From contig CAWHAE010000020.1 of NCBI GenBank assembly GCA_963827235.1, forward strand, positions 192,001-256,000: 64,000 bases of DNA, written 5' to 3'. This DNA comes from an uncultured bacterium. Its GTDB lineage: Bacteria > Chloroflexota > UBA5177 > JANWHV01. The translations under genes and the position numbers were made by a program. Position 1 is the stretch's first letter. Every line of letters starts with the position of its first letter. The notes under the pieces were generated by a model. That model searched no databases. It had not been told where the DNA came from and saw nothing but the letters and a program-made list of their open reading frames with translations. Positions 1 through 64,000 of this stretch are shown here, piece by piece.

Positions 1-202
1 GGGCAAAGCCCCTTCGGCGACGTACCGCTTACGGAAACCGTTGGCAACGCGCAGGCGAAGCCGTTAGCGCTGCTGTAGGTTCCTCATGGCTGCCGAGGCG
101 GCCGCGGCTCAGACTGTACAGCATGATGGCAGCCGGCCACGCACATGGAGATGTGAAGGACATCGTGGTATGTGGCCCAGACGCCAGGAAAGGGAATAAC
201 CG

Positions 203-1297
203 ATGGATCGGAATCTGCGGACCATGCCGATGGAGCAGGGGATAGCGCCCGAGCTCGCGGTACTCGGCGACAAGCTCAAGGCGATGGAGTCTGAGTTGCG
301 GGCACTTCGAGCGAGTCGCGCCACACGGCCTGCCTCTCTGCTCGGGCGTACAGCCCTGGGCCGCATCGCCCGCGCCGGCATCGTCGCCAGTCTGCTGCTC
401 TTGACGCTCGGGCATAGCGCCCTGGCCAGCGTGCCCGACGCCGGCGGGGTCATTCACGGGTGCTATGCCCCCCATGACGACGGGTCGCTGCGCGTCATCG
501 ATACCGGCACGGGTGCGCAATGCCACCGATCGGAAATCGCGCTCACCTGGAGTCAACGAGGGCCGCAGGGTATTGCCGGACCACAGGGCCCAGTTGGTCC
601 GACGGGCGCGACGGGGCCGCAAGGGCCAATCGGCCTGACAGGCGCGGCGGGGCCGCAAGGGCCGATCGGCCTGACTGGTACGACGGGGCTACAGGGGCCC
701 CAGGGTGTCGCCGGACCGAAGGGCGATCCTGGACCGGCTGGCTCCTCTTCGCCGTACGTGTGTTTCCACTGCTCAGCCTCGCAGATCACTGCCGATCTCG
801 CCGCTTTGGCTCCGCAGCAACCGAATTACCAGGCGCTGTACTACCCATATTCCGACCTGACCAACGCCAACCTGAGTCTTGACGACCTGACCAACGCCAA
901 CCTGGCCGGCGCCACCCTGACGAGCGCCAACCTCCAGGGCGCTATCCTGGCGAGCGCCGACATGAACGCGGCCTTCCTGCCCGGTGCCAACCTGAGTTCT
1001 GCCTTCATGGAGTACGCCAGCTTGAGCGGTGCCTGGCTTGTCGGTGACGATTTCTCCAACGCTGGACTGCGCGGCGTCAATATGGCCAGGGCCAATCTGA
1101 GCCAGACGACGCTGCTGGGCGCCAATCTGCCAGGCGCCAACCTTACGAACGCCAATCTTACCGGCGCCAACCTCTCCAACGCCAATCTCGCCGGCGCCGT
1201 GGTCACGGGAGTCACCTACCACAACACCACCTGTCCTGATGGCCAGAACAGCGACAACCTTGGCGGTACCTGTGCCGGGCAGGGCGGCGGCTTGTAG
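203..1297 (+). CDS. Membrane-anchored collagen-like (Gly-X-Y) / pentapeptide-repeat surface protein
   Basis: AAGGGA upstream of ATG; short coiled coil, then hydrophobic segment [12 protein letters not shown] and a GVIHGCY...SLRVID motif; 20 G-X-Y triplets (nt 560-742); long A(N/D)LxxA pentapeptide array; C-terminal NTTCPDG..GTC cap. Confidence 0.85.
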
Positions 1298-1570
1298 GAC
1301 GTCCTCACAGGACCGCGATGCGACCAGGGCCGCCAATGCGATCTCGCGCCGGCGGCCCTTGTCCGCCCCGGGTCGGATGTCTCGCCTCCGATCATCGCGG
1401 GTGTTGTCTAGAGGGTGGCCACGGCGAGATCTGCACACCGCGACCGCACCCCGGCAATTCACCCCGGGGTTGCTTACGGCCCGCCAGCTGCGAACTTCGC
1501 TCCGCCCGCGCGTGTTGTACCGACTCTTGAGTACGGGCTCCAGGCTGGGAGTGAGGCTGGGCCCGCGGAC

Positions 1571-1604
1571 GTGACACACAGGTGACAGCGCGGTGACAAT
1601 GTGA
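1571..1604. promoter_or_regulatory. Three GTGACA direct repeats at 11-bp period (putative winged-helix regulator site)
   Basis: GTGACA at 1571, 1582 and 1593 (TGTCAC on minus strand), one helical turn apart. Confidence 0.45.
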
Positions 1605-1728
1605 TTCGCCCGTCCCGGTGTGGGCACGGCTCGCGACAGTGTGCGCGAGGGTCGATCACCTGACCGCCGGCCACTTGTGCTTGATCGATTCCGGGCGACA
1701 CTCGTCATGAGTGCCAGGTCTGCCGCGA

Positions 1729-4700
1729 CTAGCCGCCTCGCGCGCTGGGCTGGGGCGACCTTCCCTCTGAGCGTCCCGACGATGCCATTCCCAACTGCGT
1801 GTCGACGATCTGGTCCGCGGGCACTATCGTCCCCTTCGTCCAGGCATCAGCAAACTCGCGGTCACCTAGAAGTTCCCGCGCGCGATCGAGTGTGCGCCGA
1901 TACGCGGCGGCATTGAAGGGGGGCAATGGGGCTCGAATCTCTGAGCGAAGCGCTGTGGCCGCGGCAGAGAGCTCGACCGCGCGCTTCGCCATGCTCTGTG
2001 CCACCGCGAGTGTTGCCATCGCCTCCAGACACACGGCCACGATGCTGCGTGGCCCTGCCACCCACGAAAGCGAGAGGGCCTCGGCCAGGGAGGCAGAGGC
2101 CGGCTCCAGGTCCCCTGCCGCGCACTGAATGCGCCCCAGCGTTGTGAGCGACTCTGCAAGACTTGGCTGATTACAGAGCTCGCGGAATGTGTCGACACTT
2201 TCCCGGGAGTAGGCTAGAGCTCGATCAAGATCGTCCCGCATGTATGCCGCAAGCGCCAGGTTATTGAGCGAGAAACCGGCTGCCCCGACGTCGCCCAGGG
2301 TACGAAACGCGGCGGCACTCTCCTCGCAACACTCTTGGACCCGTTGGGCATCCCCCTCGTCGCACGCGATATCGCCAAGACCCAGCAAGGCGAGAGCACT
2401 ACCAAGCCGGTCGTCCAGCACACGATGCAGGGCCAGGCATTCTTCGTAGAGTGCGGCTGCCCGCTCGTAATTGCCCCGCGCGCGTTCGACCATGCCCAGC
2501 CGGAAGAGGGACAGGCCGAGGCCCCGCCGATCAATGCTCGCCCTGCTGCCGGCTGCGCGGTGGCGGGCCACGCACTCTTCCAGCAGCGTGACGGCGTGGT
2601 CATGGTCACCGTTCGTATAGGCCCACATGGCATTGTTGATCAGCAAGTCGGTCTCACCTCCCGGTAGGCCCAGGTCGCGTCGCAGCGCTACGCACTCCTG
2701 GAGGAGCTCTGTGGCGCGCGCGAAATCGCCTTGCCACTGCGCCAACCAACCGGCTCCCGTCAACACCTCGGCACGCGCCGCGGGCATCACGGACACTCGA
2801 CCGGTACCATCCGCGTCAAGCAACCGCGTCAACCACCTTCGCCCTTCACTCAGACGCCCCTGCATTTGCCAAAATCTCCACAGTGCAGCGCCAAGCCGCA
2901 AGCCCGTGGCACGCCGGACGCCGGTGCGCTGCGCAACGGGCAGGTCATCCGTAACCCGGTCCTCTTCCTCGTCCAGTGCCCACTCCAGCGCGAGACGCAG
3001 GTTCTCTCGCTCGCGCTCCAACTGCAGAAGCCACCACTCCCTGGCCGGCGTGGACAGCTCGGGCACCGCTGACTCGGCGAGTCCCAGGTAGTACTCTGCG
3101 TGCATCCGCCGTCGTGTTTCAGCTTCCCCACTGGCATCCAGGCACTCTTGCGCAAACTCGCGGATCGTCTCCAGTAGCCCAGTGCGTCGTGTGTTGGTTC
3201 CGGGCCCGTCGGCACTCATCACGACGAGGTTGTGATCGGCCAGTGACGCCATCGTGTCGGGCACGCTCGCTCCGCCGGCCTGCACGCAGATTGCCTCTGC
3301 GGCGTCGAGCGTACACCCACCGGCAAATACGGCAAGGCAGGCAAAGAGCTGCCGTTCTTCAGCCGTGAGCAGTTCATAGCTCCAGTTGATGACGGCACGA
3401 AGGGTTTGCTGCCGCGCAGGGAGATCTCGCGGCCCTTTGATCAATACGGCGAGAGGCCGCTTCAGGGCGGCGCAGAGATCTGCCGGGGAGAGCAACCTGC
3501 AGCGCACCGCGGCCAGCTCAATGGCCAGCGGCAGTCCATCCAATCGTTGGCATATCGCCGCGACCTCCCTCAGCTCGACGTCATCATGCAACGCAAACTC
3601 TGGATTCACCGCCCGCACGCGCGACACGAAGAGCTGGATCGCGCTGTATGCCGCTGAGTGCTGTGTGATCGCTTGGCCTCTGGGAGGCAGGGCCAGAGGT
3701 ACCACGGGGAACTGTTGTTCCGCGCGCACACCGAGCGGCATTCGGCTGGTCACGACCACGGTCAAGTGTGACGTCGCCGCGATCAGATCAGCCACAAACG
3801 GTGCTGCATCGATCACCTGCTCGAAATTGTCCAGCACCATCAGCATGTGCCTGGCATGCACGTATGTTAATACCAGTGAACGGGTGCTCTGATCGCCTTC
3901 TTCACGCAGACCGAGAGCCTTGGCCATCGTGGAGACGACGAGTCCCGGATCGCGCAGCGCCGTCAGATCGACGAAGGCTACACCATCTGCGTAGAGATCC
4001 CCTAGGTGTGCCGCGACGGCGAGCGCTAGACGAGTCTTGCCGACTCCACCCGGCCCGGTCAACGTGAGAAGGCGCATGCCTCCCTGCTCGAGCAAGTCGA
4101 CTATCGCTGCGACCGCGTGTTCGCGGCCGAGCAGCGGTGTCGGCGGGGAGAGGGCTGCGGTCCTCCGGGGATCGAGCGTGCGGAAGTCCGATTCTTCCTG
4201 TGCCGCACTGATGCCTGGAAGATGGACCGGTGTCGATTCCTGTGGGTCGCAGGACAGTGATGCATCGGCCGTTGTGGCCAGGACGGCGTGCTCGGCGGGA
4301 GTGAGCCCGAGGGCAGCGGCGAGCAAAGTGAGGGTGGCGGCACGCGGGGCGGTACGCCGTCCACGCTCCAGCGCGCGAATTGTATCGCGGCTGAGATTCG
4401 AGCGCTCAGCTAACATCTCCTGCGAGAGTCCCGCGGTAATACGGTAGCGCCGCAACGCGCTGCCAAACGACAGGGGTGATGCCGCGCTCGTCCCTGTCCG
4501 CCTCTCGCGTGTGGCCACGCTAGCGTTTTCGGATTGGGCGTCCAGATAGCTGCTCCTGGGCAGTCGTCGTGCCGGCCCATCGGCGCCCTGATCGTCCTGA
4601 ACCCCGTCCGGCCGACGTCTCGCCACCGGCGACGGGTACGCGTCAGCCGGTCGGGGCATCTCCACCACGGACACAGTATTGCGCAGGCGAGATGATCGCC

Positions 4701-4920
4701 GCGCCGCCGCTTCCAGCGCTATGCGGTCGGCGTCGGCTATCGCCAACGCCTCGACAAGGAGCGCGAGCGTATCGCGGCGAGGAGCACGATAAACACCGCG
4801 CTCGAGGTCGCTGATGGTTCGCCAGCTCACCCCTGCACGTTCGGCCAGCTCTTCCTGCGTCAGTCCAGCAGCCAGCCGGAGGCGGCGTAGCACGTAACCG
4901 AATGAGGGAACAGCTTCCAT
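1729..4920 (-). CDS. STAND-type regulator: two XRE HTH domains + NB-ARC-like ATPase + TPR repeats
   Basis: Two LRRxRxxAGL(T/S)QExLAER HTH copies; Walker A GPGGVGKT; Walker B LVLDNFE; GLPLAIELAA; TPR-like C-terminus; start placed at MEAVPSFG (4920). Confidence 0.9.
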   Translation of the reverse strand: MEAVPSFGYVLRRLRLAAGLTQEELAERAGVSWRTISDLERGVYRAPRRDTLALLVEALAIADADRIALEAAARRSSRLRNTVSVVEMPRPADAYPSPVARRRPDGVQDDQGADGPARRLPRSSYLDAQSENASVATRERRTGTSAASPLSFGSALRRYRITAGLSQEMLAERSNLSRDTIRALERGRRTAPRAATLTLLAAALGLTPAEHAVLATTADASLSCDPQESTPVHLPGISAAQEESDFRTLDPRRTAALSPPTPLLGREHAVAAIVDLLEQGGMRLLTLTGPGGVGKTRLALAVAAHLGDLYADGVAFVDLTALRDPGLVVSTMAKALGLREEGDQSTRSLVLTYVHARHMLMVLDNFEQVIDAAPFVADLIAATSHLTVVVTSRMPLGVRAEQQFPVVPLALPPRGQAITQHSAAYSAIQLFVSRVRAVNPEFALHDDVELREVAAICQRLDGLPLAIELAAVRCRLLSPADLCAALKRPLAVLIKGPRDLPARQQTLRAVINWSYELLTAEERQLFACLAVFAGGCTLDAAEAICVQAGGASVPDTMASLADHNLVVMSADGPGTNTRRTGLLETIREFAQECLDASGEAETRRRMHAEYYLGLAESAVPELSTPAREWWLLQLERERENLRLALEWALDEEEDRVTDDLPVAQRTGVRRATGLRLGAALWRFWQMQGRLSEGRRWLTRLLDADGTGRVSVMPAARAEVLTGAGWLAQWQGDFARATELLQECVALRRDLGLPGGETDLLINNAMWAYTNGDHDHAVTLLEECVARHRAAGSRASIDRRGLGLSLFRLGMVERARGNYERAAALYEECLALHRVLDDRLGSALALLGLGDIACDEGDAQRVQECCEESAAAFRTLGDVGAAGFSLNNLALAAYMRDDLDRALAYSRESVDTFRELCNQPSLAESLTTLGRIQCAAGDLEPASASLAEALSLSWVAGPRSIVAVCLEAMATLAVAQSMAKRAVELSAAATALRSEIRAPLPPFNAAAYRRTLDRARELLGDREFADAWTKGTIVPADQIVDTQLGMASSGRSEGRSPQPSARGG

Positions 4921-5344
4921 AATGGTTGGCTTCCTGGGGTGGCGAAGCGGAATTGGTTCATCGGAAGTGCTGGCCGCTACTCCCACTATAGCTATAGCAG
5001 AACGCTGCGACCGCACAGGGAAACTTCTGGCGAGACGAAGGTGCATGACCGCCGGCAGGCATTGTCGAGCGAGCGGATGCCATCGCCTGAGCGCGCCACT
5101 GCTCAGGCACTGAGTGCCTCATCGTATGACCGCGCTCGAGACAGGGGTGGGCGCCGAATCACCCTGTGCTGCGGCTGCTGCGCATCGTACTGCTACCCTT
5201 ACTGGTAGTGGTCAACGCCGGCTTGGTTTCTGGCCAGGGCGAAGGTCGGGCTCGAGATTCCTCGTGCGCCGTGTCCCAACCCATAGATGGTCGAGTCCAA
5301 CCTGGAACGGCCGAGTCAGTAGCACGCGAGAGGGAGATCAGCCC

Positions 5345-6385
5345 GTGGAATGCAGACTGCTCGGCGACTCCGGGTTTGCCGTGTCGGCCCTGAGCTTCGG
5401 CGCCGCAACATTTGGTACAGACAACCAGCCCGGCTTGAGCATGTGGGGAAACGCTGATGCCGCCCAGGCACGGCGCCTGGTCGATATCTGCCTGGACGCA
5501 GGGGCGATCCTCTTCGACACGGCGGACGTCTACTCGGCGGGACGGTCTGAAGAGGTGCTCGGCGAAGCGCTGCGAGGGCGGCGTGACCGGGTGCAGATCA
5601 TGACGAAGGCGACCGGCCGCATGAGCGACGAGCCGAATGCGGTAGGCACCTCGCGGTACCACCTAGTCCGCGCATGTGAGGACAGCCTGCGCCGGCTCCA
5701 GACGGACTACGTGGACATCTACACGTTGCACGGGTTCGACGCACGGACATCAGTAGAGGAAACGCTGGGGGCACTTGAGACGCTGGTGCAGAGCGGCAAA
5801 GTGCGCTACATCGCCTGCTCGAACTTCTCTGGCTGGCATCTGATGAAGTCACTGGCCGTCTCTGCGCAGCGTGGCTGGGCACGGTATGTGGCGCACCAGG
5901 CGTACTACTCCTTGCTCGGTCGGGAGTACGAGTGGGAGCTGATGCCGCTGGCCGTGGACCAGCGGGTCGGCACCATCGTGTGGGGGCCGTTGTCCCAGGG
6001 ACGACTGAGCGGGAAGTACCGGCGTGGCCAGCCGCCGCCAACGGGCACGCGCGTGGCACTGGGGGCCAGCGCGGTCCCCGCCGTGGACGAGGGCTGGCTC
6101 TACGGCATTGTCGACGCGCTCGACGCCATCAGCGCCGAGACGGGCAAGACCGTGGCGCAGGTCGCACTGAACTGGCTGCTGCAGCGGCCCACGGTGGCCA
6201 CCGTGATTATCGGTGCCAGGGACGAAGACCAGTTGCGGGAGAATCTCGGTGCGGTGGGGTGGAACCTGAGCGTTGAACACGTTGCGCGCCTTGACGCGGC
6301 AAGCGAGACGAGCTCCATCTATCCCTACTGGCACCAGCGGGGATTCGCCGAGCGTAATCCGACGCCGACGACGTTCTACAGGTGA
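5345..6385 (+). CDS. Aldo/keto reductase
   Basis: [33 protein letters not shown] motifs; GTG start at 5345 after GAGGGAG. Confidence 0.93.
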
Positions 6386-6676
6386 CATGCCGGGATTGCC
6401 GGCGCATGGATTGTGGCATGCGACGCGCTCTCGGTTGACCCACCCGGTGAGCGAAGTCGATGGTGCGTGTTCCCTCGGTGCCTGTTCCATGCTGGCGGCG
6501 GCCGCAGTGTCTATACTGCCAGTCGGCCGGCGAGGACTGCCGCGATCGGCTGGGGAGCATGTCGATCTCGGGGCGGCCAATCAGACGCGGGAACGGCCGG
6601 TCGCCTGAGGCCGGCAGGCCGCACGGACCTCGCAGAGAACGGCCGTGAGCGACTTGAAGTCGGCTTGGGATGATAG

Positions 6677-6830
6677 CAGATCAGCCCAGCTGCCCCGACC
6701 ATCGAGCTGATCATCCGCTGCGAGGACCATCTGTCCCGCCAGCTCACGCGCGCCATGGACCGGCTCGAGCGTCTGCGGCCCACGCGTATCGAGCGCGCCG
6801 GCGCCGAACCGGCCGCGACCGGCTGTGATG
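6677..6830 (+). pseudogene. Degenerate coding remnant next to the tRNA-Leu 3' end
   Basis: Protein-like helix PTIELIIRCEDHLSRQLTRAMDRLERLR directly after in-frame TGA TAG (6671-6676), with no start or RBS; end coordinate approximate. Confidence 0.35.
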
Positions 6831-7026
6831 CTGCCGGCGATGCTCCTGCCGGCCGCTGCCTGCGCCGTCATACGCATGGGAAACACGGAAGAACGCGAAA
6901 CGACGTCACCGGCATCGTCGGCTGCCGTCCCTTGCGGTGCCCCTGCCGGCCCTGCCGCTGCCGGCGCGAGCGCGCACGGGGCAGCAGCACACGGTCGGCA
7001 AGGCGGCTGCACCGCGGCCAATCTGC

Positions 7027-7108
7027 TGGTGCCGGCGGTGGGAGTCGAACCCACACGGTTGCCCGAGCGATTTTAAGTCGCTTGCGTCTGCCATTCCGCC
7101 ACGCCGGC
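7027..7108 (-). tRNA. tRNA-Leu (anticodon TAA)
   Basis: GCCGGCGTGGCGGAATGGCAGACGC...GACTTAAAATC...GTTCGACTCCCACCGCCGGCACCA; type II variable arm; CCA encoded. Confidence 0.97.
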
Positions 7109-7404
7109 CTTGGACCTTCGTGCGAAAAGTGTAGCCAGGTGCATCCGCCGGCGTCAATCTGCGCGCGGTCCGATAGATGGCCACGCCCAAGACACGGCAC
7201 GAGGCGAATCGCTCCTCTGATCGGCGCATGTTGCATGCGGCCCGCCGGCCGGGCACCCATCCTCCAACCGGGCTATGTCGGCGGACGCGTGACGGGGCCG
7301 ATCACATGCGCGTCTCGCCGGCGCCGCTATCGCGCCGCGCGCTGCCGTCCCGGGCCGGTGCCCGGCTCCCAACACGGCAGCGACAACCGCCTGTTGCCGC
7401 ACTG

Positions 7405-8010
7405 CTACCGCTGCTTGAAAGTCTGGATCACGCTCAGGAAGGTCGGCACAAGCAACAGGTGCCCTGCTCCGGGAAGCGTCCTGAATGCCGCGTCCCATCC
7501 TCGATCTCGAGCCACCCACACCGCGTCCGTCGATTCGATCCCGAACTCGTTGATGTCGAAGAGATAGGCGGTCGCGCCGTCGATGGCAATCGTCCCGAGC
7601 CGCCTTGCCGTGTAGCTGTTGCTCGAGTCCTGCTCGAAGTTTCGCAGCAATTGCAGCAGCCTCAGCTCGCCGTACGCCTCGGAAGTGAGGAGAGAGCCCG
7701 CCGGCAAGGGTTCGCCCTGCACGAAGAAATTGGCTCCCTTCCGGACCTCGAAGACATCCTCTTCGTAGTACGTCAGCGACTTGTGGCTGCCCCATATGCT
7801 TCCCTCCGCCACCCAGCTCGACGGGTAGCCGATGCTATAGGGCAGCACTTTGGAGGCGTACAAGCGATAGCCTGGAGGCAGCGTGGTCGCGGCTGCCGCG
7901 CCGGCCTGCCGGCTTCCACCCATGCGCGGGACGAGAGTCGTCCACGCGAGTACCAGGAGCAGGATCGCTATCGCCGGTTTGCATCGTAGGGAGTCATCTT
8001 GTCTGCCCAT
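7405..8010 (-). CDS. Secreted protein, PsbP/Mog1-like fold
   Basis: Hydrophobic N-terminal segment IAILLLVLAW; YSIGYPSSW and TIAIDGATAY motifs typical of PsbP-like proteins; GAAGGAG RBS upstream of ATG 8010. Confidence 0.6.
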   Translation of the reverse strand: MGRQDDSLRCKPAIAILLLVLAWTTLVPRMGGSRQAGAAAATTLPPGYRLYASKVLPYSIGYPSSWVAEGSIWGSHKSLTYYEEDVFEVRKGANFFVQGEPLPAGSLLTSEAYGELRLLQLLRNFEQDSSNSYTARRLGTIAIDGATAYLFDINEFGIESTDAVWVARDRGWDAAFRTLPGAGHLLLVPTFLSVIQTFKQR

Positions 8011-8227
8011 GTCGGGTTCTCCTTCACGCGCACGCCCTGCTTTGAGCTCAACACCGACCAGTGTACTCGCGGTCTCCACATTTGGGCTGGCGGCGCTGCC
8101 GGATTGCCGACTCGTTCGGTCAATGGTGGCTTGGTGCCCGCCTCCGTGATGGCGCTGCTGGGCCCGCACTATTTCGGCGAATGGAATTCATCTTGCGCGC
8201 TCCACAACCGGCCACAGCCGGCCCGTA

Positions 8228-8317
8228 CCCTGCCATCCGCGGCTGGAGGCTACTATTTCCCTTCCATCCTCGCAGCTGGAGGCTACTATTTCCCTGCCAT
8301 CTTGCCGCGGTTGGAAG
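8228..8317. repeat. ~33-bp tandem repeat, about 2.7 copies
   Basis: GCTGGAGGCTACTATTTCCCT exact at 8242-8262 and 8275-8295; flanking CCCT(G/T)CCATC three times. Confidence 0.8.
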
Positions 8318-8458
8318 ATCCTCGAGTTCACTGCGCGGCCGGCCTCGGTCGCGGTGTATTCTTGTAAGGCGGACGCGCGCCGCTCTTCGCCGTGCCTGGC
8401 TCAGCGTCGACGCTCGCGTCTGCTGTTCGCGGTCTCATTCGATCGAATGGAGGCAGTA

Positions 8459-9892
8459 GTGGCAATCCACGATTCCGGTTTCGCCGGCAGTCTCTTCGAT
8501 GTCACGCCGGCTGCGCCGCCCCGGCTCGATCCCGGTTTCCGCCCGCTCTCGCTTGGCATGCGCCGCTACCACGCCGCCCTGGCCGATCACGGCAGCGCGG
8601 ACCGCGTATCCATCGCCCTCGAGCAGGACGAGCACAATGTCGCCGGCCTCGACCTCGACGTGTTCCCTGCCGGCGCCGGCCGCGATGCCGATAACCTGCG
8701 CTGCGTCACCTACATGCTGAACGGACTGCTCTGGGTGGCCGGAGGCTGGCGCGCCACGCTCGGCGGACCGCGGGCACTCTGCCGGGCGGTGGCCGCGCAG
8801 TATTGTAACGATGGGCCCGGCAAATTCGAGTGCGAGCTGATGGGCCAGGCATTCGCACGACCCCTCGAGGTGATCGCCGCCGGACTGGACGCCGTGCCGA
8901 CTGCGCGCCGCCGGCCGTTCTCGCTCGGCGGCCACCTGGACGGCTGTCGCATCGGCTTCGATCTGGGCGCCAGCGACTACAAGGTGGCCGCCGTGCAGAA
9001 CGGTGAGGTAGTCTTCAGCACCGAGCTCCCCTGGAATCCCAAGGTCGAGGCAGATCCCGAGTACCATTTCCGGCACATCGACGACGGCCTCCGGCTCGCC
9101 GCCTCGCACCTGCCGCGCCTCGATGCCATCGGCGGCTCGTCCGCCGGCATCCTGGTGGACAACCAGGTGATGGTGGCCTCTCTGTTCCGCGCCGTGCCGC
9201 GCACCGCCTTCGACGCCCATGTGCGGCCGATCTTCCTCCGCTTGCGCGAGAAGTGGGGCGTGCCGCTCGACGTGATCAACGACGGCGACGTCACGGCCCT
9301 GGCGGGCGGGCTCTCGCTCGACCAAACCGGCATCCTGGGCATCGCCCTCGGCTCCAGCGAGGCCGTGGGCTTCCTCGACCGCGATGGTCATATCACCGGC
9401 TGGCTGAACGAGCTCGCCTTCGGGCCGGTCGACGCCAATCCGCGCGGTGGCACGGACGATTGGTCGGGCAACCCGGGCGTGGGCGCCGCCTATTTCTCCC
9501 AGCAGGCAGTGGGCAGGTTGGCAGCCGCTGCCGGCATGACCTTCCCGGACGGCATGCCGCTCGCCGACCGGCTCAAGGTCGTGCAGGATCGCATGGCCGG
9601 CGGCGACGCCGGGGCACGTGACATCTTCGAGACTATCGGCGTCTACCTCGGATACACCATCCCCTGGTACGACCGCTTCTACGACCTGCGGCACGCCATG
9701 ATCCTGGGCCGCGTCACGTCCGGCGCCGGCGGCGATCTCATCCTGTCTAGTGCGCGGCGCATCCTGGATGCCGAGTTCCCCGACCTCGCGCGGCGCATCT
9801 CGATCTTTCTTCCCGACGAGAAGAGTCGCCGGGTCGGCCAGGCCGTGGCCGCGGCCAGCCTGCCTGCGACCAATAAAGGAGTAGAACGGTGA
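8459..9892 (+). CDS. ROK family sugar kinase-like protein with N-terminal extension
   Basis: IGFDLGASDYK phosphate loop, INDGDVTALAG, GIALGSSEAVG, WLNELAF; GGAGG RBS before GTG 8459. Confidence 0.85.
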   Translation: MAIHDSGFAGSLFDVTPAAPPRLDPGFRPLSLGMRRYHAALADHGSADRVSIALEQDEHNVAGLDLDVFPAGAGRDADNLRCVTYMLNGLLWVAGGWRATLGGPRALCRAVAAQYCNDGPGKFECELMGQAFARPLEVIAAGLDAVPTARRRPFSLGGHLDGCRIGFDLGASDYKVAAVQNGEVVFSTELPWNPKVEADPEYHFRHIDDGLRLAASHLPRLDAIGGSSAGILVDNQVMVASLFRAVPRTAFDAHVRPIFLRLREKWGVPLDVINDGDVTALAGGLSLDQTGILGIALGSSEAVGFLDRDGHITGWLNELAFGPVDANPRGGTDDWSGNPGVGAAYFSQQAVGRLAAAAGMTFPDGMPLADRLKVVQDRMAGGDAGARDIFETIGVYLGYTIPWYDRFYDLRHAMILGRVTSGAGGDLILSSARRILDAEFPDLARRISIFLPDEKSRRVGQAVAAASLPATNKGVER

Positions 9893-10752
9893 GCCATCCC
9901 TATCGTGAGTTCGTCGACGAAGCATCGCGCCTGCTGGACCGGGCGCGCGCCCTGCCGCTCGGCGGCTTTGAGGCGGCCGCCCGTCCAGCGCTGGCCGCCG
10001 CGGCGCCCACTGTGCTTATCTTCGCACCGCATCCCGACGACGAATGCATCACCGGTGCCCTGCCGCTGCGCCTGCGCCGCGAGCTCGCCTATCGCGTGGC
10101 AGTAGTCGCCGTCACCCAGGGCAGCAAGGCGGCGCGCCAGGCGCCGCGCCTGTTGGAGCTGCGCGGCGCGCTTGGCTTCCTGGGCTTCGACCTGATCACC
10201 ACGCGCGAAGGCGGGCTGACTGGCATCAATCTCAAGTCGCGCGCCGCCGGCCCAGACGCCTGGGCCGAGGCGGTGGCGATCGTTGTCCGCATCATACGCG
10301 AACAGCGTCCGTTGGCCATCTTCGTGCCCCACGACGGGGACAGCAACCCGACACACATCGGCACGCATTACCTGGTGGCCGATGCCCTCGGTCGCCTGGG
10401 CGGCGAATTCGGCGGTTTGGTGGTGGAGTCGGAGTTCTGGGGCGCCATGGCCGACCCCAACCTCATGGTGCAGTCCAGCTCCGCGGACGTCGGTGATCTC
10501 GTGGCCGCGATAAGCTTCCACGTCGGTGAGGTGGAGCGCAATCCCTACCACGTGCTGCTGCCCTCCTGGATGTCGGACAATGTTCGCCGGGGAGGCGAGC
10601 TGACCGGGGGCTTCGGGGGCTCGGTGCCCGACTTCAACTTCGCCACGCTCTACCGCCTGCGCCGCTGGAACGGCCGCGATCTCGAGCCCGTGCTGAGCGA
10701 GAGCCTGCGCGTTCCCATGGACGGCAGCCTGGCCACGGTATTCGGCGCCTGA
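9889..10752 (+). CDS. PIG-L/LmbE family N-acetylhexosamine deacetylase
   Basis: FAPHPDDE metal motif and DSNPTH; 4-nt overlap with the ROK stop; AAGGAG RBS. Confidence 0.9.
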   Translation: MSHPYREFVDEASRLLDRARALPLGGFEAAARPALAAAAPTVLIFAPHPDDECITGALPLRLRRELAYRVAVVAVTQGSKAARQAPRLLELRGALGFLGFDLITTREGGLTGINLKSRAAGPDAWAEAVAIVVRIIREQRPLAIFVPHDGDSNPTHIGTHYLVADALGRLGGEFGGLVVESEFWGAMADPNLMVQSSSADVGDLVAAISFHVGEVERNPYHVLLPSWMSDNVRRGGELTGGFGGSVPDFNFATLYRLRRWNGRDLEPVLSESLRVPMDGSLATVFGA

Positions 10753-10860
10753 ACCGCGGGCACGGCCGAGGTCTCCGGTTCGCGACAGGTCGATCGCCTT
10801 AGCGTGCCTCGCATGGGGCCCCGGCACGGTATCCACGCGTCCTTGCCGGCAGACTCCGGG

Positions 10861-12717
10861 CTAGCCCGCCCTGGCCCATTCTGTCACGGCCCGGGTGACC
10901 CCTGTGGCACCCCTGCATTCCACGGCGAGCACCTGGCCTGCCAGGGCGCCGCGCGTGGAGAGGTTGCTCACGATCGTGCTCATGTCGTGCCCCATGTAGG
11001 TGACCACCAGCACGATCAGGTCGCTCAGCCGGACGCGATCGAGGATGTCTCGCTCGTTGACGCGGCCGCTCGTGGCGGGCGCCACGTCGTCCACGCGGGC
11101 GCCCCAGCGCTGGAGCTGCTCGCGTACTCGAAGGCGCGTGCTGTTGTGCCCTCCCACGATGGCGATGCGCTTGCCCGCCAGGGTGAATTGCTGCGCGGAG
11201 TCGCCTGCCCCGGAGACCCGGTCGGCTTGCCGGGCGGCGAGCATCTGCCGGTAGCGGGCACAGAGTATGTTTCGCCGGTCGAGGTCATAGAGCGAGCGGT
11301 ACAGCTCGCGTGATTGCGCCGGCATCGGTCCGTCGCCTGGTTCGTCTTCGTCCAGCGCCGTTCTCAGCATGTCCTCGTAGCTGGCGATCAGCGGTCGCCG
11401 CAGCAGCTCGGGATAATCGCCCAGGTTGTCCGTAATGGCATCCAGGATGTCGAATCGCTGGCCGGTGGTCAGCAGGCAGCGGCGATGGTCGCTCGCCGCC
11501 TCCTCCATCAAAGAGACCAGGCACCGGCCCTCGCGGCGCTGCAGGTGATTGTCCGCTACGAGCTGGTACACGCGCAGCAGGCGCTCCGGGTCCTCGATCC
11601 GGCGGGCTAGCTCAATTCCGGAAAGCACGAGCTGGTGCGGGCCATCGGCCGCGCGCTCCTCGTCGGTGGCACGGTCGCAGTAGGCGAACAGGCAATCGAG
11701 CACGCGCTCGCCGGGCACGTCGTCGTAGGCGCCCAGCCTGGCCAGCTCCACCATGGCCGCGAAGTCCGCCGCGTCGTACTCCGCGCGGGCGATGTCGGCC
11801 GGCGCACGCTCCAGTGCCAGGCGGTAGGGGGCGGCCGCGTCTCCGTACTGCCCTCGCCGCCAGTACATGCGGGCAAGGGCGAGCGCGGCGGGCACGGTGC
11901 GTGCTTCCGCCGCCTGCCAGCAGTACTCGAGATGCCCGAGCGCCCCGTCGTAGTCGCCGCGCGCCGCCTGCGCCACGCCCAGCAGGCCGCGCAGAGCCGG
12001 CGATGTCTCGTCCACGGCGACCTGCGCGATCACCTCGTCGTGCTTCTCGAGCGCCGACAGGACGTGCAAGCGGCCGGCGCGCGCCCGGCGGGCGGTCGCG
12101 GGCAGCGGCCCCTTTTCCAGCAGACCATAGACGTCGAGACACTCCTCGTACGATCCCAGCTCGGCCAGCGTCTCGGCATGGAGCAAACCGGCCTCGAACG
12201 TTGCCGGATCGGCGGCATCGAACAGCCGTTCGAGCAGCGTCCGGCGCTCATCCGGCGGCAGACGGCGGGCATCGGCGAGTAGGGTCGAGACGCCGCCCGC
12301 TGGTGCCGGCGCGGCGTGAGCCCTCTCGTCGTCGTTGGCCGCGGCGACGGCGTTGGTCGCCGCCGCGCCTTCCGTCCCGGCACCGGCCGGTGCCTTCACC
12401 GGTGCGCTCTCCGCGATCGGCGATGAAGCCGGCCGAGCAGGCGGCTCGGTTGCGCGGGCAGCCGGCGAGCCCAGTCCGATCAAGATCTGCATCTCGATCC
12501 CCGGCCACTTTCCCCTCAGGCCGCCGGGCGTGTCCAGCACGGCACAGCCGAAGGTGTAGGTCTGGCCGATCAGGGGAATCGGGGCATGCCGCCTGCCCGG
12601 ATAGAGGCGGTCGAGGGCCTCGCACAGGGTACGAGCCTGATCCGCCGTACAGCGTACTCGCACCAGGGCGCCGCGGCCCCCACCCGGAGCCGCCTCGATG
12701 GCGTGGTCGATGGTCAT
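10861..12717 (-). CDS. TPR-repeat protein with C-terminal DUF2325-like domain
   Basis: TPR-like helices (LALARMYWRRGQYGDAAAPYRLAL); C-terminal RIAIVGGH...DLIVLVVTYMGH pattern of DUF2325. Confidence 0.7.
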   Translation of the reverse strand: MTIDHAIEAAPGGGRGALVRVRCTADQARTLCEALDRLYPGRRHAPIPLIGQTYTFGCAVLDTPGGLRGKWPGIEMQILIGLGSPAARATEPPARPASSPIAESAPVKAPAGAGTEGAAATNAVAAANDDERAHAAPAPAGGVSTLLADARRLPPDERRTLLERLFDAADPATFEAGLLHAETLAELGSYEECLDVYGLLEKGPLPATARRARAGRLHVLSALEKHDEVIAQVAVDETSPALRGLLGVAQAARGDYDGALGHLEYCWQAAEARTVPAALALARMYWRRGQYGDAAAPYRLALERAPADIARAEYDAADFAAMVELARLGAYDDVPGERVLDCLFAYCDRATDEERAADGPHQLVLSGIELARRIEDPERLLRVYQLVADNHLQRREGRCLVSLMEEAASDHRRCLLTTGQRFDILDAITDNLGDYPELLRRPLIASYEDMLRTALDEDEPGDGPMPAQSRELYRSLYDLDRRNILCARYRQMLAARQADRVSGAGDSAQQFTLAGKRIAIVGGHNSTRLRVREQLQRWGARVDDVAPATSGRVNERDILDRVRLSDLIVLVVTYMGHDMSTIVSNLSTRGALAGQVLAVECRGATGVTRAVTEWARAG

Positions 12718-12872
12718 CGTGTTTCCGCTTCAATCGCCAGCGCGCTCGACGCAACCTGCGGTCGCGCGGCGTGGACGAGTCTCCCCAAGACACGACCACC
12801 GGCAAGAAGATACACGGCCACCCATCCTGACCGCGCACTTCCCCCGCGATCCGGGCAGGCCGCGACGAGACC

Positions 12873-12947
12873 TGGAGGCGACGGTCGGAATCGAACCGAC
12901 GATAGGGGTTTTGCAGACCCCCGCCTTAACCACTTGGCGACGTCGCC
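12873..12947 (-). tRNA. tRNA-Cys (anticodon GCA)
   Basis: GGCGACGTCGCCAAGTGGTTAAGGC...CTGCAAA...GTTCGATTCCGACCGTCGCCTCCA. Confidence 0.97.
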
Positions 12948-13034
12948 CAATACACCGTCATGATAGCGAAGGGCCTGCTGCCGGTCAAACTGCAGGCGAG
13001 CCACGTGCAGTTTCCTCGCCGACCCGGTGCCGGG

Positions 13035-14483
13035 CTACGCGCCCGGCCAGGTCAGTGTTTCCGTGGCGGCCGCCGCGAGCTGCAGGCGAATGGTCATGCC
13101 TCGCCAGCACACCGCGAAGGCCTGGCTCGCTCGGGAACGGTTGTAGACTACCAGTACCAGCGACCGATCGGGATTCCTGAACGCCACGTCTTCCAGTCCC
13201 GAGGCAAAGGAGGTGGAAGCGATGCGATAGGCCCCTGGGGCGACGAACTTGCTGAACTGCCCGATCTGGTAGTAGTAGCGCGTGAAAGAGTAGGTGCCCG
13301 CCGCCTGATCGACTGTCGCCAGGCCGATACAGCCCAGGCAGTTGATGTTCCTCGGCAGCGGGCCGCCGGACTTGTCCAGTGCGATGTTCCACATCACGCC
13401 GGAGCGCGACCAGTTGCGCGCCGCGTTGATGAACAGGTCGGCAGGGTTTGCCGCGGACGACTCCGTCTCGTACGTGTCCTTGGCCGGAAAGAGCCCGTGC
13501 ACCACGGTCATGGCGCTCGACGACCCGTAATATGTATGCCACGCAGTGCCGGCCAGGTACGTCTCCGCGGCCGCGTTGCTCAGCAGCGTCTCGGGATAAC
13601 CGGGCTCGCTCCAGTTGTGGTCGAAGCCCAGGATCTTGGGGTGCAGGCCGGCGGCGGCTAGGGCAGGGCCCAGGTCTTGGGCGATGAAGCGAGCCTCGTC
13701 CGCGGCCGGCCAGTACATGCTCGGGTACGCGGTCTGCGCCAGCGGCTCGTTCTGCGGCTGCACGGCATAGATCGCCAGGCCTTCCGCTTGGTAGGCCTGC
13801 AGGAACTTCACGAAGTAGGCGGCCAGGGCATCGTAATACTGCGGCAGCAGGGTCCCGCCGCCGACCAGACTGTCGTTGCTCTTCATCCAGGCTGGCGGGC
13901 TCCACGGGTTCGCGTTGAGCTTGATCGCCGGGTTGATGCGCAGTGCCTGCTGCAAGAGCGGAACGATGTAAGACAGGTCGTGCTCGATCGAGAAGCCGGC
14001 GAGCTGCGGATCGGCGGCGCCGTCGTCGTAGGAGTAGTAGTGGTCGTGCGTGTAGTCGGAGGAGCCCATTGGGATTCGCACCCAGTCGATCCCGATGCCG
14101 TTCGCGCGGCTGAACAGGGCCTGCATCAGGCGTGCGCGCGTCGCGTCGCTCAGCTTGGCGGCGATCAGCCAAGCCGAGGTATCGGTCAAGGCGGCGCCAA
14201 AACCGTCCATCTGCTGATAGGTGGTGCCGTCGTCTATCGCGATTGCCGGTCCGCTCGCCGCGGTTCCCGGCGCGAAGCGAGCATCCGGTTGGGGGCCAAG
14301 CGCGGTCGAGAGGTCGGCGGTGGTGAGCCAGGCGCGCACCACCGCCGTGCCTCCGGCTGCCCCTGCGGGGTAAGCACCCAGCACGAAGATCAGCAGCAGT
14401 GCTGAGCAACAGCGCGCCACGGTTGCGTGTTCTGGCACGCGGAAGGCAGGTGCCCGACGGCGCCCCGGCCGATGGTGAATCAC
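13035..14483 (-). CDS. Secreted glycoside hydrolase family 30
   Basis: YQQMDGFGAALTD, RIPMGSSDY, PWSPPAWMK, acid/base QNEP, nucleophile YETE, GQFSKFV; signal peptide; true start may be GTG 14438 or 14420. Confidence 0.9.
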   Translation of the reverse strand: MIHHRPGRRRAPAFRVPEHATVARCCSALLLIFVLGAYPAGAAGGTAVVRAWLTTADLSTALGPQPDARFAPGTAASGPAIAIDDGTTYQQMDGFGAALTDTSAWLIAAKLSDATRARLMQALFSRANGIGIDWVRIPMGSSDYTHDHYYSYDDGAADPQLAGFSIEHDLSYIVPLLQQALRINPAIKLNANPWSPPAWMKSNDSLVGGGTLLPQYYDALAAYFVKFLQAYQAEGLAIYAVQPQNEPLAQTAYPSMYWPAADEARFIAQDLGPALAAAGLHPKILGFDHNWSEPGYPETLLSNAAAETYLAGTAWHTYYGSSSAMTVVHGLFPAKDTYETESSAANPADLFINAARNWSRSGVMWNIALDKSGGPLPRNINCLGCIGLATVDQAAGTYSFTRYYYQIGQFSKFVAPGAYRIASTSFASGLEDVAFRNPDRSLVLVVYNRSRASQAFAVCWRGMTIRLQLAAAATETLTWPGA

Positions 14484-14689
14484 CGTTAGGCTCCCACGAC
14501 CTCAGCGAACGACTCGTGGCTTCCAGCCTACCAGACACGACCGTTTCCTGCCAGGCACCTTCCGCCGCCGCGCGGATCTGTCTGCCACGAACGCGCCGGG
14601 CAACACCTCCTTCCTGCCCGTGCGCTGAGCGAGGTTGAGTGGAGCGGCACTGCGTCGCACAGCCTGCTCTTTGCGCCCGCCCGTTCGGG

Positions 14690-15820
14690 CTAGTCGGCCT
14701 GGCCCGAGGTGGGAGCGGCGTTCTGGCCCTCCTGCGCCGGTGCGCCGCCCGACGGTCGGATCGGAAGCCCTCCAATGCGTGTCAGTGGAACTGCGACCAG
14801 CTGCAGGAGGACGACGCCGACCAGCACGCAGCCGCGCCAGACCTGCTGCCAATCCTGCCCGACGCCCTTGAGATCCAGGATGTTGGGCAGAATGCCGACC
14901 ACTAGCAGTCCCACCACCGTGCCGCGCATGGTGCCCGAGCCGCCGCTCAGCAACGTTCCGCCCACCACCACGGCGGTGATGGCGATAAACTCGTACCCCT
15001 GTCCCGCCGTGGGCGGCGCCGACGACAGGCGGGAGGCGAACACCACGCCGGCCACGCCCGCCAGGGCGCCGGTAAGCGCGTAGAGCATCACCTTGACGCG
15101 CCGCACGCGCACGCCGAGCAGCAGCGCCGCCGCTTCGTTGCCGCCGATCGCGTAGACGTGACGGCCGAACCTGGTGTAGCGGAGCACGTAGGCTACGGCC
15201 AGCACGACGGCGAGCAGCACGTAGACCGTCAGCGGCAGGCCGAAGAGTTGCGTCTTCTCCAACTGAAGGATCCGGTTGCCCGGTTCCACAGCGATCGCGG
15301 TGGCATTTTCGTTTCCGGAGAAGATGTTGGCGAACTGCTGCGTCAGCCCGCGCACGATATAGAGCATAGCCAGGGTGACGATGAACGGTGGTACGGTCGT
15401 GAAGGCGATCACGGTGCCGCTGCATGCACCCAGGGCGCCGCAGGCGATCACGGGCACGATCATCGCGGCCAGCAACCCGTGGTTCGACTGCGAGGCGCAG
15501 AAGAAGGCGCCCAGGGCTAGCATGGATCCCATCGAAAGGTCGATGCCGCCGGTCAGTATGGCCAGCATCTGGGCCACGGCGAGGATGCCGTAAGCCGGAA
15601 GCTGGTCGGCCAGGTTTTGCATGTTGCCCCGCGTCATGAAGCCGGAGGAGGCCACCATGCAGGCGATCAGCAGCACGACCAGCAGGACGGTCCCGATCTC
15701 GCGGCTCAGCAGCGCGAGCACGTGATTGCGCGCGTAGAGTGCCGGCGCCAATCCCGTGCCGTCCGGCGGCTCGCTTCGTCGCCGCCCGCTGCCCGACGAG
15801 GCGGGTTGTGAGTCCATCAT
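14690..15820 (-). CDS. Monosaccharide ABC transporter permease (RbsC-like)
   Basis: ILTGGIDLSMG, TRFGRHVYAIGGNEAAA, ITAVVVGGT motifs. Confidence 0.93.
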   Translation of the reverse strand: MMDSQPASSGSGRRRSEPPDGTGLAPALYARNHVLALLSREIGTVLLVVLLIACMVASSGFMTRGNMQNLADQLPAYGILAVAQMLAILTGGIDLSMGSMLALGAFFCASQSNHGLLAAMIVPVIACGALGACSGTVIAFTTVPPFIVTLAMLYIVRGLTQQFANIFSGNENATAIAVEPGNRILQLEKTQLFGLPLTVYVLLAVVLAVAYVLRYTRFGRHVYAIGGNEAAALLLGVRVRRVKVMLYALTGALAGVAGVVFASRLSSAPPTAGQGYEFIAITAVVVGGTLLSGGSGTMRGTVVGLLVVGILPNILDLKGVGQDWQQVWRGCVLVGVVLLQLVAVPLTRIGGLPIRPSGGAPAQEGQNAAPTSGQAD

Positions 15821-15832
15821 CCACTCCTTGTT

Positions 15833-16879
15833 CTACGCGGTGCCGCCGCCCTGCAGAATCACGGCTCCCAGGAGCACCAATCCCTGCGCGATGAGCTGGA
15901 AGTTGGTCGGCATGCCGGCCAGCACCATGTCCGCGAACAGCACGGTCAGGATCAGGCCGCCCACCAGAGTGCGCCAGACGCTTCCGATGCCGCCCCAGAG
16001 GGCGCTGCCGCCGACCACTACGGCGGTGATCGTGCTGAGTTCCCACTGGAAGCCGTCGTTGAACGGGTCGCTGCTGGAGTTGTACGAGGCAAGGAGCACA
16101 CCGGCCAGTCCGGCGAGCAGGCCGCTGATCGCATAGACCACGGTCTTGACGCGCTCGGGCGAGACACCCGAGAGTCGTGCCGCTCGCTCGTTGCCGCCCA
16201 CGGCGAACACCCCGCGTCCCAGCACAGTGCGGGCCAGGAACAGGGCGGCCAGCGCGTAGACTGCCAGGACGATGATCACCGAGATCGGGATGGACCCGAT
16301 GTACGGCAGATCGCTGCCGATTTGCTTCACCGCGATGTTGACGAAGTCCCCGTACTTGGGATCCGTGCCCAGGTCCACCGGCCCGTCGCTGGCAAACAGC
16401 TCGGCCAGGCCGCGGATGGCAATCATCATGGCAAGCGTCACCACGATAGGCTGGACCTTGGCCCGGGCGATGATCGTTCCCGAGAGCAGTCCCACGAGGG
16501 TGGTGACCACGATTGGCGCCACGATGGCTACCGGGATCGAATGACCCGTGGTCAGCAGCGTGCCGCAGAGCGCCGAGCTCATGCCGAGCTGCGATCCCAC
16601 CGAGAGGTCGATCCCTGCCGTGAGGATTACCAGGGTCTGGCCGCAGGCGATCAGGGCCCATGAGAGGCAGAAGTTCTGCAGAAGAGGCCGGATGTTGCTG
16701 CCGAGCAGGAAGTTCGAGCTGTAGAGTTGGCCGACGACGACCAGGATGACGAGCGCAGCGATGGCCCCGTAGCGCCGCGCCAGGGCGAAGAGGCGATAGC
16801 GGAGTAGATCGCTCGAGGACGCGGCAGCTACCGCCGGTCCCCTGCCGAGCCGGCTGCCGATCGGAGCAGGGCTCGTCAT
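15833..16879 (-). CDS. Monosaccharide ABC transporter permease (RbsC-like)
   Basis: LTAGIDLSVG, GRGVFAVGGNERAARLSG, ITAVVVGG motifs. Confidence 0.93.
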   Translation of the reverse strand: MTSPAPIGSRLGRGPAVAAASSSDLLRYRLFALARRYGAIAALVILVVVGQLYSSNFLLGSNIRPLLQNFCLSWALIACGQTLVILTAGIDLSVGSQLGMSSALCGTLLTTGHSIPVAIVAPIVVTTLVGLLSGTIIARAKVQPIVVTLAMMIAIRGLAELFASDGPVDLGTDPKYGDFVNIAVKQIGSDLPYIGSIPISVIIVLAVYALAALFLARTVLGRGVFAVGGNERAARLSGVSPERVKTVVYAISGLLAGLAGVLLASYNSSSDPFNDGFQWELSTITAVVVGGSALWGGIGSVWRTLVGGLILTVLFADMVLAGMPTNFQLIAQGLVLLGAVILQGGGTA

Positions 16880-16917
16880 GTCACTGCACTCCAGTCACTC
16901 AACGGGCGAAACATCCG

Positions 16918-18435
16918 TCATCCCTCCGAAATGGCCTGCAGGACGCGGTCCTCGCTCGCCTCGTGATGGGCGAGCTCGCCCAGCTTGCGGCCGTCCTTCA
17001 TGATTGCGACGCGATCGCTGCCCTCGACCACCTCCTCCAGCTCCGAGGAGATCATCATGATGCCCATGCCTTGCTCGCGGGCAAGCTCCTGGATCAGGCG
17101 CTGGATCTCGAGCTTGGCTCCCACGTCGATTCCTCGAGTAGGCTCGTCGAGGATGAGCAGTCGCGGATTGCGACACAGCCAGCGTGCCAGGATCACCTTC
17201 TGCTGGTTGCCGCCTGAAAGATTGCGCACCGGCGTGCTCGCGGAAGGAGTCTTGATGTCCAGCTTGCGAATCATCTCGTCTACGACCCGGCGTTGCCGCG
17301 CCGGATCGAGCACGCCGAGGCGCTGGAACAGCGGCAGGGCCGCCAGCAAGATGTTGTCCTGGACGGATAAGGGTGCGATGATGCCTTCAGTCTTACGGTC
17401 CTCACTCACGAAGCCCAGCCCGGCGCGAACCGCATCCTGCGGGGCGCGAATTCGACGCTGCCTGCCCCCCACCGCGATCGTGCCCGTGTCGGCTTTGTCG
17501 GCGCCGAATACGGCGCGGGCCAGCTCCGTACGTCCGGATCCGAGCAGTCCGGCCAGGCCCAGGATCTCGCCGCGGTTCACGCGCACGGAGACGCCGAGCG
17601 GGGCGCGGCCACGGGTCAGGTTTCGGACCTCCAGTACATTCTCCTGCGAGGCATCGTGCACGGCCTCAGAGAAAGCCGTGAGACCGGACGCCCGCACCTC
17701 CTCCGGTTTGCGGCCAAGCATCATGGCCACGAGCGAGAGGGTGTCGGTTTCCGCCGTGCGAAGCGTAGCCACGAGCTCGCCGTTGCGAAGCACGGTGACC
17801 CGATCGGACAGCGTGAAGATCTCGTCCAGGCGGTGACTGATGTAGATAATGCCGACGTCGTGCGACTTGAGCCTGCCGATGACCTCGAACAGTACCTTGA
17901 CCTCGGCAGTGTCCAGGGACGAAGTCGGCTCGTCCATCACGACCAGTCCCGCCTCCAGTGACACGGCGCGCGCCAGCGCCACCATTTGCTGCAGGGCCAC
18001 GCTGAGCTGCATGACGGGCACGCGCAGGTCGAGGTGCACGCCGAGAGTGCCGAGCAACCGCGCCGACTCTCGCCGCATCCGGCCCCAGTCCACTCGCTTC
18101 GAGCGCGTATGGGGCTCTCGTCCCAAGAAGATGTTCTCGGGCGCGGACATGTAGGGAATGAGGTTCACCTCCTGATAAATCGTGGCGATGCCCGCGGCCT
18201 GGGCTGCTGCCGGCGTGGAGTAGGAAACCTCCTTCCCATCGAGGCTGATGTGCCCGCTGTCCTTGGGGTAGGCACCGGTCAGTATCTTGATCAGCGTGGA
18301 TTTGCCGGCTCCGTTGTGGCCGACGAGCGCGTGTACCTCACCCCGCTGCACGTCGAAGTCGACTCCCGAGAGGGCGCGCACGCCGGGGAAGGACTTGTTG
18401 ATTCCCCTCATCACGAGGAGTGACTGGGAGCTCAT
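16918..18435 (-). CDS. Sugar ABC transporter ATP-binding protein (two NBDs, RbsA-like)
   Basis: GHNGAGKST, VMDEPT, LSGGNQQK, DEPTRGIDVGAK. Confidence 0.95.
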   Translation of the reverse strand: MSSQSLLVMRGINKSFPGVRALSGVDFDVQRGEVHALVGHNGAGKSTLIKILTGAYPKDSGHISLDGKEVSYSTPAAAQAAGIATIYQEVNLIPYMSAPENIFLGREPHTRSKRVDWGRMRRESARLLGTLGVHLDLRVPVMQLSVALQQMVALARAVSLEAGLVVMDEPTSSLDTAEVKVLFEVIGRLKSHDVGIIYISHRLDEIFTLSDRVTVLRNGELVATLRTAETDTLSLVAMMLGRKPEEVRASGLTAFSEAVHDASQENVLEVRNLTRGRAPLGVSVRVNRGEILGLAGLLGSGRTELARAVFGADKADTGTIAVGGRQRRIRAPQDAVRAGLGFVSEDRKTEGIIAPLSVQDNILLAALPLFQRLGVLDPARQRRVVDEMIRKLDIKTPSASTPVRNLSGGNQQKVILARWLCRNPRLLILDEPTRGIDVGAKLEIQRLIQELAREQGMGIMMISSELEEVVEGSDRVAIMKDGRKLGELAHHEASEDRVLQAISEG

Positions 18436-18788
18436 CCAATTCTCACAAGCTCAGCCTTGCGACATGTCGAGCCGGCAGTGCCCCACCACGACCACCGGCC
18501 CGACACGTCGCCCGGCAACTGGTTGATGACTGCGCCCGACGACGCATCGGTTGTGTTTCGCACCCCGCCGCTCGCCGGTGCGTCTTCTAGGCTCGGCGCG
18601 ATATGGATGCCTCCGTGCTTCAGCCCGGGGATCCTGCTCGCTTCGCCCACATGCGGGATGCTTTCCCTCTTCACTGCCCAGGAAGGCGCGGGGAAGACTT
18701 GCCGTTCCCAGCCGGCCGGCCGCTGCCTGCCGACATGCGTCCATGAGAGCCGGTCACGAACAGGCCAGGCACGTAGGAAGCCGCGTGC

Positions 18789-19850
18789 CTAGAAACCGGT
18801 GCTGAGCAGCGATGCCGCGTTGTCCTTGGTGTAGGTCAGGTCGGTGTTGACGATCTTGCCGGGGATCGGTTTGCCGGCGAAGTAGTCGTCGATCACCTTG
18901 AAGGTCGGCGGGCCGAAGTGCGGGTTGCATTGCACGCAGATCGTGACCACGCCTTGGGCCACCAGCGAGATGACCGCCTTCTGACCGTCCATCGAGCCGA
19001 TGTAGACCTTCTTGGTGAAGCCTGCCTGCTTCATGGCCTGAATTGCGCCCAGCGTCATGGCATCGTTGTGTGCGTAGATCAGGTCGATCTTGCTGCCGAA
19101 CTTGGTCAGCCAGCTTGTCATAATCTTCTTGGCCGTGGTCAGCGTGAAGTCGCCGTCTTGTGAGTCCAGCTGCGTGAAACGCTTCAGCGGGTCAATTACG
19201 CCATGGAAACCCTTGCCGCGGTCGATCGCCGGCGAAGCGCCGGTGCTGCCGCGAAGCTCCACGTAGTTGATCGCCGCGCTGCCCGTCGACTTGGCCAGGT
19301 AGTTGGCTACCTTTTGACCCTCGAGAATAAAGTTGGACTCGATCTCGGTAACGAACGTCGTGCCCGGCTTCTCGCCGGTGTCGCGGTCGATCAGGATGGC
19401 CGGCACCCCGGCGGCGAGGCACTTGGCGGTGGCGGCCCGCAGCGGCTGCACTTCGCGCGGCGTGATCACGATCAGGTCGGCCCCGGAGGCGATCATGTCG
19501 CCCACGTCGCTCACCTGCTTGTTGGTGTCGCTGTTGGCGATCGTGGACATGTAGTCGTAGCGGTCCTGCAGCGAAGCAGCGGTTGCCGCCATGCTGCTGG
19601 TCTCGGCAGTGCGCCAGCCGTTGTCCAGCTCAGACTGGGAGAAGCCGATCAGATACTTGACCTTCTTCTTCGCATGCGCAGGGGTGAGGTTAGGGTTCGT
19701 CGCCGCCATCACCTGCATGGCGTGGAATGGATCGAGGGCGGATGCCGCCACTGCCGCGGTGAGGCCCAGGCCCGCCGCGCCCCGCAGGAAATCGAACCGG
19801 TTGACCTTGCCGGCACGGAGGTCGGCAGCCAGGTTGTCTAGCTCACGCAT
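18789..19850 (-). CDS. Sugar ABC transporter substrate-binding protein (RbsB/YtfQ-like), Tat-like leader
   Basis: NRFDFLRGAAGLG leader; IGFSQSE..GWRTAET, IDRGKGF, YAHNDAMTLGAIQA. Confidence 0.9.
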   Translation of the reverse strand: MRELDNLAADLRAGKVNRFDFLRGAAGLGLTAAVAASALDPFHAMQVMAATNPNLTPAHAKKKVKYLIGFSQSELDNGWRTAETSSMAATAASLQDRYDYMSTIANSDTNKQVSDVGDMIASGADLIVITPREVQPLRAATAKCLAAGVPAILIDRDTGEKPGTTFVTEIESNFILEGQKVANYLAKSTGSAAINYVELRGSTGASPAIDRGKGFHGVIDPLKRFTQLDSQDGDFTLTTAKKIMTSWLTKFGSKIDLIYAHNDAMTLGAIQAMKQAGFTKKVYIGSMDGQKAVISLVAQGVVTICVQCNPHFGPPTFKVIDDYFAGKPIPGKIVNTDLTYTKDNAASLLSTGF

Positions 19851-20042
19851 TACGTCTCATCCTTGACTAGTGCATCGCACGTTTAACGACACGTCCCAGA
19901 TGAATCTGCATTGCTCGTGCGCCGCGCGGACCCCGGTTCCTCCAGGCCGGGCAGCCCGACTGGTCGCAAGCGTGCCGCCGCATACGGCACCCAGCAGGGG
20001 ACTCCACGTGCCGATTGCCGAGAGTCCTTGATGCCGCGCTCA

Positions 20043-20109
20043 ATGCTAGGTGTGGGTAGATAGGTGGGTCAATGGGGGAATCTCCCGGTTTCGGGGGGGA
20101 ATTGCCGGT
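20043..20109 (-). promoter_or_regulatory. sigma70 promoter of the sugar ABC operon with two upstream direct repeats
   Basis: Minus strand TTGACC (20067-20072)-N18-TAGCAT (20043-20048); GGGGGAAT..CCGG repeats at 20074 and 20095 (21-bp period). Confidence 0.6.
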
Positions 20110-20168
20110 AATCCATGCCGCTGAGTCCGCGCTTGTCTGACATCCACGCTTCTTACACGGGAATAGAT

Positions 20169-20232
20169 CCGGAGATTCTCAACCATATCGGCAAATTCCC
20201 TCCTTGATCCCGCGGCGGTTCCTCCCTATGCT
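20169..20232 (+). promoter_or_regulatory. sigma70 promoter of the kinase operon with two upstream direct repeats
   Basis: TTGATC (20204-20209)-N17-TATGCT (20227-20232), preceded by CCGGAGATTCTC and CGGCAAATTCCC. Confidence 0.6.
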
Positions 20233-20346
20233 GCGCAGGAGAGTTGCTGTAGGGGCCTCGTGCTATGCTAGGTGGCAGCAAATCGCGGGTGGCGCGGGTG
20301 TACTCGAACGGGAGCGCTGAATAGCGTGCGCGTGGGTCGAACAGGC

Positions 20347-22212
20347 ATGCGTCATCCCATCCCGCCGTGGCGGAGAGCAGGGCTGCGCACCCAGATCCGG
20401 CTGGCCTATATCGTGCTGCTCAGCGTGCCGCTCTTCGTCGTGGCGCTGGCCGCGTTCCAGACGTCGACAACCACGATCGAGCAGAATGCGCAGAGCTTCT
20501 CCGCACAGCTCACCGACGAGGTTCGCAACAATCTCGACACGTTCGTCGGCCAGGCCGAGCGACTCACCTATTGGCCGTTCCAGTCCGACGCCGTGCAACA
20601 GGTGCTTCGCGACTACCAGCACGGCGCGGCTGGCGGTCCCGGGCTCAACGACGTGCTGACCATGCGCGACGCGCTCGGCTACATCGGGCACAGCCGTTCG
20701 GACGTGGAAGGAATCTACGTGGTGACGCGCGGCGGCTCCCTGTTCAGCTGGCAGGCTTCCGGCGATCTGGTGCAGCACCCAAAGACCCTGGGCGCAACAT
20801 GGTACTCGCAGGCGCTCGTCGCGAGTCCCCGCACCGTGGTCTTGCCCACCGGCCGCCAGGAGCTGATTTCCGTTGCAACCGGCAAGGTGTTTTCGCTCGC
20901 GGCGACGCTGCGCGACCGCCACACCGGTGCCTTGCTGGGTGCCGTGCGCATCGACCTGGATGCGGATGCCCTGGCAAGCGTCGTGCAGCGCATCAGCCTC
21001 GGGCTGCAGGGGCGCCTGCTGGTGATCGCGCCCGGCGGCCAGGTCGTCTATCCCATCGATCCTAGCGGGCAGGAAACCACGCTGGCACGCATGATCGCCT
21101 CGCAACACGGCCGTACCGCCACTGGCCGGCTGCAGCTCGAGCTTGGGAGCTCGGACCTCCTGGCCACTTACGACACCGCCTCTTCCGGTCGGTGGATCGT
21201 GGCGGGCGTGGTGCCCACCGACCAGTTGCTGTCCGGCACCGGGCATTTGCGCACGCTCATCATCACCGTGGCGGTGGCCTGCATCGTGGCCGGGGCTCTG
21301 TTCGCCAGCTTCATTCTCGGCCGGCTGACCCGTCCCCTGGCCGAGCTACGTAATGCCATGCTCAGCGTCGAGGCGCACGGGGATCTTGACACCAGGATGA
21401 AAGTGCAGTCGAACGACGAGGTTGGGCAGCTGGCGCATAGCTTCAACACTATGCTCGACGAGATCCGGCGCTTGATCGACGACGTCCTTCGCGCTCAGAT
21501 CCACGAGCGCGAGGCAGAGCTGACAGCACTGCAGAACCAGATCAACCCGCATTTCCTGTACAACACCCTGGAATCGATCAACATGCTGGCTCTTACGCAC
21601 GGCGATCGAGACATCTCCCGCATGGTGACCTCGCTGGGCCGCCTTCTTCGCCTCTCCATATCCTCCCGCCAGGTGCTGATACCGCTCCGCCTCGAAGTCG
21701 ACTACGTGAACCATTACCTGACCGTGCAGCGCATGCGGTACGGCGATCGCATCGCCATGAATGTCGAGATCGACGAACCGCTGCTCGAGTTCACTCTGCC
21801 CAAGCTGACCCTGCAGCCGGTGGTCGAGAACGCGCTATACCACGGCCTGGAGCCGCAACGGGGCCGCGGCAGTCTCAGCGTCTCCGGCCGGCTGGTCGCG
21901 GGCGAGCTGGAGCTGACCGTGAGCGATGATGGAGTGGGCATGGATGCTTTCACTCTGGCCTCCGTGCAGAAGGATCTGGAGGAGGGCGCGGACCGAGAGG
22001 GGCGATCGCTTGGCCTGGCGAACGTGCAGGAACGGCTGAAGCTTTATTGCGGGCCCACCTACGGGCTGACTATTCGCAGCGAGCAGGGAAAGGGCACGTC
22101 GGTGAGCTTCCGCATCCCGCCTGTGCTGCGCCTGCCGGAGAATCAGGATACCCACGCTGGTGAACGGCCAAAGGACAACGGAAATGCTGCGACTGCTCAT
22201 AGCCGACGATGA
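20347..22212 (+). CDS. Sensor histidine kinase (YesM/LytS type: TM-Cache-TM-HAMP-His_kinase-HATPase)
   Basis: ALQNQINPHFLYNTLESI, LQPVVENALYHG, DDGVGM, LGLANVQERL; start uncertain (20272-20347). Confidence 0.93.
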   Translation: MRHPIPPWRRAGLRTQIRLAYIVLLSVPLFVVALAAFQTSTTTIEQNAQSFSAQLTDEVRNNLDTFVGQAERLTYWPFQSDAVQQVLRDYQHGAAGGPGLNDVLTMRDALGYIGHSRSDVEGIYVVTRGGSLFSWQASGDLVQHPKTLGATWYSQALVASPRTVVLPTGRQELISVATGKVFSLAATLRDRHTGALLGAVRIDLDADALASVVQRISLGLQGRLLVIAPGGQVVYPIDPSGQETTLARMIASQHGRTATGRLQLELGSSDLLATYDTASSGRWIVAGVVPTDQLLSGTGHLRTLIITVAVACIVAGALFASFILGRLTRPLAELRNAMLSVEAHGDLDTRMKVQSNDEVGQLAHSFNTMLDEIRRLIDDVLRAQIHEREAELTALQNQINPHFLYNTLESINMLALTHGDRDISRMVTSLGRLLRLSISSRQVLIPLRLEVDYVNHYLTVQRMRYGDRIAMNVEIDEPLLEFTLPKLTLQPVVENALYHGLEPQRGRGSLSVSGRLVAGELELTVSDDGVGMDAFTLASVQKDLEEGADREGRSLGLANVQERLKLYCGPTYGLTIRSEQGKGTSVSFRIPPVLRLPENQDTHAGERPKDNGNAATAHSRR

Positions 22213-23725
22213 GGAGCTGGTCCGTCGCGGGCTCGTGGCGGTGATCGCGCGTGACGCGCCCGAGATCGAGATCACCGGTACGGCGGTCGACGGCGAGGAT
22301 GCCCTGGAGCAGGCTCAGCGCGTGGTGCCCGACGCCGTGCTCACCGACATCCACATGCCGGGTGTGAACGGACTGGACCTGATTCAGCGTCTCCGTGCCA
22401 CGCATCCGCGCCTGCGCTGCGTGATCCTGAGCGGGTACGACGAGTTCGACTACGCGCGGCGCGCGGTCAGCCTTGGCGTGGCGGAGTATCTGCTCAAGCC
22501 CGTGGATCCCGACGAACTGCTCGCCCTGTTGCGGCGTATCGCTTCCGAGGTGGAGACCGAGCGCCGGGAGCGCCGGCTGCGCCAGGCCAGTGCCGGCATT
22601 ACACGCGAACAGAGCGCCAGGTGGCTGCTGGACGGCGTCCCGGTGGATGACGAGCTGCTCGCCGGTGCCTTCCCTTCGGCCCCGGCCTGGGGGTTGGCCC
22701 TCATCCAGAACCCGAGCACCGCTGAGGATCGTCAGACTCTGCGCGACGCCTGCGAGGCCGGGCTGGAACACAGCGTGCTGGTCGACGATGCGTACGGCTA
22801 CTTGTGCGTCCTGGTGCCCCTCCCGGACAGCGATCTGGCTACTGCCGCCGCGATGGGCTCCCGTCTGAGCAGTGCCTTGCAGGAGCGCCAAATCGCCTCC
22901 GCCGTGACCGTGGGCCGTCCATCGACAGATCTGGTCGGGGTCGGAGACGCGCACGGCGAGGCCCTGGAAGCAGCGGAGTATCACAGCATCGGTGCGGGCT
23001 CCGCGACCCTGCTGAGCTGGGACGTGCTCTCGCAGTCGGCGGAGCGCTGGCCGGCGGTATCGCCGGAACGCCGGGACGCCCTGCTGGAAGCCGTAGCTCA
23101 AGGCCTGGAGGCCGACGCCCAGCGCGAAGCGCGCGAGTTCGTCGCCTACGCTCGCGCGCACGTGCCTCCCGGCGGTTTTCGTGCCCTGTGGTCCGAGATC
23201 GTGGTGCTGCTGGTCAACCGCGTGCAACAATTTGGGGTGCGGGCGGATGCGCTGCTTGAGCCCCGACAGGATCTTCGCAGCCTGCTCGCCGCGCCGACCG
23301 ACGTCGCCCGGCAGGAGGAACAGCTGGTGTCGCTGGCGGCACGGGCGGCACGGGAATGCTGGCGTGTGCGCACGCAGCATTCGCCGCGCGCGACTATCCG
23401 GGAGCTGCGGGAATACATTGCCGATCACCTGGCAGACGATCTGACGATCGCCGTCCTGGCGCAGCGCATGCACCTTACCGCCAAGTACCTGGGCGAGGTC
23501 TTCAAGCAGAGCACGGGCGAGTCGTTAGGTGAGTACATCATTCGAGCGCGGATCAAGCGCGCCTGCGATCTGCTCGGCACGACGTCTCTCAAGGTGCACG
23601 TGATCGCTGAGCACGTGGGCTATGGCGATCCTAAGCACTTTGCCACCATGTTCCGCTCCTTGGTAGGCGTCTCACCGGTCGAGTATCGCGGACAATGCCG
23701 GGTTCGGCAGGAAGGTGAGACCTGA
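22184..23725 (+). CDS. Response regulator, receiver + AraC HTH (YesN type)
   Basis: LLIADDE, TDIHMPG, YLLKP; C-terminal YLGEVFKQSTG...VGYGDPKHFATMF AraC signature. Confidence 0.93.
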   Translation: MLRLLIADDEELVRRGLVAVIARDAPEIEITGTAVDGEDALEQAQRVVPDAVLTDIHMPGVNGLDLIQRLRATHPRLRCVILSGYDEFDYARRAVSLGVAEYLLKPVDPDELLALLRRIASEVETERRERRLRQASAGITREQSARWLLDGVPVDDELLAGAFPSAPAWGLALIQNPSTAEDRQTLRDACEAGLEHSVLVDDAYGYLCVLVPLPDSDLATAAAMGSRLSSALQERQIASAVTVGRPSTDLVGVGDAHGEALEAAEYHSIGAGSATLLSWDVLSQSAERWPAVSPERRDALLEAVAQGLEADAQREAREFVAYARAHVPPGGFRALWSEIVVLLVNRVQQFGVRADALLEPRQDLRSLLAAPTDVARQEEQLVSLAARAARECWRVRTQHSPRATIRELREYIADHLADDLTIAVLAQRMHLTAKYLGEVFKQSTGESLGEYIIRARIKRACDLLGTTSLKVHVIAEHVGYGDPKHFATMFRSLVGVSPVEYRGQCRVRQEGET

Positions 23726-24992
23726 GGTGCTGCTCACGCGGCGCGAGGCGCTGCTGGCCGCCGCCGCCTCGCTGGCCGCTGCCGGTGAGGCGCGCACTCG
23801 CACTCGGGCCGCCGCCATCCCGGTGAGCTTCTGGGGTGGATGGACCGGACCAGATGGCCTGGTCATGCAACGGCTCGTCGCGCGCTTTAACGCCGAGGTG
23901 GACGACGTCGAGGTGACGCTCACGCTCTACAACTGGGACCTGATCTTCGACCGCTGGCGCCAGGAGTTCTACGGAGGCTCCCCGCCCGACCTTGTCGGCA
24001 TCCACGCCAGCGAGGTCGCCGAGTACGCGGGGAACGGCATGCTGCGCGAGATTGGCGCCGAGGCACGTCGCATGGACCTGTCGGCCGGGCAGTTCCTGCC
24101 GGTGGTCTGGAGGAAGTGCCTGGTGGAGAACGGACTCTATGCCGTGCCGCTCGACGTGCATCCACTTGGCCTGTACATTAACGCTCGATCGGCCCGTCGG
24201 GTTGGGCTCGATCCCAGCCGTCCGCCGGCCACAGGCGCCGAGCTGTTGAGCTGGGCTTCCCGCCTGACCAGCCACGGGCGTGGCACGTGGGGACTGGCCG
24301 CTCCCGCGGGCGACGTGGAGTGTTTCCGTCAGTGGTATTGCCTGCTCTACCAGTACGGCGGGCAGTTCATGGACGATGCCGGCACACGGTGCGTGGCGGA
24401 CAGCCCGGAAGGCACGCAGGCGTACAGCTTCCTGCGCGACTTGATCGTGCGCTGGCGAGTGGCTATGCCCGCGGAGGCGTCGCCGGACGCGGATTTCCTG
24501 GCCGGCCGGCTGGCCATGTACGTGCAAGGGCCGTGGTACATCCGTGGGGCGCTGCAGGCCGGCATCGACCTGGTCACGGCTCCTATGCCGCGCGTCGGCA
24601 GGCGGGACTTGGTTTGGGCCAACTCTCACGTGCTGGCTGTGGTGAATACCGAGGACGCGACGCGAGCCGCCGCTGCCATGCGCTTCATCGGATGGCTGCA
24701 TGCACACGCGCTGGACTGGGCAGAGGCTGGGCAGGTGCCCGCTTCCAACGCGGCCCGCTCACGGCTCTCCGGCGCCTCCGTGTGGCCCTACCTCCGCCCG
24801 TACGCGGCACAGGTGTCGCGGGTCGTCTATCAACCGAGCTTGCCGGATGCGGCACAGCTCTTCGCGGAGCAGGCGCTAACGCCGCTGACCAGCGCCACGC
24901 GGGCCGTCATGCTGGGACAGGAGACACCCGCACAGGCCGTCCGCATCATGAGCGACCAGGTGAATCAGGCGCTTGCAGCGCCGGCGACCTGA
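23715..24992 (+). CDS. Extracellular carbohydrate-binding protein (CUT1/SBP family 1), Tat signal
   Basis: TRREALL Tat motif; FWGGWTGPDG, YAVPLDVHPLGLYIN, AMYVQGPW; overlaps the regulator stop; no permease genes follow. Confidence 0.88.
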   Translation: MRPEVLLTRREALLAAAASLAAAGEARTRTRAAAIPVSFWGGWTGPDGLVMQRLVARFNAEVDDVEVTLTLYNWDLIFDRWRQEFYGGSPPDLVGIHASEVAEYAGNGMLREIGAEARRMDLSAGQFLPVVWRKCLVENGLYAVPLDVHPLGLYINARSARRVGLDPSRPPATGAELLSWASRLTSHGRGTWGLAAPAGDVECFRQWYCLLYQYGGQFMDDAGTRCVADSPEGTQAYSFLRDLIVRWRVAMPAEASPDADFLAGRLAMYVQGPWYIRGALQAGIDLVTAPMPRVGRRDLVWANSHVLAVVNTEDATRAAAAMRFIGWLHAHALDWAEAGQVPASNAARSRLSGASVWPYLRPYAAQVSRVVYQPSLPDAAQLFAEQALTPLTSATRAVMLGQETPAQAVRIMSDQVNQALAAPAT

Positions 24993-25001
24993 CTCGCTCG
25001 T

Positions 25002-26030
25002 TTGGCTGCGCGATTCATATCCCACAAGACGACGCTCAAGTACCACCCGTTCTCGGTTCCCGGCAGTGCCGACTACAACCGCACCATGGCCGGCTGGCTG
25101 CGCTATGTCCTCGCGCCTGTAAGCTACGCTACGCGCGCACTGGGCACTACCACCGGCAAGGACAAGCGATTTGACCTGGAGATCTGGAACGAGCTGAGCG
25201 AGAGCCCTCACTTCCTGTTCATCACGACTACTACGGTCGCGTGGTCTACAACTACGACGAGCAGAGCATCTACCGCAATCTCCTCCTTGCGACCACGCAC
25301 TACATAGCCACCCACCCGGCCGAGTTCGAGGGCGTGAAGGTGGGCGACGGTATTGCCAGCAACATTCCCTGGCCCGCGGCGTCGACGGAGCCGCTTCAGA
25401 TCAACGCCATCGACAAGCATCTATACGAGCGGCGCATTACCGACCCGCGCTCCACCTCGCCGCTAATGGCCTTCGATCGATCGGTGATCGATATCTGGAG
25501 CAAGGTCCACCTCGACGCCCTGGGCCGGCGAGACTCCTCGCGGTGTGAGCCATCGTACTCCGCCTTCTTCCCTGAGTGTTTCGGCACGTTCCTGCGCACG
25601 GACAGCGTCGTTCGCGACATGTCGCCGATCACCACCACGATTGACGGCGTGGCTCATGGCCAGTTCGCCCGCGTCGTGGACGGCAAGGTGGTACCGACCG
25701 CCCTCTGGGTGACGGAGGTCGGAATGACCATCAGACAGGACTGGCCGCCGATCACGGAGGGTCGCGAGCTCTACGTGGAAGCTAAGGCCGATGCGCGATA
25801 CTACTGTTTCTACCTTGGCAAAGGGGCGACCCAGCTGGACCTGTACGCGGCAGTCGATCCGGACAGCGGCCTGCTGCTACCGATCTTCCTCTTGCTTGCC
25901 GCTAAGCCTCACGCAACCTAGCCAAAGAACGACGCTCCTTACACTCCGCGGCCCTCGTGGTCACCGAACGCATCGTTCAGAAGATGCGACAATCCCTCGA
26001 CGCCAAATTGACCCTCACGCTCAAAACAGC
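25002..26030 (+). pseudogene. Fragmented remnant of a clan GH-A-like glycoside hydrolase domain
   Basis: FDLEIWNEL in one frame, frameshift near 25240, then KHLY...LWVTEVG; stop at 25919-25921 with protein-like sequence continuing in another frame; no N-terminus. Confidence 0.55.
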
Positions 26031-26162
26031 GGACTACCCATACCTGCTGACCATTCAGGAGAGCCGGTAGAACGCTCAAACCCTGTCGGCTCCGTCACAG
26101 GCATTGGCGATGCCGGCAGTGCGCGTGCCGGTCGCGCCTGGCCGGGAAGCGCTGTGCACGCT

Positions 26163-26858
26163 TCAGCCGAGCATTCCGCCGTGGAACCGCCGCAGGCAGC
26201 CCTCCCACATGATCGGGGCGGTATCGCAGCGGTCGAGCTGGGCCGCAAAGTCGACGTCGACAGCGCGGCCCTTCAACAGCAGCTCACGTCCACTGCCGCA
26301 GTCGCGGAGCAGCCATTGCAGTCGATCTCGGCAACCGCGAAAGGCATGTTCGCACGCGAAAGCCTCCGGTGACTTGTCGAAGGGGAGACGAGACAGGATC
26401 GCGCCTGCGCCCAGGTAGTCTTCCAGGGCGAACCGGAGTGCTCCATCCTCGCTTGCTTCGCGCCGGCGCTCGCCGCAGGCAATGACCGTTACCGCCAGGT
26501 TCAATCTGTTTGCTGCGAGCTCGACCGCGGCGGACACGGTCGAGGCGTTGACCAACGAGCCTGCAAACAGGTACGGCGCCTCCCGGCCGTGGATGGCGCA
26601 CAGGGCGCCGTTCGGCGAGGCCAGCGTCAGGCGCTCTCCCGCCGCCGCGGATTCCAACGGCCGGTGGCCGGCGACAGGAGAGCTGGGGACCACGTAGGCC
26701 CCCTGTTGGACGGCTACTGCCGTCGCGGTGGAAAAGCGCAAGACGTCGACGACCACCAGGACATCGCCGCGTGCGGCCGCGCGACGCGCGCCATCCCATC
26801 CCCAGTCCAGGCGACAACGATAGCTCACTTGGTCGAAGCAGTTGGGTGGCAGGTGCAT
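26163..26858 (-). CDS. 2-phosphosulfolactate phosphatase family (ComB-like)
   Basis: VVVDVLRFST, LASPNGA, GSLVNAS, VIACGER, ALEDYLGAGAI, SGREL; the longer ORF call runs through tRNA genes, so start placed at ATG 26858. Confidence 0.88.
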   Translation of the reverse strand: MHLPPNCFDQVSYRCRLDWGWDGARRAAARGDVLVVVDVLRFSTATAVAVQQGAYVVPSSPVAGHRPLESAAAGERLTLASPNGALCAIHGREAPYLFAGSLVNASTVSAAVELAANRLNLAVTVIACGERRREASEDGALRFALEDYLGAGAILSRLPFDKSPEAFACEHAFRGCRDRLQWLLRDCGSGRELLLKGRAVDVDFAAQLDRCDTAPIMWEGCLRRFHGGMLG

Positions 26859-27000
26859 ACAGGCAATATACGCTCGGCGCCTTGACCGGTGCCGGCACCG
26901 CTCGTCGCGACCTGCCTCGCGGACCGAATGAAGCGTGTGTTGGGAAACCGGCAACAAACCGGCGAGGAGCGCGAGATGTGCTGAAGAATCGGCCCCAAGC

Positions 27001-27034
27001 AAGAAGAAGGCCCCTCGACTGAGGCGCCTTCTTA
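27001..27034 (-). terminator. Hairpin terminator after tRNA-Gly
   Basis: Minus strand AAGAAGGCGCCTC-AGTC-GAGGGGCCTTCTT followed by CTT. Confidence 0.6.
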
Positions 27035-27036
27035 GC

Positions 27037-27111
27037 TGGAGCGGAAGACCGGGATCGAACCGGCGACCCTCTCCTTGGCAAGGAGATGCTCTACCACTGA
27101 GCCACTTCCGC
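27037..27111 (-). tRNA. tRNA-Gly (anticodon GCC)
   Basis: GCGGAAGTGGCTCAGTGGTAGAGC...TTGCCAA...GTTCGATCCCGGTCTTCCGCTCCA. Confidence 0.97.
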
Positions 27112-27115
27112 ATCG

Positions 27116-27191
27116 TGGTGCCGAGACCCAGATTTGAACTGGGGACACCCGCATTTTCAGTGCGGTGCTCTACCAACTGAGCTATCTCGGC
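27116..27191 (-). tRNA. tRNA-Phe (anticodon GAA)
   Basis: GCCGAGATAGCTCAGTTGGTAGAGC...CTGAAAA...GTTCAAATCTGGGTCTCGGCACCA. Confidence 0.97.
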
Positions 27192-27252
27192 ACGCCACCT
27201 GCCGATAAACCATAGCTGAGCCGGCAAGCCGGCACTGCTCGCGACAAGGGTT

Positions 27253-27281
27253 AGTTTACTCAGCATGCCTGGTCGTGTCAA
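27253..27281 (-). promoter_or_regulatory. sigma70 promoter of the tRNA-Phe-Gly pair
   Basis: Minus strand TTGACA-N17-TAAACT. Confidence 0.75.
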
Positions 27282-27437
27282 GCCTCGCCAAAGGGCTCTG
27301 GGACCTGTGCCCCGCCCGCCTGGCTCGCTCGCGGCACCCCGAATTGCGGGCGATCCGTAGTGAGAACCATTCTCGATCGGTGCTCGTCGCTCGGCGAGGA
27401 GGGGGTGAAATCTGGTATACTTAAGTGCGGTAAATAG

Positions 27438-29501
<2,064 letters not shown>

Positions 29502-29748
29502 CAGGCGAGTCCGTGAACCCCCGGCGGTGCCGACCGCCGGGCAAGTTGCGCCGCTGCCACACGTGTTTGCGCCGGGGGCCCGCTGGGCCCAGGGCCATTC
29601 AGTGGTTTCCGGTCAGACGCCGCCGTGCCACATGTGCCGGTGCCAGCCCGTTCCGGCAACAGAGCGGCGGCGGCGCTTTGATTAGGCGGCACGGTGCCGG
29701 AACGCTGCTTCTCTCTATAATGGCTGAGGGGGAAGCGAGAGTGAGGAA

Positions 29749-30801
29749 ATGAGCGCAGCAGTCGCTGGGTTACCCGTTGCGCTCGACGCGATGGGGGGTG
29801 ATCGCGCGCCGGCCGAACCGGTTGCCGCTGCGATAACGGCCGCGCGCGATTACGGCGTCGGTGTGCGTCTGGTCGGCGATGAGCAGCAGCTCAGATCGGA
29901 GCTGGCCAGGCAGGGCCACACGCCGTCAGGTGTCACTATCGTTCACGCACCCGAGACGATCGAGATGCACGAGCACGCCGCGAAGGCCCTCCGCGCGAAG
30001 CCCAACGCCTCATTGCCCGTCGCTGTCGGCATGGCGCGAGATGGTCACGCCTGCGGCGCGGTGTCATGCGGCAACAGTGGCGCCATCATGGCGGCGGGCA
30101 TCTTCATCCTCGGGCGCCTACCCGGGATCGATCGGCCCGCCTTCGGAGGCGTCGTACCCACCAGGACGGGTCAGGCATTCCTGGTCGACATGGGTGCCAA
30201 CTCCGATTGCAAGCCGCAGTGGCTTCTGCAGTTCGCCCGCATGGGCGCGATCTACATGCGCGAGGCGCAGGGTGTGGCGAACCCCCGCGTGGGCCTGGTC
30301 AGCAACGGCTCCGAGGAAGGGAAGGGCTCTGTCCTCACGCTGGCCGCCTTCGACCTCATTCGCCAGAGCGGCCTGAACTTCGTGGGCAATGTCGAATGCA
30401 ACGGCATCGCCAAGGGCGTGGCGGACGTGGTCGTCTGCGACGGCTTCACGGGCAACGCCATTCTCAAGACCATGGAAGGCACGGCAGGCGTGATCACGGG
30501 CCTGCTGCGGGAAACGCTGCAAAGCTCGCTGCGGGCCAGGATCGGTGCGCTGCTGGTCAGGCCGGCGCTGGAGACGATGCGTGCTCGCGTCGATTACGCG
30601 GAATACGGGGGCGTGCCGGTGCTCGGCGTCGATGGGATCCTGATTAACTGCCACGGCCGTTCCAAGGCGCGCGCCATCGTGCAGGGTATTCGGCTAGCGG
30701 ATCGCATGGCTCGAGCGGACTTGGCGGGTGCCATCCGGCGTGAGCTGTCCAAGCTCGGGTCGCCGGAGGAGGCGCCATCGCTTGCAGCGCCTCCTGACTG
30801 A
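29749..30801 (+). CDS. plsX: Phosphate acyltransferase PlsX
   Basis: ALDAMGGD, SCGNSGA, IDRPA, DMGAN, VCDGFTGN, HGRS; TATAAT about 30 nt upstream. Confidence 0.95.
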   Translation: MSAAVAGLPVALDAMGGDRAPAEPVAAAITAARDYGVGVRLVGDEQQLRSELARQGHTPSGVTIVHAPETIEMHEHAAKALRAKPNASLPVAVGMARDGHACGAVSCGNSGAIMAAGIFILGRLPGIDRPAFGGVVPTRTGQAFLVDMGANSDCKPQWLLQFARMGAIYMREAQGVANPRVGLVSNGSEEGKGSVLTLAAFDLIRQSGLNFVGNVECNGIAKGVADVVVCDGFTGNAILKTMEGTAGVITGLLRETLQSSLRARIGALLVRPALETMRARVDYAEYGGVPVLGVDGILINCHGRSKARAIVQGIRLADRMARADLAGAIRRELSKLGSPEEAPSLAAPPD

Positions 30802-30812
30802 GGCCGATCGGG

Positions 30813-32012
30813 TCATGCCCGCGGCGTCGCCGCGGCAATCCCGCTCTCGGCGGCGGACTGCCCGCCGATCGCCCGCAGGCGGGCGGTGATTCCCGGCAGC
30901 ACTTCCAGCAGACGGTCGACGTGTTGCTCCTCGCTGGTACGGCCCAGCGTGATCCGCAAGGCGCCGGCGGCCAGGTCGCGCTGAAGACCAAGCGCGAGCA
31001 GCACGTGCGACGGGTCTATCGAGCCCGCTGTGCAGGCTGACCCGCTGGATGCGGCTATCCCGTGCATGTCGAGGTTGAGCAGCATCGATTCGCCGTCGAC
31101 GCCCGCGAAGCAGAAGTTGGCATTATTCGGCAGGCGCTGCTCCCGGTGCCCGTTCAGCGTGCTTCCCGGAATCCTCGCCAGCACCTCGTCGATGAGCCTG
31201 TCCCTCAAACCGCGCAGGCGATCTGCTTCTTCATCCATCGAGTCGCACGCCACGGAGAGCGCGGTCGCCACGCCCACGATGGAGGCCACGTTCTCTGTGC
31301 CTGCGCGCCGGCCGCGTTCCTGTCCGCCGCCCTGCTGCCCCGGCAGCCAGGCCGTGCCCCGCCGGACATACAGAACGCCGGCGCCCTTTGGGCCGTAGAA
31401 CTTGTGAGCCGAAAGGCTCAACAGGTCCACGCCCAGGGAGTTGACGTCGAGAGGCAGATGGCCGGCCGTCTGCACGGCATCCGTGTGCACGAGGACACCG
31501 CGCGCGTGAGCTATGGCTGCGATCGCGGCCAGTGGCTGTATAGTGCCTATCTCGTTGTTCGCGTGCATCACCGACACCAGCACGGTAGTGGGCCGCATGG
31601 CTTGGGCGATTGCCTCGGGGTCGACCAGACCATCGCGCCTTACAGGCACGAACGTAGTCTCTATGCCGAACCGCTGAAGCCACTCGCACGTGTGTAGCAC
31701 GGCGTGGTGCTCGATTTGCGTGGTCACCACGTGGTTCCCACGCTCACGATTCGCCCACACCACGCCCTTGATCGCGGCGTTGTCACTCTCCGAGCCGCCG
31801 CTCGTGAAGATGAGCTCGCTGTTCCTGGTACCGAGCAGCGACGCAACCGTACCGCGCGCCCGGTCCATCGCCTGGCGCGCCGCTCGAGCCTGCGTATAGA
31901 GGCTCGACGGGTTGCCGAACTGCTCGCAGAAGTAGGGCATCATGGCCTCGACTACGCGCCGGTCGACAGGCGTGGTCGCGGCAAAATCGAGATAAATCGC
32001 TTCTTCAGTCAT
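30813..32012 (-). CDS. iscS: Cysteine desulfurase (IscS/NifS group I)
   Basis: YLDFAATTP, GNPSS, FTSGGSESDN, HTDAVQ, SAHKFYGPKG, SSGSACT; GAGGA RBS. Confidence 0.92.
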   Translation of the reverse strand: MTEEAIYLDFAATTPVDRRVVEAMMPYFCEQFGNPSSLYTQARAARQAMDRARGTVASLLGTRNSELIFTSGGSESDNAAIKGVVWANRERGNHVVTTQIEHHAVLHTCEWLQRFGIETTFVPVRRDGLVDPEAIAQAMRPTTVLVSVMHANNEIGTIQPLAAIAAIAHARGVLVHTDAVQTAGHLPLDVNSLGVDLLSLSAHKFYGPKGAGVLYVRRGTAWLPGQQGGGQERGRRAGTENVASIVGVATALSVACDSMDEEADRLRGLRDRLIDEVLARIPGSTLNGHREQRLPNNANFCFAGVDGESMLLNLDMHGIAASSGSACTAGSIDPSHVLLALGLQRDLAAGALRITLGRTSEEQHVDRLLEVLPGITARLRAIGGQSAAESGIAAATPRA

Positions 32013-32498
32013 ATGGCTCAGTCCTCCTCCATGATGCCGGTGCACGTGCCTCGCGACAAGTAGCTTGGCGCCGGATGGCAGATCAGCATGGCGTGCTCCA
32101 AAGAGGAGCCCCGGCTATCGTGGAATCATGACCGCTTTCGGACGTGCCGGCATGGCCTCCGTCGTCGTGCGACAACCCGTTGCGGCATCATCTCCAGGTC
32201 GGCTCGAAGGCGAGATCGCAGCGCCGGCGATCGAATGCTCGCTCGGTCGGTTGAGGCGCGCGAGATGCCACTTGGCGTGTTACTATTGGAGTCGGTGATG
32301 TCGTGCGTGTCCCGGGCTCGACGCGCCCATCTGGGTCGTGTGAGCTTAGTAGAAGGAATCGGCAGCGGTCGTGCGCGACCAGACTTCAGACGGGGTCGCT
32401 TGGCATCCTGACGCTCGACTTGGGACGCCGGGTGTTTCTTTGGCACGACGCATCGCCGGGCTCAGGTTCCCGGATGGGCGCCGGTAGTAGCCGTCGCT

Positions 32499-33831
32499 AT
32501 GACTGCCCTGCTGGTCGTACAGGGTATCAATCACAGCCTCGTACGCGACAGCATTCTGCTCACGCTCGTCGCTACCGCGTCGCTGGCAGTTCTGTTCTTG
32601 GCGCTGTACGTGGCGATTCGCCGCAACGATCAGCGCGTGGCTCCCGTCCGTGCTCGCCTGCTTACCGTGGCGACCTCTCTGGCGTTGGCGGCCTACACCC
32701 TGGTGCAGATCTGTTTGCTGGTGCCGCATCTCGCCGAAAAGGACAGGTACAGCATCGATGCCGGTGCGGCGACCGACTGCGCCACCCAGCTCTTTCTGCA
32801 CGGGCACGATCCGTATACGAACGTGCACATGCTGACCTGTCTCAACGGTCACGGACTGGCATTCAATCAGACCACGCCTCTGCGGGCCGGAGCCTTCTGG
32901 AGCCTGTCTACCTATCCGAGCGGCAGCGGAGCGCAGGGTGGCATGGGCTCCAAACAGTTCGACAACCTGATGTGGAGCCGATACTGGAAGGACCTGAGCG
33001 CGGAGAAACGCAATCCCAGCTACGTCTCGAGGGAGTTCGAGACACGCTTCAACTACCCTGGCGGGGCCATCCTGATCGGCATGGCGGCGTGGGCGCTTGG
33101 CGTGCGAGATCTCATCAGGCTTGTTCCTGGGCGCCATGCTGGTTGCCTCGTACTTGATCTACCGGTCGGCGGACAGGCGAATTCGACCGGTAGTGGCGCT
33201 CTTGTTGCTTGGCGACGCGCCACTCCTGCTCGATTCCGCCGTAGGCGCCACGGACGTGCTCTATGCCCTGATCCTGGTTATGTACTGGCAGCTGCGAGGG
33301 CGGCCAATCTCGGCGGGGTTGCTGCTCGGCCTCGCCATCGCGACGCGCCAACAGGCTTGGTTCTTCGCGCCATTCCTGCTCTATCTCGGCTGGCGCACCG
33401 CCGGCCGGCGCGATCTAGCACTTCGCGTGCCGCCGGCCTTAATCGTGTTCGCGTTGTGCAACCTGCCATTCATCGTGCTCAATCCCGGCGATTGGCTCGC
33501 CGGCGTCTTGGGACCCATGCGCGATCCGCTGTTTGCTGAGGGCGTCGGCGTGGTTGCGCTGCCGATCGTGCTGCTCAAGCAGCACCTGGGGCCGCCGCTC
33601 CTGTATACGTCCTTTGAGCTCGTGGCGTACTGTATGTCCTTCCGCTTCTTCACGCGGCGATGCCTGGCCTCGCCGGGACTGGCCATGCTCCTCCCGCTGC
33701 TGCCGCTTGCCTTCGCCTGGCGCAGCCTGCACACGTATTTCCTCATCCTTCCGCTGCTGGCGACTGCGGTGCTTGCGAGCGCTTCGAGCGTGAATGCTGC
33801 CCGGCGGAGCGCGGCGAGCCGTCTAGGCTGA
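32499..33831 (+). pseudogene. Multi-pass membrane protein, GT87/GT-C-like glycosyltransferase, split by a frameshift near 33115-33122
   Basis: First frame ends ...FNYPGGAILIGMAAWALGVRDL; second frame continues FLGAML...TDVLY...GLAIATRQQAWFFAPF...NLPF; joined about 444 codons; may be a sequencing indel. Confidence 0.6.
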
Positions 33832-33992
33832 ATCTGAAGGCACGCCACGCGTGGATCCGCGCTGACGGTCAGCGCGTCGAAGGCGCATACGACGCCCAAG
33901 GTTCTATCCCGCAGATTCTCGTCGCCCGCCCATCACGGCACTCTCTCCGTGCGTGCGTGTCGCGCCTGGGCCCGAGGACGAGCAAGGCCGGT

Positions 33993-35482
33993 TCATCGCA
34001 CGAGTACGACGACGCGTGCGACCGCCATCACGGCGATGCACACGCTCACCGTGAGCACGATAAGTATCAGATAGGCGCCCATCGTCCAGCGCGCGCGGAC
34101 TACCAGCTGCACAGGTATGTTGGCAGGACCACCGTTGCCGTCGAGCTCGACGCGCGCCTGGTAGCGGCCACCGGCCAGTCCCATCGTACTCAGCGCCATC
34201 GGCACACTCGCGGTCCCCCCGGGAGCGACGCGCACCTGGCCGTTCGGAGCCTGGAGCCAGGGGGCATTGGCCCGAATGACCACTCGCAGCTCACTCCTTC
34301 CCAGATTGCGGATTGGGAGCTCGACGGTAACACGAGCGTCACCGGGCTGAATACCGAGATCCAATGTCCCGTCGGGCAGCGACATGGTGGTCGGCGGCAT
34401 TTCGTCTCCGGGGGCGTGTACCGACATCACGTCGATCACGGCAGGTACCATGCCGAGTGAGAGGTCCGCCTTCGATTCGCCGCAGTTGCCTACCCAGCTC
34501 GTCGACGTTCGGTCCCCGTTCGGCCGGGTCCTTGCGCAACAAGCCCAGCACAACGCTCTCAGTAGCCTTGCTGATGGCAGGCACCAGCAAGCGGACGGGC
34601 TTGAAGGCGAACGGCGGCTGGTCTCGCGGATCGCAGCCCGTGAGCAGATGGTGCAGAGTGGCGCCGAGCGAAAAGAGGTCGCTACGCTCGTCCGACAGAC
34701 CCTGGTATTGCTCGACCGGCGCATAGCCCGGTGTGCCGACCAGAGAGTTTCCGCGTACGGCGGAGAAGCTATGCGCGATGCCGAAGTCAACCAGCCGGAT
34801 CTCTCCATTGGCGGTCAGCATGATGTTCGCCGGCTTGAGATCCCTGAATATCACCGGCGGCTTCTGGCTGTGCAGGTAAGCCAGCACGTCGCACACCTGC
34901 GCCCCCAGTCCCAGTACCAGACCTTCTGGCAAGCCCGGCGAGCCCTTGCGCTCCACGAGCTTCCTCGAGATTGTCTCCAGAGATGTACTCCATGGCCAGG
35001 TAGTAGCGTCCGCGCTGGATGAAGTAGTCGTAGATGGGCGGAATGAACTTGTGCTGCAGTGAAGCAAGCATGATCGCTTCTCGCCTGAACCATGCTTCGC
35101 CCTCTTCACGCTCGGCCTCCGTGGCGAAATGGTCGAGCATCTCCTTGATCGCTACGTACACACCCTGCTGCTGCGCGTCCGAGGCTATGTACACTGCGCC
35201 CATGCCTCCGGTCTTGAGCGCGCGCACGATCGTGTAGCGCCCGGCCAGCGTCGCGCTCGGACCTAGCGGCGGCGCCGGCAGCGCTGGTCGAGTGGTTTCG
35301 CCAGCAGCTTGCGCGCGCCGTCCATGGTTGACCGTGCGACCCTGCCCGGCAGCCTCCCCGCGATCGTCTCCAGAGGCAGACTCTTGGACAAAGCCCGCCA
35401 GTCGCGCGCCACAGGCCGAGCAGAACATCGCCTCGCTGGGGCTCGTCGCGCCGCAGGCGCGGCATTGGCGCGTCGCGTTCAC
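33993..35482 (-). pseudogene. Ser/Thr protein kinase (zinc ribbon-kinase-BACON/Ig-like-TM) with two single-base frameshifts
   Basis: CRACG..FCSACG; GGMGAVY, VAIKE, AMEY | FRDLKPANIML, LVDFG, GTPGYAP, DLFSLG | PWLQ...LDGNGG and C-terminal TM; frame breaks near 34962 and 34470. Confidence 0.8.
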
Positions 35483-35713
35483 CCGGAGTACCCGTTTCGA
35501 TCTGCCGGCATGTATGCTGCTCCTGAAGCATGACGTGCCGGTCGCGCTCCGGCACCGCTGGCTTGACCGCGCTGCTTCGCATCGTAGCACGATATAGGGA
35601 GGCCGATGAATCCCACTTTTTGTACGTATCGCAATAACCCTGGACTGGCCGATAGCTATTTCTCAGGGGTCGCGGCTAGCCACGGGCTGGGAGACAGGCG
35701 CCCCGGTCTTGCG

Positions 35714-35947
35714 GTGAGCGCTATCGACGAGCAGATGCAGGTCATTGTTGCAGCCGATGGACGCTCAGAGCTTGTTCCGCGCGCGCTTGTCGACCTAGCC
35801 CTTGCCGAGGCAATTGCGCTCGACCTGATGGATGCGATGGAAGAGGCGATCGAGGATGCGATCGATCGGGGACAGGCTGACAGGGCGACCATTGACCGAC
35901 TTGAGAACAACCTGGCCCTCATGGAACGGGTCTGCGAAGGTGGCTGA
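35714..35947 (+). CDS. Small acidic helical hypothetical protein
   Basis: Protein-like 77-aa ORF from GTG 35714, upstream of and co-oriented with the Crp gene. Confidence 0.5.
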   Translation: MSAIDEQMQVIVAADGRSELVPRALVDLALAEAIALDLMDAMEEAIEDAIDRGQADRATIDRLENNLALMERVCEGG

Positions 35948-36079
35948 GTGACGCGGACATGCACCTGCAACTGCGACAATTGACCTGCGAGTCGCTGCCA
36001 GCCTACAATTCGGGAGGTGTTGCGATTTGTCCGATGAGAATACTGGCGGAAATCGCGAGCAGTCGACGAAGGGTAGTTC

Positions 36080-36775
36080 ATGCCGCTCGAGCAGATAAAC
36101 CAGATCACCTTGCGCCAGATCACATTGTTCGCGGGACTATCTGATGCTGCGCTCGCCGCGCTCGTTTCTCGCACGCGCGTGCGCTCCTACAGACGGGGCG
36201 AGATCCTCTTTCACAAGGATGATCCCGGCAACAGTCTGTTTCTCGTCAAGTCAGGCCGGATCAAGATCAGCGTGTTTTCCAGTGAAGGGAAAGAAGCGGT
36301 CTTCAACGTGCACGGAGCCGGCGACGTGTTCGGCGAGCTCGCTCTGCTCGATGGGGCGCCTCGCTCGGCCACGGCCACCGCGCTCGAGGCGTCGCGTCTC
36401 CTGATGCTTGACCGGGCTGCCTTCGTCTCCTTCCTGCACGAGCAGCCGGACGCGTCGCTCATACTGCTGGGCGAGCTGGCGGCACGCGTGCGGCGGCTGA
36501 GTGCTCAGGTCGAGGACCTGATGTTTCTCGATATTCCGGGACGGCTAGCTCGTACCCTGCTGCGCTTGGGCGACGACTACGGCACGAGAACCTCGCGGGG
36601 AGTCGAGATCGATTTGCACATCACGCAGACCGAGCTCGGAGGCATGGTTGGGGCCACCCGGGTCAGCGTGAATCGTCTCCTGCACTGGTTTGCCGATAAA
36701 GGTCTGATCGCCATGGATGAGCGCCGGATAGTGCTGGTCAAACCCGAGGCGCTCCAGGCTCGCATCGTCGGCTAG
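36080..36775 (+). CDS. Crp/Fnr family transcriptional regulator
   Basis: FGELALLDGAPRSATA cNMP pocket; ITQTELGGMVGATRVSVNR HTH. Confidence 0.95.
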   Translation: MPLEQINQITLRQITLFAGLSDAALAALVSRTRVRSYRRGEILFHKDDPGNSLFLVKSGRIKISVFSSEGKEAVFNVHGAGDVFGELALLDGAPRSATATALEASRLLMLDRAAFVSFLHEQPDASLILLGELAARVRRLSAQVEDLMFLDIPGRLARTLLRLGDDYGTRTSRGVEIDLHITQTELGGMVGATRVSVNRLLHWFADKGLIAMDERRIVLVKPEALQARIVG

Positions 36776-36781
36776 AGTCGA

Positions 36782-38440
36782 CTAAGAGAGGTCGCTACCG
36801 CGAGCGCTACAGCCGGACGAAGCGCAAGGCGCGGCGGCACTCGGGAGGCGTAGCGCCGGTGTTGCGCTGGGCTTGCGCGGCGTGGACGACGGCGCCGCGG
36901 CAGCACTCGGAGCGCTGGCCTGCAGTGTGGGACTGTCTGCCGGCACGCCGCGGGCCGCAGTGCTGGCGGCCGTGCCCGTGGCGGTGTTCCTGGTTTGCAC
37001 CGGCAGCGGCGTGGGCGGCTCGGCGGTTGAGGCGGATGTGATCGCCCGCGATGGACGCTTCGTGCCGCACGCGGGTACAGCCCGGGCCGTCGCACGGCCG
37101 TTGACCGTGACGCGGCAACGCGTGACGACAACCACGATGGGCTCGATCTGGCGCTGCGTACCATCAAGGCTCGCCGCCACGAGCAGATAGGTATGTGTGG
37201 CCAGAGGGTACGACCGCTGTCCGTTACCGGACGCCTGAACACCGTCTATGTCGACGGCGCTGGTGTACGATGAGCGCCAGGCGATCGTGAAACTCACCCT
37301 CGATATGGCGTACGAGTAGCTCAGTACGATGTCGGGCGGCGTGGGGCTCGCAGTTGGGGTGTTCGCAGGCGTCTCCGTGATTGTGGGCGTGCCCACCCAG
37401 ATCGAGGCGCCTGTGGGTGTCTCTGTCTCGCTTGACGCCGGCGTGCGCGACGCGGTCGGGCTGGCAGTGCCCATGTGCGATGCCGCCGCGGTTGGGCTGG
37501 CATTAACCGTTTGCGACGCCGTGGCGGTTGGGGACGGCGACCGAGTAGGTGTGGCCGTGGCGGCAGCAGGCGTGGTGGCCGTAGGAGTCGCCGATCTCCT
37601 GGGTGGAATCGGGGACACAGTGTACGATGGCACCATAGTCGCCGTGACTGTGCCAGGCATTAGGGCCCTCGTTGCCGATACCGTTGGTGTGGACTCGGAT
37701 GAGATGCGGGACGAATCGCCGGCTGTGGCGGAGGGACTCAGCCGGTACGTAGGCGGCCTCGGCTTGGTTCCACTTGTGGCACCTTGCGGTGTGGCAACCA
37801 GGATTGGTACGGCCAGCCCTGCACCGGCCGAAGCCAGTGCCTGCCCCGCTAAAGTGGCAAAGCCCACTTCGGTTGAGGCCAGTGATCGCCCCGCTAGAGC
37901 GGCTAAGGCCGGCCCGCTCTCATGGGGAAGCGCGCCTTTCGGCGTGACGGCAGGCTGCGGATGCTCGACCGGAGTGTGAACCTCGGCAAGAGGCGATGCG
38001 GTGCGCAGGGCTGGGCGCTGGTCGGAGACCGCGGTAACCGCCGGTGGCGCGGCGCTTCCAATCGCGTTCGCCGGAGCCGGCCGCGACGAGCCGGCGGAAA
38101 GCGTATCGCTGGACGTGCTCGAGGGCCCTGCCGCCGCCGGCATACGGGACGCCTGCGCTGCCGCTACGCAGTGGGTGCCCGGCGCTTGCCCGCCACATGC
38201 AAGTCGGCGAGCGGTCGGAGCTCGGCTCGACCCCGGGATCAGCGCCGTGACTACCGCGAGAAGTACCAGGACGAGAACCGTGACGGCGATCGCAAATCGT
38301 CTGTCGAGCGGTCGCAAGGACGTGGCGGCTGAGCGGATGCGGGAATAGGAGCGATCCCTGGCCGTCTCCGGCGTAGGGTCTGCTCCCTCGGTACTCGGCG
38401 CACCGGGCCTGGCATCGTGTCGGTCATCCTCGTGCATCAT
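36782..38440 (-). CDS. Membrane-anchored Ser/Thr/Pro/Ala-rich surface protein
   Basis: Single TM FAIAVTVLVLVLLAVV; long TPT/SPT linkers around a small beta domain (FTIAW...TYLLVA). Confidence 0.6.
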   Translation of the reverse strand: MMHEDDRHDARPGAPSTEGADPTPETARDRSYSRIRSAATSLRPLDRRFAIAVTVLVLVLLAVVTALIPGSSRAPTARRLACGGQAPGTHCVAAAQASRMPAAAGPSSTSSDTLSAGSSRPAPANAIGSAAPPAVTAVSDQRPALRTASPLAEVHTPVEHPQPAVTPKGALPHESGPALAALAGRSLASTEVGFATLAGQALASAGAGLAVPILVATPQGATSGTKPRPPTYRLSPSATAGDSSRISSESTPTVSATRALMPGTVTATMVPSYTVSPIPPRRSATPTATTPAAATATPTRSPSPTATASQTVNASPTAAASHMGTASPTASRTPASSETETPTGASIWVGTPTITETPANTPTASPTPPDIVLSYSYAISRVSFTIAWRSSYTSAVDIDGVQASGNGQRSYPLATHTYLLVAASLDGTQRQIEPIVVVVTRCRVTVNGRATARAVPACGTKRPSRAITSASTAEPPTPLPVQTRNTATGTAASTAARGVPADSPTLQASAPSAAAAPSSTPRKPSATPALRLPSAAAPCASSGCSARGSDLS

Positions 38441-38637
38441 GCAATGTCGCGGCGCTCAGCATTCGTGGTCAGGGCATCCAAGCAGGCGGGCTGGACCAAC
38501 CACATCGTACTGCGAGTGGTGGTCGAAGGGGCGTCGACTGCGCATACACACGCAGATCCGCTCTCGCCGCGCGCGGGCGACGAGCGGTGCGGCGTACGCA
38601 CGGACTCGCACTCGGCGGCTCGTCGCGAGGCAGTTCG

Positions 38638-39564
38638 TCAGGGCAGCGCCGTGTGAAACAGCAGATAGTGGCTCCAGTCGCCGGCCGGACGCGTCGCCAG
38701 GTAGAGCTCGAGCGAAGTCTGGCGAAAGCCGTGGAGCAAGAGGAGAGAGAGCGCGGTCTGGTTGATGCCCGGTACGAGAAGAGACGTCTCGCTTACGCCT
38801 TGTTCAATGAGCAGTCCGCCACAGCGCTCGAGCATGGCCGGCAGGTCGCTCTCGTGTTGGGCGGCGACCGGCCCGATTCCACCCCAGGGGCTGCAATAAC
38901 CATAGCCCACGATCTGCCCGTGCCGCCTGAATAGAAGCCCACGCATGCCGAGATCGATCCAGAACTTGTGATCGTCGCTGCGGCCTGTGCCGCGCACCAG
39001 GCGGTCCACGGCATCGATGTGTCCAATGATTGAGGTCGAGTGCGCCCCGAGCGGCTCGGCCACCAGGCCGTCCGCGTTTGCACGCAGCCGCTCGAAGATG
39101 CTGGTCGGTCCTTGAAGACCTATAATATCGCGCGCCGGATACAGTCCATGGCGCATAAGCAGACTCGTGCTGGAAAAGTGACTGGCGCCGGCGCAGGCGG
39201 CGTGGCGGTCGGTACCTCGAGCATTGCGCAGCGCGCGCTCCAGTAGCCCCCGTCCCACTCCGTGGCCCTGTCGGTCGGGAACCACGTGTAGATGTGTCAG
39301 CAACCACTCCGCGTCGCGAATCACGGCGCACGCCATGCCAACGAGAACGCTGCCTTCCTCGGCAACCCAGAATCCACCCTTGCTGCTGCGGAGAAGATGC
39401 TCCCACCAGGCGCGTTCCTCGAACCATCGCTGATCCGGCGAAGGCTTCTGTGATAGATAGCGTGCGTCTTCTAAGGTACGCCTGAATACCTCGCTGGCCG
39501 GAGCTATGTCATCGATCATTGCCTGGCGAAAGCGAGCCACCCGGATCCTCCTCACTCTGCTCAC
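38638..39564 (-). CDS. GNAT family acetyltransferase (tandem GNAT)
   Basis: LHVVPDRQGHGVGRGLL acetyl-CoA motif; second domain IGPVAA...LLHGF. Confidence 0.85.
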   Translation of the reverse strand: MSRVRRIRVARFRQAMIDDIAPASEVFRRTLEDARYLSQKPSPDQRWFEERAWWEHLLRSSKGGFWVAEEGSVLVGMACAVIRDAEWLLTHLHVVPDRQGHGVGRGLLERALRNARGTDRHAACAGASHFSSTSLLMRHGLYPARDIIGLQGPTSIFERLRANADGLVAEPLGAHSTSIIGHIDAVDRLVRGTGRSDDHKFWIDLGMRGLLFRRHGQIVGYGYCSPWGGIGPVAAQHESDLPAMLERCGGLLIEQGVSETSLLVPGINQTALSLLLLHGFRQTSLELYLATRPAGDWSHYLLFHTALP

Positions 39565-39653
39565 GCTCTATACCCAATACGATAGCAGAGTTGACCTGCT
39601 GCCTGCATTCTGGCAACAGCCGCGAAGAAGCGCTTCGGCAGGTCGACTCGCGG

Positions 39654-40586
39654 TCAATCCTCTGCGAAAGTGAGCGTGGATGTCAAGCCATCGTAGCCGG
39701 CAAGAGTTTCCGGAAAGATCTCCGATGCATGATGCAGATTTGCATCAGGGTCGGTCAAGGCAGGCCCGTAATGTGTGAGCCAGAGGCGGCGCGCTCCGCC
39801 GTCTCGAGCCAGGGTGGCCGCCTCGGCAAAGGTTAAGTGCTTGGCGTCCCATTGTTTGGGCATGTCGCCGGCTTCGGCGTACATCGCGTCGGCTATCAAC
39901 AGGTCGGCACCATCGTCTGACCGGACGAACGACGTGATTGCGCCGTTCGGACGCAGGTCGGTTGCCACGACCAATCGGATGCCGCGCCTGGGAGGTCCGA
40001 GCACTGCGCTCGGTTCGACTGGGTGCCCGTCCACAATTACAGGCTTCCCCGCTTGCAGCGTGCGCCAGTCCGCCCGCGGGACCTTGAGCGTCGCGGCGCG
40101 CACCGGGTCAAAGCGCGGTGCGCGAGCCAAGCTGAGTGAGTAGGCCAGGCAGGGCACGTCGTGCACGACGGGGCAGCAATCTATGCGCAGTCCGGGCAGC
40201 GCTGGCAGCTCGAAGCGTTCAGTGCCGTCGAGCAAGACGAAGTCGACGGGAAACGGAAGTCGGGGCGCCACGACCAGCAGGCTGCTCACTACGTCGATCA
40301 GCGGCTCCGGGCCGCATACGACCAAACGATCGTTTTCGTCCTTGCCGGTAAACGCCAGTGTCAGCAGCAGCCCCGGCAGCCCCAACACGTGATCCCCATG
40401 CAGGTGAGTGAGCAGGATGACGTCGAGGTTACGCAGGCCCCACGCACGTTCCCGCAGGGCTACCTGGGTGCCTTCGCCGCAGTCTACCAGGACCAGCCTT
40501 CCTCGGTAGCGAAGCAGCACGGAGGAAAGACGGCGGCCGGGCAACGGCTGCGTTCCGCCGCTGCCCAGCAGACAAACATCCAGCAC
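39654..40586 (-). CDS. rnz: Ribonuclease Z
   Basis: LLGSGG, VDCGEGTQ, THLHGDH, exosite LQAGKPV...VLGPPRRG, ATD, KHLTFAEAA, LTHY. Confidence 0.9.
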   Translation of the reverse strand: MLDVCLLGSGGTQPLPGRRLSSVLLRYRGRLVLVDCGEGTQVALRERAWGLRNLDVILLTHLHGDHVLGLPGLLLTLAFTGKDENDRLVVCGPEPLIDVVSSLLVVAPRLPFPVDFVLLDGTERFELPALPGLRIDCCPVVHDVPCLAYSLSLARAPRFDPVRAATLKVPRADWRTLQAGKPVIVDGHPVEPSAVLGPPRRGIRLVVATDLRPNGAITSFVRSDDGADLLIADAMYAEAGDMPKQWDAKHLTFAEAATLARDGGARRLWLTHYGPALTDPDANLHHASEIFPETLAGYDGLTSTLTFAED

Positions 40587-40709
40587 AACCTACCTCCGGC
40601 GCTCCGGACAAAGCCGCGCAGCTGCGACGGCAGATCCCTTCGCCCGGCATCGTCTCTTGTAGGGTACCGCCTTCCCGGCGATCGACACTTCAGCTCCGCG
40701 CTGCCGCCA

Positions 40710-41681
40710 CTACCCGATGACGCTCTGCCCGATCCTCCGTATCGCCGGGCTGTTACAGGCGCTGGCCGGCTGGCTGAAGGTCAGCTTGCAGATCGTCGCC
40801 GTGAGGTAGTTCGCGTTCCCTATGATCGCCTCGGTCGCTGCGTTGGCGCTGTCTTTCAGACCTTCTGCGATCTGCGCTTGGCTCTCGCCGCTGATTACCG
40901 TGTCCTGGAAACCCATGTCGGACTGCCAGTAGCGCCCTGCGAGATAGAGGAAGGGCACCGAGCCGTCCAGGTATTTGTTCCACAGGCGCTGCTCCGCGCC
41001 GGTCACGGCATCCAGGTGGTTCTGATCCCGGTCGAATACCTCGACCGCCACAAAGCTGACGTAGTTGCTGCTATAGCGCGCCCCGTGGAAGGTGAAGGTA
41101 GCCAGATCTCCGTCGAAATCGGCTGAGCGCATGTACCTGAGGCCGGTAAAGGTACCGAAACGGCCCAAGGCGTTGACCAAACACCATCGTTCAGCGGCGC
41201 ACCAGGGACAGAACTCTCCGCCGACGAACAGCACCTCGGGCTTCCCGTTCAGCGAGAGATAGGGATCGGAGATGCCCTGCATACTCACCTTGATGCCGCC
41301 GGTGCCCACCGCCGAGATCACTGCCGGATCCACGTTCGCCACCGAACGCGCGATCGAGGCCGAGACGGTCGCGCCGATGGCCTCATCCGGCGCGCCTGCG
41401 CCGCCACTGCCGCTGGACTGACTCGCTGTATCCCCGCTGTGGGCGCCGATGGCCACGAATATGCCGACCGCGGCGAGGATCAGCACTGCCACCACGCCCA
41501 CGATGATCGCCGGGGCCGGCCGCCGGAGTCTGCGCCGCCATACCAAGTGCCGGTCGCCTTGGTCGCCTCCTCCCGCCCGAAAGTCCTCCGGTGACGCCCC
41601 GTCGTCTGCAGTCGCCTGAGACTGCCCGGCGGAATCCCGCGAGGAAGACGCATCGTTCTCAGGCATACGCTCTCCATTCAC
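40710..41681 (-). CDS. DUF929-like membrane-anchored thioredoxin-fold protein
   Basis: TM segment; GKPEVLFVGGEFCPWCAAERW, ALGRFGTF, SVPF, ANYLTATIC. Confidence 0.8.
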   Translation of the reverse strand: MNGERMPENDASSSRDSAGQSQATADDGASPEDFRAGGGDQGDRHLVWRRRLRRPAPAIIVGVVAVLILAAVGIFVAIGAHSGDTASQSSGSGGAGAPDEAIGATVSASIARSVANVDPAVISAVGTGGIKVSMQGISDPYLSLNGKPEVLFVGGEFCPWCAAERWCLVNALGRFGTFTGLRYMRSADFDGDLATFTFHGARYSSNYVSFVAVEVFDRDQNHLDAVTGAEQRLWNKYLDGSVPFLYLAGRYWQSDMGFQDTVISGESQAQIAEGLKDSANAATEAIIGNANYLTATICKLTFSQPASACNSPAIRRIGQSVIG

Positions 41682-41756
41682 GTCACTTCGGATGCCCGCC
41701 GGCGGCAGTCATGGTACAGGCTCCGCCGTCCCTGTTGGAGAGAGATTAGCAGCCGC

Positions 41757-42100
41757 TCACCGGCCAGTCAATCGCGATGCTTGCCGCGTGTGCCGTCGAC
41801 GGAAAGTCACGAAGATGCGCTCGGCGAACGCGGGGCGCAACGCATCTCGAAGATCGTGGTCGAACATGCTCCCGCCAGAAGCGGCGCCATGGCTCGACGC
41901 GAGCGGTCAGCGTCCTCGGGATGGATCAGCTCGAGGATGCTGCTTCTCAGCAGCGCAGCTCGATCGTGACCTAGGCTGGCGCAAAGCGCCGGATTCCCCG
42001 CGATCCGGTTGCAGTCCAGCGTAGCTATGCCAACACCTACGCTGGACTGCATTAGCGCGCGGAAGAATGGATCCGCTAGGTCCTCGCAGCGGAACCCTTC
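41757..42100 (-). pseudogene. Remnant of a PAS sensor histidine kinase (PAS fragment abutting a HATPase fragment)
   Basis: FRALMQSSVGVGIA..NPALCASLG...LIHPED (PAS), then in another frame PAFAERIFVTFRRRHTR, resembling the HATPase F-box. Confidence 0.55.
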
Positions 42101-42137
42101 CTTGACAGTCGTTGTCTCTCCCTGGCCGGCAACCGCG

Positions 42138-42833
42138 TCAGGCGGGGGTCTCGAAAGTGCCCGGGCTGCCCGCGCCGGCACGATACTCCGCCGATCGAGT
42201 GTGGGTTGCCGCAGACAGAGCGCGGCGCACACCGCCGGCGTCTAGGTCCGTCCCGTAAACAGGAGTCCCGGGCTGCTGTCGCCAGGACTCGTCCAGGTTG
42301 CCGGCGTCGACACCGTCGAATCCGAGCTCGTCCAGCAACCGGATGACTACGGCCTTGTCTGCCGCGGAGTCACCGGCAACGGGCAGTGCAATGCGCCCGA
42401 GTACGCCGGCAGGCTTGCCGCGTTCCAGCAGGTGTTGGGAGTAGATGTTGTTGAACGCCTTGACCACGGGCCGGCCCAGTTGCCTCGCCACCCACTCACT
42501 CTCCGCCATCCCCGTCTCGATGCCGTCGATGCGGCCATCTCTCTGGCGGGGATAGTAGTTACCGGTGTCTACCACCACGACTCCCTCTGCCGCGCCATCG
42601 AACAGTCCGCGCGGCAGGTGAGGAATGTTCTTCTCGGGAATCGTCACCACGACGAGCTCGGCGTCACGCGCCGCCTCGGCAGCCGTTACCGCCTTCGCGC
42701 CGGTCTCCGCGGCGAGCCCGCTGAGTGTCCCCGGTCCGCGTGAGTTTGCCACGGACACGTCGTGGCCGAGTGCCGCGAGCCGGCGCGTCAACACGCCGCC
42801 AATATTGCCCGCGCCGATGATGCCGATCTTCAA
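42138..42833 (-). CDS. NADPH-dependent oxidoreductase, F420_oxidored family
   Basis: KIGIIGAGNIG, NSRGP, DTGNYYP, VVKAFNN, SWRQQPGTP; TTG start after GGGGAG. Confidence 0.88.
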   Translation of the reverse strand: MKIGIIGAGNIGGVLTRRLAALGHDVSVANSRGPGTLSGLAAETGAKAVTAAEAARDAELVVVTIPEKNIPHLPRGLFDGAAEGVVVVDTGNYYPRQRDGRIDGIETGMAESEWVARQLGRPVVKAFNNIYSQHLLERGKPAGVLGRIALPVAGDSAADKAVVIRLLDELGFDGVDAGNLDESWRQQPGTPVYGTDLDAGGVRRALSAATHTRSAEYRAGAGSPGTFETPA

Positions 42834-43062
42834 TGCCTGCTCCCCCTACCGTGTGTGCCCAGGTCAGCGCCCTGGATCGTGCTCCGCTCCGCACAGCCCT
42901 ATTTCCTGCTGCGTCCATTTGCAGCATACCTGTGGCGCGGGCAAGAGCTACAGAGCGATACCGTGTCCAAGCTCCTTATCTCTGGCCGAGCTATGATGGC
43001 CTGGATGGCACCATCGAGCACCGTCGCACGGGTGCAGGTTCCAGGCAAAGGAGACACGAGCC

Positions 43063-43491
43063 ATGGCCCTCGAGCAGTTAATCAATACGCATCCTACCGG
43101 GAAGACAACCGGTACGGCTGAGCGGCCCGGCACGGAGCATACAGGCACGGCGCTCACCTTCGATATCCCCGGGGAAATCGAGCGGCTTCACGCTGAAGAG
43201 ACGTGGCGCAAGAGCGGCCGCAACAGCAGGACGCTGGTCAAGGAACCCAACCTGCGAGTGCTCGCCGTCACTCTCAAGCAGGGTATGGAGATCAGTGAAC
43301 ACCGTACGAGCGGGCGCCTGGCTGTGCATGTGCTGTCCGGGCACCTGCAAATGCGCGTTCCGGGCCAGGAGATAGACCTGCCTGCCGGCCATATCACCGT
43401 GCTCGACTTCGAGGTGGAATTCGAGATCCGGGCTGTTGAGACCAGCGCCTTTGTCTTGACCGTCGCCTGGGTAGGCAAATCCGCGAGCTGA
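43063..43491 (+). CDS. Cupin domain protein
   Basis: SRTLVK..LRVLAVTL..G..ISEH....AVHVLSG; AAAGGAG RBS. Confidence 0.8.
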   Translation: MALEQLINTHPTGKTTGTAERPGTEHTGTALTFDIPGEIERLHAEETWRKSGRNSRTLVKEPNLRVLAVTLKQGMEISEHRTSGRLAVHVLSGHLQMRVPGQEIDLPAGHITVLDFEVEFEIRAVETSAFVLTVAWVGKSAS

Positions 43492-43561
43492 ATCGGCGGG
43501 CGGCGCGCCTCGGTGTATAACCGCGCGTCCTCGAGGGTGGGCTCCGTTGTACGCTTAGGGC

Positions 43562-44731
43562 GTGGAAGCTTCACACGAGATTCAACGAGAAGTCGCTTCG
43601 GCAGCGCCGCCGGGGTTGCCTGCATGGGCGCCGGGCGAGCGTTGTGTGGCGCACATGGATCTGGATAGCTTCTATGCGTCGGTAGAGCAGCGCGAGGATC
43701 CGGCACTCGCGGGCAAACCCCTGGCAGTTGTCATGGGCCTGGATGCCAAGGGTCGCGGTGCCGTCGCCTCCGCCTCATACGTTGCGCGCGCCTTCGGCGT
43801 GCGCAGCGCCCAGTCGCTGGCGACGGCTCGCCGACTGTGCCCGGATCTGATCGCACTCCCGGTGCGTCGATCGCTGTACAGCGGCTATTCGACTCGCGTG
43901 ATGGACGCCCTGCGCGGCATCTCAACTCGCCTGCAGCAGGTGAGCATTGATGAGGCATTCGTCGAGCTGTCCGACGTGCAGCGCTCGTGGCCCGACCTGA
44001 TCGCAGCGCGATCCGCCATTTTCGAAGTGATCGGTCTCTCGTGCTCCTTCGGCATCGCGCCGAACAAGCTCGTGGCCAAGATAGCCACCAGCCGGGGGAA
44101 GCCCCGGGGCTTTATCGTCGTCCCTCCCGGCACACAGGCCCGCTTTCTGGCGCCCCTCTCCGTAACGGAGCTGTGGGGCGTCGGGCCGCGCACGGCTGAG
44201 CGACTGCGTGGGTTGGGCATAGATACGCTCGGCGAGCTCGCCGCGCGCGACCCCCGAGAGCTGGCCGGCGTCTTCGGACCGCGTAGGGCCCTTGAGCTGC
44301 GCCAGTTCGCCCAGGGCAATGACGATAGTCCGTTGGCCCCCGAGCGAGCCTATAAGTCCCTCAGCAGCGAGCGAACGTTCGCGCATGGTGAGACGAGCGC
44401 CAGGCGATTGTGGGCCACTATCCAGGACATGGCGGGCGACCTGGCAGTTCGCCTGGAAGCGCACGGCTTGCTCGCGCGCACGGTGGGCATCAAGCTGCGG
44501 CTGGAGAATTGGCGACTGCTAACACGCGACCGGACGTTGCCCGATCATTTCGCCAGCGCTGAGCGTATCGCCGCCGTTGCCGCCGATCTGATGCGCGATC
44601 ACTGGCGGAGAGAGCCAGTCAGGCTATTGGGTCTGCGGGCCTCGGGACTCATGCCCAGGCAGGCCTCATCGCAGCTGCCGCTTTTTCAGCCACCGGTGGC
44701 ACCGAGCCGTCCGGCCACGGCCGGAGACTGA
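43562..44731 (+). CDS. dinB: DNA polymerase IV (Y family)
   Basis: HMDLDSFYASVE, ASYVARAFGVRS, SIDEAF, NKLVAKIA, LWGVG, VRLLGLR; start may lie further downstream. Confidence 0.93.
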   Translation: MEASHEIQREVASAAPPGLPAWAPGERCVAHMDLDSFYASVEQREDPALAGKPLAVVMGLDAKGRGAVASASYVARAFGVRSAQSLATARRLCPDLIALPVRRSLYSGYSTRVMDALRGISTRLQQVSIDEAFVELSDVQRSWPDLIAARSAIFEVIGLSCSFGIAPNKLVAKIATSRGKPRGFIVVPPGTQARFLAPLSVTELWGVGPRTAERLRGLGIDTLGELAARDPRELAGVFGPRRALELRQFAQGNDDSPLAPERAYKSLSSERTFAHGETSARRLWATIQDMAGDLAVRLEAHGLLARTVGIKLRLENWRLLTRDRTLPDHFASAERIAAVAADLMRDHWRREPVRLLGLRASGLMPRQASSQLPLFQPPVAPSRPATAGD

Positions 44732-44851
44732 TTGCAGTGAAAGGCCTGCCACGGCCTGGACCGGCGACCACCGCCGGTCGGCCGACTCTGCTACCATTGC
44801 GATCGGCGTGTCTGCGAGGCATCCCCGTACTGCACAGATAGTGAGTCCGAC

Positions 44852-45664
44852 GTGTCGTTGCGCTACAAGCTGATCGTTCTGGACCTCGACGGCACTTTGC
44901 TCGATGGGCAGAAGAAGATCTCCGCGCGCACCCGCACCACGCTGGAACGCGCCCGGGCCGACGGTGCGGCCGTGGCGATTGCAACCGGCCGCAGCTTCGC
45001 CATGGCGCGCCACTTTGTCGATGGGTTTCCTCTCAACGGGCCGCAAATCACCTACAACGGGGCGGCGATTGTCGATCCTGTTACGGGTAGGCCCCTGTAT
45101 CTTCAGGCCCTTCCTGGGCGCCTCGTAGGCCCTGTAATCGATTTTCTGCGTGACCAGCGTGTGTTTACGTCCTACTTTGCTGAAGAGGAAGTGTACGTAC
45201 GCCATCGGTCCAGTCTCGAGCACGCCTTGGTGCCGCCTGAAATGCCGCCTGCGGTAGAGGTAGCCGACTTCGACGAGCTACGCCATTTGCCGGCAATCAA
45301 GATCGTCGCCACCGCCGCCCGCGAGCGTATAGACACCCTGCGGCCCGTGGCCGAGTCGGCATTCGGGGCCGATCTCTACGTGACGCGAACGGATGCTGTC
45401 CTGCTGGAGTTTCTGCATCCCTCGGTCTCCAAGGGCACGGCGCTCAAGCGGGTGATCAAGTTGCTCGACCTCAGTGCTGAAGACGTGATCGCCTTTGGCG
45501 ACAGCCACAACGATCTTGAGCTGCTGCAGATCGCGGGTACCGGCGTGGCCATGGGTAACGCGGTTGACGAGGTGCGCGCAATGGCCGACATCGTGGCGCC
45601 GCCGAACACTGACGATGGAGTGGCCAGGGTACTCGAGACGGTGCTGTGGCCCGATTCCCCGTAG
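44852..45664 (+). CDS. Cof-type HAD-IIB hydrolase
   Basis: DLDGTLL, ATGR, YNGA, SKG, FGDSHND, AMGNA. Confidence 0.93.
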   Translation: MSLRYKLIVLDLDGTLLDGQKKISARTRTTLERARADGAAVAIATGRSFAMARHFVDGFPLNGPQITYNGAAIVDPVTGRPLYLQALPGRLVGPVIDFLRDQRVFTSYFAEEEVYVRHRSSLEHALVPPEMPPAVEVADFDELRHLPAIKIVATAARERIDTLRPVAESAFGADLYVTRTDAVLLEFLHPSVSKGTALKRVIKLLDLSAEDVIAFGDSHNDLELLQIAGTGVAMGNAVDEVRAMADIVAPPNTDDGVARVLETVLWPDSP

Positions 45665-45727
45665 AGTATGCTGAGATAAACGCTTTCCAGTTCGCGAGTC
45701 GTTGGCTGTTCACGACAAGGAGTGCCC

Positions 45728-47206
45728 ATGGTGCCCCGATGTCAGCGCCCGGTCCGCCGTGTCCTGCTGTGTTTGGCCTCTACCGCGATCCTTGCTGCCG
45801 CTCTACTGCCGGGTCCCGGCGCCTCCGCGGCCCAGGTGCCCCGCCCCGGGCGCGCGTTCCGGTCGCTCTCGCTGATCTACCCCGGTTCGCAGGTAATGTC
45901 TGTTGACTACCAGACTTCCGCCGCACCCGCGCTGCCGCGCGAAGCAGTAGCATCGGCCATGGCGCCGGACGGCCGGGCTCGCCACGGTACGACTACGACC
46001 ATCGGGCTATCCCGAAGCGGTGACGGGATCAGGCTGAATGCCGCCACGCCTATCGCTACCGGGCCGGCTGCCGGCGCATCGCCCACGCCAATCGTCACGC
46101 ATTATTCTCTTGCCGCTGCCTGGCCCATGGCCGGGCACGACCCGGGACAAAGCTTCGCCGACGTGCTGGGCAGCGTCGTTCCCGGTGCCGTTCCGCTACT
46201 GCACCTTCGCTGGCAGGCCCAGGGGTTGGTGCCGCAGATCGAGGCGGGGGGTCTCCTCTATGCGATCAACGCTAACTCGCAGGTCGAGTCGTTGGACGCG
46301 GCCGGAGGCACCGTGGGCCGCACCTATCAGTCGCCGGGAGTCGTGGGCCTGGCCTACCAGGCACCCTATCTCTACGTGAACAGGTCTTCTGAGATTCGCA
46401 TCGTCGATGCGGCGACGGCGGGCTGGTCGAATTCCGCCACCGATTCTGTGGGAGATGCTACGCCCACGTTCTCTTCGCTGATCGTGAGTGGGCGGCAGAT
46501 CTTTACTGGATCCGGCCCTGCTTCGCCCACCTCGCTGGCCAGTTTCTACTCTTTCGACGCTCAGTCGGGCAACAAGTTGTGGCAGCATCCCGGCAGCTTC
46601 ACGTCTACGCCGTGCCTGGCATACGGCACGTTGTACGTGAGTTACGGACCCTTCGGCAGCATGGACACATACGTGATTGATGCGGCGAACGGCTTTCAGT
46701 TCCGCGAGTTCAAGAAGCTCGGCGCAATCCAGTGGAATGCGGCGGGTGACAGGGTGTATGCCAGCGTCCTGTCCGGGCCGCCCGATCGTCTGCGCGCCTC
46801 GGTACGGGCATACGATCGTTTCGGTAAGCCACGGTGGGTCGCTCATAACATCCTGTTCGGCGCTGCCCTGCCCGAGATGATGTTTGGCATAGCGCCCGGC
46901 GGTGTGGACGCGCGCAGCGCTCTCGATGGGCACCGGTTGTGGCGAACCGATCTGCCGGGGCTGAACGCGATCTCGTCTGGCACGGTGGCGGTTTCCGGTG
47001 ACCTTATCGTCGTGCAGGCGGACGACGGAGTGCTCCGGCTGCTCGATCGCGACACAGGGCTACTCGTCCGCACGCTGAAGCCTCCATTCGTGGCCACGTT
47101 GGCGCGCAACCTCCTAGTCGGTGGCGGGATCATCTTCGAGAGCGTGACCCCCGTGCATCCGGGAGGGAAGGCCGGGCCAGCCACCCTGCTTGCCTTTGGT
47201 CCTTGA
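45728..47206 (+). CDS. Secreted PQQ-like (BamB-type) beta-propeller protein
   Basis: Signal peptide; WPMAGHDP; repeated xDAxxGxxxW blades (FDAQSGNKLW, ALDGHRLW, LDRDTG); AAGGAG RBS. Confidence 0.75.
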   Translation: MVPRCQRPVRRVLLCLASTAILAAALLPGPGASAAQVPRPGRAFRSLSLIYPGSQVMSVDYQTSAAPALPREAVASAMAPDGRARHGTTTTIGLSRSGDGIRLNAATPIATGPAAGASPTPIVTHYSLAAAWPMAGHDPGQSFADVLGSVVPGAVPLLHLRWQAQGLVPQIEAGGLLYAINANSQVESLDAAGGTVGRTYQSPGVVGLAYQAPYLYVNRSSEIRIVDAATAGWSNSATDSVGDATPTFSSLIVSGRQIFTGSGPASPTSLASFYSFDAQSGNKLWQHPGSFTSTPCLAYGTLYVSYGPFGSMDTYVIDAANGFQFREFKKLGAIQWNAAGDRVYASVLSGPPDRLRASVRAYDRFGKPRWVAHNILFGAALPEMMFGIAPGGVDARSALDGHRLWRTDLPGLNAISSGTVAVSGDLIVVQADDGVLRLLDRDTGLLVRTLKPPFVATLARNLLVGGGIIFESVTPVHPGGKAGPATLLAFGP

Positions 47207-47465
47207 CGTCCGTCGAGTAGCCTGGCGCCGGGCAGTGCCCGCCGGGCGTGCCGGTCGATGGAGTTCCGCGCGGGAGGCTCGCGCACTGGCACAGGGTGCC
47301 TGCTGCCGGCGTGACAACTGTAACTAAATCCGCATGATAATGCGCTCACGAGCATACTCATGCATCGGTGACGTATCGCACCGTCACTCGACGGTGCCGC
47401 AATTGTGGCGCCGGGCTGAGCAGAAAAGGCGACCGGAATTGCTACGTCCGTGCGCGCCAAGGGCC

Positions 47466-47494
47466 TTGACATGTGAAAAATGGAGGCGTAGCAT
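47466..47494 (+). promoter_or_regulatory. Near-consensus sigma70 promoter with no long ORF downstream
   Basis: TTGACA (47466-47471)-N17-TAGCAT (47489-47494); predicted +1 near 47501. Confidence 0.8.
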
Positions 47495-47500
47495 GACCTT

Positions 47501-47748
47501 AGTGCGAGGGCATCCGGAGGCTGACAGCCTCCTATCCACCGCCTGGAAAGGAGACTTCCTATGTATAGTTTGAGGAAGCCGCACCTTTTCTTCGGAGTCC
47601 TTCAGGTCGACTAGCACCTGCTCGGCCGGACGGTAGTAGCTAGGAACAAGCTCGCCGAAACGTGTCGAGGGCGAAAGCAGGATTCCACCCACGGGCCGGT
47701 CATCGGTCCAACGCCGGCGTTACGAATAGGCCCTTGAGCCTTTGCACT
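47501..47748 (+). ncRNA. Structured non-coding RNA candidate, about 250 nt (6S/Ms1-like or novel)
   Basis: Begins at the predicted +1; 5' AGTGCGAGGGC pairs with GCCTTTGCACT (47738-47748); internal stems GGAGGCT/AGCCTCC, CTTCCT/AGGAAG, AAAGG/CCTTT, GGAGTCC/GGATTCC, CAGGT/ACCTG, GGGCCGG/TCGGTCC. Confidence 0.6.
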
Positions 47749-47848
47749 TTCGATCGACGCAGGCAGCGATGAATTCGTACTGGTGATCGGCCCCCGTTCT
47801 GCACTGTGTGAGGTGTTAGCAAAACAAGCACACGAGCAAGCGGTAGGT

Positions 47849-47890
47849 AAAAGTAAACGAGAGGGAGTCGTGTGCGCGACTCCCTCTCGT
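47849..47890 (-). terminator. Intrinsic terminator of the PRTase gene (hairpin may act in both directions)
   Basis: ACGAGAGGGAGTCG...CGACTCCCTCTCGT 14-bp stem, followed by TTACTTTT on the minus strand. Confidence 0.85.
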
Positions 47891-47917
47891 CATGTACTCA
47901 GCACGCGAAGACGCGCC

Positions 47918-48388
47918 TCAGCGTTCTCGATCCCACGGATAGACGAGCCAATCGTCGGTGGCCTCGGCGTAGAAGTCTGGGTGTTCGTTGTTGTACCGCG
48001 AACGACCGGGCTTGAAGTGCAGCACGGCCACCTTGTAGTGGCACCTCACTGCGTCCAGGCGCTCTTTCACCGCCATGATCGTGCGCCCGCTATCCCATAC
48101 GTCGTCCACTACGAGCACGCGCTTCCCGGCCAGCAATGTGTCGGTAGGAAACTGAAGGAAGATCGGGGTGTCGAGCGTCTGGTCGACGTCGGTGTAGTAG
48201 ACAACCGCGGCGACCAGAATGTTCCGCAGGTCGATCTTCTCGCTGATCAGGCAGCCCGGCACCATGCCCCCTCGAGTGATGACCAGCATGGCCTCATAGG
48301 TGTCGGACAGATACGTCCTGATCAGGTGATCGACCAGACGTTGAATCTCCTCCCAGCTAAGTAGCCGCTTGACCAGTGTCTTCTCCAT
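47918..48388 (-). CDS. Purine phosphoribosyltransferase (Gpt-like type I PRTase)
   Basis: ITRGGMVP, VLVVDDVWDSGRT PRPP loop, WLVYPW. Confidence 0.9.
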   Translation of the reverse strand: MEKTLVKRLLSWEEIQRLVDHLIRTYLSDTYEAMLVITRGGMVPGCLISEKIDLRNILVAAVVYYTDVDQTLDTPIFLQFPTDTLLAGKRVLVVDDVWDSGRTIMAVKERLDAVRCHYKVAVLHFKPGRSRYNNEHPDFYAEATDDWLVYPWDRER

Positions 48389-48391
48389 ACG

Positions 48392-48958
48392 TTACGGCAA
48401 TCCCCTGATAATTGGCGTCGGCGAGGGGCCGGCGGAGCGTGTCGTGACCGTGGGCTCTCCGGCTGGCCCGGACTTGCGCCGGATCTGGTCGATCGCGTTC
48501 TGGAACTCCACGGCACCGTTGTCGATCTGGCTGGACGCGCGCTGAACTTCCGTCCGGCTGCTGGTGCGCAGACCGAGCACCAGTGTGTTCGTGCCAACCG
48601 AGAGATCGGTCAAGCTCTTGACGAAGAGCTTGGCTGTTGCCTTCACCTCCGCCGGGATCGGCGTAGTCTGCTGGAATCGCACCAGCTCGCCCGAGAACTC
48701 GTCCGCCGTCTTCGATACCCCGGTAACATCGTTCCTCTGTATGGAGTTGCCGAGGTTGTTGAGCGAGGCGATAGTGTCGGTCACTATCGGCAAGATGCGG
48801 CCCTGCCAGACGAGGACCGCCGTCGATTGGTTGTAGCTCGCGGACGTGCCACCGGCCCGTGGAGCCTGGGCGTAGACTCGCACACTGCCGGCTGCGAACC
48901 CAACGACGCTGGCGGCTACGAGACAGCGTGCCAGGCGCGAACGTAGAACGGTGTTCAT
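48392..48958 (-). CDS. Secreted alpha-helical hypothetical protein
   Basis: GGAGGAG RBS; signal peptide ending VYA; amphipathic helices; 3 nt from the PRTase start. Confidence 0.7.
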   Translation of the reverse strand: MNTVLRSRLARCLVAASVVGFAAGSVRVYAQAPRAGGTSASYNQSTAVLVWQGRILPIVTDTIASLNNLGNSIQRNDVTGVSKTADEFSGELVRFQQTTPIPAEVKATAKLFVKSLTDLSVGTNTLVLGLRTSSRTEVQRASSQIDNGAVEFQNAIDQIRRKSGPAGEPTVTTRSAGPSPTPIIRGLP

Positions 48959-49426
48959 GGCTCCTCCACCGGCTGAGTGGGCAAACGTCGGAGCGATCGT
49001 AACAGCAGCCATCGGCTATGTCAAAATGACTCGCGTGGTGGCTGTGTGCCTTAGTGTACGGTAGCAGGCCTATTCCTGCCAGCGCCATCGCACGCAAATG
49101 TGCTGCTGCGACCCGGAACTTCATTGGCGAAGTGCGCGGAGGGCAACGTGGCCGCTACTCCGGGTACGACGGGCATCCTGGGGTCGGTCGTCATCGTGCC
49201 CGACCCTTCGCTCACCCCGACGCACCGGCTCCCGGGACCGTGGCCATCTCGCCCGCTCGCCGGTCACCACGAGGTGGCGAGCCGCCGAACGTCCCGCCAC
49301 TTCGCGGATCCTGCCGCGGACGGTATGGTCGCCGTCGGCCGCCCAACCCGGCGCCCGCGTCGTGTCGTATGGTATAACGGTGACGAGGCGCAAGCCGGGA
49401 GTGATCATGATCGGGAGGGCACGCCT

Positions 49427-49765
49427 ATGCCGGTGAAGATCCATCACACGCTCATTCGCGATCGCATCCCGGAGATCATCGCGGAGAGCGGCGGCCATGC
49501 TGAGACGCGAGTACTCTCCCAGCAGGAGTTCTTGCAGGCGCTCAAGGCTAAGCTCGTAGAGGAAGCAGATGCCGCTGCGCACTCCAGCACCGCGCTCGAG
49601 CTTGCGCTCGAAATCGGCGACGTGCTCGAGGTGGTGGACGCGCTCATCCATGCGGAGGGCTTCTTGCACTCGGAGATCGAAGCCTACAGGCACGAGCGGG
49701 CCGCCAGTCGCGGCACGTTCAAGCGGCGCCTCATGCTGCTGCAGACTCGCACCCCGGATTCCTAG
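49427..49765 (+). CDS. Small MazG-like nucleoside triphosphate pyrophosphohydrolase
   Basis: LIRDRIPEII, LKAKLVEE, EIGDVLEV, RGTF; GGGAGG RBS; TGGTATAAC extended -10 near 49370. Confidence 0.8.
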   Translation: MPVKIHHTLIRDRIPEIIAESGGHAETRVLSQQEFLQALKAKLVEEADAAAHSSTALELALEIGDVLEVVDALIHAEGFLHSEIEAYRHERAASRGTFKRRLMLLQTRTPDS

Positions 49766-49873
49766 CGGCCCCCATTTGGGCTAGTCTGCCGCTCGGTCGC
49801 TCGGCTTCAACCATGTTGGAGACTGGCATATACTAGATGCACGGATTGCTGCTTTCACAGGGAGGGTGCGCAT

Positions 49874-51364
49874 ATGTGGCGATTCAGACTCATTCGCTTC
49901 CGGCTCACCCTCACCTACACCATCTTCCTGGCAACGGCCTTCACGGCGTTCAGTATGGGCATTCTCTTTGGACTGAATGCCATTCTCAACGACAACTACG
50001 ACCAGAAGATGCAGAATGCGGCCGATCAGATCGTCAGCCAGTATACGATACTGCAGAAGTACAACTACTACCCGAACATCGGCGTCACGCTTACTGTCTC
50101 CAAGAAGACGGTCGGTGGTGACCAGAGCCCCCTACCGTCAGAGAATTACCAGTTCCTCAACGCCAATGGTCAGCCGATTCGCGGTGGCCAGAGTAAGCAG
50201 CCCGACCCGAAGCTCTCCACCAATCCGAAACTCAAACAGACCGTCAAGAAGGCACTCATCTCCAACTCACCGCAGAGCCTCACCGTCGCCGGCAACAACG
50301 GCGACACCAGTGTCGTCGTGGTTCCAACCGGCGCCGACCAGGCGGTGCTCGTCTACGAAGCATCGCGGCAAGGCGTGGAAGACACGATCACGGTCATGAA
50401 GGAGATCATGATCCTCGCCGTGGTGGTGATGACTATCCTCTCCGCGATCGGTGCCTGGGTGCTCACCGGGCGCGTGCTGCGCCCCATCGACCGCATGAGC
50501 GAGCGCGTGCGCCGCATCTCCATTCGCGACCTCAGCGAGCGGTTTCATATGGATCAGCCGGACGAGCTCGGCAGGCTTGCTTCGACCTTCGACGACATGA
50601 TCTCCCGGCTTCAGGCTTCCGTGGAGCGCCAGAAGCGCTTCACGTCCGACGCTTCACACGAGCTGCGCACGCCCCTGACGGTGATGCAGGCGGATATCGA
50701 CCTCGCGCTGCGCCGTCCTCGCACTGCCGATGAGTACCGTGAGACGCTCGAAAGCGCCCAGGAGGAAGTGACGAGGCTGTCGCGTATCGTCTCCGACCTG
50801 CTTGTCCTGACCAGGCTGGATACCGACGCCTCGTTCGTCGAGCACGAGCCGGTGGCGCTTGACGAGCTCCTGGACAGCGTAGTTTCGGGCATGAAACCGC
50901 TTGCTCGCGAGGGGGAGATCCTGCTGAGCTACTGGTTCAGCGCGCCCATAACCATCATGGGCGACGTAACGCGACTGAAGCAGCTTTTCATCAATTTGCT
51001 GGACAACGCGATCAAGTATACGTCGACAGGCGGCGCTGTTCACGTAGCCATGGAGCCGCTGCCCGACACCATCAAGGTGATTGTCTCGGATACCGGCATG
51101 GGTATTGAGCCCGAGCATCTGCCGCACATCTTCGAGCGCTTCTACCGCGCTGACCAGGCGCGATCGCGCAGCCATGAGGGTACCGGTCTCGGTCTCGCCA
51201 TAGCAATGAGTGCCGTCCGGGCTCACCATGGGGATATCGATGTGGTGAGCAGGCCGGGCTTCGGCACGACGTTCACCGTGACGTTGCCGTACGGCGGCGT
51301 TCTTGCTGCAGAGATGCCCGATTCGGGCAAGCTCGTCCGCTTGCCCCTGTCGGCGGCCAGCTGA
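49874..51364 (+). CDS. Sensor histidine kinase (TM-sensor-TM-HAMP-HisKA-HATPase), no adjacent regulator
   Basis: FTSDASHELRTPL, NLLDNAIKY, DTGMGI, FERFYR, GTGLGLAI. Confidence 0.93.
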   Translation: MWRFRLIRFRLTLTYTIFLATAFTAFSMGILFGLNAILNDNYDQKMQNAADQIVSQYTILQKYNYYPNIGVTLTVSKKTVGGDQSPLPSENYQFLNANGQPIRGGQSKQPDPKLSTNPKLKQTVKKALISNSPQSLTVAGNNGDTSVVVVPTGADQAVLVYEASRQGVEDTITVMKEIMILAVVVMTILSAIGAWVLTGRVLRPIDRMSERVRRISIRDLSERFHMDQPDELGRLASTFDDMISRLQASVERQKRFTSDASHELRTPLTVMQADIDLALRRPRTADEYRETLESAQEEVTRLSRIVSDLLVLTRLDTDASFVEHEPVALDELLDSVVSGMKPLAREGEILLSYWFSAPITIMGDVTRLKQLFINLLDNAIKYTSTGGAVHVAMEPLPDTIKVIVSDTGMGIEPEHLPHIFERFYRADQARSRSHEGTGLGLAIAMSAVRAHHGDIDVVSRPGFGTTFTVTLPYGGVLAAEMPDSGKLVRLPLSAAS

Positions 51365-51545
51365 TCCCAGGTGGGCTGTCGGGCAGGCTCTGGTCATGGC
51401 GTGGCTAGCCGGCCCTGCGGCTGGCCTGCACCCATCGGCCCGGACAGGCCAGCCAGGTCAAGCGGGCTTCGTCGCCGGTACACACGGTTGGTCTGCTGCG
51501 AAGGAATCCTACTCTGGGGCGGTAAGCCGAGCGACGGGCGTGCCG

Positions 51546-52334
51546 TCAGGCGAGGAACGCGGCGGCCACCAGGGCCACGGTGAGCAGCAGGAGCACGTAG
51601 TCCGCGGTGGAGAACCGCTGTTCGCGGAGGTGCGTGCGCGCGCTGCCGACCCGATAGCCGCGCGCTTCCATGGCCGTCGCCAGCTCGCCGGCGCGACGCA
51701 AGTTGGCGGAGATGATCGGATTGTACAGGCTGATCAGGGCGCGCAGCCGGGTCTCGATTGGGCCGTGCCAGAGGTCGGTTCCGCGAGCGAGCTGGGCGTC
51801 AATCACCGTGCGCACCTGTTCGCGGATCAACGGCAGGAAGGTCAGGGCGAGGGTCACGAGCATGGCCAGCTCATCGACCGGTGCGCCGAGCCGCTTGAGC
51901 GGCTTGCAGAGTCGCTGCAGGGCCGTCGCTATGGCCAGCGGCTCCGTGCTGGACGTCAAAACCTGAGCTCCGTAGATCAGGGCGCCGGACTGAAAGAAGA
52001 TCCTGACGCCGAGCTGAACCCCGTCCTGCGTGAGCGACATCGGCCCCCATCGGAGCTCGGCCTTGCCCGGAATCAGCAACGCGTAGACGAAGCTGCTGAG
52101 CGCCAGCAGGACTATCACGACGCCCATGCTGCGCAGCATAGCTCGCTGGTCGACCCGGGCCACCACGCTTGAGATCGCCAGAAGGGCCGTGATCACCCCG
52201 AAATAGTACAGATGCACGGCGCCGAACGAAGCCGCCATGACGCCGAAGAGGGCCACGATCTTTGATCGTCCGTCAAGTCTGTGCGCGATAGAGTCGCCCG
52301 CCTGGTAAGCGCCAAGTCCCAGTCCGCTCAGCAT
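51546..52334 (-). CDS. ecfT: ECF transporter transmembrane T component
   Basis: HRLDGRSK, FLP, AQLARG and AMEARG Arg motifs. Confidence 0.92.
   Translation of the reverse strand: MLSGLGLGAYQAGDSIAHRLDGRSKIVALFGVMAASFGAVHLYYFGVITALLAISSVVARVDQRAMLRSMGVVIVLLALSSFVYALLIPGKAELRWGPMSLTQDGVQLGVRIFFQSGALIYGAQVLTSSTEPLAIATALQRLCKPLKRLGAPVDELAMLVTLALTFLPLIREQVRTVIDAQLARGTDLWHGPIETRLRALISLYNPIISANLRRAGELATAMEARGYRVGSARTHLREQRFSTADYVLLLLTVALVAAAFLA

Positions 52335-64000: not shown

Follow-up and report, generated by a model that had tools for sequence, protein, structure and literature searches.

The window, a stretch of 64,000 nucleotides from an uncultured Chloroflexota bacterium, contains an intergenic gap of 711 bp (47207-47917) flanked by convergent genes, in agreement with the gap of about 700 bp that a first-pass annotation, made from the sequence alone, had described. 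Within this gap we find the signals of a separate transcription unit, including a reading frame of 17 codons:

Left flank of the gap, + strand: BamB/PQQ_2-like ORF, 494 aa
47466-47494, + strand: sigma-70-type promoter, with -35 TTGACA (47466-47471), a 17-nt spacer and -10 TAGCAT (47489-47494)
47550-47553, + strand: Shine-Dalgarno (SD) sequence GGAG, 7 nt before the ATG; invariant in alignment A5
47555-47559, + strand: CUUCC, downstream of the SD; its TTCC is invariant in alignment A5
47561-47611, + strand: 17-codon ORF, MYSLRKPHLFFGVLQVD, with a TAG stop at 47612-47614
47856-47891: GC-rich terminator hairpin of 15 bp, common to the RNA and the convergent phosphoribosyltransferase gene
Right flank of the gap, - strand: phosphoribosyltransferase, 156 aa, convergent with the gap RNA

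The phosphoribosyltransferase is only xanthine-PRTase-like (68.8 bits against a cut-off of 138). Directly 5′ of it lies a 206-aa ORF (48392-49012, - strand) without a Pfam or NCBIfam family. The phosphoribosyltransferase gene is convergent downstream of the RNA at the window locus and at L002, and likewise, as judged by eye from its conserved 3′ end, at L003-L005 and L046-L048; the neighbours of the paralogues described below are unrelated (a fatty-acid desaturase, and ORFs without a family). In the window and in the syntenic loci the next gene is convergent. No same-strand gene lies downstream of the RNA in the three genomic contexts examined, and the RNA is therefore not the leader of any gene. 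The first-pass annotation, in stating that the RNA precedes no gene, overlooked the SD and the 17-codon ORF within the RNA itself (47550-47614).

The promoter had been recognized in the first-pass annotation as TTGACA-N17-TAGCAT, and we confirm it at 47466-47494. It scores 10 of 12 consensus matches and predicts a transcription start near 47501; two promoter-like sites were found in 1.1 kb, where shuffles predict 0.2. The part conserved in the nearest relative begins about 7 nt before the -35 element (window 47459). Predicted promoters are present in all 15 copies of the element that we collected (see below), the one in L057 (TTGACT/TAGGAC) having been read by eye, as it gave no match to the search pattern; each of the 14 copies checked for it has a promoter of this form 66-70 nt before the ATG (84 nt in L048). 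At the other end, the terminator of the window copy has a T-run on the - strand only, and in L005 (1850-84) and L007 (1873-1908) a + strand terminator with a T-run is found at an equal distance, so that the interval between predicted start and terminator is also about 390 nt in both. We therefore predict a transcription unit of about 390 nt that begins near 47501 and ends with the terminator hairpin (47856-47891). The size of about 250 nt proposed earlier is not upheld, and the 3′ end placed at 47748 was wrong: it falls within the covarying domain at 47693-47793, beyond which the predicted unit continues to the terminator.

Words of the stretch occur in 24 public sequencing runs. Of these, 22 are metatranscriptomes, produced in 14 studies and labelled as soil, peat or wetland; the habitat labels rest on the small share of the words present in each run. 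Four RNA runs from four studies were compared with the stretch at a likeness of at least 80%. They contain contigs of relatives that are only 323-361 nt long, reach word depths of 134-599 and show a likeness of about 88% over 287-292 nt. Those of greatest length span 47514-47800 and 47509-47800, one of them adding 44 nt of diverged 3′ sequence; none of the contigs from the four runs gives cover before 47509 or after 47813, which alone is not evidence of ends. Since these are contigs of relatives and not reads, strand, true ends and level are not readable from them, and an origin from DNA is possible. Their cover, found in four metatranscriptomes and never extending into the flanks, fits a discrete, abundant transcript that would begin at the predicted start and stop shortly before the terminator. 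Motifs and relatives' contigs together indicate, indirectly, a promoter and a terminator of the RNA's own and a discrete transcript.

BLASTN with 47440-47800 as a query against 61 related genomes gave matches in five, namely the window's own genome and all four other species of its genus, whose matches exhaust the set, the 56 genomes of other genera giving none. The window's own genome has two more copies, making three paralogues there. The core common to the BLASTN homologues consists of GGAG, an ATG 7 nt later and 17 codons; the closed rod of the first-pass annotation is not part of it. Searches with patterns derived from the peptide extended the set. A degenerate C-terminal pattern, run on one genome each of 185,579 species, hit 37 loci, of which three were true, all of them duplicates of known loci in three species of the genus; the remaining 34 were in-frame matches by chance, mostly inside larger reading frames, and a match in Flavobacterium ended at a stop but was without a start codon. 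A stricter pattern returned seven loci from a metagenome collection, all seven real, and 3, 2, 1, 1 and 1 copies from the five genomes of the genus. When up to three mismatches were allowed in all 21 genomes of the class, five matched, again from the genus only, and viral contigs gave no match. The distinct copies total 15. Within the searches made, the copies are restricted to one genus of uncultured soil Chloroflexota and its soil and peat metagenomic relatives.

The window's own assembly (G000) is 8.0 Mb long, 95.9% complete and with 9.06% contamination, against 4.4-5.4 Mb for the four congeners, and part of it may come from a second strain or organism. Its three copies are divergent paralogue types; a second genome, G001, also has two types, so that the paralogy does not rest on the G000 assembly alone.

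The 17-codon ORF is, from its alignment, the most conserved part of the RNA and bears a coding pattern of substitution. SD and ATG are kept in 15 of 15 copies, and the 51 nt of the ORF contain no indels in the 14 aligned copies; the leader and the 3′ region are rich in indels. The copies follow the pattern M-Y-x-x-[RG]-K-[PL]-x-[LV]-x-[FY]-G-V-[LF]-Q-[VI]-D, with M1, Y2, K6, G12, V13, Q15 and D17 invariant. Variable columns number 9, 4 and 13 of 16 each at the first, second and third codon positions, and pairwise synonymous to nonsynonymous changes stand at 385:336 in frame versus 131:583 and 17:685 out of frame. Because 8 of the 15 copies had been found with a pattern in which several first and second positions of codons are fixed, which inflates synonymy, we repeated the count on the seven copies found by BLASTN only. 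The result was 82:92 in frame versus 35:136 and 7:157, with codon positions again at 9, 4 and 13. The peptide is conserved among paralogues whose 3′ regions neither align nor match one covariance model (CM). These patterns indicate that the ORF is under purifying selection at the protein level, although helices of the RNA that overlap it (CUUCC/GGAAG and AGGAAGCCG/CGGAGUCCU) could explain part of its conservation. The RNA is not simply non-coding, because of this strongly conserved 17-amino-acid gene inside it.

The peptide has a short hydrophobic core between R-K and D. Pfam and NCBIfam contain nothing for it, scanned as extensions of 20-22 residues. The stop codon stands at codon 18 in 10 of the 15 copies and at codon 20 in four, which add two codons after D17; its identity varies. 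It is lost in the remaining copy, L051, a metagenome contig with GGT at codon 18, whose frame continues to 60 residues through the hairpin P3 described below; the copy may be decaying, the extension may be tolerated, or the sequence may contain an error. Readthrough of the stop was considered and rejected, since the frame downstream of it extends over 46 open codons in the window copy but over only 8 in L046 (by eye). A further variant of the peptide, beginning MYAHGKPQALFG, is found at the diverging end of an RNA-library contig.

Comparison of the homologues revealed the following elements of RNA structure:

47504-47542, + strand: 5′ UTR hairpin domain, outer pairs GCG/CGC (47504-47506 with 47540-47542)
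47516-47522 with 47526-47532, + strand: P1, GGAGGCU/AGCCUCC, 94% paired
47621-47669, + strand: P3, a long irregular hairpin beginning 6 nt after the stop; apical loop AGGAACA in this subgroup
47693-47793, + strand: 3′ three-way-junction domain (P4, P4b, P5, P6)
47695-47707 with 47779-47791, + strand: P4, a long-range helix of 13 bp, extendable by 2 bp
47713-47720 with 47757-47764, + strand: P4b, enclosed by P4
47728-47741, + strand: P5, hairpin AGGC-CCUUGA-GCCU, enclosed by P4
47766-47778, + strand: P6, hairpin GCGA/UCGU, enclosed by P4
47808-47816, + strand: GUGAGGUGU, an unpaired-looking conserved block between the 3′ domain and the terminator

From 12 copies RNAalifold predicted 44 pairs, of which 16 carry compensatory changes. 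On this 12-copy alignment a curated model, comprising P0, P1, CUUCC/GGAAG, P4, P4b, P5 and P6 (44 pairs), is paired in 86.3% of the cells, compared with 37-44% when the 3′ partners are slid, and has 19 pairs with changes on both sides. In none of 500 shuffles did the pairing, the compensatory counts or the covariation score come up to those observed. Support is best for P4, with 10 of its 13 pairs changed on both sides; in P1 this is true of four of the seven (AU to CG and CG to UA exchanges, in either direction), and P5 is independently backed by longer, compensated stems in L005, L007 and L051 (by eye). Covariation in the alignment thus supports the predicted 5′ hairpin and 3′ three-way-junction domain.

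A CM of the 3′ domain (R1) gives ten copies scores of 64-107 bits; for the window copy the values are 101.8 bits on the + strand and 11.3 bits on the - strand. In the 61 related genomes its matches are in the genus only. It finds no match in the group L006/L045/L057 or in L048, and the 3′ domain has therefore diverged among paralogue groups and is not family-wide in the R1 form. A second CM, of leader and ORF (R2), gives 114-134 bits for all eight copies of the genus. Three R2 matches outside the genus, at 17-19 bits, all lie within long open reading frames, one of which we take to be DnaE-like, and were read as chance. The block GUGAGGUGU is exact in L001, L002 and L005, with variants in L046, L049, L007 and L051 in the alignment. 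By our own reading of minimum free energy (MFE) folds, 12 of 14 copies have a hairpin comparable to P3 that begins 0-7 nt downstream of the stop. The sequences of these hairpins are unrelated (CUCGGC/GUCGAG in the window, CUCGAU/AUCGAG in L046, CCCACCGGU/ACCGGUCGGG in L005), and their z-scores lie between +0.69 and -4.14; eight of the 14 are -1.79 or lower, and the window copy has -0.70.

The start region is also predicted to be folded. The SD has an unpaired probability of 0.10-0.52, compared with a mean of 0.30-0.38 for the whole RNA, and the AUG is often in a loop. CUUCC has two possible partners, the SD and the GGAAG in codons 5-6 (47574-47578). The helix with GGAAG is 95% paired, but four of its five pairs never vary; a helix sequestering the SD, GGAAAGG/CCUUUUC, is 84.7% paired without covariation support, and 80.6% paired when slid by +1. 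Since these helices are compatible with all copies but hardly vary or fail the controls, sequestration of the SD is a prediction.

The first-pass annotation had arranged the RNA differently, as a rod closed by 11 bp between 47501-47511 and 47738-47748. This stem is present in the MFE fold of the window sequence (47496-47760 folded alone), but the fold is no better than shuffles (z of -1.05 on the + strand and -0.33 on the - strand), and such an ordinary energy means that the single sequence proves nothing either way. In the 12 homologues the closing stem pairs in 63.8% of the cells and is not conserved: in its outer half, five of the six pairs fail in 7-9 of the 12 copies and the sixth in 3 of 12 (with two gaps); of its inner six, five are paired in 10-12 copies and the sixth in 6. 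The inner pairs use the 3′ strand of P5 and are thus mutually exclusive with it. Because P5 is independently supported and excludes the closing stem, the latter would be at best an alternative conformer in one subgroup. The nested pairs CCTAT/ATAGG and GGAGTCC/GGATTCC, 70% and 80% paired, could be confirmed neither beyond chance nor as conserved, and the three helices together are paired in 69.9% of the cells of the 12 sequences. What stands of the class assigned earlier is a stand-alone, promoter-driven and structured RNA with covarying helices in its homologues (the 19 pairs changed on both sides) and without an Rfam match; what does not stand is its purely non-coding nature.

Rfam 15 at gathering score found in the whole window only its rRNAs and tRNAs. 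These form a complete rRNA operon on the - strand (58297-63426; 16S 61934-63426, 23S 58543-61549, 5S 58297-58414) with a spacer tRNA at 61743-61816 (-), and further tRNAs lie at 27040-27191, 12876-12947 and 7030-7108. At E≤10, the region 47150-47950 gave no real family, only four chance matches to microRNA models. tmRNA combines a tRNA-like domain with a tag ORF that lacks an SD and a start codon. The ORF described here, unlike that tag ORF, has both SD and ATG; the tmRNA model (RF00023) has no match at the RNA locus and finds the tmRNA of this genome elsewhere, with 166.5 bits. In the excerpts of the literature available to us the peptide strings occur in no paper, and there is no relevant description of a structured RNA or small ORF from Chloroflexi or Chloroflexota; the Chloroflexota passage of one preprint (10.64898/2026.10.21.760802) concerns tandem-repeat arrays. 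With no described RNA or protein family matching it, the RNA appears to be an undescribed family.

The alignments show two apparent layers of selection, one on the sequence of the peptide and one on the RNA fold around and after the ORF. On balance we favour the reading that the RNA is a small-protein mRNA or a dual-function small RNA (sRNA), to which we give somewhat better than an even chance. A strong housekeeping-type promoter is followed in order by a structured leader of 60 nt, the SD, the ORF, a long hairpin after the stop, the three-way junction and the terminator. Translation of the ORF is predicted, although the SD, mostly paired in the predicted folds, speaks against it; the 17-residue peptide would be the selected product. 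The SD/CUUCC/GGAAG region and P3 at the stop probably limit or time translation, and the folded 3′ domain and terminator probably make the transcript long-lived; the 3′ domain may, in addition, act at the RNA level in a second way, for example by binding proteins or by base pairing. Three points are inferred from these patterns: translation of the ORF, the peptide as effector and the role of the 3′ domain.

The same order of elements could also serve a translation-sensing riboregulator, in which the ORF is a sensor rather than an effector and the fold is switched by the ribosome. A ribosome pausing or terminating at codons 11-17 would cover the base of P3, and segments of the CGAGGGC type would be freed to re-pair with the P5 region and switch the fold of the 3′ domain, its stability or its activity. 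The conservation of the peptide is strongest in its last seven residues (F/Y-G-V-L/F-Q-V/I-D) and at K6, and C-terminal conservation of this kind is known from nascent-peptide arrest sequences such as SecM and TnaC. P3 abuts the stop in 12 of 14 copies; as it starts 6 nt after the stop in the window, a ribosome that pauses or terminates there would open it. By eye, both strands of P5 are complementary to GAGGGC-like segments, which lie at the 5′ end and directly downstream of P3, and the inner six pairs of the closing stem, with the counts given above, exclude P5. As in leader-peptide and arrest leaders (trpL, ermCL, tnaC), a short conserved ORF is followed by a strong hairpin, and the position of the ribosome could refold the RNA. 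Unlike those leaders, however, the RNA has no same-strand downstream gene in the three contexts examined and hence no identifiable output, continues for about 280 nt of structured RNA before its terminator and contains no run of a single regulatory codon; four copies have two extra codons after D17, the identity of the stop codon varies, and the alternative pairings are without covariation support of their own. We regard a sensor as possible but unlikely. In its fuller form, that of a translation-gated riboregulator in which translation of an arrest-type ORF opens the stop-abutting hairpin and switches the three-way junction between two folds, we consider it quite doubtful; such an RNA would report the status of ribosomes or charged tRNAs without a downstream gene and would constitute an abundant class of soil-bacterial RNA.

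Two other readings are less likely still. A purely non-coding trans-acting RNA with an incidental ORF, binding RNA polymerase as 6S and Ms1 do or binding another protein, would agree with the apparent abundance in RNA libraries, the strong promoter of its own, the stand-alone position and the covarying structure. The 6S model (RF00013) also finds no 6S in the whole 8.0-Mb assembly, and nothing thus shows that another RNA of the genome has a 6S-like role, a point in favour of the first-pass annotation, although the search is weak, the same model detecting 6S in only 5 of 14 control genomes. 6S RNA is closed by a long end-to-end helix into a rod with a central bubble, binds the RNA polymerase holoenzyme and templates product RNAs. 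The present RNA gives no match to RF00013 (at gathering score in the window or at E≤10 in 47150-47950), has no conserved closing helix and no rod with a central bubble, and its supported fold is a string of local domains, so that the proposed 6S/Ms1-like anatomy fails; its length of about 390 nt and its three divergent paralogues per genome are also unlike 6S. The frame-specific synonymous change and the absence of indels in the ORF also conflict with this reading, which we consider improbable. A type I toxin-like module, that is, a stable folded mRNA for a small toxic peptide silenced by its fold and by an antisense RNA, would account for the several intergenic, stand-alone copies (3, 2, 1, 1 and 1 per genome) and for the sequestered SD of the predicted folds. 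The mRNAs of hok or ibs type are of similar size and heavily folded, and those of hok, ibs and ldr likewise encode tiny peptides from folded, probably stable transcripts with several chromosomal copies. Against this, a scan of four copies, limited to the sigma-70 consensus, found no promoter-like site on the - strand in any of them, no copy was found on viral contigs, and the peptide has only about nine consecutive hydrophobic or neutral residues between R-K and D; its short core and polar character appear unsuited to a membrane helix, unlike the toxins. We consider a toxin module very improbable.

Returning to the small-protein mRNA or dual-function sRNA, known examples of the latter are SgrS/SgrT, RNAIII/delta-haemolysin, SR1/SR1P and Spot 42/SpfP. 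Like these, the RNA is a promoter-to-terminator unit of a few hundred nucleotides with a short ORF and its SD inside a conserved fold, and both RNA structure and peptide are apparently under selection. It differs in having no sequence or structure homology to SgrS/SgrT, RNAIII, SR1 or Spot 42 (no Rfam match), in the position of the ORF 5′ of a much larger structured 3′ domain and in its three paralogues per genome. The RNA is, on this comparison, a new family of a known general kind, the closest kind being a dual-function sRNA or small-protein mRNA.

The reach of the family is limited for now, because its distribution is narrow (one genus). It would add to an uncultured lineage of soil and peat Chloroflexota an unrecorded RNA family, which appears highly represented in metatranscriptomes, and a family of 17-residue micropeptides. 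The ORF and the covarying fold, locked together, offer a clean case for studying a small protein and riboregulation in one transcript. To our knowledge, conserved ORFs this short are invisible to gene callers, and intergenic gaps called "non-coding" should be checked for mini-ORFs with an SD and an ATG.

A second promoter-like pair is seen within the leader (47520-47553), formed by CTGACA in the P1 loop and TAGAA(A/T) just before the SD. It scores 10 of 12 in the paralogue L006 (1513-1541) and is weaker in the window copy, which has TGGAAA; a transcript from it is predicted to start just upstream of the ATG and would be a nearly leaderless mRNA.
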